A DNA stretch of 64,000 nucleotides from Candidatus Cloacimonadales bacterium (GTDB lineage Bacteria; Cloacimonadota; Cloacimonadia; Cloacimonadales; JAFGVF01). Where the stretch lies: NCBI GenBank assembly GCA_963678315.1, contig OY782781.1, positions 1,280,001 to 1,344,000 of the forward strand, written 5' to 3'. The translations under genes and the position numbers were made by a program. How positions within the stretch are numbered: position 1 is the first letter of the stretch; every line of letters starts with the position of its first letter. This document shows, one piece after another, positions 1 to 64,000 of the stretch. The notes beneath the pieces were generated by a model. It saw only the letters and a list, made by a program, of their open reading frames with translations. It searched no databases and had not been told where the DNA came from.

Positions 1-2
1 CT

Positions 3-860
3 TACTTCGAAATTGAGGAAGCTGATTCTTTAGAGGCTATTGACAAAGCTCTCTATAATTTCGGTGACCTAGTTAGCGTTGGAGTTGACCAAAATTCACA
101 GCTTATATTTATTTCTGCAGAGACAAAAGACAAGCTTCTATCAAAGAACATCTGTACATTCATGAGAGAAGAAATGGTAGAGTTCATTTCTGAAAAGAAA
201 AAGAAGGAATCAGAAAAAGAGTATTTATTCTTGCAAGGAAGAATGGCAGAATATGAGCAGCAGGCAAGTATTATATCTGATCAACTTTTAGAGTTTCAAA
301 GAAAGAACAAGATCATTTCATTAGAACCTCAAATACAACAATTGATTGTTTCTTATAGTGATATGGTAGCTAAGAAAATATTACTTGATACTCAAAAAGA
401 TCAATTAGTAAATTTGTATGGAGCAGATAATCCAACAGTTAGACTACTCATTGATCAAAGCAACTTATTAGACAAAAAGATTACAGAGTTTGAAACAAAA
501 GATGGTTTAAGTGACAGTGAATACCTCATTGGTTTAAGCTCCTTACCTGAAATCTCAGTTGAATACGCAAATATTTACATTCAATCACAAATACTGGAAA
601 AAGTTATAACAACTTTCTACCCACTCTTAGAGTCTGCTAAATTTTCTTACCTAAAGGATGCAGAACTAATTGAAGTTATTGATTATGAAAGAATTTCTGG
701 AATGAAATCAAAACCTAAGAGAGCTATAATAGTTATTGTCGTAACCTTCTTAAGTTGTGTCTTTTCTGTAATTTTATCTATTGTTTGGTATTCTCAAGAT
801 GAGAAAAATAGACAGAACTTGCTCTGTGAAGTTAAAAAGATTTGGAAGAAGAAATGTTAG
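3..860 (+). CDS. Wzz/GumC-like polysaccharide co-polymerase (chain-length determinant), 5'-truncated by window edge
   Basis: Frame is open from nt 3 (YFEIEEADSLEAID...), upstream of the Met at 162. Coiled-coil middle, then KSKPKRAIIVIV and a C-terminal TM helix. No tyrosine kinase domain. Confidence 0.75.
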   Translation, partial: YFEIEEADSLEAIDKALYNFGDLVSVGVDQNSQLIFISAETKDKLLSKNICTFMREEMVEFISEKKKKESEKEYLFLQGRMAEYEQQASIISDQLLEFQRKNKIISLEPQIQQLIVSYSDMVAKKILLDTQKDQLVNLYGADNPTVRLLIDQSNLLDKKITEFETKDGLSDSEYLIGLSSLPEISVEYANIYIQSQILEKVITTFYPLLESAKFSYLKDAELIEVIDYERISGMKSKPKRAIIVIVVTFLSCVFSVILSIVWYSQDEKNRQNLLCEVKKIWKKKC

Positions 861-1984
861 AATTAATACTTGATATAAATGATATTATTAAGAAATGTAT
901 AAAGCACAAATGGCTAATTATTGGTTTCTTTTTATCTTCTTTCACAGTAGGTATCTTATTCTTGATTTTCGGAACAGAGTTATGGACTTCTTCAGCAACT
1001 ATTAAAACTTTTAAAACAGAGACTTTCACAGTTCCTAACAGTGAAACTATATCTTTAAATCTAGATTATTTCCAACTTGATATACTCAATCCTGAGAGGG
1101 AGAATTTACACAGTAGTAAGCTTGTTGATTCAAAGAGATTTGCCTATAAAACTATGGAAAAATTTGATTTAGTAAACTACTTCGAAATTGAAGAAGAGGA
1201 TAGTTTAAAAACTAGAGATTTATGCTTGAAGAAATACTATGAAGATGTATTGACTGCTTCTTATGATGAAGAATCAGAATTAGTGATTATTAGAGCAAAG
1301 ACTAAGGATAGGCAACTTTCCAAAGATATTGTCGATTTCCAAATTGCTGAGCTTAGAAATTACTATTTAAATAATTTCTTCAATTATAAGAGTGAATTAC
1401 TAGATTTCCTTAATGCTAGATTGACTTCTATTGAGTTAAAAAGAAGTCTCTTGCTAACTGAATTAAAGAAAGATGAATACACAAAGAACTCAAACTTTTT
1501 ACAAGAGAAAGTAACTAGTAAGTTAGAACTATATTATAGCCTTTTGCAAAAGAAGATAACTAACGAGATTCAGATAGATATTGCAAAAAAGATGTATGGT
1601 GAGTTAAATCCTGCAACTGAAGAGTTGATAGTTAAAAATCAAGCTATTGATTCTAAACTTAAGGATTTAGAAGAAAAGAGAATGGGGCTTATTTCTGGTT
1701 TTAATGATATACCCAAGAATGCAATTGAACATAAAAAACTAGAGTTTGAACTATCAATCTATGATGATTTATATGGATATGTGAAGAAAACTATTGAGGC
1801 AACTAATATTGATAAATTAAGAGAACAAAAGGTTTTAGAAATAGTTGATGATTCTTATTTAGCAGGTATTAGGACCTCTCCTGATACAAAGATTGTTTTA
1901 AGCCTTTGCCTTATTATTTCTTTGACCCTATCATTCTTGAGCATTGTCTTTATTGAAGATGTTCTACCTAGATTGGAGAAATAA
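854..1984 (+). CDS. Wzz/GumC-like polysaccharide co-polymerase, second paralog
   Basis: N-terminal TM (KHKWLIIGFF...), coiled coil, RTSPDTK + C-terminal TM. ATG at 854 overlaps the upstream stop. Confidence 0.75.
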   Translation: MLELILDINDIIKKCIKHKWLIIGFFLSSFTVGILFLIFGTELWTSSATIKTFKTETFTVPNSETISLNLDYFQLDILNPERENLHSSKLVDSKRFAYKTMEKFDLVNYFEIEEEDSLKTRDLCLKKYYEDVLTASYDEESELVIIRAKTKDRQLSKDIVDFQIAELRNYYLNNFFNYKSELLDFLNARLTSIELKRSLLLTELKKDEYTKNSNFLQEKVTSKLELYYSLLQKKITNEIQIDIAKKMYGELNPATEELIVKNQAIDSKLKDLEEKRMGLISGFNDIPKNAIEHKKLEFELSIYDDLYGYVKKTIEATNIDKLREQKVLEIVDDSYLAGIRTSPDTKIVLSLCLIISLTLSFLSIVFIEDVLPRLEK

Positions 1985-1989
1985 CAGTA

Positions 1990-3408
1990 ATGTCGTCAAT
2001 GGTTAAATCAAGTCTATGGATATTCTTCTGCTCTTTTTTTATAAGGATATTTAGTTTTATCTCGAATCCCATAATGGCTAGGAATTATCCTAAAGCAGAT
2101 ATAGCCGAGTTTCGTTCTTTACAAGCTTTGATATTATTAGTCTTTACTTTAATTCCAATAGGTTCAAACCTTCTCTATTTAGCTGAGAAGAAAGAGTTTA
2201 GAAGCAAATACTGGAATCAGTTTATCTCATTTTCAGTTATAGGTTCTGTAATTTCTATAATAGTGCTATTGTTTATTTCAGGGGGAATGTATCAGAAAGT
2301 CCCCATGCTGAATCTGATAGTCATATTAATTCCGCTTACATTAATATTAAAAAATATATATACCACTAAACTTACTGAGAAGATTGATTTTAAGAAGATT
2401 TCCTTAGCACAAATGATTCATCATACCCTTAATAATATACTTATAATAGTTGGTGCCTACACTTTAAAATCTATTGAAATATTAATAGCATCACTTATCT
2501 TTACAGAGATCTTAGAGATAGTAGTTTTAGCTGTTTATACAAAGAAATACACGGTAAAACTGAATAATAACAAGCTAATTATATTTGATAGGAAGACTCA
2601 GAATTTTACTTTTTTTGTAGGATTAAGTACTATTATTGTTAACTTTGCTTTGCAACTACCAACCATTTTAGCAGTAAACTTAATGGGGAGTGAGCTAGCT
2701 GTAGAATTTCAAATGCCTCTTATCTTAATAGGTGTTCCTGTTGTAATGATAGTACAAGCAGTTAGTAAAGTATTTTTACCGCTATTCTCAAATAATCCAG
2801 AGAATGAATTTATTCAGCAAAAAATTTTTATTACCCAATATATCTACTGGTTTGTTGGCTTCTCAATAATGTACTTTGTTTGGTGGTTTGCTAAAGACAT
2901 TACTTATTTAGTGATTAACCCTGAGTGGAAGAACTCAATATTAGCCTTAAAATTCTTCTCAATATTTATGTTTATTAATATACTTCAAAACTCTTTATCT
3001 CAAATAGCGCTGATTAAGAATAAACCTAGCGTTCAGTTTTATTACTCTATTTTTCTTTTGATAGGAAGAATTATCTCATTATATATAGGCTTCAAACACT
3101 ATGGGTTTTACGGTTCAGTTATAGCCTTCACTATTACTGATTCAGTAGTTAGATTAGCTAGATTAATAATAGACCTTCATCTTATAGATGTTAAATTAGT
3201 TGACTACTTAAGATATGTTAAGATCCCAATCTTATATTGCATAACATTGATCAGCTTATCGTATCTTCTAGCTAGCATAAATATCAAGGAATATATGTCC
3301 TTTATAATTGCAATCCTTCTTAGTATATTTATTTATGCTTTCATAGATAGAAAGAAATTATCTGAATTATATAAGTCTTTTGTTAAAGGATTTGCTAAAA
3401 ATGGATAA
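1990..3408 (+). CDS. wzx: Wzx-type oligosaccharide flippase
   Basis: 472 aa polytopic membrane protein starting MVKSSLWIFF, inside a polysaccharide locus. Confidence 0.75.
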   Translation: MSSMVKSSLWIFFCSFFIRIFSFISNPIMARNYPKADIAEFRSLQALILLVFTLIPIGSNLLYLAEKKEFRSKYWNQFISFSVIGSVISIIVLLFISGGMYQKVPMLNLIVILIPLTLILKNIYTTKLTEKIDFKKISLAQMIHHTLNNILIIVGAYTLKSIEILIASLIFTEILEIVVLAVYTKKYTVKLNNNKLIIFDRKTQNFTFFVGLSTIIVNFALQLPTILAVNLMGSELAVEFQMPLILIGVPVVMIVQAVSKVFLPLFSNNPENEFIQQKIFITQYIYWFVGFSIMYFVWWFAKDITYLVINPEWKNSILALKFFSIFMFINILQNSLSQIALIKNKPSVQFYYSIFLLIGRIISLYIGFKHYGFYGSVIAFTITDSVVRLARLIIDLHLIDVKLVDYLRYVKIPILYCITLISLSYLLASINIKEYMSFIIAILLSIFIYAFIDRKKLSELYKSFVKGFAKNG

Positions 3409-4699
3409 GCTCAAAATATCTACATATACTCATCTTTTTTTGCTATCAACAGGGATAACCTTTATTGCTTGTTTATATCCGATAACTATGTTCTTCTCCT
3501 TAATTGTTATGCTTGTTTCAGCTTTCGTTGTTAAAGGGAAGTTCAAGAGTATCTTTTTAATATATCAGATAACACCATTAATTAATACTTTTTGGATGTA
3601 TTATGCTAAGACTTCAGGGTCAATAAATCGGTATTTCTTAGTATATTTAGTAATCTTATTTTTCATATTAGCTTATGCTGTGATACATAAGAAAATAAAG
3701 CTATTTTTAGGTCGATTTGAGCTATTCTCAATAGTGTTTTTTAGTTACTTAGTTATATCTACTCTTCTTTTCTCAGAATACAAAGATTATGGTTTTGAGA
3801 AGCTAACTTATCTAATGTTTACATGTTATGGCTCATTGATAGTTTATGTCTTTTATAATAGCAAGAAATCTATGGATTATCTTTTGGCCAGTGTTTCAAT
3901 CTTTGCTTTTATTATAACAATAATAGCAATCGTAACACCACTTGACTATCACTTAATTTTTGGTGAATATTTTGAGAAAAGACTAACTACCTTTAAACTT
4001 AATCCAATCTGGATTGCAAGGTATCTTTCCTATGGATTAATAGCAAACATTTACTTGATTATCAAATATAGAAATAAAATTATTCCTATTGTTGTTCTAT
4101 CAATATTATCTGTTTTTGAAGTAATATATTTCTTTAGAGCTGATTCACGAGCGCCAACAATAGCATTGTTAATGGGTATTATGCTATTTGTCTTTTTTCG
4201 ATATAGAAAAAATAAAATAGTTTTGTATTCACTAATTGTTTCTATCTTGGCAATGAGTATTTTTGTCTATCTGAACTTACAATCTTTATCTTCAACAAGG
4301 CTTACTGGTGGAGGAACAGCTAACTCTAGTTCTTATCAAAGAATAATAGCTCAATACCAAGCCTATGAATTATTAAAAGAAAACTATATTTTTGGAGGGG
4401 GGTTTGGCTCTTTTGCTAAATTCTATTTAGAATATCCTCATAATATCTTTTCTGAAATAACAAGTGAAACTGGTTTGATTGGACTAGTTTTATTGCTTAC
4501 AATGTTAGTTACTTCAGCATCAAATGCACTCAAACTTTTAAAGAAGTCAGAGGACTTAATAACAATCACTATGTTGGTACTTCTTGTTATGTCCTTTATA
4601 AATGTCAACTTTAGTGGTCATGTAGGGATAAATCCATATTTTTGGATATTCCTCTCTGCGGTAAACATCTTATTCTTAAAATCGAAAGAGGTAAAATGA
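3401..4699 (+). CDS. O-antigen polymerase/ligase family protein (Wzy/WaaL)
   Basis: Polytopic; SRAP, SSYQRI, IFGGGFGSF and YPHNIFSEI..ETGLIG Wzy_C motifs. Likely start ATG 3401. Confidence 0.8.
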   Translation: MDKLKISTYTHLFLLSTGITFIACLYPITMFFSLIVMLVSAFVVKGKFKSIFLIYQITPLINTFWMYYAKTSGSINRYFLVYLVILFFILAYAVIHKKIKLFLGRFELFSIVFFSYLVISTLLFSEYKDYGFEKLTYLMFTCYGSLIVYVFYNSKKSMDYLLASVSIFAFIITIIAIVTPLDYHLIFGEYFEKRLTTFKLNPIWIARYLSYGLIANIYLIIKYRNKIIPIVVLSILSVFEVIYFFRADSRAPTIALLMGIMLFVFFRYRKNKIVLYSLIVSILAMSIFVYLNLQSLSSTRLTGGGTANSSSYQRIIAQYQAYELLKENYIFGGGFGSFAKFYLEYPHNIFSEITSETGLIGLVLLLTMLVTSASNALKLLKKSEDLITITMLVLLVMSFINVNFSGHVGINPYFWIFLSAVNILFLKSKEVK

Positions 4700-5985
4700 A
4701 GAAAATTCTCTATATAGTATATTATTTTCCACCTTACCAAATTACGGACTCATTTAGAGCTACTAGAGTTGCCAAATTCCTTCCTGATAATGGAATCAAA
4801 CCTATAGTCTTAACTGGCTATGAAGGAAAACATCATTGGCAAGAAAAGACTTTAGATGAACTTCCTCCTGAAGTAGAAATACATAGAGTATCTAATCCTA
4901 TAAGTTATAAAAGAAAGAATAGTGTAAATCTGTATAAAGAAACAAGCAAACTTCAGAAGTTTAAGAATAGACTTATCATGACCCTAAAGGATATTGTGAT
5001 ATCTCCTGATTCATATATAATATGGACACTAAAGATTATACCAACAGCAATAAAGCTTATTAAAAAGCATAAAATAGACCATGTCATGATTTGCATAGGA
5101 CCTTATTCTCCAGCTTTAGCAGGATATATTCTAAAGAAATTAACAGGCGTAACTTATACATTAGATTACCGAGATGAGTGGCGTAAAAATTATAAAGGTA
5201 CTTCAGAGCTTTTTGAAAGACAGGTAAAACCTGAATCTCTTCCAAGAAGGTTCTGGAATAACTTTTGGGAAAAGAGATGTGTTGAGAATGCTAAGAATGT
5301 ATTTACTGTGTCTAAGCACATGACTGATGTTATCAAGAAGTTCTATCCCAAGCAGAAAAGAGCTTTTGCTTGTTATAATGGTTTTGTCAAAAGTGAATAT
5401 AGTCATTTAGATAGCAGTCCTAAGCCTACTACTGATATTCTCCAATTCTATTATATTGGTCATTTTGATGTAGATTCTTTATCTTACAATCCTATAAAAT
5501 TCCTGTCTGGCTATAAATCCTTTTTAAAAAATTCAGAATATAAGGCTCAGTTGCATTTATTTGGTGATATGAATGAACAAACTAAAGCTTTAATTACTAA
5601 ACTTGCACTAGATAATGACATAGTAATACATGGTAGATTTGAACATTCTACCTTACTTAAAAAGCTTATGAAAGCTGATTTTTTTGTTCAGTTCTGTTAT
5701 CCTGATTTACATCCTGAAACTCTTTCATTAAAAATGTTTGAATATGTGTTTCTCAATAAACCGATTATTTCTTTCTCTAGTGAAGTAGGGGAGATGGCTA
5801 GCTTTATTAAAGAAACAAGATCTGGCTACACATGTTGGGGATATGATGAAAACTCTATAGAGAAGTTGTTTCATAAGATTATTGAATTCCCTAAAGAAGA
5901 ACTTTTTTCTCCAGAACGTAAAGAAATCATTGAAAAATATAACTTTGAAAAGATTGTTAGCTTTATGGCTAGCAAATTGAAGTAG
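4696..5985 (+). CDS. Glycosyltransferase family 4-like
   Basis: MKKILYIVYYFPP start, LDYRDEW, KMFEY..LNKPI. ATGA overlap with the upstream stop. Confidence 0.8.
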   Translation: MKKILYIVYYFPPYQITDSFRATRVAKFLPDNGIKPIVLTGYEGKHHWQEKTLDELPPEVEIHRVSNPISYKRKNSVNLYKETSKLQKFKNRLIMTLKDIVISPDSYIIWTLKIIPTAIKLIKKHKIDHVMICIGPYSPALAGYILKKLTGVTYTLDYRDEWRKNYKGTSELFERQVKPESLPRRFWNNFWEKRCVENAKNVFTVSKHMTDVIKKFYPKQKRAFACYNGFVKSEYSHLDSSPKPTTDILQFYYIGHFDVDSLSYNPIKFLSGYKSFLKNSEYKAQLHLFGDMNEQTKALITKLALDNDIVIHGRFEHSTLLKKLMKADFFVQFCYPDLHPETLSLKMFEYVFLNKPIISFSSEVGEMASFIKETRSGYTCWGYDENSIEKLFHKIIEFPKEELFSPERKEIIEKYNFEKIVSFMASKLK

Positions 5986-5993
5986 GAGACGAC

Positions 5994-6992
5994 ATGAATA
6001 TTTTAATAATCCATACTTGGGGAATTGGAGATATGATAATGTTCTCTCCCATATTAAAAGCTATTCAACAAAATATAAGCAATAGCAACATAGACTTTTT
6101 GATTACTTCAAAAGCAGCCTCATTCCCAATAGCTAAGTGTAAGAACATTAATAAAATATACTTTTGTGAGAATTCTATACAATCTTTTGTAAAGAAAGCT
6201 CTTGAACTAAGATCAACTAATTATGACTATATTTATGTTACAACTGGAGTAACTCCTTGGAAATCAGCTTTGTTTCTATCTTTGCTGAGAAGTAAAAACA
6301 AGATTGGTGAGTATAGAGAAAGGAAGTTACCTTTTATTTTTACTAAACAATACAAGTTCCAAAAGACAGAACATAAAATAGTTACCAATAGTCTTCTATT
6401 TTCTGATTTACTTAGCCAAGGAAAGGTTGAAAACAAGCCAGTATTTTGTTTAGATGATTCTGATAGGACTTTTGCTGAAGACTACCTCATAGAAAAAGCA
6501 TTTGATAAATCAAGAAAACTGTTCGGTATCCATCCTGGTTGTAATCAAAAGTATTCTTTTAAACGCTGGCCTCTTGAACACTATATTGAGCTGATTAAAA
6601 AACTACAAAGAAGAGAAGATATAGATATTATTGTCTTTATTGGTCCTGATGAGAAAGATATTGGTGCTAAAATTAATCAAGCGACCGGTGTTCATTGCAC
6701 TAATAACCTGAATATGTTTCAGACAGCATCACTTCTAGAAAAATGTCATTACTTCTTAAATAGTGATTCTGGTCTTGGCCATGTTGCAGCATGTTTTGAT
6801 GTTGAATTGTTTATTATCTTTGGTCCATCTAATGAGAAAGTAAACGCACCAATTTCAGATAAATGTCATATTCTTAGAGGAAAAGTTGCTCCTCCTCCAA
6901 TAAGCGAATACCATAATCTTACCCAACCACCAAAGTGTTTAACTGAGTTTTATCCTGAAGAAGTTTATTCTATTATAGAAAAGTATATATGA
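5994..6992 (+). CDS. Glycosyltransferase family 9 (ADP-heptose:LPS heptosyltransferase-like)
   Basis: GIGDMIM, GIHPG...KRWP, DSGLGHVAA and IFGPS motifs. Confidence 0.85.
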   Translation: MNILIIHTWGIGDMIMFSPILKAIQQNISNSNIDFLITSKAASFPIAKCKNINKIYFCENSIQSFVKKALELRSTNYDYIYVTTGVTPWKSALFLSLLRSKNKIGEYRERKLPFIFTKQYKFQKTEHKIVTNSLLFSDLLSQGKVENKPVFCLDDSDRTFAEDYLIEKAFDKSRKLFGIHPGCNQKYSFKRWPLEHYIELIKKLQRREDIDIIVFIGPDEKDIGAKINQATGVHCTNNLNMFQTASLLEKCHYFLNSDSGLGHVAACFDVELFIIFGPSNEKVNAPISDKCHILRGKVAPPPISEYHNLTQPPKCLTEFYPEEVYSIIEKYI

Positions 6993-6995
6993 AGC

Positions 6996-8144
6996 TTAAG
7001 ACCTAAGAGTTGACCAAGTAGCAACTTGTTTTCCTGTTAGAAATCTGTTAAATGCTAGAATAGAACATAAGAACATCACAACAAAGTAACCTGGAAGTTT
7101 GGTTAATTTCTTAAGAGGGCTTTTGTTGGATATTGCTAAATCTAAAGAACCTATTCCATAGAAAATAACTTGTAGCAGGAATACAATAGTGAAGAAACTT
7201 ACTTTAAATTCAACAAGAAAAGCATTGCTTACGAACATTCCAATAACAAATAAGAAGAATAACCATCTAAGAATCTTATGTGAAATTAAAGAAAATGAAG
7301 CATAAGGATTAGAAAATGGATTTAATAAACTTGCATGTCTGAAGGTAGCAAACCATTCTCTAGAAATGATTCTAATCTTCCTTTTGAACTCATCTTTATT
7401 TTCTTCTGAAACTTCTTCTTCTACAATCGCTTTTGGTTCGTATTTAGCATTATATCCTTTTTGAAGTGTTATCAAAGTCCTTTCATAATCATCTACAGAA
7501 CTTGGGTGTATCTGAGTGAATAGCTCTCTTTTTATTAAGAAGATTGAACCATTAGCTACAATGATTGATTTTGTCTTAGATTCACTATCTCTAATTGCAT
7601 TCTCATATTTCCAGTAAAGTCCCTCTCCAGAAGAATTTCCATCCTTAGCAAAATATCTTAACTGGCCAGCCACTAAACCTGTTTTCTCATCATCTTCAAT
7701 CTTATTCACTAAGTGCTTAATTGCATCAGGTCTAAAAAGAGAATTAGCATCTGTAGAAAGCACATAATCACAATCTAAAGTCGGCTCTACCATATTGTGG
7801 CCAGATGGTTTACCTCTTCTAGGTTTTTGAACAGCTAAAGAAACATTGCTATGTTGTAAAGCGTATTTTTCAACTATTGAATTTGTATTATCTTCAGAAT
7901 CATCAGAAATAACTAGGATTTTTATCTTATCTTTTGGGTAATCTAAAGCAATAAAAGATTCAATCTTTTCTGCAATTACATCTTCTTCATTAAAAGCAGG
8001 GCATAGCACTACTATGCTAGGTGTGTTCTTGCATTGAGATACTTCTTTATCTTTACAAAATCTTGAAATTATATTAATTAAAATTGGGTATAAAACTATA
8101 TGATAAACTAATAAAGTCAGTGAAATCCAAAATATATATGTCAT
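6996..8144 (-). CDS. Glycosyltransferase family 2 (CesA-like), membrane-anchored
   Basis: PAFNEE, SDDSED, TDAN, GEGLYWKYE, HKILRW. Converges on the GT9 gene. Confidence 0.85.
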   Translation of the reverse strand: MTYIFWISLTLLVYHIVLYPILINIISRFCKDKEVSQCKNTPSIVVLCPAFNEEDVIAEKIESFIALDYPKDKIKILVISDDSEDNTNSIVEKYALQHSNVSLAVQKPRRGKPSGHNMVEPTLDCDYVLSTDANSLFRPDAIKHLVNKIEDDEKTGLVAGQLRYFAKDGNSSGEGLYWKYENAIRDSESKTKSIIVANGSIFLIKRELFTQIHPSSVDDYERTLITLQKGYNAKYEPKAIVEEEVSEENKDEFKRKIRIISREWFATFRHASLLNPFSNPYASFSLISHKILRWLFFLFVIGMFVSNAFLVEFKVSFFTIVFLLQVIFYGIGSLDLAISNKSPLKKLTKLPGYFVVMFLCSILAFNRFLTGKQVATWSTLRS

Positions 8145-8384
8145 AAATAATCCTTTTCTTTCAGTTATTCTAAAAACATATAGATATTAAGACTGTCAAG
8201 TTTTTATCAGAAGCTAAGCATAATCATCTATTTAATCAAATAAATACTATGACTGAAATGCAATTGATTGTCTATTTTGAGGTAATCGCTTTTATATAAA
8301 GAGGGGGTAAGCAATATTACAACTAACAAGGAAGGAATATAAGATATTTCCTTCCTCATAAAAGCTCCTTGTGGAAAAAGTTAA

Positions 8385-9581
8385 TTATTTAATTCTCTCC
8401 TCCAAATCAGCTAATGCATTTATAAAGTATATGTAAGCTTGGTCTGGGGAATCATAAGGAGAGAAATATTTGTGTACATCACCATCGTTGAAGTACTTAG
8501 TACACATATAGTAGAAATGGTCAGAAGTTGTAAGCTTTCTAGCAACTTCTAAAAGGTCTTTATCTCCGTTCTCTTTAATTCTTTCGAAAAGTTCATAGAG
8601 AGTTTCAATTGAGTTATGTTGCATATCATTTTCTAACCAAGCTGAAAGATCTCTTTCTTCATCAGCCCAAGATACAGCTTGAGGGAATCCTAATGGCTCT
8701 TGTTGGTAATTAACCAATTTAGATACTTCTTTAGGAGTTGCAAATCCCATATGCTCGTACTTAAGTACTTCTTGTGGCAGTTTCTCCATAAAGTCAAAGA
8801 TGCCAGTTTCAGCCCATTGATGTTCTCCAAATGTTTCATAATCCATGAAGAGATTAAGGAATTGGTTACGATTATTATCGTTATTCCATGTTAGCTGGTC
8901 CATCCATTTAATAAACTTATCAGTTGTTAGTGGATACTGTGACCAGTTCTTATCAGAGAATCTGAAAGCTATATCATCAGAAAGTTGATATGATTTAAGA
9001 AGTAGGTTCATGGTTCTAGAATAGTTTTTGTAAGCGTAAAGCGGGGTTCTCCATCCAAGAACTCTTGGCACACCTTCAGTGAGAATTGTATTAAATCTAC
9101 CTGTTTCAAAAACAAGGTCAGATACTCTATCCTGGTAAATCAACTCAGTATTTCTAAAGGTCGTAGGGGTTTGTCCAAACTCTTCTTCAATAAGCTTAGT
9201 ATGCATATCTACTTGTTCAAGAAATTCATCTTTATTGTAGAGGAATGAAAGAGAGTGGTAATAAGTCTCTCCGATAAATTCAACGCAGCCTGTTTCAGCT
9301 AGAGCTTTAAATGAATCAAGCACTTCAGGGTAATATTCCTTGAATTGGTTAATTGATATTCCTGAAATAGAATAGGCGATCTTGAACTTACCTTTATGCT
9401 TTTTAATTAACTCAAGCATCAACTTATTAGTTGGTAGATAGCACTTGTCAGCTACTTTTCTCATTACTTTGTAATTAAGTTTATCATCAAAATATGATTC
9501 ATCAGAACCAATATCCATAACATTAAGATGTCGCAATCTGTAAGGTTGATGAACCTGGAAATAGAATACGATATTAAGCAT
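8385..9581 (-). CDS. Glycoside hydrolase family 57 (alpha-amylase-like)
   Basis: FQVHQP, ETYYHSL, FRNTEL (nucleophile), FMDYETFGEHQ, SWAD. ATG at 9581 follows GGAGG. Confidence 0.9.
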   Translation of the reverse strand: MLNIVFYFQVHQPYRLRHLNVMDIGSDESYFDDKLNYKVMRKVADKCYLPTNKLMLELIKKHKGKFKIAYSISGISINQFKEYYPEVLDSFKALAETGCVEFIGETYYHSLSFLYNKDEFLEQVDMHTKLIEEEFGQTPTTFRNTELIYQDRVSDLVFETGRFNTILTEGVPRVLGWRTPLYAYKNYSRTMNLLLKSYQLSDDIAFRFSDKNWSQYPLTTDKFIKWMDQLTWNNDNNRNQFLNLFMDYETFGEHQWAETGIFDFMEKLPQEVLKYEHMGFATPKEVSKLVNYQQEPLGFPQAVSWADEERDLSAWLENDMQHNSIETLYELFERIKENGDKDLLEVARKLTTSDHFYYMCTKYFNDGDVHKYFSPYDSPDQAYIYFINALADLEERIK

Positions 9582-10920
9582 TTTCCCTCCTATGATTAGC
9601 AATTACATCTTCAAAGATAGCTTTTACTTGCTCAGCTGATCTATCCCACTGGATTTCTTTAACTTCTTCTGCTCCAAGCTTACCTATTCTTTCACACTCT
9701 TGTGGATTTTCTATCAGGTAATTCAAGGTCTCAGCCATTTCATCAATATTCCAGAAGTCAATTTTATAAGCATTTTCTACAACTTCCGAAACACCAGACT
9801 GTTTAGATATAATTGAAGTTATTCCGTAAGCCATCGCTTCCAGTGGAGCTATACCAAAAGGTTCTGATACTGAAGGTAACATATAGATATCTGCAATTCT
9901 AAGAATTCTTTCAACTTGCTTTCTATTAAGGAAGCCAGCGAATAGAAATCTATTCTTTAAACGCATGGAAGCAGATGAATGAAGAATCTTTCTAGCCATA
10001 TCACCAGTTCCTGCCATTATAAATCTAACATCTGGGTGTTTTCTTAAGACTTTCTGTGCTACTGACAGGAAGTAATCAGGTCCTTTCTGAATAGTAATTC
10101 TACCCAAGAAGAGGACAACTTTTCCTCTAAACATCTTCTCTTTCTTAATCTCATCATCCATATCTATAGAAAAGGCATTATGAACAATTTCAACTTTGCC
10201 AGTATCTAATTGATAACGAGAGATTAGCATTTGAGCTGTATATTTAGAGACTGCAATAACTCTATCAGCGTAACGCATACCAGAATATTCAAGCTTATGT
10301 ATTCTATCATCACCTGGTCCACCAGCTCTATCAAACTCAGTAGCATGCATGTGAGTTACAAGGGGAGTGTTAGTCAGCTTTTTAACTATCATGCCAGCAG
10401 GATAGCAAAGCCAATCATTGGCATGAATTGCGTCAAAATGTACTTGTTCAGCCAATTTCTCTGCTCTAAAAGCCATCTCTTGAACTTTTTTAAAGATATT
10501 TTCATTACCTTGTAAATGTATAGAAATAGACTCAAAAACATCTTCCTCTGTCTTTTCTAAATACTCCTCTTGTCTAATTGAAGTAACAATGTCCTTGAAG
10601 TTTTTTACTTGGGCTGGAGTGTAATAAGTCTCGGGGATATAAGATACTCCTAGATACTCCATCTTCTCTTGAATAGTGTTGAACTTCTTAGTAGATACTA
10701 TTAGCTTTTTAGTAGGAACATTACTATCTAAATTAACAAAGGGGAGAGTGTCTGCGTCTTCTTCTTTTCGGAGAGGGAAGTAGACAAATTCTTTGGTTGG
10801 AAGGAACAAATCAATCTCTACACCGGCTTTTAGCAATGATTTTACTAATCCGTAAGAAGCCATAGCAAGTCCCCCTGCTATCATTGGTGGAAATTCCCAG
10901 GTAAGCATTAAAATACGCAT
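9574..10920 (-). CDS. GT4 glycosyltransferase, glycogen-synthase-like
   Basis: WEFPPMIAGGL, HANDW, HATEFDRAG, EPFGIAPLEAM. Lies between GH133 and GH57. Confidence 0.85.
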   Translation of the reverse strand: MRILMLTWEFPPMIAGGLAMASYGLVKSLLKAGVEIDLFLPTKEFVYFPLRKEEDADTLPFVNLDSNVPTKKLIVSTKKFNTIQEKMEYLGVSYIPETYYTPAQVKNFKDIVTSIRQEEYLEKTEEDVFESISIHLQGNENIFKKVQEMAFRAEKLAEQVHFDAIHANDWLCYPAGMIVKKLTNTPLVTHMHATEFDRAGGPGDDRIHKLEYSGMRYADRVIAVSKYTAQMLISRYQLDTGKVEIVHNAFSIDMDDEIKKEKMFRGKVVLFLGRITIQKGPDYFLSVAQKVLRKHPDVRFIMAGTGDMARKILHSSASMRLKNRFLFAGFLNRKQVERILRIADIYMLPSVSEPFGIAPLEAMAYGITSIISKQSGVSEVVENAYKIDFWNIDEMAETLNYLIENPQECERIGKLGAEEVKEIQWDRSAEQVKAIFEDVIANHRRENA

Positions 10921-12957
10921 CTATTTTGTTCCTCTTAGTTTCTTGATAGTCTCTTCAATATCATATACTGCGGCTACACTGCAAGCTTGAGCAGGTGAGC
11001 CCTTTGGAAAGTGAGGTTTACCTCCATCCCAAACAGCTGCGATAGTTGCAATATATCCTTTTTTATATTCAGTAACGAATTTATCAGTAATCTTTTCTAA
11101 TCCGCTTGCTAATTGCTCTTTATCCAAAGTATCTCTGAATAGCTTAAGGTAGACTGAAACATATGGCCATAGTAGCCATGCCCAAACAGTACCTTGATGA
11201 TAGGCTCTGTCTCTGTCATTTATTGTTCCATAATAGGTTCTTTTGAACTTATGGTGGTGTGGAGTAATTGTTCTTAAACCATAGTCTGTAAGTAATTCGT
11301 TAGTAGCTCTTTCATAGATTTTTTGAGTTTGACTCTTATCTAGAATAGAGTGCTTTAATCCAGCAGCAATAACTGCATTAGGTCTGAACTCTTCAACAGC
11401 TTTTCCTTCTACAATTCTGTCACAAAGTGTATCATTTACCCAGAAGCTTTCAAGTGATTTTGCTAAAGTATTAGTGTAATTATCTAGGTTAAACTTAGCT
11501 TTGCACTTCTTCTTAGATTTAGAAATCTTATTACAATGTTCAATCATCTCCTGATAACTCTTAAGAGCTTCGTACCAAAGGAAGTTAATTTCAACAGGAG
11601 CTCCGTCACGTGGTGTTACAGCCTGCCCATTAATTTTCACATCCATCCAAGTAGCTGAGGCGTATTTTGCTTTAATGTTAATTAAGTTATTATCATCGAT
11701 GAAGAACATTTCTTGGTCATCATTTAGATAGTTAAGAATGATGTTTTCTGTGATTTTCAGTATATCCTTGCAAACAGTGATTTTGTTCTTTATCATGGCA
11801 TACTTTCTTAATAGCATAATGTAATACAAGCTAGAATCCACAGATTCATAATTGCCATAAGATCCTGTTTCAGGGAACATATTCGGGATAAGACCATTTT
11901 TGATATGCTCATTGTATCTAAAGATAATCTTTTCTGCATGATCAAAGAATTTAGGCTGTTTTATCATTGCACTTAGTACAAGAATTGAATCTCTTCCCCA
12001 AGGACCAAACCAAGGGTAACCAGCTATAATATCATTTTCTGTAATAAAGTCTTGCAGGCTAAACTCTAATAGCTTTTCAACATCATTTCTAGAATATATA
12101 TCATTGTCGTTAAAATCTAAATTAAGAATATCAAAATTCTTGTAATTATCTGGATAATCTCTAGCTTTAGGTAGTTCTGAATATCGTTCTTCAATTCTAG
12201 ATCTCATATCCTCGAAAGAGTCTATAGTTTGGTCACTAAAAAGAATATCGACTTCTTCGTTTCTATCTAGTTGCAAGGATATTCTATAAGGACTTGCTAA
12301 ATCTCCAGTACAATCATAACCTAACATTGATTCCCAAGGATAGAAGATTTTGTTATAAACAAGGAAGTCTTCTTTGATTTTACCTTTAGATGTCATACAA
12401 AATAGTTCTGTTCCATTCGAAATACGCTGGATATGAGCACCATATAGATTGTATTCTTGAGCTATAGATGTACTAAAATCATTATCATTCAGAGTATGTG
12501 GGTGGTTTAAAAAGTGGTGGTTTACCATGCTAAGCTTAGGCCTAAGTCTCATATGAATCAAGTGTTTTGACAAGTTCTTATATCTAATAAGAATTGTGTT
12601 TGTTTCAGAATCCATCATAATCGATTTTCTTATAAGAATATCATTGTTGTGTGGTAAGGAAGAGTAGAGGAAGACAGGATAAGGTCTTAACCATGATTTT
12701 ACTAAATGTAGGAATCCTTCAGGATAGATACAGTTTTCATAGTTATTACTATCCAGAAATATTTTTTCTCCTCTCCATTCTATACTTTCTTCAATTGAGT
12801 TTAGTAATGCGTTTCTGTTTAATTTATTATCAGATGCTGTAAGCAATGTGTGGTATTTACGTTGATTTATCAAGTTACCAGTTCCTAATGCATAAGATCC
12901 ATTTTTATTCGTCAATATCCATTCGTGATGTTGTGTCTCAAGAAAATAATCAGACAT
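10921..12957 (-). CDS. Amylo-alpha-1,6-glucosidase / glycogen debranching enzyme (GH133), possibly catalytically impaired
   Basis: EWILTN.NGSYA, IIAGYPWFGPWGRD, TWMD, PRDGAPVEIN, AYHQGTVWAW. Confidence 0.85.
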   Translation of the reverse strand: MSDYFLETQHHEWILTNKNGSYALGTGNLINQRKYHTLLTASDNKLNRNALLNSIEESIEWRGEKIFLDSNNYENCIYPEGFLHLVKSWLRPYPVFLYSSLPHNNDILIRKSIMMDSETNTILIRYKNLSKHLIHMRLRPKLSMVNHHFLNHPHTLNDNDFSTSIAQEYNLYGAHIQRISNGTELFCMTSKGKIKEDFLVYNKIFYPWESMLGYDCTGDLASPYRISLQLDRNEEVDILFSDQTIDSFEDMRSRIEERYSELPKARDYPDNYKNFDILNLDFNDNDIYSRNDVEKLLEFSLQDFITENDIIAGYPWFGPWGRDSILVLSAMIKQPKFFDHAEKIIFRYNEHIKNGLIPNMFPETGSYGNYESVDSSLYYIMLLRKYAMIKNKITVCKDILKITENIILNYLNDDQEMFFIDDNNLINIKAKYASATWMDVKINGQAVTPRDGAPVEINFLWYEALKSYQEMIEHCNKISKSKKKCKAKFNLDNYTNTLAKSLESFWVNDTLCDRIVEGKAVEEFRPNAVIAAGLKHSILDKSQTQKIYERATNELLTDYGLRTITPHHHKFKRTYYGTINDRDRAYHQGTVWAWLLWPYVSVYLKLFRDTLDKEQLASGLEKITDKFVTEYKKGYIATIAAVWDGGKPHFPKGSPAQACSVAAVYDIEETIKKLRGTK

Positions 12958-13169
12958 AATATCTCCTCAAATCAAAATGCTTTACACAAAGTTAAGTACA
13001 AGTGTTAAGATTAGTCAAGAACTTTAACAATAATTTATCTTAACTAATGACATTTAGCAATGGCTAATGATATTTGGGTAATAATGAAAATGATTCATTC
13101 TTAATATAATACTTGCCAAGTTTCTTTTATAATGTTATCTTAGCACAAAATTAACAAAGAGAGTAAGGT

Positions 13170-14810
13170 ATGTTAAAACAAAACTATGTTAAATATTTTG
13201 AAGATGCAATAAAAAAGCACTGGGATTTGCCTGCTTTTTCAAATGTAGAAGATCATCCTTTTTACTTCAAAGATGTAGCTAGCAGGATAATCTGGCTTCA
13301 TAAAGTTCTTGATAAATGTGGAATCAAACGTGGAGATAAAGTAGCTTTAGTTGGTAAGAATTCAGCACATTGGGCAATCTCTTATCTTGCGATAACAACA
13401 TATGGAGCTGTTGTTGTTCCTATTCTACCTAACTTTACCCCAAGTGATATGACCCATATTGTTAATCATTCTGAAGCAAAAATGATTTTTGTAGGCAACT
13501 CAATCTTCGATAATATAGAAGAAGAAAACCTTCCAAAACTTCAGATAGTTATTCATTTAGACACATTTACTCTTGTTGATACTTCGAAAGAAATAGAAAA
13601 TACATCTTCAATCAAAGAATCATTAAAAGAATACAATGAAGTTTCTAAAGATAAGTTTTCTTTACCGAAGGATATTTCAAATAAAGAACTTGGTGAAATT
13701 ATATACACCTCAGGCACAACAGGCTTTACTAAAGGAGTTATGCTTCCTCTAAATAGCTTGATAACTAATGTTGTGGTGGCTGATGAAATGCTTTCATTTA
13801 GAACAGGTTCAAACATGCTTTCATTCTTGCCTTTATCACATGCTTATGCTTGTGCTTTTGATTTCCTCTATCCATTTACTCGTGGTGTACACATCCATTT
13901 CTTAGGCAAAATACCTTCACCTAAGCTACTTCTTAAACATCTCAAAGCAGTTAAGCCTGAAATGATAATGTCTGTTCCTCTAATCCTAGAAAAGATAATT
14001 ATAAAGAATGTATTCCCAATGTTTGAGAAGAAACTTATTAGAGCCTTATCGAAACTCCCTGGTGTTAAACATGTTATATACAATAAAATAAAACAGCAAC
14101 TTCTTAGTGTTTTTGGTGGTTCTCTAGAAGAGATGATAATTGGTGGAGCTCCATTAAATTCAGAGGTAGAAAAATTCCTTAAAGAAATCAAATTTCCATT
14201 TACTATTGGTTATGGTATGAGTGAATGTGGTCCACTAATTTCCTATACAGGATGGAAGAATCACAAATATAGAAGTGCTGGGCAGAGAGTTAACTATTTA
14301 CAAGCAAAGATAGATTCACCTGATGGTAAGAATATTCCTGGTAACATTTTAGTTAAAGGTGAGCAGCTTATGTATGGCTACTACAAGAATGATGAAGCTA
14401 CAGCTGAAGTAATAGATAAGGATGGTTGGTTAAATACCGGTGATATAGGTCTTATTGATGATGAAGATTTCATCTTTATTAAAGGACGTTCTAAGTCTTT
14501 AATCTTGGGACCTTCTGGTGAAAATATCTATCCTGAAGCTATCGAACAAACATTTAATACTTACTCATTTATCCAAGAATCATTACTTCTACAACGTGAT
14601 AATAAACTTGTGATTCATGTCTTTCCTGACTTTGATGAAGCTGATAAAAAAGCTATTTCTGAAAAGATGTTCCCTAAAATCATGGAACAAAATAAAGCTA
14701 CTTATAATCAAACAGCCCCTGCTTATGCCAAGATATCTAAAATAACTATAGTGGCTGAAGCTTTTCAAAAAACACCAACCCAGAAGATTAAACGCTATCT
14801 ATATAAATAG
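13170..14810 (+). CDS. fadD: Long-chain fatty acid--CoA ligase (AMP-binding)
   Basis: IIYTSGTTGFTKG, GYGMSECGP, WLNTGDIG, GENIYPE, C-terminal KTPTQKIKR. Confidence 0.85.
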   Translation: MLKQNYVKYFEDAIKKHWDLPAFSNVEDHPFYFKDVASRIIWLHKVLDKCGIKRGDKVALVGKNSAHWAISYLAITTYGAVVVPILPNFTPSDMTHIVNHSEAKMIFVGNSIFDNIEEENLPKLQIVIHLDTFTLVDTSKEIENTSSIKESLKEYNEVSKDKFSLPKDISNKELGEIIYTSGTTGFTKGVMLPLNSLITNVVVADEMLSFRTGSNMLSFLPLSHAYACAFDFLYPFTRGVHIHFLGKIPSPKLLLKHLKAVKPEMIMSVPLILEKIIIKNVFPMFEKKLIRALSKLPGVKHVIYNKIKQQLLSVFGGSLEEMIIGGAPLNSEVEKFLKEIKFPFTIGYGMSECGPLISYTGWKNHKYRSAGQRVNYLQAKIDSPDGKNIPGNILVKGEQLMYGYYKNDEATAEVIDKDGWLNTGDIGLIDDEDFIFIKGRSKSLILGPSGENIYPEAIEQTFNTYSFIQESLLLQRDNKLVIHVFPDFDEADKKAISEKMFPKIMEQNKATYNQTAPAYAKISKITIVAEAFQKTPTQKIKRYLYK

Positions 14811-14870
14811 ATTTTTCTAAGCAGATTTTTTGTTATCAATCAGTCTGCATTTTTATTTAAACAATAATTT

Positions 14871-14906
14871 TAGCTTTCTTTATATAAAAAGAGAGCTATT
14901 TTTTTT
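14871..14906 (+). terminator. Rho-independent terminator after fadD
   Basis: TAGCTTTCTT / AAGAGAGCTA stem followed by T8. Confidence 0.55.
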
Positions 14907-14990
14907 ATTTAGAATTACACTTTTCTTGACTAATTTTTAACAATCAGGCTATCTTGACATAGAAAAAACATTATTCAGGAGAATAGAAAT

Positions 14991-16064
14991 ATGTATCGTT
15001 TTAGAAAAGACTTAGAGTCAAAGAAAGCTGTGGAAATCAATGTTCCACATAAAGATATAATGATGTGCTTAAATGAAAGTACATTAAATCCCTTCGAAGC
15101 TGTAAAAGATCAGTTACTTGAAAACCTTAAAAGTGTTGAGTTAAATAGATACTTCAATGACATCACCCCAAGACTTCGTGAAAGTTTAGCAGAATATGTA
15201 GGACATGGAATTAAAGCTTCTCAAATCTTGTTTGGTAATGGTGCTGATGAAATGCTTTATTACATTTTTACTTCAGTTAGAGAGAATGAAGATTCTTATG
15301 CTGTATCTTTAGCTCCTTCTTATTTTGATTATAAGAGCTATTCAGATGCAGTAGGACTCGGGGTTGAAATGATTGATTTGAATGAAGATTTTAATTTCTC
15401 AACAGAAGATTACTTAGAGAAGGTTAATCATCCAAACTGTAAACTAGCTATTCTATGCAATCCTAATAACCCTACAGGCAATATGATTCCTGACAAAAAG
15501 ATTGTACATATATTAGATAATACTGATAAACTTGTGCTCTTAGATGAAACTTATTTTGAATTTTCAAAAAATACTTTTGCTGATGTTCTTCATAAATATC
15601 CTAATCTAGTTATTGTACGCTCTTTCTCAAAAGCTTTTTCTGTAGCTGGACTCCGTTTCGGTTATCTTATTACATCTGAAGAGAATGCAGTAGAACTAAA
15701 CAAAGTTATGCCAGCTTTCCATAGTTCATTAATGATTCAAACTTTTGCATATACAATTATCCAAAATAAAGAGATATTCTTGAATCATACAGCTAATGTT
15801 ATCGAACTTAGAAATGAACTTTATGAATGGTTGGTTGAAAAAGAGTATGTAACAACTTATAAGACTAAAACTAATTTCTTAGTTTTTACTATTGGTCAAC
15901 CTACAGCAGATCTCTTCAACTATCTCTCAGATAATGAAATTGCTCTAAGACCAGTCTGGGCTCACCCAATCCTTAAAGACCATATCAGAATTTCTATTGG
16001 TACTAAAGAAGAAATCGAAAGATTCAAAGAACTTTTCCTTGAATTTATAGAAAAAATATACTAG
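14991..16064 (+). CDS. hisC: Histidinol-phosphate aminotransferase (class I/II PLP enzyme)
   Basis: LNES, GNGADE, CNPNNPTG, DETYFEF, RSFSKAFSVAGLRFGY, IRISIG. Confidence 0.8.
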   Translation: MYRFRKDLESKKAVEINVPHKDIMMCLNESTLNPFEAVKDQLLENLKSVELNRYFNDITPRLRESLAEYVGHGIKASQILFGNGADEMLYYIFTSVRENEDSYAVSLAPSYFDYKSYSDAVGLGVEMIDLNEDFNFSTEDYLEKVNHPNCKLAILCNPNNPTGNMIPDKKIVHILDNTDKLVLLDETYFEFSKNTFADVLHKYPNLVIVRSFSKAFSVAGLRFGYLITSEENAVELNKVMPAFHSSLMIQTFAYTIIQNKEIFLNHTANVIELRNELYEWLVEKEYVTTYKTKTNFLVFTIGQPTADLFNYLSDNEIALRPVWAHPILKDHIRISIGTKEEIERFKELFLEFIEKIY

Positions 16065-16084
16065 TTGATAAATCAATATATATA

Positions 16085-16111
16085 GCCCCTTCTTTGTAAG
16101 GGGGTTTTTTT
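16085..16111 (+). terminator. Rho-independent terminator after hisC
   Basis: CCCCTT-ctttgt-AAGGGG stem then a T-run. Confidence 0.7.
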
Positions 16112-16112
16112 A

Positions 16113-16510
16113 TTGGGACTGTAAGCTTCCAGCTTACAAAAAATACCTTTTGTGTAAGCATGAACTTTTAGTTCAGCCTATCGGAGGATGCTCTCACTCC
16201 AACAACGCACTAGGATTGTAGCCTTCTCTGGCTACGAAAAGTGCTTTTGGCTTGAAAGCACTCCTGCTTGAGAAGGTGTTTTAAATGTTAATCTATTCAT
16301 AAATTACTCTTGTTATCTTGAAGGGATTTATTATCCAAAGCCTAACTTTTAAAAGCTAGGTAAATAAAATTATGAATGTTGTTAGTGCTGAAAGTACTTA
16401 CCTGATCGTGCTATATGAGAAGTCCCTAAAGGACTACTAATGCATAGTTAAATCTCTACCCATGATTGAAATCATGGGCTTTGGATAATGTACCCTTTCA
16501 GGGTATTTTA
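16113..16510. repeat. Intergenic mosaic A of REP-like hairpins
   Basis: Hairpins at 16121-16137, 16218-16235, 16421-16435, 16459-16478 and 16491-16505. Shares modules with 17.6-18.1 kb, 35.4-35.7 kb and 56.6-57.0 kb. Confidence 0.75.
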
Positions 16511-16561
16511 GACAGCACTCATTCTGAAAGTAATTTATCAGATTGCCCTCTTACTCCAAAC

Positions 16562-16590
16562 AAAAAAAGCAGGCAATTTCTTACCTGCTT
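16562..16590 (-). terminator. Rho-independent terminator of the parvulin gene
   Basis: AAGCAGG...CCTGCTT stem with an A-run on the plus strand (U-tract on minus). Confidence 0.65.
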
Positions 16591-16619
16591 ATAGCATATA
16601 TATGTTGGTTGTTTTGTTC

Positions 16620-17366
16620 TTATTTATATTCGATTGTATATTTCTTTTGAAGTTCTTCAACTTTAGCAACGTAAACTTCACGTTGTTTAACAGTTGTAAG
16701 TTCATTAGTGATAGTTTGTTTAACTTGATCAAGTTCTACATCTTGAGCTTCTTTTTTATCATCAAGTTTGATAATATGGTAACCGAATTGAGTTTTAACA
16801 GGTTCAGAGATTTCACCAACTTTCATTTCGAAAGCAGCTTGTTCGAATTCAGGAACCATTCTACCTTTACCAAAATAACCTAAAGAACCACCATTATCTT
16901 TTGATGGACAGCTTGAATTTTCTTTAGCTGCAGTAGCAAAATCAAGTTCATTAGCCATGATTTTGTTGTATACTTCTTTGATAGCTGCTTCATCATCCAT
17001 TAAGATGTGGCTTGCTGAAATTTCTTCATCTTTTTTATATTTAGCTTTATTTGCTTCAAAGTGTTGAGAAATTTCTTCTTCAGAAACTTTTGCTGAAACT
17101 AATATATTATTAATATTGATTTGAGTCATTACAGTTTCTTTTAATCTATCTAATTCAACTTGAAAAGCTTCTGTTTCATCTATTTTTTGGTCAATAGCAT
17201 CAGCTAATAGTAATTTTTGATTAACTAATTCAGTTAAAATTTGAGCTCTACCTTGTTCATTGTTGAACTGAGCACTGCGTTGTGGTCCTAATTGTTGTAG
17301 GAACATATCTACATCGTGGTTAGTAACTTCTTTACCATTAACTACTGCTAAAACTTTGTTTTCCAT
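16620..17366 (-). CDS. PrsA/PpiC (parvulin) peptidyl-prolyl isomerase without signal peptide
   Basis: [45 protein letters not shown]. Starts directly at [11 protein letters not shown]. Confidence 0.9.
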
Positions 17367-17633
17367 TATTTTCTCCTCAGGTTTATATCATATCTGTATG
17401 TAAAGAAAATTTAATAGCTATATCTGTCAAATTATTTATTTTATATTTTAGCAAACGATTGATGCAACTGCTAGAAATATTAGCAATGGGCTAGCTTTTT
17501 TTTGTCACAGAATCATACTTACTGTCATTAATAATAGGGCTAAATCCCTTTGTTTAGGCTCTATTGGGAAAGACGTCAGCATTTTTCCACTTAATTTCTC
17601 TTTGCTAGCTAGCACCGACAGAAACTCTTGTCT

Positions 17634-18118
17634 AACTCCTTCCTTACTTGCCTCATTGAAAAAAAGCCGATTTTTCAAGGAGGCAAGTAAGGGATGAGTT
17701 AGGAGTTAGGAGTGAGAAGTGAGGAGTTGCTATCCATAAAAACCCCGAAGGGGTGGCATATACTAAGCATGGAGGCTTGCCCTCCATGTAATAGTTAAGA
17801 AATAAAAAAAGCCCTGAAAGGGCGACATAAAGGCTAAGCTTTATCTGCAAACAGAGAAGTTTACCACGAAAAGCACGAATAACACGAAAAACAGTCAAAT
17901 TATTTAGGACTGGACAGACATACTAGGATCGCCAGCCTGTGAGCTGGCTTCACTTAGAACGTAGTTATAAGTGAATTCGTAGAGCCGTTCGGAAGAACGT
18001 CTCAGATACAAGCTATAAGCTTGTGTACCCAGAGGAAATTTGTAGAGACGTTTGGAAAAACATCTCGAAAAGGAGTGTATGCATCCACAGGTAGGTTGAA
18101 CGAAGTTCATGCTTAAGC
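17634..18118. repeat. Intergenic mosaic B of REP-like hairpins and short tandem repeats
   Basis: 51-bp palindrome 17642-17692; AGGAGT(T/G) heptamers 17694-17728; CCCCGAAGGGG and GCCCTGAAAGGGC hairpins; CACGAA 9-mers 17863-17889; 61-bp module 17917-17977; GTAG hairpins at 17979, 18042 and 18091. Confidence 0.8.
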
Positions 18119-18221
18119 AAAGGTAAGAACAATTTAAATACGAAGGGTCTTCATCTAATGCAATCAATAAGTTTACTGTCCTCGAGTGTTTAGAACAAAA
18201 ATCAAATAATACAAAAGCATC

Positions 18222-18251
18222 TTGACAGAATAAACAGTCATAAGTTATTAT
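18222..18251 (+). promoter_or_regulatory. Sigma70-type promoter of glyQ
   Basis: TTGACA (18222-18227), 18-nt spacer, TATTAT (18246-18251); AGGAG RBS before ATG 18283. Confidence 0.55.
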
Positions 18252-18282
18252 ACAAAAAATTAAAATATTTTTAGGAGAAAAG

Positions 18283-19134
18283 ATGAATTTTCAGGATATA
18301 ATTCTTACATTACAAAGCTATTGGGCAAAACAGGGCTGCAATATAATCCAGCCGTATGATGTTGAAATGGGAGCAGGTACTTTCCATCCTGAAACTTTTT
18401 TTGGTTCTTTAGGCGAAAAGAATACAAAAGTAGCTTATGCACAGCCATGCAGACGTCCTAAAGATGGTAGATATGGAGACAATCCCAATAGATTACAACA
18501 TTATTACCAATTTCAGGTAATTCTAAAACCATCTCCTGATGATGTACAGAATTTATATTTAAGAAGTCTAGAAGCAATTGGAGTTGATGTAAAAAAACAT
18601 GACATTCGTTTTGTTGAAGACGATTGGGAATCTCCAACATTAGGAGCTTGGGGACTTGGTTGGGAAGTATGGCTTGACGGTATGGAAATCAGTCAATTTA
18701 CATATTTCCAACAAGTTGGTGGTCTAGACTGTTCTCCAATAAGTGTTGAATTAACTTATGGATTGGAAAGACTTGCAATGTATATTCAAGCTGTTGAAGA
18801 TTACAAAGACTTACAGTGGAATGACACAACAAAATATGGAGATATCTTCTATCAAAGAGAAAAGGAATATTCACACTTTAATTTTGACCATGCAAATGTA
18901 GATCATATGTTTAAGTCGTTTGATGAATATGAAGCAGAGTGTCACAGATTAGTTGCAGAAAAACTAGTTTTCCCGGCTTATGATTACCTTTTGAAATGTT
19001 CTCACTCATTCAATTTACTAGATGCACGTGGCGTAATTTCTGTTACAGAAAGAGCTAATTATATTGGAAAGATTAGAAGAATGGCTAAAGCGTGTGCTGA
19101 GCAGTACTTAGAAAATCAACAAAAGGAGAATTAA
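18283..19134 (+). CDS. glyQ: Glycine--tRNA ligase alpha subunit
   Basis: [67 protein letters not shown]. Confidence 0.98.
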
Positions 19135-19919
19135 TGTTAAACGCTTTATTTGAGATTAGATTTTCTACTCCAATAATTGCTACAGCTATTCACAATGGAC
19201 ATTTAGTCAGAAAAGGATTAAGAGAAAATCTGCTTATTTCAACTGATGACAGAAGAAGAGAAGAAGATCCTTATACAAATAGTATTATCAGATCTTTTGA
19301 GAATAGAATAGTTGTAAATACTTCAAGATTTGAAATAGATTTAAATAGAAGAAGAGAAAAAGCTGTTTATCAAGAAGCTGAAGATTGTTGGGGTTTGGAT
19401 GTTTGGAAAAAACCTCTTACTAAAGAAGAAATTGACAAATCTCTTCAAGAATACGACTTCTTCTATAGAAGAATTGATAGAATAATTGCTGAATTGATTG
19501 AGACATTTGGCTTTGCAATTCTTCTTGATGTTCACTCTTACAATCATCATAGATTAGGTTTTGATCAACCTTATGATTGTATAGAAGAAAATCCACAAGT
19601 TATACTAGGCACAAACAATATGCCTAAACATTATAAGACAATTGTAGAAAAATTAAATGATAAATTTTCAGAAAAGACATTCTTAGGGGAACCTCTTGAT
19701 TGCCGTATGGATGTAAAATTCCCTGGTGGAAACTTAACAAGACATCTTCATAGAAAATTCCCTAACAAAGTCTTCGCTCTTGCTATAGAGTTTAAAAAGA
19801 CTTATATGGATGAATGGTCTGGTGAGCTCTACAAGGATATATTAGAGGAGCTTATTGGTTCATTACACTCAATTATTGGTTCACTGCAAGAAATTACTGC
19901 AGAAGACTTAGAGGGATAA
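19134..19919 (+). CDS. N-formylglutamate amidohydrolase family protein
   Basis: AIHNGH, REEDPYT, SRFEIDLNR, DVHSYNH, AIEFKK. Confidence 0.8.
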   Translation: MLNALFEIRFSTPIIATAIHNGHLVRKGLRENLLISTDDRRREEDPYTNSIIRSFENRIVVNTSRFEIDLNRRREKAVYQEAEDCWGLDVWKKPLTKEEIDKSLQEYDFFYRRIDRIIAELIETFGFAILLDVHSYNHHRLGFDQPYDCIEENPQVILGTNNMPKHYKTIVEKLNDKFSEKTFLGEPLDCRMDVKFPGGNLTRHLHRKFPNKVFALAIEFKKTYMDEWSGELYKDILEELIGSLHSIIGSLQEITAEDLEG

Positions 19920-19932
19920 CTTATACATTTTA

Positions 19933-21474
19933 ATGAGACTACATAGAACTCAAATATTAGTACTTTTAATTATATTCACTTCTTTATTAACAGCTAGAGA
20001 AGTGAATATCTTTTTTTTGGTACATGGTTTATACAGCTCAAATAGCTATTGGTCAGATTTGATTGAGTCTGATAGATTTGAACAAGCGAATTATTACTTT
20101 GCTGGAAACTTTGATGTTGATGAAAACCTTTTTAGACAAGATGAGTACATTGTTACACCTGACTTTGATCAAGATATTGATAGTCTACTAAAGAATCACC
20201 AAGATTTAGTATTCACAATAAACTTCTCTTCTGGATTTAGAAATAGCTTTAAACAACAAGCTAATCAGATTGGGCAAGTGTTAAAGATGATTCCTGATTC
20301 AACTAACTACCATGTATATTTGGTAGGACACTCCATGGGAGGTCTAGCCAGTAGGTGCAATGTAACGACTAATCTAGACCATGATGTAGATGGTTTAATT
20401 ACTATTGGCACACCTAATTTAGGTTCATATTTAGGTAATACTTCAAGTGGGCTTACAGGCTTTATTGGACGATTCTTTGAAGCTTTGGAAAGGCCTGATA
20501 ACATACTAACTGGCCTTTCTAGAATATGGAAGGATAATGACAAAAATGTTACTCCCGAACTATCACCTCAAAGTGCTGATTTAATGAAGTTAAATTCTTT
20601 TGCCTTTCCTGATTCAATCAAAAGCATATCCATATTCTCTACTATTAATACCAAAGATGAAATTGAAGGACTAAGTGATTCAGAGAGATTAGTTCATCAA
20701 GTTCTTCAAGTAGAAAAACTCAAGTCATTTGATTCGCTAAATCCGAAAGATATTGAGATTACTAAGCTTTATAACGATTTGTATTATAATGATGGCATTG
20801 TGGCTATCACTTCCCAGAATATTCAAAATGCAATCCCTAACAAATATGACATTGAAGCTCACCATATCCCTACTAGAGTTTATCATGATCATGAGCCAAT
20901 GGATTTCAATCATATAATTCCTGCTATGCAAATAATAACACAAAAACACAAAAGTAGGAACTATAATATATTCATTTACTCTACAACTGCTGAAGTAATT
21001 AACAATAATGATTTCCGTGGTTTATTGGAGCTCTTCCATGAAAAGATTGATTTTAAAAGTACTTTTGTAATTGACGATTCAAGTGGCTATTACCCTATAT
21101 ATTATGATAAAGACATTATCTATTATGATTATGGTTTGTTTCTTGTAGATGATAACGAAAAACTAGATATGATAGCATCTAAAATCGAAAATATGAAAGA
21201 GTTTCCTATTATCATAAACTTCTCAGAGAAAAACAATATATCTAAATTTCACGGTAAAGATTGTATCTATGTTAAAGTGGATTCAATTGATGAAGCAGAA
21301 AAATTTTCTAAGTTCTTAATTGATATGCTTAGTGGAAAAATCCATGTGAAAGAAGATGAAATCTATAAAGTAAAAGAACCGATTATACGTTACTACTTTT
21401 CAGATTCGAATATGACAGAAAGACTAAAAATCCCAACCCAATGGTGGAAAGATCATTTAATGTTTTTCCAATAA
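19933..21474 (+). CDS. Secreted alpha/beta hydrolase (lipase/PGAP1-like)
   Basis: Signal peptide, LVHGL oxyanion motif, VGHSMGGL nucleophile elbow, TIGTPNLGS, NDGIV. Confidence 0.75.
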   Translation: MRLHRTQILVLLIIFTSLLTAREVNIFFLVHGLYSSNSYWSDLIESDRFEQANYYFAGNFDVDENLFRQDEYIVTPDFDQDIDSLLKNHQDLVFTINFSSGFRNSFKQQANQIGQVLKMIPDSTNYHVYLVGHSMGGLASRCNVTTNLDHDVDGLITIGTPNLGSYLGNTSSGLTGFIGRFFEALERPDNILTGLSRIWKDNDKNVTPELSPQSADLMKLNSFAFPDSIKSISIFSTINTKDEIEGLSDSERLVHQVLQVEKLKSFDSLNPKDIEITKLYNDLYYNDGIVAITSQNIQNAIPNKYDIEAHHIPTRVYHDHEPMDFNHIIPAMQIITQKHKSRNYNIFIYSTTAEVINNNDFRGLLELFHEKIDFKSTFVIDDSSGYYPIYYDKDIIYYDYGLFLVDDNEKLDMIASKIENMKEFPIIINFSEKNNISKFHGKDCIYVKVDSIDEAEKFSKFLIDMLSGKIHVKEDEIYKVKEPIIRYYFSDSNMTERLKIPTQWWKDHLMFFQ

Positions 21475-22031
21475 TCCTTAAGAGTAGAAGTTATAATTTG
21501 AGGAACTAAACCTGTAACAGACTGATTATTATTGAGTTTACTCCTTACTTCAGTAGAAGATATGTCATAAGGCTTGATGCTAACTACATTAAAACGAGGA
21601 TCAATTTTCTGAGAAACAGCATATCCAGAACTTCTACTAACTACTGTAAAATTAACATTATCAAGCAACCATTCACTTTTGTACCACTTGTCAAATGAAA
21701 GTGCATTATCCATACCAATAACAAAAGTAAAATCAGTAAGTGAATACTCTTCTGTAATTCTATTAATCAAGTTGAAAGTGTAATTAACGCCATGCTTAGG
21801 GTCATCTAAGTCACTTAGCTCAAAATCAGAAAATTCACTAATTGCCATAGATACAAGATTACAGCGTTGCTGATATGAGAGATATTTGTTTGTTGTCTTA
21901 AGAGGATGATTGCCACTTGGAGTAAATAAAATTTTAGAAGCAATATGCTTTGTTATTAATTGTTCAGCTACATAAATATGACCATTATGGATGGGATTAA
22001 ACATCCCACCCAAGATAGCAAATTTGTACAT
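21453..22031 (-). CDS. nadD: Nicotinate-nucleotide adenylyltransferase
   Basis: GGMFNPIHNGH, FVIGMDN..SFDKW, ISSTEVR. Confidence 0.9.
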   Translation of the reverse strand: MYKFAILGGMFNPIHNGHIYVAEQLITKHIASKILFTPSGNHPLKTTNKYLSYQQRCNLVSMAISEFSDFELSDLDDPKHGVNYTFNLINRITEEYSLTDFTFVIGMDNALSFDKWYKSEWLLDNVNFTVVSRSSGYAVSQKIDPRFNVVSIKPYDISSTEVRSKLNNNQSVTGLVPQIITSTLKDYWKNIK

Positions 22032-22753
22032 TAGTCTAGTTTATCTTCTATTTTCTTAGTGAGTTTATGTTCAGGGTACATTGCTTTTAAGTACTGAACA
22101 TACTTACTCGCTTCATCATTTAAGCCTTGTTTATGGTAAATAAGTGCAGTATAATAAGCAGATTGAATTTCATATTCACCTTGAATACCAGTTTCAAGAA
22201 CTTCTTTAAAATACATCAAGGCAGCAGGATAGTCAGGTAGCTTATAATAGGTATAACCATTTAGATATTTCTTTTCAACTAACTTATCTTGTGCTTTCTT
22301 TATCAATTCTATAGCTTCAAGTCTATACTTTCCACCTGGATATCTAGTTAAGTACTCATTCAATGAATTAATTGTAGCAACTGTTTCATCTTGAGTGTAG
22401 GAAGCAGGTTCAGAAGTTTCCCAGTTACACTTACCAATTCTAAAATATGCTATTTCTAAATCATTCAAGTCTGAAGAGAAACGCATCATTAATTGATATT
22501 GCAGCTTAGCATCATAGTAATCTTCAAGCTCATAATAAGAGTTTGCTAACTTCTCTTGTGCATCAAGTGTATATTTTGAATTAACATATCTGGTAATTGA
22601 TTCGTATACTGGAATAGCTTTTTTGTACTTTCCTTGTTCATAGTACTGATTTGCTAAATCATATTTCTCAATATCAGATAGTTTTTCATAACTATTATTA
22701 CTACAAGCAATTAAGACTGATAATGTTGCTAAAATTATTAAAAGTTTATTCAT
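22031..22753 (-). CDS. bamD: Outer membrane protein assembly factor BamD (TPR lipoprotein)
   Basis: Lipobox LIAC, TPR helices, YTQDET..TI..L..YL.RYP pattern. Confidence 0.75.
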   Translation of the reverse strand: MNKLLIILATLSVLIACSNNSYEKLSDIEKYDLANQYYEQGKYKKAIPVYESITRYVNSKYTLDAQEKLANSYYELEDYYDAKLQYQLMMRFSSDLNDLEIAYFRIGKCNWETSEPASYTQDETVATINSLNEYLTRYPGGKYRLEAIELIKKAQDKLVEKKYLNGYTYYKLPDYPAALMYFKEVLETGIQGEYEIQSAYYTALIYHKQGLNDEASKYVQYLKAMYPEHKLTKKIEDKLD

Positions 22754-22760
22754 ATTTCCT

Positions 22761-23255
22761 CTATTCTATTGCCCATAGCGAATAAACTAATGAGCCTAAT
22801 ATTAGTGATAAAGCAAATGGCTTCCATAAAGATGTTTTATTTGAAGCATCATCTACTTTAGATATATTCTTTTTACTAGCTAAAATAACTATTTTCTCTG
22901 TAGAAACCTCTGTAATCTTGTAAGACACATTAATCTCTTGAAACTTTTCCTTTCTTGATACTAAAAATGAGGTCCTATCTTGATAAAACTCTTTGTTTTT
23001 AATATCAAATTCAATTGAGTAATCAGCAAAATCTCTCTTTTCTACAACCGAAAAACCTTTACTTACCAATGTCTCAATTAACTGATTGTTATAATCAGAA
23101 TTGCTGGATTTGAAAACGTAATAGTCCTTATCAAGCAACAAATACGGCTTTAAGTATTTAAATAATGAGTCACTGATTACACTATCATCATCATTTACTG
23201 CATAAACATTAAAAACTAAAAAGATAATCCCTAAAATTATACCTAGTCTTTTCAA
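22761..23255 (-). CDS. Hypothetical exported protein with C-terminal hydrophobic anchor
   Basis: N-terminal signal, C-terminal TM segment, tight spacing between the cpoB-like gene and bamD. Confidence 0.6.
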   Translation of the reverse strand: MKRLGIILGIIFLVFNVYAVNDDDSVISDSLFKYLKPYLLLDKDYYVFKSSNSDYNNQLIETLVSKGFSVVEKRDFADYSIEFDIKNKEFYQDRTSFLVSRKEKFQEINVSYKITEVSTEKIVILASKKNISKVDDASNKTSLWKPFALSLILGSLVYSLWAIE

Positions 23256-24062
23256 TTATTTAAGCTCCTCAATCATTCTGTTAACTCTATCAATTCTGAC
23301 ATAATTAGGGTAAAGTCTTTTTAACTTCATGGCAAGATCAAGAGCTGAATCATGATCACCTTGAGTTCTATGGATTATTGCCATTTTAAGCATAGAATCA
23401 CTAGCTTTTTCAGTATCAGGCCAATTGTCCACGATATGTTCAAAATTATCATAAGAAGATTGGTAATCCTTCAAATCATAGTCAATCTCAGCAATCCAAT
23501 AGTAGCAATTAGGAACTAATTCATTATTAGGATAATACTTGATAATTTGAGAAAACTTATCTCTTGCTGCACTATAGTTCTTGTTTACATAAAGAACTCT
23601 AGCTTGAGAATACTGTGTATCAGCAGGAATCTTCTTCTTGTTTAAGTTATCAATCTTCTTCTGAGCTTGAGATGGTTTATTAACCTTAGCCTCTGACTGA
23701 TTTCCTTTAGTATTACCTTTTAAAGCTATATTCTCTAATTCTTCGACTTTAATTGTACTTTCAGTAACCATATCAAACATTGATTCAATACGGTCACCAT
23801 GGAAAATAACCATATCTTCAAGATTTGATATTCTTTCATCTAATACAAGATAACTATTTTGCAATCTGATTGTTGAATATGAACTTGTTCCCCCTGAATT
23901 AGTTTCAAATTCTCGTAATATCTTGCTGTAATAACTCAATGAATCCTGGAGTGAGTTAACTCTTTTTTCTAGTTCTACATTCTGTTTATATAATTCTAAA
24001 TTATTGCTACAGCCGGAAAGAATCAACACTAGAAGCCCAATAATAACAGCATATTTCCTCAT
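23256..24062 (-). CDS. cpoB: CpoB/YbgF-like TPR lipoprotein
   Basis: Lipobox LSGC, coiled coil, C-terminal TPRs (YPNNELVPNCYYWIAE, KASDSMLK). Confidence 0.7.
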   Translation of the reverse strand: MRKYAVIIGLLVLILSGCSNNLELYKQNVELEKRVNSLQDSLSYYSKILREFETNSGGTSSYSTIRLQNSYLVLDERISNLEDMVIFHGDRIESMFDMVTESTIKVEELENIALKGNTKGNQSEAKVNKPSQAQKKIDNLNKKKIPADTQYSQARVLYVNKNYSAARDKFSQIIKYYPNNELVPNCYYWIAEIDYDLKDYQSSYDNFEHIVDNWPDTEKASDSMLKMAIIHRTQGDHDSALDLAMKLKRLYPNYVRIDRVNRMIEELK

Positions 24063-24173
24063 AATAAATCCTTTAGATCATAGGTATATTTAATTGCTTT
24101 GTTAACTTCACATCCATAATGAAACATCAAGTAGGATGAGGCTTTTAAACCCCATCCCTTAAATTAATCTATG

Positions 24174-25580
24174 TTAAGCTTTCTTCATGAAAGCTTTGTA
24201 GCCTTTATATGAGCTGTACAAGTCAGCTTTATTAACTACTTCATAAAGTGAGTGCATTCCTAATAAACTAGGACCACAATCAATAACTTCTGCACCGTAT
24301 TCAGCTAAGAATTTAGCGATTGTTCCACCACCACCAACATCAACATTACCTAATGTACCTGTTTGCCAGATTACTTCATCTTCGTTGAAGATTCTAATCA
24401 CTTCAGCATTGAATTCAGCATTAGCATCATTAGAACCACCTTTTCCACCAGCACCTGTATATTTCAATAAAGTAACACCGTGCCCAACTATAGGAGCATT
24501 TGACTTGTCATGAACTGAATGCCAGTTTGGATTGATTGGTGCATTTACATCAGCAGAAAGAACCTTTGATTTCATCATAGTCTTTCTTAAGTTGTAAGAT
24601 CCACAATCTTCATCATTTTGCTTTAAAACATCAGCTATGAAATCTTTAATAAAGATTGATTTAGCACCTGTATTACTATCAGATCCAACCTCTTCTTTAT
24701 CACTAAAGTAAACAATTGAAGTTCTTTCCATATCTTCTTGAGGAATATCAAGTAAAGCTTTAAGTCCTGTGTAAGCACAGATTCTATCATCTTGACCATA
24801 ACCCATAACCATAGATCTGTCAAGTCCCATTTCTCTTGCTTTGCCAGCAGGAACTAATTCAAGTTCAGCAGATAAGAAATCTACTTCTTCAATACCATAC
24901 TTCTCATTAAGAAGTTGTAATACATGATATTTAATCTTTTGTTTTTGGTCTTCATCATCTACAGGAATTGAACCAAGAACAACGTTTAATTTATCAGCAG
25001 AAATAGCTTCACCAAGAGGCTTAGATGATTGAACCTTTCTAGCTAAATGAGGTAATAAATCAGGAATAATGAATACAGGATCATTTTCATCTTCACCAAT
25101 ACAAATATCAACCTTCTTACCGTTTTTATCAATCACAATACCGTGAATTGCTAGTGGAGTTGAAACCCATTGATATTTTCTAATTCCACCATAATAGTGA
25201 GTTTTAGCCATTGCTAAAGCAGCTGTTGAATCTTCATAGAAAGGATTTTGTTTTAAATCAATCTTAGGAGCGTCAACATGAGCAGCAATTAAGTTAATAC
25301 CGTCTGAAACTGGTCTTTTACCGATAATAGCAAAAGCCATAGATTTATTTCTGAAAGAAGCAAAGACTTTTTTAGAAGCTTTTTCAGTAAGGATTTCAGT
25401 AAAGCCAGCAGCTTTAAGTACATCTTCTGTATAATCAATAGTTTCTCTTACATTTTTACATTTGTTCAAGAAATCAATGTAGTCTTTTGAAAATTCGTGA
25501 GCAGCTTTGATATCTTCTTTTGGAGCTTTTTCCCAAAAGTTCTTCTTGCTATATGATAAACTTTCTTTCTCTTTAGCCAT
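24174..25580 (-). CDS. M18 family aminopeptidase
   Basis: AHVDAP, THYYGGIRKYQW, GQDDRIC, DKEEVGS, GGGGTIA, GMHS. Confidence 0.9.
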   Translation of the reverse strand: MAKEKESLSYSKKNFWEKAPKEDIKAAHEFSKDYIDFLNKCKNVRETIDYTEDVLKAAGFTEILTEKASKKVFASFRNKSMAFAIIGKRPVSDGINLIAAHVDAPKIDLKQNPFYEDSTAALAMAKTHYYGGIRKYQWVSTPLAIHGIVIDKNGKKVDICIGEDENDPVFIIPDLLPHLARKVQSSKPLGEAISADKLNVVLGSIPVDDEDQKQKIKYHVLQLLNEKYGIEEVDFLSAELELVPAGKAREMGLDRSMVMGYGQDDRICAYTGLKALLDIPQEDMERTSIVYFSDKEEVGSDSNTGAKSIFIKDFIADVLKQNDEDCGSYNLRKTMMKSKVLSADVNAPINPNWHSVHDKSNAPIVGHGVTLLKYTGAGGKGGSNDANAEFNAEVIRIFNEDEVIWQTGTLGNVDVGGGGTIAKFLAEYGAEVIDCGPSLLGMHSLYEVVNKADLYSSYKGYKAFMKKA

Positions 25581-25597
25581 TTTGTACCTCTGTTTAT

Positions 25598-26065
25598 TTA
25601 TTTTATTGATATAATCTTAAATTTTCTTTCACCTTTAGGCGTTTTAGCAACAGCAATTTCATCTTTAGCCTTGCCAATAAAACACTTACCTATAGGAGAA
25701 GCAATAGATATTTTTGTAATATTTTCTTCGTGGAAGTTTACTTCATCAACTCCAACCAAGTGATAAGTAACATATTCATCACTACCAATTTCTTCTACTT
25801 CAACAACAGCACCAAATCTTACTTTATCTTTAGCAATTGTAGAAGGGTCAATTACTTTCAACTTTGAGCTTCTAACTCTTAAGTAAGTAACTTCATTATC
25901 AATTTGGCGTTGTCTTTCTCTAGCAGATTTATATTCAGCATTTTCACTAAGGTCGCCCATTTCACGAGCTACTTGGACAGCTTTCATAACTGATGGTCTT
26001 TCTTCCAAAAGTTCTTTTATTCTTTTTTGAATTTGTTGCATTCCGTATGGTGTTATATAATCCAT
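25598..26065 (-). CDS. greA: Transcription elongation factor GreA
   Basis: AREMGDLSENAEY, VRFGAVV, ISIASPIG. Confidence 0.9.
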   Translation of the reverse strand: MDYITPYGMQQIQKRIKELLEERPSVMKAVQVAREMGDLSENAEYKSARERQRQIDNEVTYLRVRSSKLKVIDPSTIAKDKVRFGAVVEVEEIGSDEYVTYHLVGVDEVNFHEENITKISIASPIGKCFIGKAKDEIAVAKTPKGERKFKIISIK

Positions 26066-26069
26066 AAAG

Positions 26070-26885
26070 TTACTTCCTTTTCATTTTCCTTTTTAGCAAC
26101 TTCCTACAATTTAGTGCACTTTTCTTAAGTCGTGCATTCCCTGATTTAGTCCACTCCTCAACAATTTCATAGATTCTTTCATTACAGAATGAAGTTCCAC
26201 CTGTAAGGATTTCCACAACATTAGGGTCATGAGAATTAGCATAGTATTCAAAAGTTTCTACAAATAGTTCTTGGTCAAACTTACCTAATTCTTTAACAAA
26301 TTGAGAATAGATTTTTATCATCTCTGCAGAAGCATACATCCACTTATTTTCGAGATGTTTTAATACTGGTTTTGCATATTCCTTATTAGCTTTACACATC
26401 TTGATAAGTAGTTTAATGCTAACCTGCTCTAAAGTAAGTTTATTAGAATTTAACCAGCTATAAACATGATGCAAATATTTATCAGGATTCTTTTTAAGTA
26501 TTGGTAAGAACACTCTATCTAAAAGAGTAGAAATATCTGAAGCATCAGTAGATGAGTTAAGATATTCTGTCATCTTTTCAAAGTATAAGTCATTGTCTTT
26601 CTTAATAAACTTAGCTATAATAGTTGATGTAATGAATTTTCCATTATCTCCACCAGAATACCATAAGTAATCATAGAAATCTATATGCTCAGAATGCTCT
26701 TTAGCTATCTTAGTAGAAATTTCTTTTGCAACAAGTGACAACACTTCATGAGGAATATTGTGTCCTGCTCTTACAGGATAAGAGTTGTAAATAATTCCAA
26801 TGTGGTAATCTTTATTTGGTAATTTATTTTGAATAAAATCATCTGTATCTTTAATTAGTCTTTCTTTCCAGTCTAATGATATCAT
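26070..26885 (-). CDS. HEAT-repeat protein, DNA alkylation repair (AlkD-like) family
   Basis: All-helical repeats ending EEWTKSGNARLKKSA; resemblance by eye only. Confidence 0.45.
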   Translation of the reverse strand: MISLDWKERLIKDTDDFIQNKLPNKDYHIGIIYNSYPVRAGHNIPHEVLSLVAKEISTKIAKEHSEHIDFYDYLWYSGGDNGKFITSTIIAKFIKKDNDLYFEKMTEYLNSSTDASDISTLLDRVFLPILKKNPDKYLHHVYSWLNSNKLTLEQVSIKLLIKMCKANKEYAKPVLKHLENKWMYASAEMIKIYSQFVKELGKFDQELFVETFEYYANSHDPNVVEILTGGTSFCNERIYEIVEEWTKSGNARLKKSALNCRKLLKRKMKRK

Positions 26886-26897
26886 TAATTCTCCTAC

Positions 26898-29800
26898 TTA
26901 ATTTAGTATAGCAATTTTCCCTTTTTTAGTAGATCCTTTCATCTGCATGATATAGAAATATGTTCCTGATGAGAGTTTCTTCCCAGCATTATTTCTTAGG
27001 TTCCACTGATAGACTTCATTACCATAGAATGGACCTATATTTTTATCATACACAATATCTCCAGCTAAATTATAGATAGTAATCTTTCCGCGTGCATTTA
27101 AAGGGATATTAGTAAATTTAATTTCATTGATTCCGTCTGCAGTATACACTGGGTTAGGATATATTTGCAATTTTGACAAATCATTAATATCTGTCAAGCT
27201 GAATTGAACAGTGTTTGATTGCAATAACATAAGGTTATTCGAGAAATCACTAATATTATGAATTACAATTTTATATGGTTGAGTTGAGTATTTTAAGTTG
27301 TTCTGAAATCTAACAAAAACATTTTGCTGATCTAGGCTAACACTTACTATGGAGTTATCTGTATCATTGAATGGCCTAACAAGTTCAAAATTCTCTAAAG
27401 TTAAAGTGTTACTATCAACAGATTTTATCATTTCACTGAATTCAAGAACAATCTCTTTCTTGTTTACAACATCTACATTAACTACTTCTGGAGGTCTAGT
27501 ATCAGCAGTGTTTTCAAAATCAAATTCTAGATATTCTGAAATCAATCCATTTGAGCTCTCAATATTTCTACAATAAAGAGTGTAGCTGTCATTAACTAAC
27601 TTAGATTTAAGTTTAAGTGTAGCAACTGTAAATTCTTCATTCAAGATTGCAGAATTAATTAATAGATCTGCATCATCAAAAGTATAATGTCCGATATCTG
27701 TCATATATCTATCAAGCGGTACATTGAACTCAACATTGAGGAAGAAATCATTAACTTTTGTAACACTAATTACTTCAGGAAGACAATCAGGAATTACTTT
27801 CTTCCATACAGTTAAATAACTTTCTGCTACAGGGAAGTTGTTATTAATAGCTTTTACAGCATAATAGTAGTCTTCTCCCTGAGTCAAATTGTAATCATAG
27901 AATTCACTTTCTGTTTGAGAACCCACCAACTGCTCAACTATACCATATACAGGATGATTATAGCGTTGATAAATCTCGTATGATGTATTTGCTTCTTGTA
28001 TCCAGCTTAGTTTAACTGTTGTTTCATCAATAGCTACAGCAGTAAAGCCTTGTGGAGATTCTGGTTCATTCATATAATCTCTAGAAGTAACCTTTACACT
28101 AATCAATTCTTCATCTTGAATTTGGTTACAAAAGAGAATTGGATCAGATTCTTCATCTTGTTGGTAAACATTTATTTGGAATGAATCAGTTGAGTTATGA
28201 ACTGCTTTAGCATCCATTTTCTCTCCATCCCATTCAAAAGTATATAAATATGGTGTAACTGATATGAAGAGTTCTTCTTTTCCATTTCCATCCATATCAT
28301 AAGCTGCTATAGAATTATTACTACCAACTGAATCAAGGCTTATCGTATCCAGCACATAGTAAGAATCATTACCATCGCTTTTAAAGATGGTGAATTCAAA
28401 ATGTGAGTTATTAACATTGACCTGGTTTCTAACATAGCCACCAATTACGAATTCATTTTCTCCGTCTCCAGTGTAATCGCCATAATCTATGTAATAACAA
28501 GAACCTACATTCAATCTTGTTTCCCAAACAAGGTAATCTTCAATATTTGGTTTCTTTTCAAAAATCATTACATCGCCATCAGTATCTGCAATCAGAATAT
28601 CAGGATAGATATCTCCATCTAAATTAGTACATTTAACATTAGGAACAAAGATATTTCTAGAGTCAGTAGGCGAAGGATTATAGATAACTTCTCTTTCACT
28701 AAATCCGCTTGTTTGTCTAGCATATAATTTAATAACAGTAGCATCAGGGTCATCAACAATACAAATCAAGTTTGATTCGTTATCGCCATTATAATCAGCA
28801 AAGACTCCTCCAATAGCATTTGGTATCTCTTGCAAGTAACTATCAATAGGATATACTGATTCCTCTGTACTTTCAAACACATAGCCATTAATCTGGTCAG
28901 TCGCAAGAACTTCATAACCAATATCGTTAGTATTTCCAATGTCTAACGGTCTAAATTTTTGTGTAAACTGATATTTTGTTTCAAAGGTATTTCCATTTTG
29001 CTCAAAAATTCTTACATTACCAAAAGTTCCATTTTCAATGAACATACTTACGAACTCATTTTTCCCATTTCCATCAAAATCAACAAATTTCTCTGTTGCA
29101 AGAATAGGAAGAGAGAAATTATTTACATTGTAATGAGTTATTGCTGTTTCATCATTATTTATAGTAGCAAAATCTTCTAAGAGTCCACTATATAATGTTA
29201 AACCAGCTCTATTAGTTGCATATACTTCAATATCAATATTCCCAGCTGGAACATTATTAGGAATCTGTATGTACTGAACAGAGTCTGCTACAGAAGAAAA
29301 AGCTGAATAATTGTTACCATTTTCATCAATAATATTGACTTCAATAGAAACATCTTCATTGTATTTCATTTTAATATAATGGTTTTTATAGTTAGAATTA
29401 AACCTTTCAACATACTCTATAGTGTCTGTCAGATAAGGTAAGCTTTTATCAATTGTCACATGCTTAATAATATTAAACACATTGCCTGATTTATCTTGTA
29501 CTGACAACCTAATTCTATACTCTCCATCAAGAAGTTCATCTTCAAGCTCGAACCTTTTGAGGAAGCCATCTTCAACTGCTTCATAGTAGAATATTGGAGA
29601 GTTATTATGGGTTTGGCAATCATACCAGTCATATTGTCCAGGTGCTTGCTCAGTTGAATAAGTAACTGAGTATCTAAAGAAGTCAGGAACATCAATGCTT
29701 CCAGTAATATCAAAATCTGAACTCAGTCCCATTTCTTCATGCGGATAGGATATTGCTAAATAAGGGTTTTCTATTGTAGTAATCAGTTTTTCTGCATCAA

Positions 29801-31064
29801 TTAAACCATAACCAAAGTATTGGTCAAAGCCAGGAGTACCCAAATCTTCAGAAGTAGAATATAAAAGAGTCTTGACTTCTTCAAAATTAAGGTCTGGTTT
29901 ATATGAAAGAAGTAATCCGATTATTCCTGTAACATGAGGAGCAGCCATAGAGGTTCCAGACTGTTCTTGGTAGCCTCCATTTTCACTTTCTGGGTCATAA
30001 GTAGACATAATCTGAGAACCAGGAGCAACGACATCTAAGTCACTACCATAACTTGAAAAGGAAGACAGCATTTTATATCTATCAACAGAACCAACCGAAA
30101 TAACATTAGATAGTCTAGCAGGGTAACTCACAATTGGACCTGGATCATTACCTGAAGAAGCTACGAGGATAACACCATGGTCATAAGCATATTGGCAAGC
30201 ATCTGCAATAATTGGGGAATAGTTCTGGTCTCCCCAAGACATATTGATTACCTTTGCTCCCATATCTGTTGCATATATAAGAGAAGCAGATACATCGTCA
30301 TCTTGTAGGTAACCACCAGATGAAGTCATGAAACCACCTCTTACAGGAAGTAATCTTACATTCCACATAACGCCAGCAACTCCAATACCATTGTTTGTTT
30401 CAGCAGCAATAATTCCTGAAACGTGGGTACCATGATAGTTTTCATCACTTGGGTCGTTATCTCTCTCTATATAATCACCAAGAGCGATATTGTTTAAGAG
30501 AGGAGCATCTGCAAAATCCCAACCATGCACATCATCTATGTAGCCATTATTATCATCATCAATCCCATTATTTGGAATTTCACCTTCATTGACGTAAACT
30601 ACATTAGTTAAATCAGGGTGATTTAAAGCTATACCAGAATCAATAACAGCAACAATTATATCTTCACTACCTGTTGAGTATGCCCATGCATTAGGAATAT
30701 TACACAAGTTCAATAGTTGTTGCGGATAATAGGGGTCAGTAGTTCTTGAGTGAAATTTATTAATATAGTTAGGTTGAATAAAGTCTACATCAGGGTAACG
30801 CTCTTTACGACTTTCTATTTCTGATAAAGGAATATCTCTTTCTGTTTGTATTACAAAGTAACCATTATTGTTAGTTTCAGATACAGCTTTAATGCTTCTA
30901 ACACGATAAGACTTAATCCATCTAGAAAAGTCTGTATTAGCTTCTAAAGTAAAAGTATTTTCTCTATTGATAGTTTTTACAATAAGTTCATTTGGTGTGT
31001 AATTCAAAGCTACACAAGCAATAGTTACTAGTAATAATACAGAGGAAAAGAGATACTTCTTCAT
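26898..31064 (-). CDS. Secreted S8 subtilisin-like protease with FG-GAP-like repeats, FN3/Ig-like domains and a C-terminal sorting domain
   Basis: Signal peptide; intact triad VAVIDSG / HGTHVSG / GTSMAAPHV; DFDGNG, DYNGDN, DYTGDG loops; C-terminus IYPNP...IYNLAG...SSGTYFY...KIAILN. Confidence 0.9.
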   Translation of the reverse strand: MKKYLFSSVLLLVTIACVALNYTPNELIVKTINRENTFTLEANTDFSRWIKSYRVRSIKAVSETNNNGYFVIQTERDIPLSEIESRKERYPDVDFIQPNYINKFHSRTTDPYYPQQLLNLCNIPNAWAYSTGSEDIIVAVIDSGIALNHPDLTNVVYVNEGEIPNNGIDDDNNGYIDDVHGWDFADAPLLNNIALGDYIERDNDPSDENYHGTHVSGIIAAETNNGIGVAGVMWNVRLLPVRGGFMTSSGGYLQDDDVSASLIYATDMGAKVINMSWGDQNYSPIIADACQYAYDHGVILVASSGNDPGPIVSYPARLSNVISVGSVDRYKMLSSFSSYGSDLDVVAPGSQIMSTYDPESENGGYQEQSGTSMAAPHVTGIIGLLLSYKPDLNFEEVKTLLYSTSEDLGTPGFDQYFGYGLIDAEKLITTIENPYLAISYPHEEMGLSSDFDITGSIDVPDFFRYSVTYSTEQAPGQYDWYDCQTHNNSPIFYYEAVEDGFLKRFELEDELLDGEYRIRLSVQDKSGNVFNIIKHVTIDKSLPYLTDTIEYVERFNSNYKNHYIKMKYNEDVSIEVNIIDENGNNYSAFSSVADSVQYIQIPNNVPAGNIDIEVYATNRAGLTLYSGLLEDFATINNDETAITHYNVNNFSLPILATEKFVDFDGNGKNEFVSMFIENGTFGNVRIFEQNGNTFETKYQFTQKFRPLDIGNTNDIGYEVLATDQINGYVFESTEESVYPIDSYLQEIPNAIGGVFADYNGDNESNLICIVDDPDATVIKLYARQTSGFSEREVIYNPSPTDSRNIFVPNVKCTNLDGDIYPDILIADTDGDVMIFEKKPNIEDYLVWETRLNVGSCYYIDYGDYTGDGENEFVIGGYVRNQVNVNNSHFEFTIFKSDGNDSYYVLDTISLDSVGSNNSIAAYDMDGNGKEELFISVTPYLYTFEWDGEKMDAKAVHNSTDSFQINVYQQDEESDPILFCNQIQDEELISVKVTSRDYMNEPESPQGFTAVAIDETTVKLSWIQEANTSYEIYQRYNHPVYGIVEQLVGSQTESEFYDYNLTQGEDYYYAVKAINNNFPVAESYLTVWKKVIPDCLPEVISVTKVNDFFLNVEFNVPLDRYMTDIGHYTFDDADLLINSAILNEEFTVATLKLKSKLVNDSYTLYCRNIESSNGLISEYLEFDFENTADTRPPEVVNVDVVNKKEIVLEFSEMIKSVDSNTLTLENFELVRPFNDTDNSIVSVSLDQQNVFVRFQNNLKYSTQPYKIVIHNISDFSNNLMLLQSNTVQFSLTDINDLSKLQIYPNPVYTADGINEIKFTNIPLNARGKITIYNLAGDIVYDKNIGPFYGNEVYQWNLRNNAGKKLSSGTYFYIMQMKGSTKKGKIAILN

Positions 31065-31075
31065 TTTATAGTACC

Positions 31076-31978
31076 TTAGAATTTATAAGATAAACTTACT
31101 TTATGAACTGCATCTATATCATCTTTCATTTGCATATATGCATAATCAATGTTGAAAGAATCATAATCTATTCCTATACCATAGTTCATATCATTGACAT
31201 CATCATCAACTTTATAGCCAGTTCTTACATAAAGAATCTCAAAGACTTTAATTTGAGCACCAAAATTATATTGAACATCAGTATCATCTGCTTTATGAGC
31301 ATTAACATCGAAAGCTAAATCATAATTTGAGGTTAAAATTTCTTTGCTTAAGCCAATTTCATATCTTCTAAATAGATCTACTTTTTCTTGATCCATTTTT
31401 GAAGCACTACCTATATTCTTAGCTGTAATATATAATTTTGTATCTCTTAATGGAACAGACCAAACATAACCTAAATCTGCAGTTACCCCATAACTTGAAG
31501 CAGTATGTATTTTCTCATACAAGAAGTTAGCATTAATACCTACATAGTGGGTTGCTCCGAATCTATAAGCATAGTTAATAGTTCCAATAAGATCCATAGG
31601 AGCATATTCTCCGATAATCATTCCATTAGTATCACGTTCATCGATATCGCCATAACCTAAATGTTTGAAACCAATACCAAAGTGATATTTTCTTTTGTTA
31701 AGGGAATAAGCTCCACTTGTCATATCTGTATCTGCTAACCAAAAGTTTTGAGCTACACTAAGAATTCTACTTTTATTGAATAAACCTGCTGCTGGGTTAT
31801 TCATAAAGGTGAAAGCATCATCAACGATAAGTACACCTGTGTCACCCATGCCAGACATTGCTGTAGAAGGATTAATTTCTAGAACCTGGAAACCATACTC
31901 TCCAGCATTATCATGAACTGCATTTAACGATACAACTAAGCTAACTACTAGCACTATTAATAAATATATTTTTTTCAT
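31076..31978 (-). CDS. PorV/PorQ-family outer-membrane beta-barrel
   Basis: Signal peptide, GFQVLEI..ST..SGMG, NNPAAG, amphipathic strands, terminal HKVSLSYKF. Confidence 0.75.
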   Translation of the reverse strand: MKKIYLLIVLVVSLVVSLNAVHDNAGEYGFQVLEINPSTAMSGMGDTGVLIVDDAFTFMNNPAAGLFNKSRILSVAQNFWLADTDMTSGAYSLNKRKYHFGIGFKHLGYGDIDERDTNGMIIGEYAPMDLIGTINYAYRFGATHYVGINANFLYEKIHTASSYGVTADLGYVWSVPLRDTKLYITAKNIGSASKMDQEKVDLFRRYEIGLSKEILTSNYDLAFDVNAHKADDTDVQYNFGAQIKVFEILYVRTGYKVDDDVNDMNYGIGIDYDSFNIDYAYMQMKDDIDAVHKVSLSYKF

Positions 31979-31986
31979 TTTATCCT

Positions 31987-34900
31987 CTATTTCTCTATTG
32001 CAAATTTAATTTGTTTATATTCACCTTGAGCTTTTATACGTGCAAAATATACGCCAGATGAAAGTTTCTCTATCGGCAGATAGAATTTAGTTTGGTTTCC
32101 TACATAAGGATCTAATTCCCTACTATCTTGATAAACCTTTTTACCCGAAATGGTGAACACTTCAAGCCCTACATTACATTTCTCAGAGACCATTACTTTG
32201 AGAGTTAAATCTCCCCCAATAGTAGTATTCCATGGACTAGGATATATATAAACTTCATCATCAATGAAAATATCCTCAGTCTCATAACTATTAGGTAAAG
32301 TGTCATTTAATTCAACAGCATTGCGTTGATAATTATTGTATTCAGTAAACCAAGCAGTTTGAAGCATATCAAAGTCTTCTTGATTGACGTTTGAGTTTAC
32401 TTGTAATCTATTAATTGTTCCACCGTCAACAGCAGTGAGTAAATATAACTTATCACCTTCTAGATGAAGAGATGGGTATGAATGAATAAAATCTGGATAG
32501 CTGATTGGAGCACCAGGATAATATGACCCATCATTATTCCATATTGAAGCTCTATTCATAGAAAATCCACCAATCAATTCTTTCTCTTCATCGAAATCAA
32601 TATCTAAAGCATAGGCTCCACCAAAAGTACTCAATGTATCTGTTTCCATAAACAAGAATCTATCATTGCTTACTTCTTCTCCGTTAAAAGCAAGTACTTT
32701 CAAACCTTGATTATAGCCTAGAACAATATCCCATGTTCCATTGCTATCAAAGTCTGTAATTGATGGTTTTGCTGATGACTCAACACCTGTTTCAAAATAT
32801 CCTATCTTACTAAAGTCTGTAGAAGTATATGAGTAGAAACCATATCTAGTTTGTACTACAAGTTCTAAGCCTTGGTAGTTTGGATTAAAGTCAAAGTAAA
32901 GTGAATTTTTAATTAGAGTATCAGCAGGGATTGCTAAATCAACAATATCACTTTCACCTGTTTCATAATCTATAAGTTCTAATTTATAACCATCGTTTTG
33001 GACAATAGCCATCAAATAGTCAGCACAAAGGAGGTTAGACTTTATTCTTCCTGAAAGTGGGAAACTTGTCATATAAGAACAAGAAGAATCATGGATTCTA
33101 ATTTTTCCACTAGAATCAGAAGCATCATAAATACCCATATAGTATCTCATTTCACTGTCCTCATCTATTTGATGCATGACTATTGGAGAAGTAAAATATT
33201 TATTATCTAATTCACTGATTTCTTCCAAACCATTTTCGTTAAATCTATACAAATAAGACCTTGAATTAAATGCTCGAACTTGGGTTGGAATTAAAAGGTT
33301 ATTATTGATTTTATCATAACTAGGTGGATACTTAATATCACCTATCATGTCATATAAAGTACCATCTTCTTCTTTCATCATTTTTATAGGCTGATATACC
33401 TTACTTGGGTCATCAAGATTTGAATAAACAGCAAGTTTATCTTCAACAGGGAAAATTATTTCATTAGAACCATCTTGGTTAATATCAAGAGACATGCTTG
33501 AATAATCAGATCTCTCTATATCTGCAACAGCCAGTTGCCATCTAAACTCAACAGAAAAACTCATAGTGTTTCCTGCTTCTGATATATCTTTAATCACAAA
33601 AGGAAAACCACCATAGTAACTTTCAGCACTAGGTAAAGATAATATACCATCTACATAGTCAAAGCCAAAATAGTTGTTGTTACCTTGCCTAAAGCTATCT
33701 TCTGGACTTCCGTATTTATAAATTGAGCTTACGCCAGTATCAAGATTTTGAATACCATCAGCTTCTTCTAAATCTATACCTTTATGGCTTGCATCTCCAT
33801 TAACATTACTAATATCTTCTTCTATATCAAAATTATCAGCTATTACTGTCTCATCAATATGCCATATAAGTAAGCCTGAACCATCTCTCGGATTATATCC
33901 CCCTCCGCTATAGCCAGGTAAAAAGAAATCCCATTCACAGCCTCTCAACCTATTTGTCATAAAGTTAAACTTAGGAACTTGCTCAGTTTGTCCTTCTGCT
34001 AAAGGATAGTATTCTTGTCCTTCTTGTAGCAGTTTAAAGGTGAAGTTGGCTACATTATTCAAAGAACTATTGTCAGGGTTTTGTGCCCTGTTCTCAATTA
34101 AGAAATATTCATTTTCACTAATTGACAATTTATATAATATTGGGTTAGTTGGTGTTGAATCAAGTATTTGATCTATTTCAATATTACTTGTAGTATTTAC
34201 TATTTCAACTGGATCTTCCCAACCAAGATAATATCTTGTCCAGGCTGAAGGTAAAGCAGGAGTATATCCAGAAGCATTCCAGGTTCCAGAACCCATAATC
34301 CCCCAATTACCTATTCCTTGAGAATATCCGTTACTATAGTCTTTATCGCTTAAGTTTGGAACTCCTAAAGCATAGAAGAATTCTGTACATATTACACCCA
34401 AATTTCCTAAAATATAGGCTGGATTATCATCTGGAAAATAATCTTGCCATTGACTTTCTGCACAAATTATGAAATCCGTAACATGAGTTCCATCTGCAGG
34501 AATCCCTAAATAATCATCATTTTCTGGATCTAATCCTTCCTGTAAATCATATCTATTTATGAAGGTAGACCAGATTTGCTCTTTTCTTTTTTCATCAATA
34601 TCAGATTCTTGACCTGGTCCTGCATGAAAAATAAAGAAATTATCATATTGAGTGAAGTCAGTATCTTCATCTATCTGATTTACAATTGTTTCCATCATTT
34701 CTGGCATTCTAATGTCAGTGTCATCATCAGAACCATAATATGACATAGGCTTATCTAAAGTTACTACTTGAGTATGAAAATCATAATCAAGTTCATATTG
34801 CTCATGTGATGCATCAAATAAGTAATCTTCAAGCTGTAACATATATCTTTCAAAATATGCCTGGTCATGTGCAAGTGAATCAGGATAATCTGCCACTAAA

Positions 34901-35109
34901 TCAAATTGTACATCGCTAAATTGAACCAAAACAACTAACGATTTTTCCGGTAATTCTCGACCACGTTTAATGTCTGTTGTAAAATATTTTTCAGACGGTC
35001 TTGACTTCCGATAAGTAACTGGAGTCAATTTATTCTGATAAGGCATAACCTCACCAAAAATAGATATCACCACTATTAGTAAAGTAGCAATAACACTTAA
35101 TTTTTTCAT
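31987..35109 (-). CDS. Immune inhibitor A (M6)-like secreted protein with degenerate zinc site, FG-GAP-like repeats and a C-terminal sorting domain
   Basis: VVLVQFSD, FIFHAGPGQE, WGIMGSGTWN, SAWTRYYLGW, EYFLIENR, SGLLIWHIDE, IDLEEADG. The HExxHxxGxxD motif reads TEFFYALGVPN. Confidence 0.8.
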   Translation of the reverse strand: MKKLSVIATLLIVVISIFGEVMPYQNKLTPVTYRKSRPSEKYFTTDIKRGRELPEKSLVVLVQFSDVQFDLVADYPDSLAHDQAYFERYMLQLEDYLFDASHEQYELDYDFHTQVVTLDKPMSYYGSDDDTDIRMPEMMETIVNQIDEDTDFTQYDNFFIFHAGPGQESDIDEKRKEQIWSTFINRYDLQEGLDPENDDYLGIPADGTHVTDFIICAESQWQDYFPDDNPAYILGNLGVICTEFFYALGVPNLSDKDYSNGYSQGIGNWGIMGSGTWNASGYTPALPSAWTRYYLGWEDPVEIVNTTSNIEIDQILDSTPTNPILYKLSISENEYFLIENRAQNPDNSSLNNVANFTFKLLQEGQEYYPLAEGQTEQVPKFNFMTNRLRGCEWDFFLPGYSGGGYNPRDGSGLLIWHIDETVIADNFDIEEDISNVNGDASHKGIDLEEADGIQNLDTGVSSIYKYGSPEDSFRQGNNNYFGFDYVDGILSLPSAESYYGGFPFVIKDISEAGNTMSFSVEFRWQLAVADIERSDYSSMSLDINQDGSNEIIFPVEDKLAVYSNLDDPSKVYQPIKMMKEEDGTLYDMIGDIKYPPSYDKINNNLLIPTQVRAFNSRSYLYRFNENGLEEISELDNKYFTSPIVMHQIDEDSEMRYYMGIYDASDSSGKIRIHDSSCSYMTSFPLSGRIKSNLLCADYLMAIVQNDGYKLELIDYETGESDIVDLAIPADTLIKNSLYFDFNPNYQGLELVVQTRYGFYSYTSTDFSKIGYFETGVESSAKPSITDFDSNGTWDIVLGYNQGLKVLAFNGEEVSNDRFLFMETDTLSTFGGAYALDIDFDEEKELIGGFSMNRASIWNNDGSYYPGAPISYPDFIHSYPSLHLEGDKLYLLTAVDGGTINRLQVNSNVNQEDFDMLQTAWFTEYNNYQRNAVELNDTLPNSYETEDIFIDDEVYIYPSPWNTTIGGDLTLKVMVSEKCNVGLEVFTISGKKVYQDSRELDPYVGNQTKFYLPIEKLSSGVYFARIKAQGEYKQIKFAIEK

Positions 35110-35394
35110 TCTAATCTCCCTAAAAGAATTTTTTCTGTAGTCCTGTTTTATTAGGTTTTGCCAGTTACCAATAGCTTATATTTTCTCCCTACCGACCAAG
35201 TCGGGTTTTTATAATTATTCTTTTTTACTATTTATGATTATACTTGCAAATAAGTCAATTAATTTTTGCATAAGTTGTATAGGGATTACTCCGAAATACA
35301 TTTTTTTATTTTAATTCTCAAACAAAGACTATGCCAGTCGCAGACTTATGATTACAAGCCAACTCTTCAATCCCACACGATTTTAAGGTCTATA

Positions 35395-35741
35395 TAACTC
35401 CATCCTTACTTGCCCCCTTGAAAAATTGACCTTTTTTCAATGAGGCACTTAAGTTAGGAGTGAGGAGTGAGGAGTTAGGACATACTGGGATCGCCAGCCT
35501 CAGCGCTGGCTTCACTTAGAACATAGTGATAAATGAATTTATTGAAACTTTTTGAAACGTTTCTCTTGCTTTGTCCTGTAAGGACATAACTCTTCTGAGC
35601 CCATGATTTCAATCGTGGGTGATTTGGTGATGAACTGATAAATGACAATGGATAATGAAGAGCAAAATTTTTAGTCCCCAAAGGACGTCATGTATTAGCA
35701 TGGGGCTTGTACCCCTCTGTAAGCTTCACTTAGTTCATGCA
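35395..35741. repeat. Intergenic mosaic C of REP-like hairpins
   Basis: Palindrome from 35404, heptamers 35456-35476, 61-bp module 35479-35539, AGCCCATGATTTCAATCGTGGGT 35598-35620, AGCATGGGG hairpin 35697-35720. Confidence 0.8.
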
Positions 35742-35743
35742 AT

Positions 35744-36568
35744 TTAGTGAGTTATAGAAGACAGATAGCCATCTTTTAAATTCTGAATATTAAGTTTATG
35801 CATCTCTTCTACCCAGAAGTTCTTATAGCTACTATTTGGGTAACATTCTGAGGCAGAAATATTATCAATCTGTTCAGGTGTCTTCTTCAAAAAATTGAAA
35901 TTATTGAGAAGTTGCTCCAAATAAACAAGGTCATCCTTAACCTTATCGATTGTAGTTTCATTACCATGTCCAGGGATGATTCTTTGAGGTTGTCTATCAA
36001 TTATTAACTTCAATGCTTGAATTTGCTTATTGATATCTCCCCAAAAGAAATAGGGGATAGCTATTTTATTATTATTGGAGTTAAGAACATTATCTCCAGT
36101 CCAGAGAATATTCTCTTTTTCATGGTGAATGATGATAGAATCGCTTGAATGACCATGAACCCAGGAGCATTTTAAAGCAAAATCATCAATTCTAATAGTA
36201 TCTTTAAATGTAATATTAGGTACACGAAGATGTCTTTTGTTAACTATTGATTCACGGTCGGGACGAATCATGTTCTTTTCTGAGGAAATAGTTTTCCAGT
36301 AGTTTTCATGAGTAATTATTGTTGGATTATATAAATCAAAAAAGCGATTTCCATAGCAATGATCAGAATGCCAGTGAGTGTTGATAATGTATTTAACAGG
36401 TTTGTCGAGAGATTTACAGAAATCGACTAGATATTTTGAATCATTAGGAAAGAGAAAAGTATCTATTACTAATAGACTAGTTTGATTCTCAATTATACTT
36501 GCATTAAGCAGTGCTCTTTCACTTTGTAAAATAGTAATATTCTCAGTGATTTTAAATTCTTTAATCAA
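35744..36568 (-). CDS. MBL-fold metallo-hydrolase (cyclase-like)
   Basis: LLVIDT, INTHWHSDHCYGN, HGHSSDS, WTGD, IIPGHG. Confidence 0.85.
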   Translation of the reverse strand: MIKEFKITENITILQSERALLNASIIENQTSLLVIDTFLFPNDSKYLVDFCKSLDKPVKYIINTHWHSDHCYGNRFFDLYNPTIITHENYWKTISSEKNMIRPDRESIVNKRHLRVPNITFKDTIRIDDFALKCSWVHGHSSDSIIIHHEKENILWTGDNVLNSNNNKIAIPYFFWGDINKQIQALKLIIDRQPQRIIPGHGNETTIDKVKDDLVYLEQLLNNFNFLKKTPEQIDNISASECYPNSSYKNFWVEEMHKLNIQNLKDGYLSSITH

Positions 36569-37172
36569 CTTTTAGACCTGAACCATTATGGATTAGATTA
36601 ATTATTCTGAAAACAGCTTTATTCAGTGAGAAACTATGTCCCTTTAGCACCCATTGAGTAAGAACAAAATCCATTGCCCCAATAACAGTCAGAGAAAAAG
36701 CATCAGCAGAAACATCTCTAAAATAACCACTTTTTACACCTTCTAAATATATTTCTTTCATGAATTCTCTGTAATTGTCAAAAATAGAATAACTAGGATA
36801 CTGTTCGTAAAATTCTTTAATCTGCTTAATTTCCATTACTAAAAACTTTGCAATATGAGGATTGTCAGTAAATATAGTAGCATGCATATCAAAGAAACGA
36901 ACGATTTTAGCTCTAGCATTATCTTCTTGGGCAACAATCTTCTTTATTTCTTCAAGCTTGTTCATCAAAACTTCATAAAGAGCTTTCATCATTAAATCAT
37001 CTTTATTCCTGAAGTAACTATAAATTGTACCATCAGCAACGCCTGCTCTTTGAGCAATGTCGGTCATCTTTGTTCTTCTAAATCCCTTTTCTGCAAGTAA
37101 AGAAATAGCAGATTCAACAATTCTTTCTCTTTTTATCTTTTTCTTTTCAGCAACAGTCTTTTTCTTAATCAT
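36561..37172 (-). CDS. TetR/AcrR regulator, FadR(YsiA)-like
   Basis: HTH IAQRAGVADGTIYSYFRNKDDL resembles Bacillus FadR/YsiA. Overlaps the MBL start. Confidence 0.85.
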   Translation of the reverse strand: MIKKKTVAEKKKIKRERIVESAISLLAEKGFRRTKMTDIAQRAGVADGTIYSYFRNKDDLMMKALYEVLMNKLEEIKKIVAQEDNARAKIVRFFDMHATIFTDNPHIAKFLVMEIKQIKEFYEQYPSYSIFDNYREFMKEIYLEGVKSGYFRDVSADAFSLTVIGAMDFVLTQWVLKGHSFSLNKAVFRIINLIHNGSGLKVD

Positions 37173-37256
37173 TCATTACCTCTGACTAGTATTTTTGCTT
37201 AACTATATTATATTTGATATTGAATACTTGTCAATAATGAAGTAAAAAAAGTGTAT

Positions 37257-37291
37257 AAAAAAAGGTTACCAGTTTTAACTAGTAACCTTTT
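37257..37291 (-). terminator. Rho-independent terminator
   Basis: AAAGGTTAC...GTAACCTTT stem flanked by A and T runs. Confidence 0.65.
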
Positions 37292-37314
37292 AAATATGTC
37301 TGTAACGAAATTAA

Positions 37315-40101
37315 TTATTTTGATAAAAGAACTTTTACTGGTGTATTATCGTTTAAATTTAGTGATTTCACGAAATAAACACCAGAAGCAACATTCTTGT
37401 TAAAATCATCTTTACCATTCCAATTAACCTGATGAACTCCTTCATTATATGGATATTCTACTATTGTCTTTATAAGTTGTCCTTTTACATTATAAATTTC
37501 AAAAGTAACACTCTTAGGTGACTTAACATAATAAGAAATTGTAACTGTAGGATTAAATGGGTTTGGATAAGTTGATTTAATCCCCTCAGATATAATTATT
37601 GGGGGAGTGTCATTGTTTGGAATCTCAAATTGCACAAAGACAGGTCCATAGTTAGTGTAAGAATTATCCAATTCAATGAACTTAATCCAGTAGAATAATT
37701 GACCTGTTGCGTTAATGATTTCCTCATCATTGAAAGTATAGGTGTGAGTATATGGTAAATTGTGAGCAGGGATAAATGTTTCAAGCATTGTAGCTGTATT
37801 TAGATCATTGCTGTTATTGCGATAAACTCTATAGCCTGAACCATTGCTTTCTGATTGGACTGTCCAGTTCAAAGCAACTGAAGATGTGGAGGTTGCCATG
37901 GCATTGAAAGAGGAAAGTTCAACTGGAAGTGTTTGATTTTCTAAGCCAATAGTTAAGTTACCTCTAGTTGCTTTCGCATTTTCTGGGAAAGTATAAACGT
38001 AAGTTGCACTTCTAATATTACCTGACAAATTACTTGATGTTGCTGTTGAAACTTTACTACCACCTTCAAATAGAACAGGAGTTTGACTTAATCCAACCCA
38101 ATCATGGTTTGCATCATCATCAGCATCCCAATAAAAAGTGATTGTCTTTTCTCTATTATCAGTGCTAGCATCATCTATATTTCCAGTTAAAGTCCATGAT
38201 CTGTTTATATAAGTTGGGTATAACGATGAAAGGCTAGTTGATGAAGAGTAGTTTTCAATATTAAAGTCAGTTTTTGGCCATACAAGATGCTTTACTGCTG
38301 GTGAATAAATACCATCAACTGTGACATTATTTGCGCCAGTATAGTTTCCTGATGTTACAGTAAGAGTTCCATTAATAGTCAAAGTGTCAGGTAATGTAAC
38401 TCCAGATGAATTATCTATAGTCAAATTATAAACTGAGCTTAAACCACTTGGGAGAGATTGACTAGTTGTACCATTAAAAGTGATAGTGGAATTAGTTTCT
38501 CCAATTAATGTAGCAGATTGTCCAATATTTAAAGTTCCTGTTATTTCTAGAGAACCATTTCCTGCAATAATCAAATCATCTCCAGATTCATTTTCAATGT
38601 TCAAAACACCTCCAGAGGCTACTGCTAGATTACCCTCTACAGTTGTAGAGCTTATAAAGGCAGACTTGCCATTAGCAAGGGTAATAGTATCTCCTGAAAG
38701 GACTTTAATTGAAACAGAATTAGTGTAATCTGGTTTAATTACTGAAGTTGTATATGTACCATTCTCAGTTGAAGAATTTTCCCAGTTAGATACAGTTGAA
38801 AAAGCTCCTGAGTTTTTTGATTTGAAATAAAATATTGAGGAAGGAGAACTTTGTAAAGTAGGGTAATCGGTTGTAAAATCCCAGACATTATTATCCCAAT
38901 TAGGGTAAGAAGTAGCATTTGATAACTGACTTGATGTTTGTGAAGTACCATAAGTATTATCATCATTTGTACCAGTGATTGCAGAAGTATCTAAGTAGTA
39001 GCTGTCTTCTAATGAACCTATTGCATTTGTTCCACCTAAGCCCGGAGGTAACTTTCCTTCAACTCTTCCTGTAATAGGGCCATATCCTCCTTGCCAAGAA
39101 GAAGAACCAATATTTTGAGTAACATTGCTTGTTGAATAAGTTCTAAAAATAGCTCCACCAATAGAACAACCAGCAACACCTCCGACTCTGTCTCCTCCTG
39201 ATACGTCACCAAGGGAAAAACTGTCTTGGGTTAGTCCATTCTCGTTACAACCTACTAAACCTCCATATTTAATATTATATGGATTATTATTATCACCAGA
39301 ATTTAATGATTGATTATTAGGATGAGTTGAAGAAACCGTTACATCAGCCCAACAATACCTAACAATTGGAACAACTTGTTTTCTTTGGCTATTATTTGCT
39401 CCTACTAAGCCTCCTGTAGCACCAAAACCTGCAACTGTACCACCATTAACATAACATTTGTCTACAATTACTAACTTGCCTTGTCTTTGATTCGGCAAAT
39501 CTACTTTGCCAATCAATGAACCCGTTGCTCGTTTACCCTTGATATTAACATTTGTTAAACCAAGATTATTTATATATATATCTGAGCTATTACTGGCATT
39601 CGAGGTAGTAGATCCATTAGTTACAAATCCAAAAAGTCCAACAAAGTTCTCACCATTTGCTGGGAAAGTTGTATTGTTTGAAGAGTCTGCTAATCTATTT
39701 ATGTATAAATTTGAGATAACATAACCTCCGCCATCAAAATTTCCATGAAAAGGACTTGTTTCATCTCCAATAGGATCCCATCCTTTACTAACCTCCCACA
39801 TTTTAGTCCATCCATTCTCGGTGTCAGGTGTGTTTGTATTTCCATCCTGTGAACAATAATATGCATAACCATCGGTATATTCAACAATATCGCCTGTGTT
39901 ATATGTTCCAACTGTATATGTGTTTATAGTATTAGGATTAGTGTCTTCAAGATTGATACCTGTAATTAGAGTATAGTCACCTCCTAGATTATCTCGTATA
40001 TCCCAAAGATCCTCTACTGTAGAGACATTTATTGCATTAAGTTGACTTGTAAACAGAAGAGTAGTAATAAAAATAATAACTCTATATAACCATTTTGCCA
40101 T
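37315..40101 (-). CDS. Large secreted protein: GLUG-like repeats, CBM5/12-like insert, beta-rich stalk, FlgD-Ig/T9SS-like C-terminal domain
   Basis: Signal peptide, GWDPIG..F.GNFDGGG, (V/Y)GGLVG repeats, TLPVELSSF, YPNPFNP...IYNVKGQLI...WNGKD...VASGVYF. ATG 40101 follows GGAGG. Confidence 0.75.
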   Translation of the reverse strand: MAKWLYRVIIFITTLLFTSQLNAINVSTVEDLWDIRDNLGGDYTLITGINLEDTNPNTINTYTVGTYNTGDIVEYTDGYAYYCSQDGNTNTPDTENGWTKMWEVSKGWDPIGDETSPFHGNFDGGGYVISNLYINRLADSSNNTTFPANGENFVGLFGFVTNGSTTSNASNSSDIYINNLGLTNVNIKGKRATGSLIGKVDLPNQRQGKLVIVDKCYVNGGTVAGFGATGGLVGANNSQRKQVVPIVRYCWADVTVSSTHPNNQSLNSGDNNNPYNIKYGGLVGCNENGLTQDSFSLGDVSGGDRVGGVAGCSIGGAIFRTYSTSNVTQNIGSSSWQGGYGPITGRVEGKLPPGLGGTNAIGSLEDSYYLDTSAITGTNDDNTYGTSQTSSQLSNATSYPNWDNNVWDFTTDYPTLQSSPSSIFYFKSKNSGAFSTVSNWENSSTENGTYTTSVIKPDYTNSVSIKVLSGDTITLANGKSAFISSTTVEGNLAVASGGVLNIENESGDDLIIAGNGSLEITGTLNIGQSATLIGETNSTITFNGTTSQSLPSGLSSVYNLTIDNSSGVTLPDTLTINGTLTVTSGNYTGANNVTVDGIYSPAVKHLVWPKTDFNIENYSSSTSLSSLYPTYINRSWTLTGNIDDASTDNREKTITFYWDADDDANHDWVGLSQTPVLFEGGSKVSTATSSNLSGNIRSATYVYTFPENAKATRGNLTIGLENQTLPVELSSFNAMATSTSSVALNWTVQSESNGSGYRVYRNNSNDLNTATMLETFIPAHNLPYTHTYTFNDEEIINATGQLFYWIKFIELDNSYTNYGPVFVQFEIPNNDTPPIIISEGIKSTYPNPFNPTVTISYYVKSPKSVTFEIYNVKGQLIKTIVEYPYNEGVHQVNWNGKDDFNKNVASGVYFVKSLNLNDNTPVKVLLSK

Positions 40102-40172
40102 CTTTTCCTCCAAAATTAATTTTATCTAAGTATAAATTATAACTTACTTAAATACTAGTCAATGTTTATTAT

Positions 40173-40204
40173 AAAAAAATAACCTCAGGAAATCCTGAGG
40201 CTAT
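40173..40204 (-). terminator. Rho-independent terminator of hsp20
   Basis: CCTCAGGA-aa-TCCTGAGG stem with an A-run on the plus strand. Confidence 0.7.
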
Positions 40205-40226
40205 GATTAGTAAGTTTTTCTCGAGA

Positions 40227-40631
40227 TTAGTCGATTGTAATCTGCTTTGCAGGCTCAATTTCTTTCTTCTTGATATCAAGAGTTAGAACGCCATTGTCAA
40301 GTTTAGCCTTGATGTCGCTGTTTAAACAGCTATTCGGTAAGGTTAATGTTCTTGAATAAGAACCACTGTAACGTTCTTCTCTATGAACAGTACCTTCATC
40401 TACCTTTTTTTCTTCAGTTTTTGAAGCAGAGATAGTAAGTTGGTTGTTCTTAACTGAAATTTTAACATCTTCTTTCTTGTACCCAGGAAGATCTGCCTTT
40501 ATAATGAATCCATTATCTTTCTCAATAATGTCAAGAGCCATTCTTCTTGAGTTATCACTCTCGAATCCATTCCACAATTCATCAAACAATGACCATGCAG
40601 GTGAGTAATTTCTTGTTCTTAATAAATTCAT
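40227..40631 (-). CDS. Small heat shock protein (Hsp20/alpha-crystallin)
   Basis: DLPGYKKEDVKI, ERYSGSYSRTLTLP, AKLDNGVLTL. ATG 40631 follows GGAGG. Confidence 0.92.
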   Translation of the reverse strand: MNLLRTRNYSPAWSLFDELWNGFESDNSRRMALDIIEKDNGFIIKADLPGYKKEDVKISVKNNQLTISASKTEEKKVDEGTVHREERYSGSYSRTLTLPNSCLNSDIKAKLDNGVLTLDIKKKEIEPAKQITID

Positions 40632-40696
40632 TTTTTCCTCCATAAGATTAATTTCACTTATATATTAAATGGAAAATTATATAAAGCAAATAAAAA

Positions 40697-40723
40697 TTAG
40701 CAGATTTTTTTAAAGACTGCTAG
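40697..40723. promoter_or_regulatory. CIRCE-like (HrcA) inverted repeat upstream of hsp20
   Basis: TTAGCAGAT-N9-GACTGCTAG versus consensus TTAGCACTC-N9-GAGTGCTAA; exact 9-nt spacer. Confidence 0.65.
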
Positions 40724-40811
40724 AAAGCTAAATTAATCCTTTTATGTAAGGGGTCTACACCTGCAACTAATTTAGCAAACAAAATTAATTTCAAAAAAGG
40801 TAAAATAATAC

Positions 40812-40850
40812 TTGACACTTAATGGTATTCAGGTATTGTTATACCAGAAT
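40812..40850 (+). promoter_or_regulatory. Sigma70 promoter of rrf2 with overlapping palindromic operator
   Basis: TTGACA 40812-40817, TATTGT 40834-40839. Palindrome ATTCAGGTAT-TGTT-ATACCAGAAT (40827-40850), 9/10 arm pairs. Confidence 0.7.
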
Positions 40851-40869
40851 TAATAAAAAGGAAATAAAA

Positions 40870-41268
40870 ATGAGTAAATTACTAAATCTTTCAGAAGGAA
40901 CTTACTTGGCTTTACATGGACTAGTCTTGATTGCTAATAAGCAACCAGAAAGAATAAGTATTAAGTATATTGCGGAACACTTAGACGCTTCTATGAATCA
41001 TTTAGCTAAGATTTTCCAGAAGCTTAGTAAAGCTGGTATAGTTAACTCTATAAGAGGTCCACAAGGTGGTTTTGAATTGAATAGAGACCCGAAATACATA
41101 TCCTTTTTAGAGATTATTGAGCTTTTTGAAGGAACAATAGAGGTAGAAGGTTGTCCTTTTGGAAAGAGCAAATGTCCATTTAGATCATGTATTGTTGATG
41201 GTAAAGTATTTGAGAGTACAAAAGAAATATATAATAGATTCAAAGAAATGACATTAGCAGACTTTTAA
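40870..41268 (+). CDS. Rrf2-family transcriptional regulator with three-Cys Fe-S motif
   Basis: HLAKIFQKLSKAGIVNSIRGPQGGF, ISFLEIIELFEG, CPFGKSKCPFRSC. Likely start ATG 40870 after AAGGA. Confidence 0.9.
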   Translation: MSKLLNLSEGTYLALHGLVLIANKQPERISIKYIAEHLDASMNHLAKIFQKLSKAGIVNSIRGPQGGFELNRDPKYISFLEIIELFEGTIEVEGCPFGKSKCPFRSCIVDGKVFESTKEIYNRFKEMTLADF

Positions 41269-41282
41269 ATTTTTTTAAGTAT

Positions 41283-41306
41283 AATTAGGTAAAGCAGTAC
41301 CAGAAT
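41283..41306 (+). promoter_or_regulatory. Second copy of the putative Rrf2 operator
   Basis: AATTAGGTAAAGCAGTACCAGAAT, 17/24 identical to 40827-40850; overlaps TATAAT at 41280-41285. Confidence 0.65.
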
Positions 41307-41328
41307 AATTTAATAAAGGTTTAATAAT

Positions 41329-41682
41329 ATGAAAATAGCAAATTACAGAGAAGAGAAAGCCGCAATGAATGTTCATAAGGTGGATGTAAAGAAAGTGTAT
41401 GATAGTAAGAACGCTCTCATGAACCATATAACCTTGCAAGCAGGTGAGAGTCTTATTCCTCATATCACACCAGTTGATGCAGTCTTCTATATTTTAGAAG
41501 GAAATCCTACAGTTATGATTGATAATAAAGATTATCTAGCTAAGCAAGACGATGTAATTGAGTCACCAAAGAATATCATACATTGCCTGTCTAATAAATC
41601 AGATAAGCCAGCAAGAATTTTAGTTACTAAACTTCCTAAACCAACAACAAAAACAATATTCCCAAGCATTACAGACAAATAA
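41329..41682 (+). CDS. Cupin domain protein
   Basis: ITLQAGESLIPHITPVDAVFYILEG...PKNIIHCLSN. Confidence 0.85.
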   Translation: MKIANYREEKAAMNVHKVDVKKVYDSKNALMNHITLQAGESLIPHITPVDAVFYILEGNPTVMIDNKDYLAKQDDVIESPKNIIHCLSNKSDKPARILVTKLPKPTTKTIFPSITDK

Positions 41683-41691
41683 GAGGTATAG

Positions 41692-42924
41692 ATGAAATAT
41701 TTCGAAAGTAGTGATACATTGAAAGCTATAGTTGATAAATATCCGGAGACTATCCCTGTTTTTACTTCAAACGGATTTTCTCAAATGGGAGATGCTGAAA
41801 AGCGAGATAAGTTTGCAAGCTCAATTAGTTTGAAGATGGCTTTAACTTTGAAACAACTTAATTATGATACTTTTGAAAGACTACTAGTTGAAGCAATAGA
41901 AAGTAATAATTCTACTGTTGATGCTACTATTGCAACAAGTTCTAAGAAAAGAAACAAGCAAAGTTTATCAATTATGGGAGCCTTACCTTGTCCGGTTAGA
42001 ATTCCACTACTTGAGAAAATGATTACTTTTACCGAAGACTTTGAAGCAAGCAGTTCTTATGTATTAAATACGGAGTTAAAAGCAGCCTCTATGGGAGTTG
42101 ATTGGATTGAAGAAAACATAAAAGGAATTAGTGACCCTGAAAAGTTACCAGACTTGTTTATATCTGCTGGTTTCGATATGTTCTTCGATAAAGATAAGTT
42201 TGGTAAATTTAAAGCTATGGGCGTTTTTGAAGATTTCTCAGGATTAGACACTTATAATGAATCCTTTGCTGACATAGAATTAAAAGATCCACGAGGTCAT
42301 TTATCAATGATAGGGGTTGTACCAGCTGTCTTTCTCATAAACACTAAAGAGTTAGGGGATTTGCCAATGCCTACAAAGTGGAGTGATTTAATGAAAGCAG
42401 AATTTGAGAACAGAGTTTCACTACCAGTAGGCGACTTTGATTTATTTAATGGCATACTTCTTAACTTCTATAAGAATTATGGTGATGAAGGTGTTAGGAA
42501 GTTAGGAAGAAGTCTATTAGAGTCTATGCACCCATCTCAAATGGTTAGAAGTGATAGAAAGAGCACTAACCGTCCAATCATCACAATAATGCCATATTTC
42601 TTTACTAAGATGACTAAGCATGGTGGACCTATGCAGGCTATCTGGCCAGAAGATGGTGCTATTATTAGTCCAATCTTTTTATTATCAAAAAAGAGTAAGC
42701 AAAACGCATTACAAGAAGTAGTTAATTTCTTTGCATCCGAGGAAGTTGGCAAGGTTCTATCCCATAATGGATTATTCCCAACAACTAACCCTAATGTCGA
42801 TAATAGATTAGCAAAAGATAACAAGTTTATGTGGTTAGGCTGGGATTATATCTATAGCCATGATTTAACCGAGACAATTCACCATTGTGAAGAACTTTTC
42901 AACAATTCATTGAAAGGAGAATAG
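41692..42924 (+). CDS. Cytoplasmic substrate-binding-protein-like protein (Fe3+/polyamine SBP fold) with N-terminal DUF1858-like domain
   Basis: No signal peptide or lipobox. TLKAIVDKYPETIPVF..NGF N-domain; LPCPVRIP; LPMPTKWSDL, WPEDGAIISP SBP features. Confidence 0.7.
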   Translation: MKYFESSDTLKAIVDKYPETIPVFTSNGFSQMGDAEKRDKFASSISLKMALTLKQLNYDTFERLLVEAIESNNSTVDATIATSSKKRNKQSLSIMGALPCPVRIPLLEKMITFTEDFEASSSYVLNTELKAASMGVDWIEENIKGISDPEKLPDLFISAGFDMFFDKDKFGKFKAMGVFEDFSGLDTYNESFADIELKDPRGHLSMIGVVPAVFLINTKELGDLPMPTKWSDLMKAEFENRVSLPVGDFDLFNGILLNFYKNYGDEGVRKLGRSLLESMHPSQMVRSDRKSTNRPIITIMPYFFTKMTKHGGPMQAIWPEDGAIISPIFLLSKKSKQNALQEVVNFFASEEVGKVLSHNGLFPTTNPNVDNRLAKDNKFMWLGWDYIYSHDLTETIHHCEELFNNSLKGE

Positions 42925-42925
42925 C

Positions 42926-43618
42926 ATGAATCTAGTAACAGTCTCAGGTCCTCCATCATCAGGTAAAACTTCTGTGATTTTGAAGACTATAGAGTCTTTG
43001 AAGAAGCGTGGTTTAAAGGTTGCAGTAGCTAAGTTTGATTGTTTGTATACAGATGATGATATTTTATATAAGAATGCAGGAATACCAGTTAAGAAAGGTC
43101 TTTCAGGTGCTTTATGTCCTGACCATTATTTTGTAAGTAATGTTGAAGAGATAACCAATTGGGGCTTAGATAATAACTTTGATGTGCTAATCAGTGAATC
43201 TGCAGGTTTGTGTAACAGGTGTTCTCCATATATTAAAGGGATTAAAGCAATCTGTGTGATTGATAATCTTAGTGGTATTAATACTCCTAAGAAAATAGGG
43301 CCAATGCTTAAATCAGCGGATATAGTGGTTATTACTAAAGGAGATATTGTATCTCAAGCTGAAAGAGAAGTATTCGCTTCAAGAGTGAATACAGTTAATC
43401 CCAAAGCGACAATCATGAATATTAATGGTTTAACCGGTCAAGGGTCATTTGAGCTTTCTACTCTAATCTATGATGAGAAAGATAATATCAATAGCTTAAA
43501 AGGTAAGGAACTTAGATTCCCTATGCCATCAGCTCTTTGTTCTTACTGTCTAGGTGAAACTAGAATAGGGGAGTCTTATCAAATGGGTAATGTTCGTAAG
43601 ATGGATATGGATAAATAG
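42926..43618 (+). CDS. HypB/UreG/CobW-type (G3E) GTPase, Cys-rich
   Basis: GPPSSGKT (G1), ALCPDH, ESAGLCNRC (G3), TKGD (G4), INGLTGQG, C-terminal LCSYC. Confidence 0.8.
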   Translation: MNLVTVSGPPSSGKTSVILKTIESLKKRGLKVAVAKFDCLYTDDDILYKNAGIPVKKGLSGALCPDHYFVSNVEEITNWGLDNNFDVLISESAGLCNRCSPYIKGIKAICVIDNLSGINTPKKIGPMLKSADIVVITKGDIVSQAEREVFASRVNTVNPKATIMNINGLTGQGSFELSTLIYDEKDNINSLKGKELRFPMPSALCSYCLGETRIGESYQMGNVRKMDMDK

Positions 43619-43626
43619 GGGTAGCT

Positions 43627-44634
43627 ATGATTATAACAAGAGATAATATTAAAGAACAATACATATCTGATTTACTACATGAATATCCTTTCCTAGAAAG
43701 CTATTTTGCAGATAATAACTTTGATTACAAGACAAGAAAAAACATAACTTTAGAAGCTTATTTTGCTGCTATTGATGAGATAGAGAAAGAAGATATGGCT
43801 ATTGATGATGAGCTGTTTTATAGTCAACTTGTTGAATATATTCAACAAATGCAAGCTTTCTTGGGCAAAGAAGAAGAGCTTGTAGAGATAGTGACAATTC
43901 TTCCAGGAACTAATAAATTCAAAGAAGCTGAGAATTTTGACAAGTTAGAGATTAAGAAGGGTGAAATAGTTTCAATTGTTGGTCCTACAGGTTCAGGAAA
44001 AAGCAGACTTCTTGCCGATATAGAATGGGTAGCTCAAGCTGATACTCCTACTTCTAGGACAATTTTAGTCAATAATGAAAAACCAGATGTTAAATGGAGA
44101 TTCTCAACCTCCGATAAGCTAGTAGCACAACTTTCTCAAAACATGAACTTCGTAATGGACTTAACAGTACATCAATTTGTTGAGTTGCATGCAGAGAGTA
44201 GGTTAGTTGAAAATCAAGAGCAGGTCATTGATAAAATCATTAGTAAGGCTAATGATTTGGCTGGCGAGAAATTCTCACCTGAAACACCAATCACAAGTTT
44301 GAGTGGTGGACAATCAAGAGCTCTCATGATTGCTGACACAGCTATTCTTAGTAAATCACCGATTATTCTTATAGATGAAATAGAGAATGCAGGCATTGAT
44401 AGAAAGCGTGCATTAAACCTTCTTTTATCAGAAGATAAGATAGTCTTAATAGCAACACATGACCCAATTCTAGCTCTACTAGCCGATAAAAGAATAGTCA
44501 TTAAGAATGGTGGAATAGATAAAGTTATTGAGACTACAGAAGAAGAAAGAAAGATTCTGTCTACACTAGAAGAATTAGATAAAACAATCCTGTCTTATAG
44601 AACAAAGCTCAGGCATGGGCAAATCCTAAAGTAA
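43627..44634 (+). CDS. Soluble ABC-family ATPase with N-terminal extension
   Basis: GPTGSGKS, LSGGQ, ILIDE, ATHD; about 90-aa N-domain (ISDLLHEYPFLESYF); no TM segments. Confidence 0.85.
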   Translation: MIITRDNIKEQYISDLLHEYPFLESYFADNNFDYKTRKNITLEAYFAAIDEIEKEDMAIDDELFYSQLVEYIQQMQAFLGKEEELVEIVTILPGTNKFKEAENFDKLEIKKGEIVSIVGPTGSGKSRLLADIEWVAQADTPTSRTILVNNEKPDVKWRFSTSDKLVAQLSQNMNFVMDLTVHQFVELHAESRLVENQEQVIDKIISKANDLAGEKFSPETPITSLSGGQSRALMIADTAILSKSPIILIDEIENAGIDRKRALNLLLSEDKIVLIATHDPILALLADKRIVIKNGGIDKVIETTEEERKILSTLEELDKTILSYRTKLRHGQILK

Positions 44635-44666
44635 TAAATTACAATTAAATAGAAAGGAGATATATT

Positions 44667-44909
44667 ATGCATGACGGTTGCAGTGGTTCCTTCCAAAATG
44701 GAATAGAAGTAGTAAACAAGGTAAGAACTATGGGTTTTTCAGAGCAATTCATGCCTGTCCCATTAAATATTAAATGTGATAACTGTGGAGACTCTTTTGA
44801 AATGGAGACTTTCGAAGCTAAATGTCCTAAGTGTGAAATGGTATATGCAGTAACTCCATGTCATGCATTCGATCCTGACAATGTGAAAGCAGCTGGAATT
44901 AACTATTAA
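44667..44909 (+). CDS. Small Cys/His-rich Zn-finger protein, HypA-like motifs
   Basis: AAGGAG RBS; MHDGC N-terminus; CDNC-x12-CPKC; TPCH. Confidence 0.75.
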   Translation: MHDGCSGSFQNGIEVVNKVRTMGFSEQFMPVPLNIKCDNCGDSFEMETFEAKCPKCEMVYAVTPCHAFDPDNVKAAGINY

Positions 44910-44954
44910 TTTAATCATAAAACAATTAACAATAAAAAAAGAACGGAGAAAAAG

Positions 44955-46556
44955 ATGAGTATGTTTTGTTATCAATGCCAAGAAACACTTGGTAATCAAG
45001 CTTGTAAATTTAACGCTGGCGCATGTGGAAAAACTGCTAAAACTGCTAACTTACAAGATGCATTAATTTATGCAATTAAAGGTTTAGCTTTAGCTTCTGA
45101 AAGTAATTATAAGAGAGAAAATGGACTTTTTATTGCTCAATGTCTTTTCGCTACTATTACAAACGCAAACTTCGATGATGAAAGAATTATTGCTCTAGCT
45201 AAAGAAGCAATACAACGCAGAGATGCTTTAAATTACAATTGTGATTGTGATTTAATTACTTGGAATGCATCTTCAGAAGAAGAATTCCTTGCAAAAGGTC
45301 AAGGTCATGGTGTTCTTGAAACAGAAAATGAAGATGTTCGTTCACTAAGAGAACTTCTTGTTTATGGTTTAAAAGGTATTGCAGCTTATGCCGATCATGC
45401 AGCTGTTCTAGGCAAAGAAGACGATACTGTCTACAAGTTCTTAATGGAAGCTTTAGCTTCAACAACCAAAGACTTATCTGTTGACGATATGATTGCAATG
45501 GTTCTTAAAGCAGGTAAATATGCAGTTACAACAATGGCACTTCTTGATGATGCAAACACTTCAACTTATGGTAATCCTGAAATTACAGAAGTAAACATTG
45601 GTGTTGGCGACAAACCTGGTATTCTCATTTCAGGTCATGACTTAAAAGATATGGAACAACTTCTTAAACAAACTGAAGGAACTGGTGTAGAAGTATATAC
45701 ACATTCAGAAATGCTTCCAGCAAACTACTATCCTGCTTTTAAAAAATACTCACATTTCCATGGTAACTATGGTAATGCTTGGTGGAAACAAGCTGAAGAG
45801 TTCACAACATTTAATGGTCCTATCTTAATGACTACAAATTGTATTACTCCAGTAAAAGAAGCTTACTCAGATAGAATTTTCACAACAGGTATGGCTGGAT
45901 ATCCTAATGTTCCACACATTGAAGAAATTGACGGTAAGAAAGATTTCTCTAAATTAATTGAGATTGCTAAGAATTGTCCAGCTCCTACAGAAATTGAAAC
46001 TGGAACTATTGTTGGTGGTTTTGCACATAGCCAAGTTATGGCATTAGCTGATAAGGTTGTTGATGCTGTTAAATCTGGTGCAATTAAGAGATTTGTTGTT
46101 ATGGCTGGTTGTGATGGCCGTCATAAAACAAGAGGTTACTTTACTGAAGTAGCAGAAGAACTTCCAAAAGATACTGTAATATTAACTGCTGGTTGTGCTA
46201 AATATCGCTACAACAAACTTAACTTAGGTGATATTGGTGGAATTCCAAGAGTTCTTGACGCTGGTCAATGTAATGATTCTTATTCATTAGCAGTGATTGC
46301 ACTAAAACTAAAAGAAGTATTTGAACTTAATGATATCAACGAATTACCAATATCATTTGATATTGCTTGGTATGAACAAAAAGCTGTTGCTGTTCTCCTC
46401 GCTCTTCTATTCTTAGGAGTTAAAGGAATCCGCTTAGGACCTACATTACCTGCTTTCTTATCACCAACAGTTGTTAATGTGCTTGTGGAAAACTTTGATA
46501 TTAAACCTACTGGAGATGTTAAGGCTGATATCGAAGCAATGATGGCTGGTAAATAA
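44955..46556 (+). CDS. hcp: Hybrid cluster protein (hydroxylamine/NO reductase, prismane)
   Basis: [62 protein letters not shown]. Confidence 0.97.
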
Positions 46557-46584
46557 TAATTTATATAAATTAATTTAATACTTG

Positions 46585-46613
46585 AGAGACACCTAATTTC
46601 TGGTGTCTCTTTT
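46585..46613 (+). terminator. Rho-independent terminator after hcp
   Basis: AGAGACACC-8nt-GGTGTCTCT then TTT. Confidence 0.75.
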
Positions 46614-46632
46614 ATATGAAATATTAGATAAA

Positions 46633-46684
46633 TATTACTAGCCTCCTGCATTAAAGTGCAATTTAATGCAGCAGACTAGTAATA
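46633..46684. repeat. 52-bp imperfect palindrome between convergent genes
   Basis: TATTACTAG..CTGCATTAAA-gtgcaa-TTTAATGCAG..CTAGTAATA. Confidence 0.6.
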
Positions 46685-46726
46685 ATGTATAATTCAAGTA
46701 AGAACAATTCAAAGTATCACAGTGAA

Positions 46727-47344
46727 TCAATTATTATGTTGATTTTCTTCTTCTTCATTAGAACTGGTTAAATATTCAATCCAATCTGTAGATATTCCAA
46801 AAAAGAGAGTATTGTTTCCAGTTTGAATACCATCATCTTTACACCAAGTTTGTTGATAAAGTGCATCAATTGCAAAGTGTTTAAGCTCAAGTTTTGTTCC
46901 CATAGACCAACTATAAGATAGAGCTGAATCAAGATTTTCTTCCGGTACTTGATCTGCACTTAGTCCAGATGAGAAGTTAGTAGCAATTGTACCCAATCCA
47001 AGTCCTCCAAAGAAATAGATACCCATCTCTTTAGTAAAAGAGTAGTAGTAATGTGGCGTATATTGAACTCCAAGAGTAGTCTGGGTAATCTTGTAATTAG
47101 TGTTATCTGCTTCTACGTATGTATCATCAGTAATACCACCAGCATTTAAACTCAACCCTAACCAATGATTTTCTTTAAAAAGAAAGTGCAATCTTATGTT
47201 AGCGTTGTCAGCATTTCCAAACCTAGTCTGCATTTTCTCATTATCAAAATTGGCTTTGCCATAGTATAATCCCATAAAAGCGAAAGTTGCATGTAGACTA
47301 ATGTTTATAATAATCAATATTAGAACTAAAAAAATTTTCTTCAT
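46727..47344 (-). CDS. Small outer-membrane beta-barrel-like protein
   Basis: Signal peptide; alternating strands (IYFFGGLGLG, YSWSMGTKL, LFFGIS). Confidence 0.55.
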   Translation of the reverse strand: MKKIFLVLILIIINISLHATFAFMGLYYGKANFDNEKMQTRFGNADNANIRLHFLFKENHWLGLSLNAGGITDDTYVEADNTNYKITQTTLGVQYTPHYYYSFTKEMGIYFFGGLGLGTIATNFSSGLSADQVPEENLDSALSYSWSMGTKLELKHFAIDALYQQTWCKDDGIQTGNNTLFFGISTDWIEYLTSSNEEEENQHNN

Positions 47345-47382
47345 ATATTTAAATCCTTTATTTTAGTTTATCTGTTATTTCT

Positions 47383-48777
47383 TTATTGGAAAAGAGATTT
47401 GTCAATATAGAAATAATAATGTCCCTTTTTTTGGGGAATGTCTTCATTTTCAATAAGAAAAGACTTACTCCAGCTAGCAACAATCTCATCTAAATAGCAA
47501 TCTTTAATCTTGATTTCTTCTGCGATTGCTTTAAGTTTGAATCGTTGATTATCTCCCACATTAAGCCAAACAAAATCATTTATTTGTGTGAGGGTATCAT
47601 CAAAAGAAATCTTATAGTAATTCTTACTATGCGAAATTTTGTAAGTTGAATCAGAAACTACTTCTTGGAATTTAGTTTCAGGACAATTGAAGATTATTGT
47701 CTTAACAATATTCTTTGTAGAATATTCTATGATAGCATCTTTTGTTATCCAAGTAAGTTCTGAAATTGCTGGGATATTAGCAGAAGAATTACTATATTTC
47801 TTGTATAATTCAAGATATTCCTCAGAAGTATAATGCTGGAGCATCATTCTAGTAAGAAGTCCTGAAACAGGGTAAGAAAGGGAAGGGTGGTTCATATTGA
47901 AGCCTTCTACAGACATTAACTCATTATAATTGATAAAGTCACTGTCTACAAGGAAGTTACCAGATTCAAGAACTGCTGATGTTAACATACCTCCTCTTCC
48001 TCCAATAGCTACAGCTAAGCCTTCTTGCAGGAAAGGGTGGGTATAAAGTTGATTTTCGCTAAGGTAGTAATTTATAAGAAAATGAACAACTTCATGAAAG
48101 TGAGCAGGGAAAGTTGATATTACTCTATCTTGATTAAGTAGCAATATCCCACGAGTTTCATAACCAGTTAACTTCTCTATAGTCGCTTGATCTGGACAAT
48201 AATAGTAGTCAAGCTTGTTAGATTCTAGTCTTTTCATAATATTATTATGGTCAGGGAAATATTCGAAGAAAGACTCTATTCTTTCATTGAGTTCAGCAAT
48301 AGCTTCATTATGAAGGATAATTCCTTGAGGGTAATGATAGTTCACATATTTAGAATCTTTACTTTGCCAATCTAAGGTATGATAGTCAGATCTTGAAATT
48401 ACTCTTCTATCTTTAGAATAGAAGTCATAGCTTATAATATTATCGTATTGCAAATAGCTTCTACAATAACCATCGGGCAAGACTTGACTACGAACAACTA
48501 ATTTGCTTCTATTTGGTGAATGATATATTTGCTTGAAGCGGCAATCTCTGTTACCTATTAAGAATTTATCGTAATCTAGATTATAATTAATATTGTGATT
48601 GCTAGAAGTAGAAATACTTTCTTCAGAGAGATACTTAACTATTTCTTTCTCATTAAGCATAAGCTCTAAGGAAATATTAACTTCGTCATTAGTTCTTGAA
48701 GCACAACAAATAGTTAACTTAGCAATAAAAAGTAAAACTAATAATTTACTTGTAGCAGACATATTTCTCCTAGACAT
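47383..48777 (-). CDS. Exported protein with gluzincin-type metallopeptidase motif
   Basis: Signal/lipoprotein-like N-terminus; HEVVH followed by FLQEGLAVA. Confidence 0.55.
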   Translation of the reverse strand: MSRRNMSATSKLLVLLFIAKLTICCASRTNDEVNISLELMLNEKEIVKYLSEESISTSSNHNINYNLDYDKFLIGNRDCRFKQIYHSPNRSKLVVRSQVLPDGYCRSYLQYDNIISYDFYSKDRRVISRSDYHTLDWQSKDSKYVNYHYPQGIILHNEAIAELNERIESFFEYFPDHNNIMKRLESNKLDYYYCPDQATIEKLTGYETRGILLLNQDRVISTFPAHFHEVVHFLINYYLSENQLYTHPFLQEGLAVAIGGRGGMLTSAVLESGNFLVDSDFINYNELMSVEGFNMNHPSLSYPVSGLLTRMMLQHYTSEEYLELYKKYSNSSANIPAISELTWITKDAIIEYSTKNIVKTIIFNCPETKFQEVVSDSTYKISHSKNYYKISFDDTLTQINDFVWLNVGDNQRFKLKAIAEEIKIKDCYLDEIVASWSKSFLIENEDIPQKKGHYYFYIDKSLFQ

Positions 48778-49036
48778 TTATTATTTAATTTGGTAATTGT
48801 CATTAGTATAAATTTAACTACTTACCTGATTTAATCATAATTTAAGTATCTTGTTAATAGTTGTCAATTCAATTCTGTTAATATCAAAAACTTAGTACTT
48901 TAAATAATTAGTAAACTATTTAGACTTTTGAATTTTATTAAATTGACACTTATTACCATAAAATATTACTAGGAATTAGCTAACTCACTATTTTCAATTA
49001 TGAAAATGGATAACATATATATAATTAGGAGAACTA

Positions 49037-50140
49037 ATGAAATTCAGATTACCAGAACTTAAAATAGGTAATTTAATAGCAAAACTGCCCATTGTTCAAG
49101 GTGGTATGGGAGTAGGTATATCACTATCAAACCTTGCTTCTGCAGTAGCCAACGAAGGTGGAATAGGGGTATTATCAGCTGTAGGGCTTGGAGCATTGCA
49201 TCACAATCATAGTAAAGAATCAGATGTAAAAGCTTTAAGAGAAGAGATTCAATTAACTAGGAAGAAAACAAAAGGCCTCGTAGGCCTAAATGTAATGGTT
49301 GCACTATCTAACTTTGATGAATTAGTTACTGCAGCAATTCATGAAAAAATAGATGTATTATTCTTTGGAGCAGGACTTCCTCTTAAGATGCCAAAAATAG
49401 TAACACCTGATTTCTTAGAGAATACAAAAACTAAGTTTGCTGTAATTGTATCTTCTGCAAGGTCTGTAAATGTAATTTTTAAAACATGGGCTAAGAAGTT
49501 TTCACATGTTCCAGACGCTGTAGTGGTTGAAGGACCTAAGGCTGGTGGACATTTAGGCTTTAAATATGAGCAGATAGAAGACGAAAACTATCAACTAGAA
49601 GCTCTGATTCCTGAAGTAAAAGAAGCTATTAAACCATTTGCTGAAAAGTTCAACAAAAGCATTCCTCTCATCGCTGGTGGAGGCGTTTATAGTGGTCAAG
49701 ATATCCATAACTTATTAAAGCTGGGTGCTGATGCTGTTCAAATGGGAACAAGGTTTGTTGTGACTGAAGAGTGCGATGCTTCTGACGAATTCAAACAAGC
49801 ATATATAAACTGCAATGAAGCAGATATTACTCTGATTAAAAGTCCGGTTGGGCTACCTGGTAGGGCTATAAAAACAGAATTTCTTGAATCTGTTGAAAAA
49901 GGGGATAAAATACCAATTAAATGTCCTTGGAAGTGCCTTAAAACTTGTGATTATCAGAAAGCTCCTTATTGTATTGCTATTGCACTACTAAATGCTAAGC
50001 TAGGTAACCTTAAGAATGGTTTCGCTTTTGCAGGTGCTAATGCTTATTTGTGTGATAAAATAGTAACAGTTAAACAACTTGTTGATAGCCTAAAAGAAGA
50101 ATATGATTTAGCATGTCAGCAAGAGCTAGTAACGACATAA
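49037..50140 (+). CDS. Nitronate monooxygenase/FabK-family flavoprotein, FabX/UfaA-like with C-terminal Cys cluster
   Basis: PIVQGGMGVG, VVEGPKAGGHLG, VQMGTRF, SPVGLPGRA, CPWKCLKTC..APYCI. Confidence 0.8.
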   Translation: MKFRLPELKIGNLIAKLPIVQGGMGVGISLSNLASAVANEGGIGVLSAVGLGALHHNHSKESDVKALREEIQLTRKKTKGLVGLNVMVALSNFDELVTAAIHEKIDVLFFGAGLPLKMPKIVTPDFLENTKTKFAVIVSSARSVNVIFKTWAKKFSHVPDAVVVEGPKAGGHLGFKYEQIEDENYQLEALIPEVKEAIKPFAEKFNKSIPLIAGGGVYSGQDIHNLLKLGADAVQMGTRFVVTEECDASDEFKQAYINCNEADITLIKSPVGLPGRAIKTEFLESVEKGDKIPIKCPWKCLKTCDYQKAPYCIAIALLNAKLGNLKNGFAFAGANAYLCDKIVTVKQLVDSLKEEYDLACQQELVTT

Positions 50141-50192
50141 AATAACACTTATTGTGTTTATTAATTTAGAAAAAAACAAAACTTAAATAAAA

Positions 50193-50219
50193 AAAAGGAC
50201 TTCGTTTTGAAGTCCTTTT
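50193..50219. terminator. Bidirectional terminator between convergent genes
   Basis: AAAAGGACTTC-gtttt-GAAGTCCTTTT. Confidence 0.8.
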
Positions 50220-50242
50220 AATATATCTAGGCTAAGTATCAA

Positions 50243-51985
50243 TTAACCTTTTACGTTAAAGTTATTTATAAATTCTTGTAGGATAGAAGCTCTGGTAGGA
50301 TGTCTTAATTTCTTAAGAGCCTTATCTTCAATCTGTCTAATTCTTTCACGAGTAACATTGAAGATATTACCCACTTCTTCAAGTGTTCTATGGAAGCCAT
50401 CATCAATTCCGAAACGAAGTCTAATAACTCTTTCTTCACGTGGAGTAAGAGTTTGAAGAACCTCATCAACCTGTCTTTTAAGAAGAGATCTTTCAGCAAG
50501 TCTTTCTGGTGAAATAGTTGATTTATCTTCAATGAAATCCCCTAAGATACTATCTTCTGATTCATTACCGATAGGTTTATCGAGAGAAACAGGTTCTTTA
50601 GAAATATTTAGAATAGATTTAACTTTATCAACAGGCATTTCAAGAGCTTGTGCAATTTCTTCTGGGAATGGGTCTCTTCCTAACTTTTGCATTAATCTTC
50701 TTGATGTTCTATTGATTTTATTGATAGATTCAATCATGTGAACAGGAACACGAATAGTTCTTGCTTGGTCTGCAATAGCACGAGTAATAGCCTGTCTAAT
50801 CCACCAAGTAGCATAAGTAGAGAACTTATAACCCTTTTTATAATCATACTTCTCAACAGCTTTCATCAAGCCAGTGTTACCTTCTTGAATTAAATCTAAG
50901 AAGTCTAATCCTCTATTATTGTATCTTTTAGCAATAGAGATAACAAGTCTAACGTTAGCTTCTATCATATCAGATTGAGCTCTTTCTTTAGTCTTTTCAC
51001 CTCTTTCTATTTCTCTAAGTAAGAATACTAATTCATTTGCTGTCATGCGTGTTTCAAGTTCAACACGTCTAATCTTACGTTTAGCATTCTTAATTTTTCT
51101 AAGAGTTTCAATGAATAAGTTAGGGTCTAAATTTGTTTCAACTTTAACTTCATCAAAGTCTTCATCTGATTTCTTAGCTTTTCTGCCATAAGCACAAATT
51201 TCATCAACTGAGTATTTCTTAATGCGAGTAATTTCATTAATAATCTTTTCAGATTCAACAATCCTATCAACTAATGAGCGAACACGATAAACAAGACGTT
51301 TTACAAGTTTATCATTAAACACAAAAGTATTGAATAGTTCAACAATCTTTTCACGATTGCTATCAATCTCTTCTTGGCGAAGAGCCATTCCTGTCTCGTC
51401 AAAATCTGTATTATCTAAAATCTCACCAATGATGTTAAAGCAAGCTTCAATTTCTTTTATACGGCCTTCAAATATTCCTATGACTTCTTCAGGGCGTTTG
51501 TTATCAAGTTCCGTACCAAAATCAATTTTAAATATTTGGTCAATCCTGATTCTCTTTTCTTTGTATCTATGTAAGAAGTTTTGCATTTCACGAAGAGTGG
51601 AGCCAGAATAGAATACATTGTTAGTAATCATTTTATGGTAAGCTTCAATCTTCTTAGCAATACGTATTTCACCTTCTCTATCAAGTAGAGGCACTCTACC
51701 CATTTCTTTAAGATACATTCTTACAGGGTCATCATAGTACTTTCTTGTTTTAAGAGTTTTAGATTTCTTTTCTTTCTTTACTTTTACCTGTGCTTTGCTA
51801 ACTTTCTTTTCAGTTTCATCGATAACTTCGATACCTTCTTGCATGATGTCAAAAAGAATATCATCAATTTTATCAAGAAATACAGGGTTAGAAGGTAGAA
51901 TATTATTTATTTGTTTAAATGTAATGAAACCAGTTTCTTTACCAATCTCTACTAATTTTTTAATACAATCATTATAAGTTAGCAT
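50243..51985 (-). CDS. rpoD: RNA polymerase primary sigma factor
   Basis: [65 protein letters not shown]. Confidence 0.97.
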
Positions 51986-51993
51986 CCATTCTC

Positions 51994-53712
51994 CTAAGTT
52001 AATAGATTATTTACAATAGCTATATCCAGTTGCTGGATTTTATTTTTAATATTATTTTTCTCTTTAACCAAATACGTAGTTGCACCTTCCTTGCCGATTT
52101 GCCTGTTAACTTCTTGCAAATCATATTTTAGTTTACGCAACTTTACATCATTAATAATAAGTAGGATATTACGCCCTGGAACTCCCATCAGAATTAGCTC
52201 TGCTGCTTTATTTTTTAAATTCTCGTCTTCAAAAAAATCTATTATTTGGGAATGTGAATCCAAAAATATTAATCCGTTATCTTTTGTCAAAGAAATAAAC
52301 ATCTTTTTATACAAGTCAACAAAAAAGTAATTAGAATTAAGCTCTTTGCAAGAATTTTTTATCTCAGAAGGATTATTTAACAGATATTGAATGAATTCCC
52401 TTTCTTCAATGAATTTTTCTAAAGAGAAATCAGGTTTAACTTTGTCAGTACTTCTTCTTCTTGTTCCTGTCATAGAAGAATAAATTGATCTTTCAGATAT
52501 AGCAAATTCTTCAGCAATCTCTTTTACAAGGAGTTCTTTATCTATTGCATTCTTAATTGTTGCAACTGATTCTGATAGAATCTTAACTTTGTCTTTAGTT
52601 TCTTTAGCAACATAAGAAGTTTCGTGGGCGAACTTTAGAAATGGCAATGCCTCATCTATTAAAGACTGTAAAGAAGCAACTCCTGCTTTGAGGATATAGG
52701 AATCTGGGTCTTCTCCATCTGGCAGCTGAACCACTAATGGTGTTAATCCCATGCTGAGAGCTTTGAGTCCTGCTGATACTGTAGCTTTTCTTCCTGCGGT
52801 ATCTCCATCATAAATAAGATATATATTCTTGCTATATCGACTTAATATAGAGAGTTGCTTTTCAGTTAAAGCTGTTCCTAGAGATGCTACTGAATTTGTA
52901 AAACCTTCTGTGTGGAGTCGTAAGAAATCCATGTATCCTTCACAAACAAGGGCGAAGTTCTTCTTTGAAATATCGTATTTGGTTAAGAATAAACCATAAA
53001 GTTCATTGCCTTTTGTATAGATATCAGTAGTTGGAGAATTAACATACTTCCCTCCAGGCTGATTACTGCTAAGGACTCGCCCTCCAAAAGCAATTATCTG
53101 TCCGCTGTGAGAATGAATAGGGAACATTACTCTATCTTTGAATAGGTCATAATGTCCACGTTGGCTATTCTTCACTAAACCACTATCTTCCATGAGTTTA
53201 ATATCAACATCTTTCTTCTTGAACAGGTTAAATAGAGAGCCTGCACTATTCAGTGCATACCCAATCTCTAATTTATGAGCAAGCTCTTTAGATATTGATC
53301 TATCTTCCAGATACTTGTAAATGTGCTCACCGTGTTCCTTCAGATTATTAACATAGAACTCATTGGCAATTCTATATAGATTTAAGAGCTTAGTTCGTTT
53401 AGATACTACTCTTTTATCGTCAGCAGTTTCTTCAATAGCTATACCAACTCTTTGAGCAAGCTTTCTAACAGCTTCAGGGAAAGTAATTTTTTCGTATTCT
53501 TGCACAAAAGTGAATACATTTCCACCTTTCCCACAAACAAAGCACTTGAATATTTGTTTAACTTCAGAAACCATCATAGAAGGATTTCTGTCTTCATGAA
53601 AAGGGCATAAACCCTTATAATTGGCTCCGCTACGCTTTAAAGGTACATAGGTAGAAATTACATCTACAATATTATTAGCTTCTCGAACTCTATCGATTGT
53701 TTGACTATCCAT
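51994..53712 (-). CDS. dnaG: DNA primase
   Basis: [10 protein letters not shown]...CFVC zinc finger, KYVNSP, CEGYMD, YDGDTAG, DPD. Confidence 0.97.
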
Positions 53713-53718
53713 TCAAGC

Positions 53719-56073
53719 CTAATCCTTGAGCTCTACGATGGTAACACCGCTTCCCCCAGCATTTTCTGGTGGGGTATAGAATGTCTTTACACATTTGATT
53801 CTTTGTAGATGTTGACGAACTTTCTGGCGTAATGCACCTGTTCCTTTACCATGAACAATTCTCAATTTCTTTAAACCTGCTATATTAGCATTATCTATAA
53901 AGTCATTAACTTCAATTCTTGCTTCATCGAAAGTAAAGCCTAAAATCTTTAACTCAAATGTAGATTGAGGTGTTACTGATTGTGATACAATTACTTTAGG
54001 AGAGTCTTTCTTTGCTGTTTCTTTCTTTTTATCTAGATAAGAAATGTTATCTAACTTGGTTTTGAATGTAATTCCATCCATATCCACAATTACATTTTTA
54101 CCATTGATTTCAGCAATAGTTGCTTGTGTCTCGAAAGAAATAACCCAGACTTTCATCCCTACTTTGGGACTAGAAATATTCCTAGTTTTTGCTCCAGAAA
54201 GCTCATTTGTTCTATCAGTAATCTCACGGTGTTTTGCTGACAATCTTTGAAGTGCTTTTTGGTTTTGTTCTTTACGTTCTTTTTTATCCAATTTTTTAAT
54301 ATGGTCAAGGTCATTGTTAAGTTCTTTCTGCATATCAATAAGATAACGTTGAGCCTCTTCTAAATGTTTCTTTTTAATAGCTTTAGCTTCATCTTCTAGC
54401 TCTTTAATCTTCTTCTTGTACTCTTCTTCTCGACCTTTAAGTAAAGCTACCTGTAATTGATGCTTATAAGTCACCTGACCCAAGTTTTTCTTTTCTTCTT
54501 CTAGCTTCTTAATTAAGGAAGTTAGTTCAATATTTTGAGTTCCAGCTAGCTCTTTGGCTCTTTCAATTATATCAACTTTTAATCCAAGTCCATCCGCAAC
54601 ATCAATTGCGAAGGAGTCTCCTGGCAATCCGAATACAAATCTGTAGGTTGGCTTGTGTTCTTTAGAATCAAACTGCATAGAAGCATTTCTACATGACTTA
54701 TGTTTTTCTGCGAAGACCTTAAGAGCTGTAAAGTGGGTTGTAATGATACCCTTAGAACCAGCTTTAACTAACTCTTCTAAAACAGCTTGAGCTAGTGCTG
54801 ACCCTTGTTCTGGATCTGTTGAAGAACCTATCTCATCAATGAGAACGAGTGTCTTATTATTAGCACATTCTACCATATTTTTGATATTAGTGATATGAGA
54901 AGCAAAGGTAGAGAGTGAATTCTCAATTGATTGCTCATCACCAATATCTGCAACTATATTTTGGAATAAACCAATCTTAGATTCTTTATCTGCAGGAATA
55001 GGTAAGCCTGATAGTGCCATTATTGTTACTAGTCCCGTAGACTTCAAAGTAACTGTTTTACCACCAGTATTTGGTCCTGAAAGAATCAGCATGTTGTAAT
55101 CCTCTCCCATCTCAAGATGATAAGGAATAACTTTTTCTACACTCTGTAATTGATGAATAAGCAGAGGATGTCTGACCTCTTTCAATTCTAAGATCGCTTC
55201 CTTGACTAATTCAACTCTATTTGCTTTTAAATAGTTAGCAAAAGAAGCATTACTATAGAAGAAATCAAATTTACCTATCAATTCTGTATTTTTAATTAGA
55301 AGCTTTTTCAAAGGAAGAATCATATCTGTAAAGCTTTTAAAAATACGGAATATTTCCTCTTTCTCTGATTGCTTTAACATAGAAATCTTGTTATTCATTT
55401 CAACAATTTCAGGTGGCTCTATATAAATTGAGGAACCACTTGAAGACCTTTCTTGAATAACACCTCCAACGAATTTAGCTTTTCCTTCCTTGATTGGTAT
55501 CACATAACGGTCACCACGTGTTGTGATGATTTTTTCTTGAACAAATTTCTCAAACTTAGCATCATTTAACTTGCTGTTCAAGGTTCTTTGGATACCTGCT
55601 CTGGTATCTCTTTTACTTCTTCTTAATCTTTGTAATTCTTTAGAAGCTGTATCTAAAATATCTCCATCAGGGGAGAATATTGCATCGTATCTTGCTGAGA
55701 TTTCAGGTAGAGCTTCTAATCTATTGAACTTATCTTTAATTAGCTTATAACCTTCAATATCTTTTAGTCTTTCTGCTAACTTATTTCCAATTCTGACATT
55801 AGCTATTACTAACTGAAACTCTTCGAAACTCATTACCGTAGATTTAAATTCTTTAAAAAATCCATTTAGATCAGTAAGTCCATCTAAATTTATACTTAGA
55901 CCTTCTTTCAATATCGATTGAAACTCACTGATTAGCTCTACTCGCGATGTAATATCTTGCAGATTCTTCATCGGAGTCATTGAATCTATTTTATCTTTAC
56001 CTAAATCTGTAAAAGCTCTCTCTTTAATTAATTCTTTTATTTTATTAAATTCTAATTTTTCAAACGAAAACAT
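53719..56073 (-). CDS. mutS2: MutS2 with Smr domain
   Basis: SGPNTGGKT, DIGDEQSIENSLSTFASH, DEIGSSTDP, IVHGKGTGAL. Confidence 0.95.
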   Translation of the reverse strand: MFSFEKLEFNKIKELIKERAFTDLGKDKIDSMTPMKNLQDITSRVELISEFQSILKEGLSINLDGLTDLNGFFKEFKSTVMSFEEFQLVIANVRIGNKLAERLKDIEGYKLIKDKFNRLEALPEISARYDAIFSPDGDILDTASKELQRLRRSKRDTRAGIQRTLNSKLNDAKFEKFVQEKIITTRGDRYVIPIKEGKAKFVGGVIQERSSSGSSIYIEPPEIVEMNNKISMLKQSEKEEIFRIFKSFTDMILPLKKLLIKNTELIGKFDFFYSNASFANYLKANRVELVKEAILELKEVRHPLLIHQLQSVEKVIPYHLEMGEDYNMLILSGPNTGGKTVTLKSTGLVTIMALSGLPIPADKESKIGLFQNIVADIGDEQSIENSLSTFASHITNIKNMVECANNKTLVLIDEIGSSTDPEQGSALAQAVLEELVKAGSKGIITTHFTALKVFAEKHKSCRNASMQFDSKEHKPTYRFVFGLPGDSFAIDVADGLGLKVDIIERAKELAGTQNIELTSLIKKLEEEKKNLGQVTYKHQLQVALLKGREEEYKKKIKELEDEAKAIKKKHLEEAQRYLIDMQKELNNDLDHIKKLDKKERKEQNQKALQRLSAKHREITDRTNELSGAKTRNISSPKVGMKVWVISFETQATIAEINGKNVIVDMDGITFKTKLDNISYLDKKKETAKKDSPKVIVSQSVTPQSTFELKILGFTFDEARIEVNDFIDNANIAGLKKLRIVHGKGTGALRQKVRQHLQRIKCVKTFYTPPENAGGSGVTIVELKD

Positions 56074-56074
56074 C

Positions 56075-56611
56075 TTAATCTATTTCAATCTCCATTCTTT
56101 CTCTTTCTTGTTTTAACATCTTTTTTAAGTACCCGTATATATCAATACCCATTTTCTGACTAATAATTTTATTGTTTACTTCATTGCTAATATGGCAAAC
56201 CTTAGACCTTTCAATAATTTTCTCCATAGGCTCATATTGAGCTATCTCATTGAACATTAAGAGAAACATTATTAAGAAATTTGCAGTCAATAATCCAAAA
56301 ATACCACCGAAGATTCTATTGGCTAAACTTAATGAAAGTGTATCAGCCATGATATGTAAAAGTTTCTTGATTATTCCAACTGCAAGACAAATAATTATGA
56401 GCTGTGCTAAAATTGAAAAGATAAGACTCCACGTGTCAGAACTTCCAATCTTATCATGTATCATTGCACTTATTACGCTGGTGTAATTTGTTAGAGAAAT
56501 ATAGATAGCTATTCCTGAAACAAAACCCATAATTGCACTAATTAGACCTTTGTATAATCCCATACCTGTAAAAACTAATATAACCACAATCAATACAACA
56601 TCAAGAGCCAT
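56075..56611 (-). CDS. cvpA: CvpA family (colicin V production) membrane protein
   Basis: LDVVLIV..GLYKGLI, LSLANRIFGGIFG. ATG 56611 follows AAGGAG. Confidence 0.8.
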   Translation of the reverse strand: MALDVVLIVVILVFTGMGLYKGLISAIMGFVSGIAIYISLTNYTSVISAMIHDKIGSSDTWSLIFSILAQLIIICLAVGIIKKLLHIMADTLSLSLANRIFGGIFGLLTANFLIMFLLMFNEIAQYEPMEKIIERSKVCHISNEVNNKIISQKMGIDIYGYLKKMLKQERERMEIEID

Positions 56612-56654
56612 GTTAATCTCCTTCTTAATCAAATATTACAATAAGGCCTAAATA

Positions 56655-57048
56655 TTCAGCCTATAGCTATATTTAACCCAAACAATGCACTAGGACTTAA
56701 AAAATAGCACTATATTATTCCTGTGAGGGCGTAGCTTTAGCGAAGACTCATGGCAAGAATAACTTCCATAATCTCAACTAGAATATATATTATTCAAGCT
56801 TCGATTCTGTAAGATATTTTGCTGAAAGAATCTGCACTATTTTGTCAAACCTAATGCATCATCTGGATTTAATTAAACGTATTTTAATATTTTACATTAC
56901 AAATTCTAACAAATTCTAGTCAATATATTTCTTTTATTAAAAGAAAGATTAACTCTGATTAACCTGACCCTTACTTGCCTCATTGAAAAAAAGCCGATTT
57001 TTCAAGGAGACCATTAAGGGTGAAGGGATAAAAGAGGTGTAAGGGATA
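56655..57048. repeat. Intergenic mosaic D of REP-like modules
   Basis: 56969-57009 identical to 17642-17682. TTCAGCCTAT...AACAATGCACTAGGA matches 16172-16215. GCGTAGCTTTAGCGAAG hairpin near 56729. Confidence 0.7.
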
Positions 57049-57084
57049 ATATTATTTAGTAAATAGATGGCAACTTTTAGCAAT

Positions 57085-57117
57085 AAAAAAAGAGTCTTGA
57101 AATTTTCAAGACTCTTT
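57085..57117 (-). terminator. Rho-independent terminator of rpsU
   Basis: AAAGAGTCTTGAAA / TTTCAAGACTCTTT stem with an A-run on the plus strand. Confidence 0.8.
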
Positions 57118-57156
57118 AGTATTATCAAATATTATAAAATAAATTCTATTAAAAAA

Positions 57157-57363
57157 CTATCTGTTATATTTCTTTAGCTTACGCATAGCTTTAATCATCT
57201 TACGTTTAGCAACATTAGCTTCGCGTTTTTTCTTAACAGAAGGTTTTTCGTAGTACTGATTCTTTTTAATATCAGATAAGATAGCAGCTTTTTCACATCT
57301 TTTCTTGAAGCGTTTTAACAGAATATCAAACGGTTCGTTATCTTTTCCAACTACTTTAGGCAT
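57157..57363 (-). CDS. rpsU: 30S ribosomal protein S21
   Basis: EPFDILLKRFKK, YYEKPSVKKKR. Confidence 0.95.
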   Translation of the reverse strand: MPKVVGKDNEPFDILLKRFKKRCEKAAILSDIKKNQYYEKPSVKKKREANVAKRKMIKAMRKLKKYNR

Positions 57364-57461
57364 TGTTTCTCACCCCCTTCTTTCTAAGATTTTATATAGA
57401 TTTTCATAAAATCCAAATAAGGGTCTATGTGTCAAGAAAAAAGTTCTATAGATGTATAATC

Positions 57462-58109
57462 TTATGTGTTTTTTATCTTTAGAAAGTTATCAATAAATAA
57501 TGTGAAGTCTTGTATAAAGATTCTACAATCTTTTACATAATGGTAAGATATTTCATGTTTTTCAATAGACTTAGAATCGTAGTTGTGAACTATATCATTT
57601 CTTTTTTTATTGTATTCATTGAATTTGTTTTGAAAAGTTGAGAAATCATCTTTTATATGCTTTCTTAACTCAGCTTTGAACTCGTTGCGGTCTACGATAT
57701 AAGAAAGTACTTTAATAATTTTATCATACTTTTGATAAGATTTGTATCTTATTGAATCATATATAGCATGTGAAAGCCAATTATGATTGCTAGTATCAGT
57801 AAAATGATCAAGAACATATTTAATTGAGATTGTGAAATCCATCAAGTTCTTATCAGAACTTAATTCCCTATCATTATTGAAAATTTCAACAACACATAAC
57901 TTAAATTTATCTGAAATATATTTATCCAACGCTGAAAAAAGTAAAACTATTGCAAAACTAAATTTGTCTTGGTCATTTGATTTTTCTAACTCTTCTACTC
58001 TTTGGCAGATGCTATCGAAATTTTCTTTAATTTTCTGGTGTGTGTTTGAATCACTTAGTTTAGTTTTCTTCTGCTCTAAATTCCTACTTCTTCTTTGGAA
58101 TGAACTCAT
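57462..58109 (-). CDS. HEPN-domain protein (RiboL-PSP-HEPN-like), predicted RNase
   Basis: AIVLLFSALDKYI helix, SYQ, and R-x4-H motif RNDIVH near the C-terminus. Confidence 0.7.
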   Translation of the reverse strand: MSSFQRRSRNLEQKKTKLSDSNTHQKIKENFDSICQRVEELEKSNDQDKFSFAIVLLFSALDKYISDKFKLCVVEIFNNDRELSSDKNLMDFTISIKYVLDHFTDTSNHNWLSHAIYDSIRYKSYQKYDKIIKVLSYIVDRNEFKAELRKHIKDDFSTFQNKFNEYNKKRNDIVHNYDSKSIEKHEISYHYVKDCRIFIQDFTLFIDNFLKIKNT

Positions 58110-59406
58110 TATGAACCTCTTTTAAGTAACTATCAATATTGGACCTATTATTGTGTTGGTCATGAATCAATACATCATTCAGGTTAGGTACTGCACCATA
58201 ACGGCCTTTCAAATAACCTAAGCGAGCGTTTTCTTCAGATCTGACTCCTTTGACGTCAAAAAGAGAATAATATTCTGAGTATCCATGATTTCTATCAACT
58301 AAATAGATCTGGTCTCGTCTAAAAAGGTTCAAATTAAGCATCTCTGTATTGTGGGTTGTAAATAGAAGCTGGGATCTATTTTTAGTAAATTCATTTTGAA
58401 AAATATCAATAATATATCTTAATAAAAGAGGATGAAGACTTAGATCTAATTCATCTATAATGAGGATATTACCCTTTTGTTCAAAAGAAAAGATTATCTC
58501 AGTAATCTCTTCTAAAAAGCTATGTGTGCCAGCTGACTCTTCTGTATTATAATCGAAATAAGTTTGAATTGCTTTACCCTCTTTATCAATTATTTCATGT
58601 AGGGTTTGAACTTTATAACTAATAGCAGAAAGTCCCTCATCTTGCTTATTAAAATAGACTTCATTATAGTTCATGAAGGTCTCTTTACTAAGGATGATTT
58701 TTTCAATTTCAAAGTCAATAATGTCGAAATCAAACTTCTTTAAAAGGTCAAGAATTAATCTTTTAAACTTAACATCATTCAAAAGTCTTTCCCAAATTTT
58801 GTTTTTGGGTTTTCTTCTGTTTACCTGCAAAGAAAAATTAAGATTATTGCTAATATAATCAAAAGCTTCTTTAACTAATTGATAATTGAATTCAGAGGCA
58901 ACAGAAATAAAAGGTCTGTTTGGTCTAGTTCTATCCAGAAGTGTCTTTAATTCTTTGTTTTTAGATGGCTTAACAATACTTTGCTGATTCCGTTCAAATA
59001 TTGTTCTTTTTGAACCGTTTGGATAATAGTAAAGCTCTTCCTTTGAAATATATTGATTATTATAAGAAATGAAATATTCGTAAACAGTTTTATTTACTAG
59101 GTATCTTAGTCTAAAAGATGTGTCATGATTATTGTTATAATATTTATTAGGGGAATAAGGTATCGTATTGTTGATATGGGGTCTGAACTTTACAACAATA
59201 TTATAGAAAGCTCTCATAGCAGATAGCATATTTGTTTTGCCACTACCATTTTTTCCATAAAGTGAAATAATCGGTAAAAGTTTCACATCTTTGAAATTTA
59301 TATCTACTAGATTATCATTGTGTTCATTGATTGGACCAGCGATAAAAGATATAGTTTGCCTATCTTTTATTGACTTAAAGTTGACTACAGAAAAATCAAT
59401 AATCAT
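58084..59406 (-). CDS. AAA_21 / AbiEii-like (RloA/AbiLi-type) ABC-class ATPase
   Basis: MIIDFSVVNFKSI, YGKNGSGKTN, ESAGT, LIIDELDLSLHP, QLLFTTH, RRDQIY, YLKGRYGAVP. ATG 59406 follows GGAG. Confidence 0.85.
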   Translation of the reverse strand: MIIDFSVVNFKSIKDRQTISFIAGPINEHNDNLVDINFKDVKLLPIISLYGKNGSGKTNMLSAMRAFYNIVVKFRPHINNTIPYSPNKYYNNNHDTSFRLRYLVNKTVYEYFISYNNQYISKEELYYYPNGSKRTIFERNQQSIVKPSKNKELKTLLDRTRPNRPFISVASEFNYQLVKEAFDYISNNLNFSLQVNRRKPKNKIWERLLNDVKFKRLILDLLKKFDFDIIDFEIEKIILSKETFMNYNEVYFNKQDEGLSAISYKVQTLHEIIDKEGKAIQTYFDYNTEESAGTHSFLEEITEIIFSFEQKGNILIIDELDLSLHPLLLRYIIDIFQNEFTKNRSQLLFTTHNTEMLNLNLFRRDQIYLVDRNHGYSEYYSLFDVKGVRSEENARLGYLKGRYGAVPNLNDVLIHDQHNNRSNIDSYLKEVHNEFIPKKK

Positions 59407-59722
59407 AATTAACTCCTTTTGGAAACAAATTATATATAATTTGCAAAATGTCAACAAATATGAAGAATATTTTATTATTTATCTTGCTTAAATATAGTAA
59501 AATTGCAGATAATCCGAATATTAAGAAGAATAAAGTATGATTAAGAATAATATCTTGTTGTTCTCAAATGCATAAATTGGTCTCTGAAGTGATAAAAAAC
59601 ATAGTTGAAATAACGCCTTTTTTATAGCTTCTAATATTATGAAATTGATATAGTTAACTCTTAATATTTATATTGACATTACAAAAGTAATTGCTAAATT
59701 TTGATAGGAAGTTGGAGGATGT

Positions 59723-62700
59723 ATGAGAAAATTCATTATGCTAATTTGGTTATTGTTTCCTGCATTAAGTTTTGGTCTAAATAATATAGAGGGCATCGAT
59801 AAGTGTGACGGTTCTATAGATAATCCTTATCTTGTTTATGATAATGAGGATTTGCTAGCAATTATGAACAATCCAGAATTATGGGATAAGCACTTTATTC
59901 AGGAAAAAGATATTTCTTTTCAGGATATAGCAAGTTTATATGACTTATCTCCTATTGGAAATATCAATCAAGCGTTTACTGGCTCCTATGATGGTAATTT
60001 TCATAAGATTAGCAATTTGTCTATGGATTGTCCAGACTTAGAAGGAGTGGGTTTATTTGGCGTGCTGTCAGGTGATTCAACAAAAATATGCAATCTTGGA
60101 TTAAACAATTGTAATGTAAAAGGGAAAAAATCAGTAGGAGGTCTTGTAGGGATAATAGAAGAAAACTCTGAAGTAAGTAATTGCTTTACATCTGGTGTAG
60201 TAACTTCCTCTGAAGACAATAATATAGGTGGTTTGATTGGTAAAGTTACTTCTAGAGCATCTGTTAATAAATGCTTTTCAAAAGCTTATGTATATTCCCA
60301 CAACAAGAACATTGGAGGACTTGTAGGTCTTTGTGAAGAAAATGCAATCATCACTAACTGCTATGCTTTAGGATCTGTCTTGGGACAAGAGAGAGTTGGT
60401 GGATTAGTAGGCAGAAATAGAGAAGATAGTAGGATTTCTTCTTGTTATTCTATAGGAAGTGTTTCTTCTTATAGTGATGATTATGTTAATGGTTTAGTTG
60501 GAAGAAATCAAGCAATTGTAGAGAATTCATATTTTGATGTAAATACCTCTAACTGCTGTAATAACAACGCTGGTATAGGGCTTACTACTGATCTATTAAA
60601 AGAATCTTTAAGCTACAATAATTGGGATTTTGACAATACATGGAGACTTGATCTTGATATTAATGAAGGCTATCCTAGCTTAACATGGCAAGAAGAAGGG
60701 GCTTTACCAAACTTACCCGAGAATGGTCTTCTTGCTCCAGTAGTTTTTTCACATGAGGCAGGATTCTATAATGATGAATTTGAGTTAGAACTAAGCCATT
60801 CAAACACAAGTGGCTTCATTATCTATACCATAGATGGATCAGAACCTGATATAAAAAATATCAATGGTTCAACTTATAGATATAAGAAATTCTATCCAAG
60901 GTTTCCAGAAGATGACTTTGGAGAATTCTTTGAAAATCAAATAAATTCTGATATATATGTTAATCCTATTCCAATATATAATAGAAGCTTTGAAGATGAT
61001 AAGCTATCTCAGATACCATCAAATTTCTATAATTATGACTGGGAAATCCCGAATCAGCCTTCAGAGAAAGGAATTGTTGTAAAAGCGAAAGTGTATTATT
61101 CAGATAACCTACAATCTGAAACTATTACAAATACTTATTTTGTTGGCTTAGATAGAATTGAAGATTCAGATTTACCTGTAATTTCAATCTCACTAGATGA
61201 AGATGGACTATTTGATTATGATGAGGGTATCTATGTGCCAGGACAGTATTTTGATAATTGGAGAATTTGTTGTCCAGATAATACAGCTTCAAATTGGACA
61301 TACGCTAATTATCATCTTACAGGTGAGAACTCTGAAAGAAAAGCTTACTTTGAATATTTTGATAATGATTCTAATAGAGCAGATTTATCTCAATATATTG
61401 GTTTAAGACTACATGGAGGAGCAAGTAGAGCATTCAACCAAAAAAGCTTAAGACTATACAGCCGTGGAGACTATGGTCAATCTAAATTTGATTATAAACT
61501 GTTTGATGAGTTGGATGATTGTAGTTTCGATAAAGTGATTCTAAGGAATTCTGGTTCTGATTATTGTAGAGCTTTCTTAAGGGATCCATTAGTCCATAAA
61601 ATTACTAGACATTCAGGCATAGATTCTCAAGCTTATCAACCAATCATTTTATTCATAAATGGCGAATATTGGGGTCTTCATAATATGAGAGAACGAATTG
61701 ACTGTGACTACTTAGCTAGAAAGTATGATATTAATCCAAACAACATAGATCTTATTTCAAGGCGAAATGAAAATGTAGCTGGAACTCTTTCAGCATGGAA
61801 TGACTTACTTGAATATCTTAGAGCTAATACACTTGAAGGAAGAGAAGAGTATGAGCATGTAGCAAATCTAGTAGATATTGATAATTATACTAAATATTTT
61901 ATAACCGAAATCTTCATTGATAATACAGATTGGCCCTGGAATAATGTTAAATGCTGGAGAGTTAATAACATGGCAGAAGGAGATGATAATAATCCCTACA
62001 ATGATGGTCGATGGAGATGGTTATTATTTGATACTGATTATGCTTATGGATTGTGCGAAGGTAATGAAGCAATATCCAATACAACACTGGGGAATACTCT
62101 ACAATGGGATTATGATGATTCTTGGGAAAATCTCTTAATAAGAAGACTACTAACTAATCATATTTATCGTGATTATTTTATTAACACATTTGCCGATATG
62201 ATGAATACTACTTTTGATGGACAAAGAAGCGAAGCCATTCTTAACGAAATGCACGATAACATTATAGCTGAAATTCCTTATCAATCACAGAGATGGGGTA
62301 GATTAGCTTCTGTTAGTAGCTGGGAATCCAAAATAGATGTGATAAGATACTTTCTCAATCATAGGAGAGATGAGCAATTCCAGCAACTAGTAGATTACTT
62401 CCAATTAGATGGTATCTATGATTTGGATATATATGTCTCAGATACTCAACAAGGATATGTTACTGTTAACGATAACAATATCTTAGATTCTATATTAGAT
62501 GAAAGAAATAGAAGTATAGAATGGCATGGGTCATATTTCAATAATAAGACCATTACAATTGAAGCCATTCCTAATGAAGGATATAAATTTAGTCACTGGA
62601 ATGATGAACAAGATTCTTTAGCTACAAAGGTCATTCACCCTAATGATGATGTTCACTTAGAAGCACATTTTGAACTTATACAGACTGATAGGATAAAAGA

Positions 62701-62974
62701 TATAGAAGCTGTGACTCTTTCAAAGGCCTATCCAAATCCATTTAGAAGTAAGACAAAGATAGACTTTTATTCTCCTAATCACAATAGTAATTTGAAGATA
62801 TATAATATTCGAGGAGAATTAGTTAAGGAATTTAAATCTCATGAGAAAGGCAATAGTTCGATAATCTGGGATGGGACTAACAATAATAACAAAGAAGTAG
62901 CTTCGGGAGTATATCTTTATAGGTTAGATAATTCTGCAGGTAATAAAACTAACAAAGTTCTTTACATAAAATAA
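59723..62974 (+). CDS. Secreted CotH-family kinase with GLUG-like repeats, FN3-associated domain and FlgD-Ig/T9SS-like CTD
   Basis: Signal peptide, VGGLVG repeats, FSHEAGFY...IYTIDGSEP, RLHGGASR..QKSLRLY, NTDWPWNN, WRWLLFDTDY, YPNPF...VASGVYLY. Confidence 0.85.
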   Translation: MRKFIMLIWLLFPALSFGLNNIEGIDKCDGSIDNPYLVYDNEDLLAIMNNPELWDKHFIQEKDISFQDIASLYDLSPIGNINQAFTGSYDGNFHKISNLSMDCPDLEGVGLFGVLSGDSTKICNLGLNNCNVKGKKSVGGLVGIIEENSEVSNCFTSGVVTSSEDNNIGGLIGKVTSRASVNKCFSKAYVYSHNKNIGGLVGLCEENAIITNCYALGSVLGQERVGGLVGRNREDSRISSCYSIGSVSSYSDDYVNGLVGRNQAIVENSYFDVNTSNCCNNNAGIGLTTDLLKESLSYNNWDFDNTWRLDLDINEGYPSLTWQEEGALPNLPENGLLAPVVFSHEAGFYNDEFELELSHSNTSGFIIYTIDGSEPDIKNINGSTYRYKKFYPRFPEDDFGEFFENQINSDIYVNPIPIYNRSFEDDKLSQIPSNFYNYDWEIPNQPSEKGIVVKAKVYYSDNLQSETITNTYFVGLDRIEDSDLPVISISLDEDGLFDYDEGIYVPGQYFDNWRICCPDNTASNWTYANYHLTGENSERKAYFEYFDNDSNRADLSQYIGLRLHGGASRAFNQKSLRLYSRGDYGQSKFDYKLFDELDDCSFDKVILRNSGSDYCRAFLRDPLVHKITRHSGIDSQAYQPIILFINGEYWGLHNMRERIDCDYLARKYDINPNNIDLISRRNENVAGTLSAWNDLLEYLRANTLEGREEYEHVANLVDIDNYTKYFITEIFIDNTDWPWNNVKCWRVNNMAEGDDNNPYNDGRWRWLLFDTDYAYGLCEGNEAISNTTLGNTLQWDYDDSWENLLIRRLLTNHIYRDYFINTFADMMNTTFDGQRSEAILNEMHDNIIAEIPYQSQRWGRLASVSSWESKIDVIRYFLNHRRDEQFQQLVDYFQLDGIYDLDIYVSDTQQGYVTVNDNNILDSILDERNRSIEWHGSYFNNKTITIEAIPNEGYKFSHWNDEQDSLATKVIHPNDDVHLEAHFELIQTDRIKDIEAVTLSKAYPNPFRSKTKIDFYSPNHNSNLKIYNIRGELVKEFKSHEKGNSSIIWDGTNNNNKEVASGVYLYRLDNSAGNKTNKVLYIK

Positions 62975-63062
62975 GTTGGATACTGATAGAATGAACTTAT
63001 TTTGCTTGACATTTATATAATTGTGATGTAATAAAGATTCATATAATTATGGAGGATTTTAA

Positions 63063-63938
63063 ATGAAACTATTGGGAAAATGTTCTTATATATTTATTGC
63101 CATTGCTGCCTTGAGTATAAGCACTCTAAATGCTACTCAAAGGGAAGACCAAGATGTTGTTATAAATGAGATTTGTTATAAGGCTCATGATGATTTTGAT
63201 ACAGGAGATTGGGTTGAATTATATAATAGGTCAACTCAAGCAATAGATATCAGCCAATGGCAGTTCAAAGATGAAGATGACCAGCACATTTTCGAACTTC
63301 CAGATAACACTATTATGGAAGCAGATTCCTATCTTGTTTTATATAAAGATTCCCTTCTTTTTAATGCTCTTTATCCAGACCTAGAAAATGCAATTGGACC
63401 AATAGGCTTCGGTTTTGCAGGTGGGGGAGAGCTTCTTAGACTCTATAACAGTGATGCAACTATTGTTGATTCTGTAATGTACGATGATGAAGGTGATTGG
63501 CCTACAGAAGCTGATGGTAACGGTTCGACTCTGGAACTAATCAATGCTTATTCTGATAACTATCTAGCTGCAAGCTGGAGAGCTTCAGTAGGTAGTGGAA
63601 CTCCTGGTAGCATAAACACTGCTACCCCAAATAGCAACAATGAAGTTATGCTTCCTGAAATCGTTGCTTCAGCATATCCTAATCCTTTTTCTTTAAGCAA
63701 TGAATCAGCAACAATAAACTATAAGTTAGCCAACAATAGCATTGTTGATATTTCTATATATAATATTAAAGGTCAGTTAGTTAAGAATCTTACTAATAGC
63801 TATGAAAGTGCTGGCGATAATTCTGTTCAATGGAATGGATTAAATGCTAACAATAAAAGAGTATCTTCGGGTATTTACTTTGCTAGAATTAACACAGAGA
63901 CTTCTACTATCTCAACCAAAATTGTTGTTTTGAAATAA
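63063..63938 (+). CDS. Secreted lamin-tail-domain protein with FlgD-Ig/T9SS-like CTD
   Basis: VVINEICY, DWVELYN, IDISQWQF.D, GTPGSIN; YPNPF...IYNIKGQLV...VSSGIYF. Confidence 0.85.
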   Translation: MKLLGKCSYIFIAIAALSISTLNATQREDQDVVINEICYKAHDDFDTGDWVELYNRSTQAIDISQWQFKDEDDQHIFELPDNTIMEADSYLVLYKDSLLFNALYPDLENAIGPIGFGFAGGGELLRLYNSDATIVDSVMYDDEGDWPTEADGNGSTLELINAYSDNYLAASWRASVGSGTPGSINTATPNSNNEVMLPEIVASAYPNPFSLSNESATINYKLANNSIVDISIYNIKGQLVKNLTNSYESAGDNSVQWNGLNANNKRVSSGIYFARINTETSTISTKIVVLK

Positions 63939-63958
63939 TCTAATAAGCAGAATTTGAT

Positions 63959-63989
63959 AAAGGACGTATCTATATGACACGTCCTTTTT
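63959..63989 (+). terminator. Rho-independent terminator
   Basis: AAAGGACGT...ACGTCCTTTTT. Confidence 0.7.
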
Positions 63990-64000
63990 GCTTTGAGTTA

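Follow-up and report, generated by a model that had tools for sequence, protein, structure and literature searches.

HypA has an N-terminal M-H-E nickel motif together with a zinc site formed by two CxxC pairs. The N-terminus of RIC carries an ScdA_N domain, of the superfamily that also includes DUF1858. SufC, within SufBC2D, is described in a review as a soluble ABC ATPase that handles a metallocofactor with soluble partners (PMC9164220). Proteobacterial hcp is placed under NsrR control, and the NsrR box given as gATGyAT-N5-ATrCATc, in an earlier study (PMC1274295).

The locus considered here resembles these systems in some respects and departs from them in others. It lies in a 64,000-nucleotide stretch (the window) of contig OY782781.1 from a Candidatus Cloacimonadales bacterium (GCA_963678315.1). 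Literature searches found no description of the cassette. Our reading, to which we give an even chance, is that an Rrf2-repressed operon pairs Hcp with a cytoplasmic dual-NTPase metal-handling module that would serve NO-damaged metal centres.

Seven co-directional open reading frames, from rrf2 to hcp, occupy positions 40870–46556 of the plus strand and make up one operon, which runs from a single promoter to a single terminator. All were located by an ORF check where the first-pass annotation had placed them, and the spacers between them are, in order, 60, 9, 1, 8, 32 and 45 nt. That annotation had described seven same-strand genes with gaps of 1–60 nt, closed by one terminator and devoid of TM segments; the re-read frames and spacers agree, its family labels are upheld by Pfam and NCBIfam scores, and a hairpin with a U-run is found 3′ of hcp. 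The hairpin (46584–46611, plus strand, from an RNA fold) has a 10-bp stem and an 8-nt loop and precedes the U-run; it was missed by a consensus scan of the region, and the segment 46560–46630 folds with a dG of −19.5 kcal/mol (z −5.1). As to TM segments, a crude hydropathy count finds none in six of the seven families and one internal hydrophobic stretch in Hcp, which is nevertheless a known soluble enzyme.

The first gene (40870–41268) encodes an Rrf2-family regulator (PF02082, 97.3 bits; TIGR00738, 96.6 against a cut-off of 73.3) with three Cys residues, at positions 95, 102 and 107, that are 98–100% conserved in 49 sequences. It falls below the equivalog cut-offs for NsrR (41.9 vs 182), IscR (56.7 vs 207.55) and RirA (45 vs 193), and likewise below that for the SUF regulator. 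Upstream is a promoter-like TTGACA, 16 nt, TATTGT arrangement (40812–40839, plus strand), the top sigma-70-like match of the region (10/12). Its −10 box is overlapped by operator 1, the 24-bp palindrome ATTCAGGTATTGTTATACCAGAAT (40827–40850), and operator 2 (41283–41306) lies in the rrf2-cupin spacer, where it overlaps a TATAAT at 41280–41285; neither operator is assigned a strand. The motif, for which a threshold of 14/20 was picked after the sites had been inspected, was seen in 44 of 48 rrf2 upstream regions, and in most related loci a TTGACA box is immediately 5′ of it.

With a PWM built from 44 sites, operator 1 is the top-scoring site in the 2.99-Mb source genome (27.6 bits, no mismatches to the pattern) and operator 2 the runner-up (21.9 bits, two mismatches), followed by a third-ranked site at 13.9 bits. 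These are the only two sites of at least 20 bits in the whole-genome scan and both are inside the rrf2-hcp operon, and the regulon of the predicted operator appears limited to this operon in the source genome. The operator is also present about 115–140 nt upstream of an unlinked hcp in five of eight spirochaete genomes scanned (G234, G237, G238, G239 and G240); the hcp upstream regions of the other three (G232, G233 and G241) do not have it. A 24-bp palindromic candidate Rrf2 operator common to the cassette and to unlinked hcp is newly described here. A three-Cys Rrf2 protein, a palindromic operator over a promoter and hcp in the regulon are all reminiscent of NsrR/IscR-type regulators. However, the operator has the form ATTTAGGTAT-N4-ATACCTAAAT, which differs from the NsrR box, and the clostridial cassette loci have Crp/Fnr-type regulators instead.

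The three conserved Cys residues of the Rrf2 protein probably bind an Fe-S cluster, and the protein would sit on the two palindromes over the promoters, repressing the operon. By analogy with NsrR, the signal would be NO or redox stress, which would damage the cluster and release the operators, and hcp and the metal-handling module would then be induced together.

The last gene (44955–46556) encodes a class I Hcp, with 739.7 bits to TIGR01703 (cut-off 360.8) and 820 bits to NF003658. It aligns with the D. vulgaris enzyme (1E2U) at 808 bits, and the cluster ligands are identical in the alignment; H244, E268 and C312 were counted there, and identity extends to motifs that we take to be those around C406, C434, C459 and E494. 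On this alignment it is an ordinary class I enzyme, a point that speaks against a dedicated Hcp maturase, i.e. a module that (re)assembles the hybrid [4Fe-2S-2O] cluster.

The maturase reading nevertheless has its attractions. Hcp closes the operon here and in all 15 well-flanked Cloacimonadota loci, the operator is shared with the unlinked spirochaete hcp genes, and literature searches turned up no Hcp maturation factor. In two Clostridium loci, moreover, the trio is flanked by two hcp copies. Other links to hcp or N-oxides favour the co-regulated module that we prefer: clostridial loci have two hcp genes and Crp/Fnr regulators as flanks, and a Desulfobulbaceae locus has a divergent hcp together with NrfH-like and multihaem cytochrome genes. 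Where genomes of the phylum have both GTPase and hcp (n = 25), the two are within about 4 kb of one another in 23, and Hcp is encoded in all 15 cassette-bearing genomes tested outside the phylum. Hcp is widespread in anaerobes, and therefore co-occurrence at the genome level is weak evidence. Set against the maturase reading are the 151 of 204 phylum genomes that keep hcp without the cassette GTPase (hcp is present in 176 of 232 overall), including 83 of 98 in a family in which no genome has the GTPase; because hcp persists in so many cassette-less genomes, the cassette does not look like a dedicated maturase. Adjacency is also uneven: hcp adjoins the cassette in 21 of 43 well-flanked loci, with 3 of 19 in spirochaetes and 0 of 5 in Fermentibacterota, and paralogous cassettes occur in metal-import or chelation clusters without hcp. 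All told, we regard a dedicated maturase as improbable.

The first-pass annotation had suggested a soluble, NTP-driven machine that builds or repairs the hybrid cluster or other NO-damaged centres, and had pointed to neighbourhood analysis and profiling against hcp and permeases. The outcome is mixed. A metallocluster machine is consistent with the solubility of the proteins, the lack of a permease, the G3E site and a tie to hcp by adjacency in several phyla and by the shared operator; the neighbourhoods show repeated hcp adjacency and no recurrent permease, but hcp is often found without the cassette. A building role specific to the hybrid cluster is not supported, given the GTPase-less genomes with hcp, the adjacency counts and the paralogues, while repair of NO-damaged centres may be a role of the cassette. 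A nitrosative-stress-induced cytoplasmic dual-NTPase module for metal or Fe-S trafficking is more likely than a dedicated Hcp maturase.

The GTPase (42926–43618) matches PF02492 (cobW/HypB/UreG) at 52.7 bits (cut-off 20.7). The motifs GPPSSGKT (8–15), ESAG (91–94) and TKGD (137–140, a T-for-N variant of G4) were read, and with a Walker A, ExxG, an NKxD-type G4 and the Pfam domain its sequence identifies it as a member of the G3E superfamily. Its Cys/His residues are C39, C64-P-D-H67, C96-x2-C99, C110 and C205-x2-C208. The motifs CPDH, CNRC and CSYC, already noticed on first inspection, are present and, along with C39 and C110, invariant in 76 aligned GTPases; all eight Cys/His are retained in ten divergent paralogues. 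C64-P-D-H67 aligns with the ‘CH’ of M. jannaschii HypB (2hf8) and with the ‘CPH’ of H. pylori and K. pneumoniae UreG, and the protein retains the G3E dimer-interface metal site between Walker A and B.

The GTPase thus has, like those of the HypA/HypB and UreE/UreG pairs, a Walker A, an ExxG G3 and an aligned Cys/His metal motif. Unlike HypB and UreG it has five additional invariant Cys residues and a C-terminal CSYC tail, and unlike these pairs the GTPase and the small protein are invariably accompanied by an ABC ATPase and by a protein of the binding-protein fold. Scores are below the equivalog cut-offs for hypB (48.7 vs 121.2) and ureG (27.6 vs 204.2), and below those for MeaB (20.3 vs 240.75) and ZigA (17.4 vs 600). 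The family profile finds only 540 matches among 1.84 billion cluster representatives (E ≤0.001), and identity between phyla is 76–93%. The protein probably represents an undescribed G3E subfamily outside HypB, UreG, MeaB and COG0523.

The small protein (44667–44909) has 80 amino acids and was characterized by alignment and conservation. It shows an invariant N-terminal M-H-[DE]-G-C, a zinc ribbon of two CxxC pairs and a P-C-H-A-F-D motif, with eight invariant Cys/His. In 20 aligned sequences M1-H2-[DE]3 and C37/C40/C53/C56 do not vary, and M-H-[DE] is always at the true N-terminus; the motif pair of HypA (M-H-E, two CxxC) is matched. Unlike HypA, the protein is only 80 amino acids long and adds Cys5 and Cys65-His66. 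It scores below the HypA cut-offs (PF01155, 22.1 vs 28.9; TIGR00100, 17.9 vs 88.1), the zinc-ribbon part alone matching; it has no Pfam family, and its closest Atlas clusters are unnamed 80-aa proteins. The small cupin (41329–41682; Cupin_2, 52.5 bits) has conserved H16, H33, H45, H85 and C86; 24 of the 80 loci have it, and almost all of these are from Cloacimonadota.

This raises the question of HypA/HypB-like delivery or sequestration of nickel (or another non-iron metal), with Hcp co-induced only through the same stress. Among solved structures the GTPase is closest to the Ni chaperones HypB and UreG, whose Ni-binding Cys/His residues align with its own, and the M-H-[DE] and zinc ribbon of the small protein, the His residues of the cupin and a ZnuA gene beside one paralogue all point the same way. 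Yet no [NiFe]-hydrogenase large subunit was found in the source genome, and none of the loci examined links the cassette to a Ni enzyme. The abundance of additional invariant Cys residues (seven in the GTPase) suits an Fe-S or thiophilic site better, and the regulator is an Fe-S-type Rrf2 protein rather than a Ni sensor, which leaves the nickel reading unlikely. The HypA/HypB-like features are compatible with nickel as well as with iron.

The ABC ATPase (43627–44634; PF00005 ABC_tran, 62.8 bits) consists of an N-terminal domain of about 100 amino acids and a nucleotide-binding domain with intact Walker A, LSGGQ, Walker B and H-loop. GPTGSGKS, LSGGQ, ILIDE and ATHD are invariant in an alignment of 23 sequences, and on its motifs (Walker A, Q-loop, LSGGQ, Walker B, H-loop) the protein is classed as an ABC ATPase. 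Its N-terminal domain, compared with DUF1858 or the N-terminus of the SBP-like protein, gives a weak match (hhalign E 0.049, probability 1%, 30 columns), and three of the 23 members have sub-threshold matches to PF08984, at E 0.077 at best. GTPase and ABC ATPase are fused in a single chain in 86 of 90 long homologues, including those of cultured C. saccharoperbutylacetonicum and C. beijerinckii, the latter in a cluster with 61 member sequences. Natural GTPase-ABC fusions are newly described here, and because fusion is so frequent among the long homologues, the two proteins probably act as coupled NTPases.

As in SufBC2D, the ABC ATPase is without a membrane domain and its partners are soluble, but the partner here is of the type II binding-protein fold, and there is an attached or fused G3E GTPase besides. 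The closest solved chains are MJ0796 and BceA (about 54 bits). SufC appears neither in the 25 NCBIfam matches listed of 147 nor in the set of 14 solved chains at E ≤1e-8, and SufB/SufD were not found among the cassette neighbours examined. Nothing in these matches and neighbours identifies this ATPase as SufC.

The SBP-like protein (41692–42924) combines SBP_bac_6 (263 bits) with an N-terminal DUF1858 helical domain (40 bits). Its predicted structure (pLDDT 87) has Foldseek matches to FbpA, FutA, AfuA, P5PA and PotD, with target-normalized TM scores of 0.63–0.69, and it is 10–16% identical to binding proteins of solved structure. Both C100 and H280 are invariant, and identity between phyla is 53–67%, much higher than usual. 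The protein thus appears to share the type II fold of FbpA, FutA, AfuA and PotD but differs from these in having no signal peptide, in its DUF1858 N-terminus and in the lack of a permease alongside.

An ordinary ABC importer with its permease encoded elsewhere would fit the FbpA/PotD-type fold of the model, the NCBI and JGI names of relatives (‘iron’ or ‘spermidine/putrescine ABC transporter substrate-binding protein’) and the FecCD permeases that adjoin some paralogues. However, DUF1858 occupies the N-terminus, without a hydrophobic signal segment, and is present on 119 of the 120 best relatives listed; the FecCD clusters have their own ATPase and Peripla_BP_2 proteins, and many species have ATPase and GTPase as a fusion. 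In 80 related loci, no ABC permease is among the 45 largest neighbour clusters, and any of these clusters with at least three TM-like segments is confined to four loci at most. The original view of a permease-less cassette whose SBP-like protein has no export signal was therefore correct, and an importer is very improbable. The canonical form, with permease and exported binding protein, was rejected, as neither a permease among these neighbour clusters nor a hydrophobic export segment was found.

The reading we prefer is of a self-contained, wholly cytoplasmic module in which the two NTPases work as one machine, and in which, to judge from synteny, they would form a complex with the SBP-like and small proteins. 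The HypB/UreG-like GTPase, with the canonical dimer-interface Cys/His metal site and five further invariant Cys residues, would act as one with an ABC ATPase devoid of a membrane partner. The SBP-like protein may hold the cargo in its cleft, which is strictly conserved and has Cys100 and His280 among its residues, and the HypA-like protein may pass metal on by way of its MH[DE]GC hook and zinc ribbon. Most likely, the module would provide iron or Fe-S fragments, or salvage them, for nitrosatively damaged metal centres, Hcp being one beneficiary among others.

A different cargo can be considered: dinitrosyl-iron complexes or S-nitrosothiols might be bound in the SBP-like cleft, with the NTPases driving release. 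The regulon shared with the NO reductase Hcp and the Cys-rich proteins are in keeping with this. DUF1858 is placed in N-oxide and Fe-S settings by three papers (PMC6282519, PMC6710368, PMC4982691), among them N-oxide-responsive genes of Thermus and Bradyrhizobium. The proposed role in nitrosative stress is also shared with RIC/YtfE, although the cassette proteins are without its hemerythrin-like di-iron domain. With the RIC model, RIC/YtfE was not found in the source genome or in 231 of the phylum's 232 genomes, and a niche would be open. It should be pointed out that this absence is uninformative, because RIC is nearly absent from the phylum with or without the cassette, and the paralogues in metal-uptake and chelation clusters indicate a metal cargo generally. 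Processing of NO adducts seems to us about as doubtful as a dedicated maturase.

The order SBP-GTPase-ABC-zinc ribbon is conserved in 66 of 80 loci, which represent at least eight phyla; of the 14 loci that are incomplete, 13 are truncated by the end of the contig. The taxa include Cloacimonadota, Spirochaetota, Fermentibacterota, Clostridia, Verrucomicrobiota and Desulfobulbaceae, as well as others. The Fermentibacterota quartet has rrf2 alongside in none of ten loci, and the small protein is missing from four Clostridiaceae loci. Paralogous cassettes adjoin FecCD importers, Peripla_BP_2, DUF364/DUF4213 ‘heavy-metal chelation’ and NifX-like genes, besides the ZnuA gene already mentioned; related cassettes in metal-uptake or chelation clusters are newly described here.

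A broader view, which we hold with somewhat less than even confidence, is that the GTPases form a fifth, undescribed branch of G3E metallochaperones, Cys-rich and probably Fe-S-bearing, and hard-wired, often by fusion, to an ABC ATPase. Joined by a cytoplasmic cargo holder of the SBP fold, the two would amount to an ‘ABC transporter turned inward’, in which a metal or cluster is moved between proteins, one version having been recruited to an NO-stress regulon with Hcp and its sisters acting downstream of metal-chelate importers. If this is true, an ABC-type machine works between proteins within the cell and not across a membrane. A radical SAM-Peripla_BP_2 fusion was also observed in the metal context of the paralogues.

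All seven open reading frames that the first-pass annotation had taken for one co-directional gene set are present at 40870–46556 on the forward strand, with gaps of 60, 9, 1, 8, 32 and 45 nt. Family matches (Pfam, NCBIfam) are to Rrf2, Cupin_2, DUF1858 plus SBP_bac_6 (the SBP-like protein), a cobW/HypB/UreG GTPase domain, ABC_tran and Hcp, the hybrid cluster protein. The best sigma-70-like promoter match of the region is TTGACA, 16 nt, TATTGT at 40812–40839 (+). The proposed single closing terminator is also present, as a 10-bp hairpin with a U-run 3′ of hcp (46584–46611; dG −19.5, z −5.1); this hairpin is not among the matches of a consensus terminator scan. Of four sequencing runs compared with the operon, one matched in short metagenomic contig pieces and three raw-read RNA runs gave no match, which counts neither for nor against expression. 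The window Hcp scores 808 bits against D. vulgaris Hcp with identical cluster ligands in the alignment, and is an ordinary class I enzyme. Upstream of the operon, on the reverse strand, are a 138-aa open reading frame resembling a small heat-shock (Hsp20-type) protein (40227–40643) and one of 932 aa with a hydrophobic segment at its N-terminus (37315–40113).

The SBP-like, GTPase, ABC ATPase and 80-aa small protein genes form a cassette that is conserved across phyla. A search with the SBP-like protein gives 2520 relatives at E ≤0.001, and 119 of the 120 best listed combine DUF1858 with SBP_bac_6. When one genome was taken per species, 321 encoding loci were obtained, and the best 80 were analysed by tblastn. 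The gene order SBP–GTPase–ABC–small protein is complete in 66 of these 80; 13 of the 14 incomplete loci end at a contig edge, and one, from a Clostridium, genuinely lacks the small protein. Across phyla, identity to the window proteins is 53–67% for the SBP-like protein, 76–93% for the GTPase, 60–79% for full-length ABC ATPases and 56–80% for the small protein. The rrf2 gene adjoins the cassette in 48/80 loci, and the cupin gene in 24/80, nearly all from Cloacimonadota.

The lack of a permease, pointed out earlier for the window, holds well beyond it, since no ABC permease was found among the 45 largest of the clusters formed from 1179 neighbouring open reading frames of the 80 loci. Among the same 45, no membrane-protein cluster occurs in more than 4/80 loci. 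In four spirochaete loci, including L068 and L072 (genes at ~4900–8300), genes for NifU-like and NifS-like (class V aminotransferase) proteins are found on the opposite strand, 2–4 kb upstream of the cassette. A link to Fe-S assembly is possible, or the arrangement may reflect shared ancestry of the genomes.

The GTPase has the Walker A, ExxG and TKGD motifs, and its CPDH motif falls in the alignment at the place of two metal-binding motifs, CH in HypB and CPH in UreG. It scores under all G3E equivalog cut-offs of NCBIfam. Eight residues (C39, C64, H67, C96, C99, C110, C205 and C208) are invariant in 76 sequences, and also in 10 paralogues of only 45–68% identity. At E ≤0.001 the family profile matches no more than 540 of the 1.84 billion cluster representatives. 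The protein appears to be a sharply separate subfamily. Its predicted structure has a mean pLDDT of 68, with values below 50 in the Cys loops. An in-frame TGA reported in the GTPase match of genome G204 was considered as selenocysteine and rejected, as it is a stop codon.

The strongest argument for a partnership of the two NTPases is, in our view, of the Rosetta stone type. G3E and ABC domains occur in one chain of ~505–510 aa in 86 of 90 homologues of 420–2000 residues. Such fusions are found in cultured species, among them Clostridium beijerinckii (a cluster of 61 member sequences), C. saccharoperbutylacetonicum and C. puniceum. In two representatives, CPDH and both CxxC motifs (CNRC, CSYC) are kept, and a linker then leads to the NBD. 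The two NTPases thus would be one unit, with the GTPase rather than a membrane permease as partner of the ABC ATPase. A complex prediction in which the ABC ATPase was the partner of the SBP-like protein and the GTPase scored 0.73, against 0.66 with the SBP replaced, and is taken neither for nor against a complex. Beside the 86 fusions there are rare combinations of the G3E domain with DUF1858/SBP_bac_6 in two homologues, P0275 (652 aa) and P0338 (572 aa). These may be genuine fusions or may stem from read-through errors, the latter because the GTPase and SBP genes are just 1 nt apart in the window.

The ABC ATPase has all catalytic motifs in the alignment. Its nearest solved relatives, MJ0796 and BceA, are distant (~54 bits), and SufC is not among the 14 solved chains matched at E ≤1e-8. 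Sub-threshold signals suggest a DUF1858-like domain at its N-terminus. The SBP-like model (pLDDT 87) matches the folds of FbpA, FutA, AfuA, P5PA and PotD at 10–16% identity. Its invariant motifs are situated at strand ends and helix starts of the model, the ligand-binding places of such folds, and the invariant residues include H280 and also C100, which comes right after the first strand. From the model, the protein probably binds a specific small cargo. The small protein always starts with M-H-[DE]-G-C, followed by a zinc ribbon of two CxxC motifs and P-C-H-A-F-D. It has no Pfam family, matches to HypA and zinc ribbons being sub-threshold only, and the Atlas clusters closest to it consist of unnamed 80-aa proteins. 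Three longer matches resemble mis-called upstream starts and were rejected as informative fusions.

In 44 of the 48 regions upstream of rrf2, a TTGACA box is followed by a 24-bp palindrome, the putative Rrf2 operator (consensus ATTTAGGTAT-N4-ATACCTAAAT), at a threshold of 14/20 that was chosen after inspection of the sites. Scanned with a PWM, the complete 2.99-Mb genome yields two sites of at least 20 bits, one at 40827–40850 over the −10 box (27.6 bits) and one at 41283–41306 in the rrf2–cupin spacer (21.9 bits); the next best has 13.9 bits. With both strong sites in the operon, the regulator appears to be dedicated to it. Eight spirochaete genomes with an rrf2-headed cassette and an unlinked hcp formed a test set. 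In five of them (G234, G237, G238, G239 and G240) an operator of 20.5–28.8 bits is found ~115–140 nt upstream of the unlinked hcp, and in G238 before two of its three hcp copies; in the other three (G232, G233 and G241) the operator search found none upstream of hcp. In the 4.8 Mb of G234, the two best matches to the operator pattern fall at the promoters of the cassette and of hcp. A weaker operator-like site (16.5 bits) is present ~470 nt upstream of hcp in a member of the Fermentibacteraceae (locus L086:620–643, genome G235), whose cassette has no adjacent rrf2.

Clostridial loci have Crp/Fnr-type regulators instead of rrf2 and two flanking hcp genes, and a Desulfobulbaceae locus has a divergent hcp together with NrfH-like and multihaem cytochrome genes. 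Together with the spirochaete operators, these loci argue that the tie of the cassette to Hcp and N-oxide stress is real and has arisen under different regulators. The Clostridium brassicae locus, L076, has a split ArsP_1-type ‘predicted permease’ (8128–9350) just upstream of the cupin gene and the SBP–GTPase–ABC trio, the second half being closed by a 4Fe-4S ferredoxin domain; two hcp genes and two Crp/Fnr regulators flank the whole.

The hcp gene adjoins the cassette in 28/80 loci, and in 21/43 with at least 2.5 kb of flank on each side. In these well-flanked loci adjacency is 15/15 in Cloacimonadota, 3/19 in Spirochaetota, 0/5 in Fermentibacterota and 2/2 in Clostridia. Among 232 Cloacimonadota genomes, 28 have the GTPase and 176 have hcp. 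Twenty-five of the 28 have both, within ~4 kb of each other in 23 of the 25. Outside the phylum all 15 cassette-bearing genomes tested encode Hcp, but Hcp is common in anaerobes. The first-pass annotation proposed a machine that assembles or repairs the Hcp hybrid cluster or other NO-damaged centres. The linkage to hcp and the shared operator favour it; an Hcp-specific maturase, however, was rejected, because hcp is still found in 151 of the 204 genomes of the phylum without the GTPase, and Hcp is therefore independent of the cassette. One family has hcp in 83/98 genomes and the GTPase in 0/98. A preprint on CODH and HCP (10.1101/2025.09.14.676152), in the portion available, reports no clear pattern in HCP gene neighbourhoods.

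Clostridiaceae also have paralogous, second-tier cassettes, with GTPases at 62–68% identity and SBP parts at ~31%; over loci L121–L133 (genomes G380, G493, G442, G487, G499, G480, G447, G299 and G537) the GTPase range is 45–68%. DUF1858 and the small protein are missing from them, and hcp is absent within ~8 kb. Among 37 of the 107 called open reading frames in nine loci, chosen as immediate neighbours, are FecCD permeases with their own ATPase, several Peripla_BP_2 proteins, DUF364/DUF4213 ‘heavy-metal chelation’ proteins, a methyltransferase, ZnuA, a NifX-like protein and Crp regulators. In L127, which has no SBP-like match, a Peripla_BP_2 gene adjoins the GTPase gene at the usual SBP place. 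A divergent trio in G204 (L082:3423–8053; SBP 25%, GTPase 57%, ABC 52% identity) is preceded by Peripla_BP_2 proteins and a methyltransferase and followed by a 583-aa radical SAM–Peripla_BP_2 fusion. The common theme suggested by these contexts is the handling of metals or metal chelates.

The best-supported model would be a cytoplasmic dual-NTPase module for metal or Fe-S trafficking, induced by nitrosative stress and co-regulated with Hcp, rather than an Hcp-specific maturase; we infer both its metal and its client, as well as any direct contacts made by the SBP-like protein and the small protein. A hydrogenase-type nickel role is disfavoured, because the window's genome has no [NiFe]-hydrogenase large subunit. 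It also has no RIC (YtfE-type repair protein), which is uninformative since RIC is present in only 1/232 genomes of the phylum; an anticorrelation of RIC with the cassette was dropped for that reason. A link to the ‘ABC transporter’ of clade B Ni-CODH was rejected, as that transporter belongs to another system, made up of complete NitT/TauT importers that include permeases.

Metallochaperones powered by nucleotides have been described for nickel, for cobalt or B12, for zinc and for Fe-S assembly. In the part of a 2022 review available, the G3E subfamilies are only UreG, HypB, MeaB and COG0523, and SufC is the sole ABC-type ATPase (PMC9164220). DUF1858 is named in nine papers of the literature searched, and excerpts of three place it in nitrate respiration, an NO regulon and a SufT fusion (PMC6282519, PMC6710368, PMC4982691). 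No description of the cassette was found in the full-text literature searched, whose coverage of papers is incomplete. New here are the genome-wide operator scan, the unlinked-hcp test, the count of GTPase–ABC fusions, with those of cultured Clostridium, and the metal-uptake context of the paralogues. A widespread module that unites a G3E GTPase, an ABC ATPase and a cytoplasmic binding-protein fold would represent a novel architecture for intracellular metal movement. The shared, dedicated Rrf2 regulon would be a direct way into two questions of long standing: by what means anaerobes shield or restore their metal centres during nitrosative stress, and which are the working partners of Hcp.

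The idea is testable because solventogenic Clostridium species that are in culture and genetically tractable have the fused form. The GTPase is present in 52 of 290 scored Clostridiaceae genomes, and some (e.g. G310, G386, G403 and G480) have two to four copies at differing identity, which suggests that individual cassettes have specialised in distinct cargos or clients.
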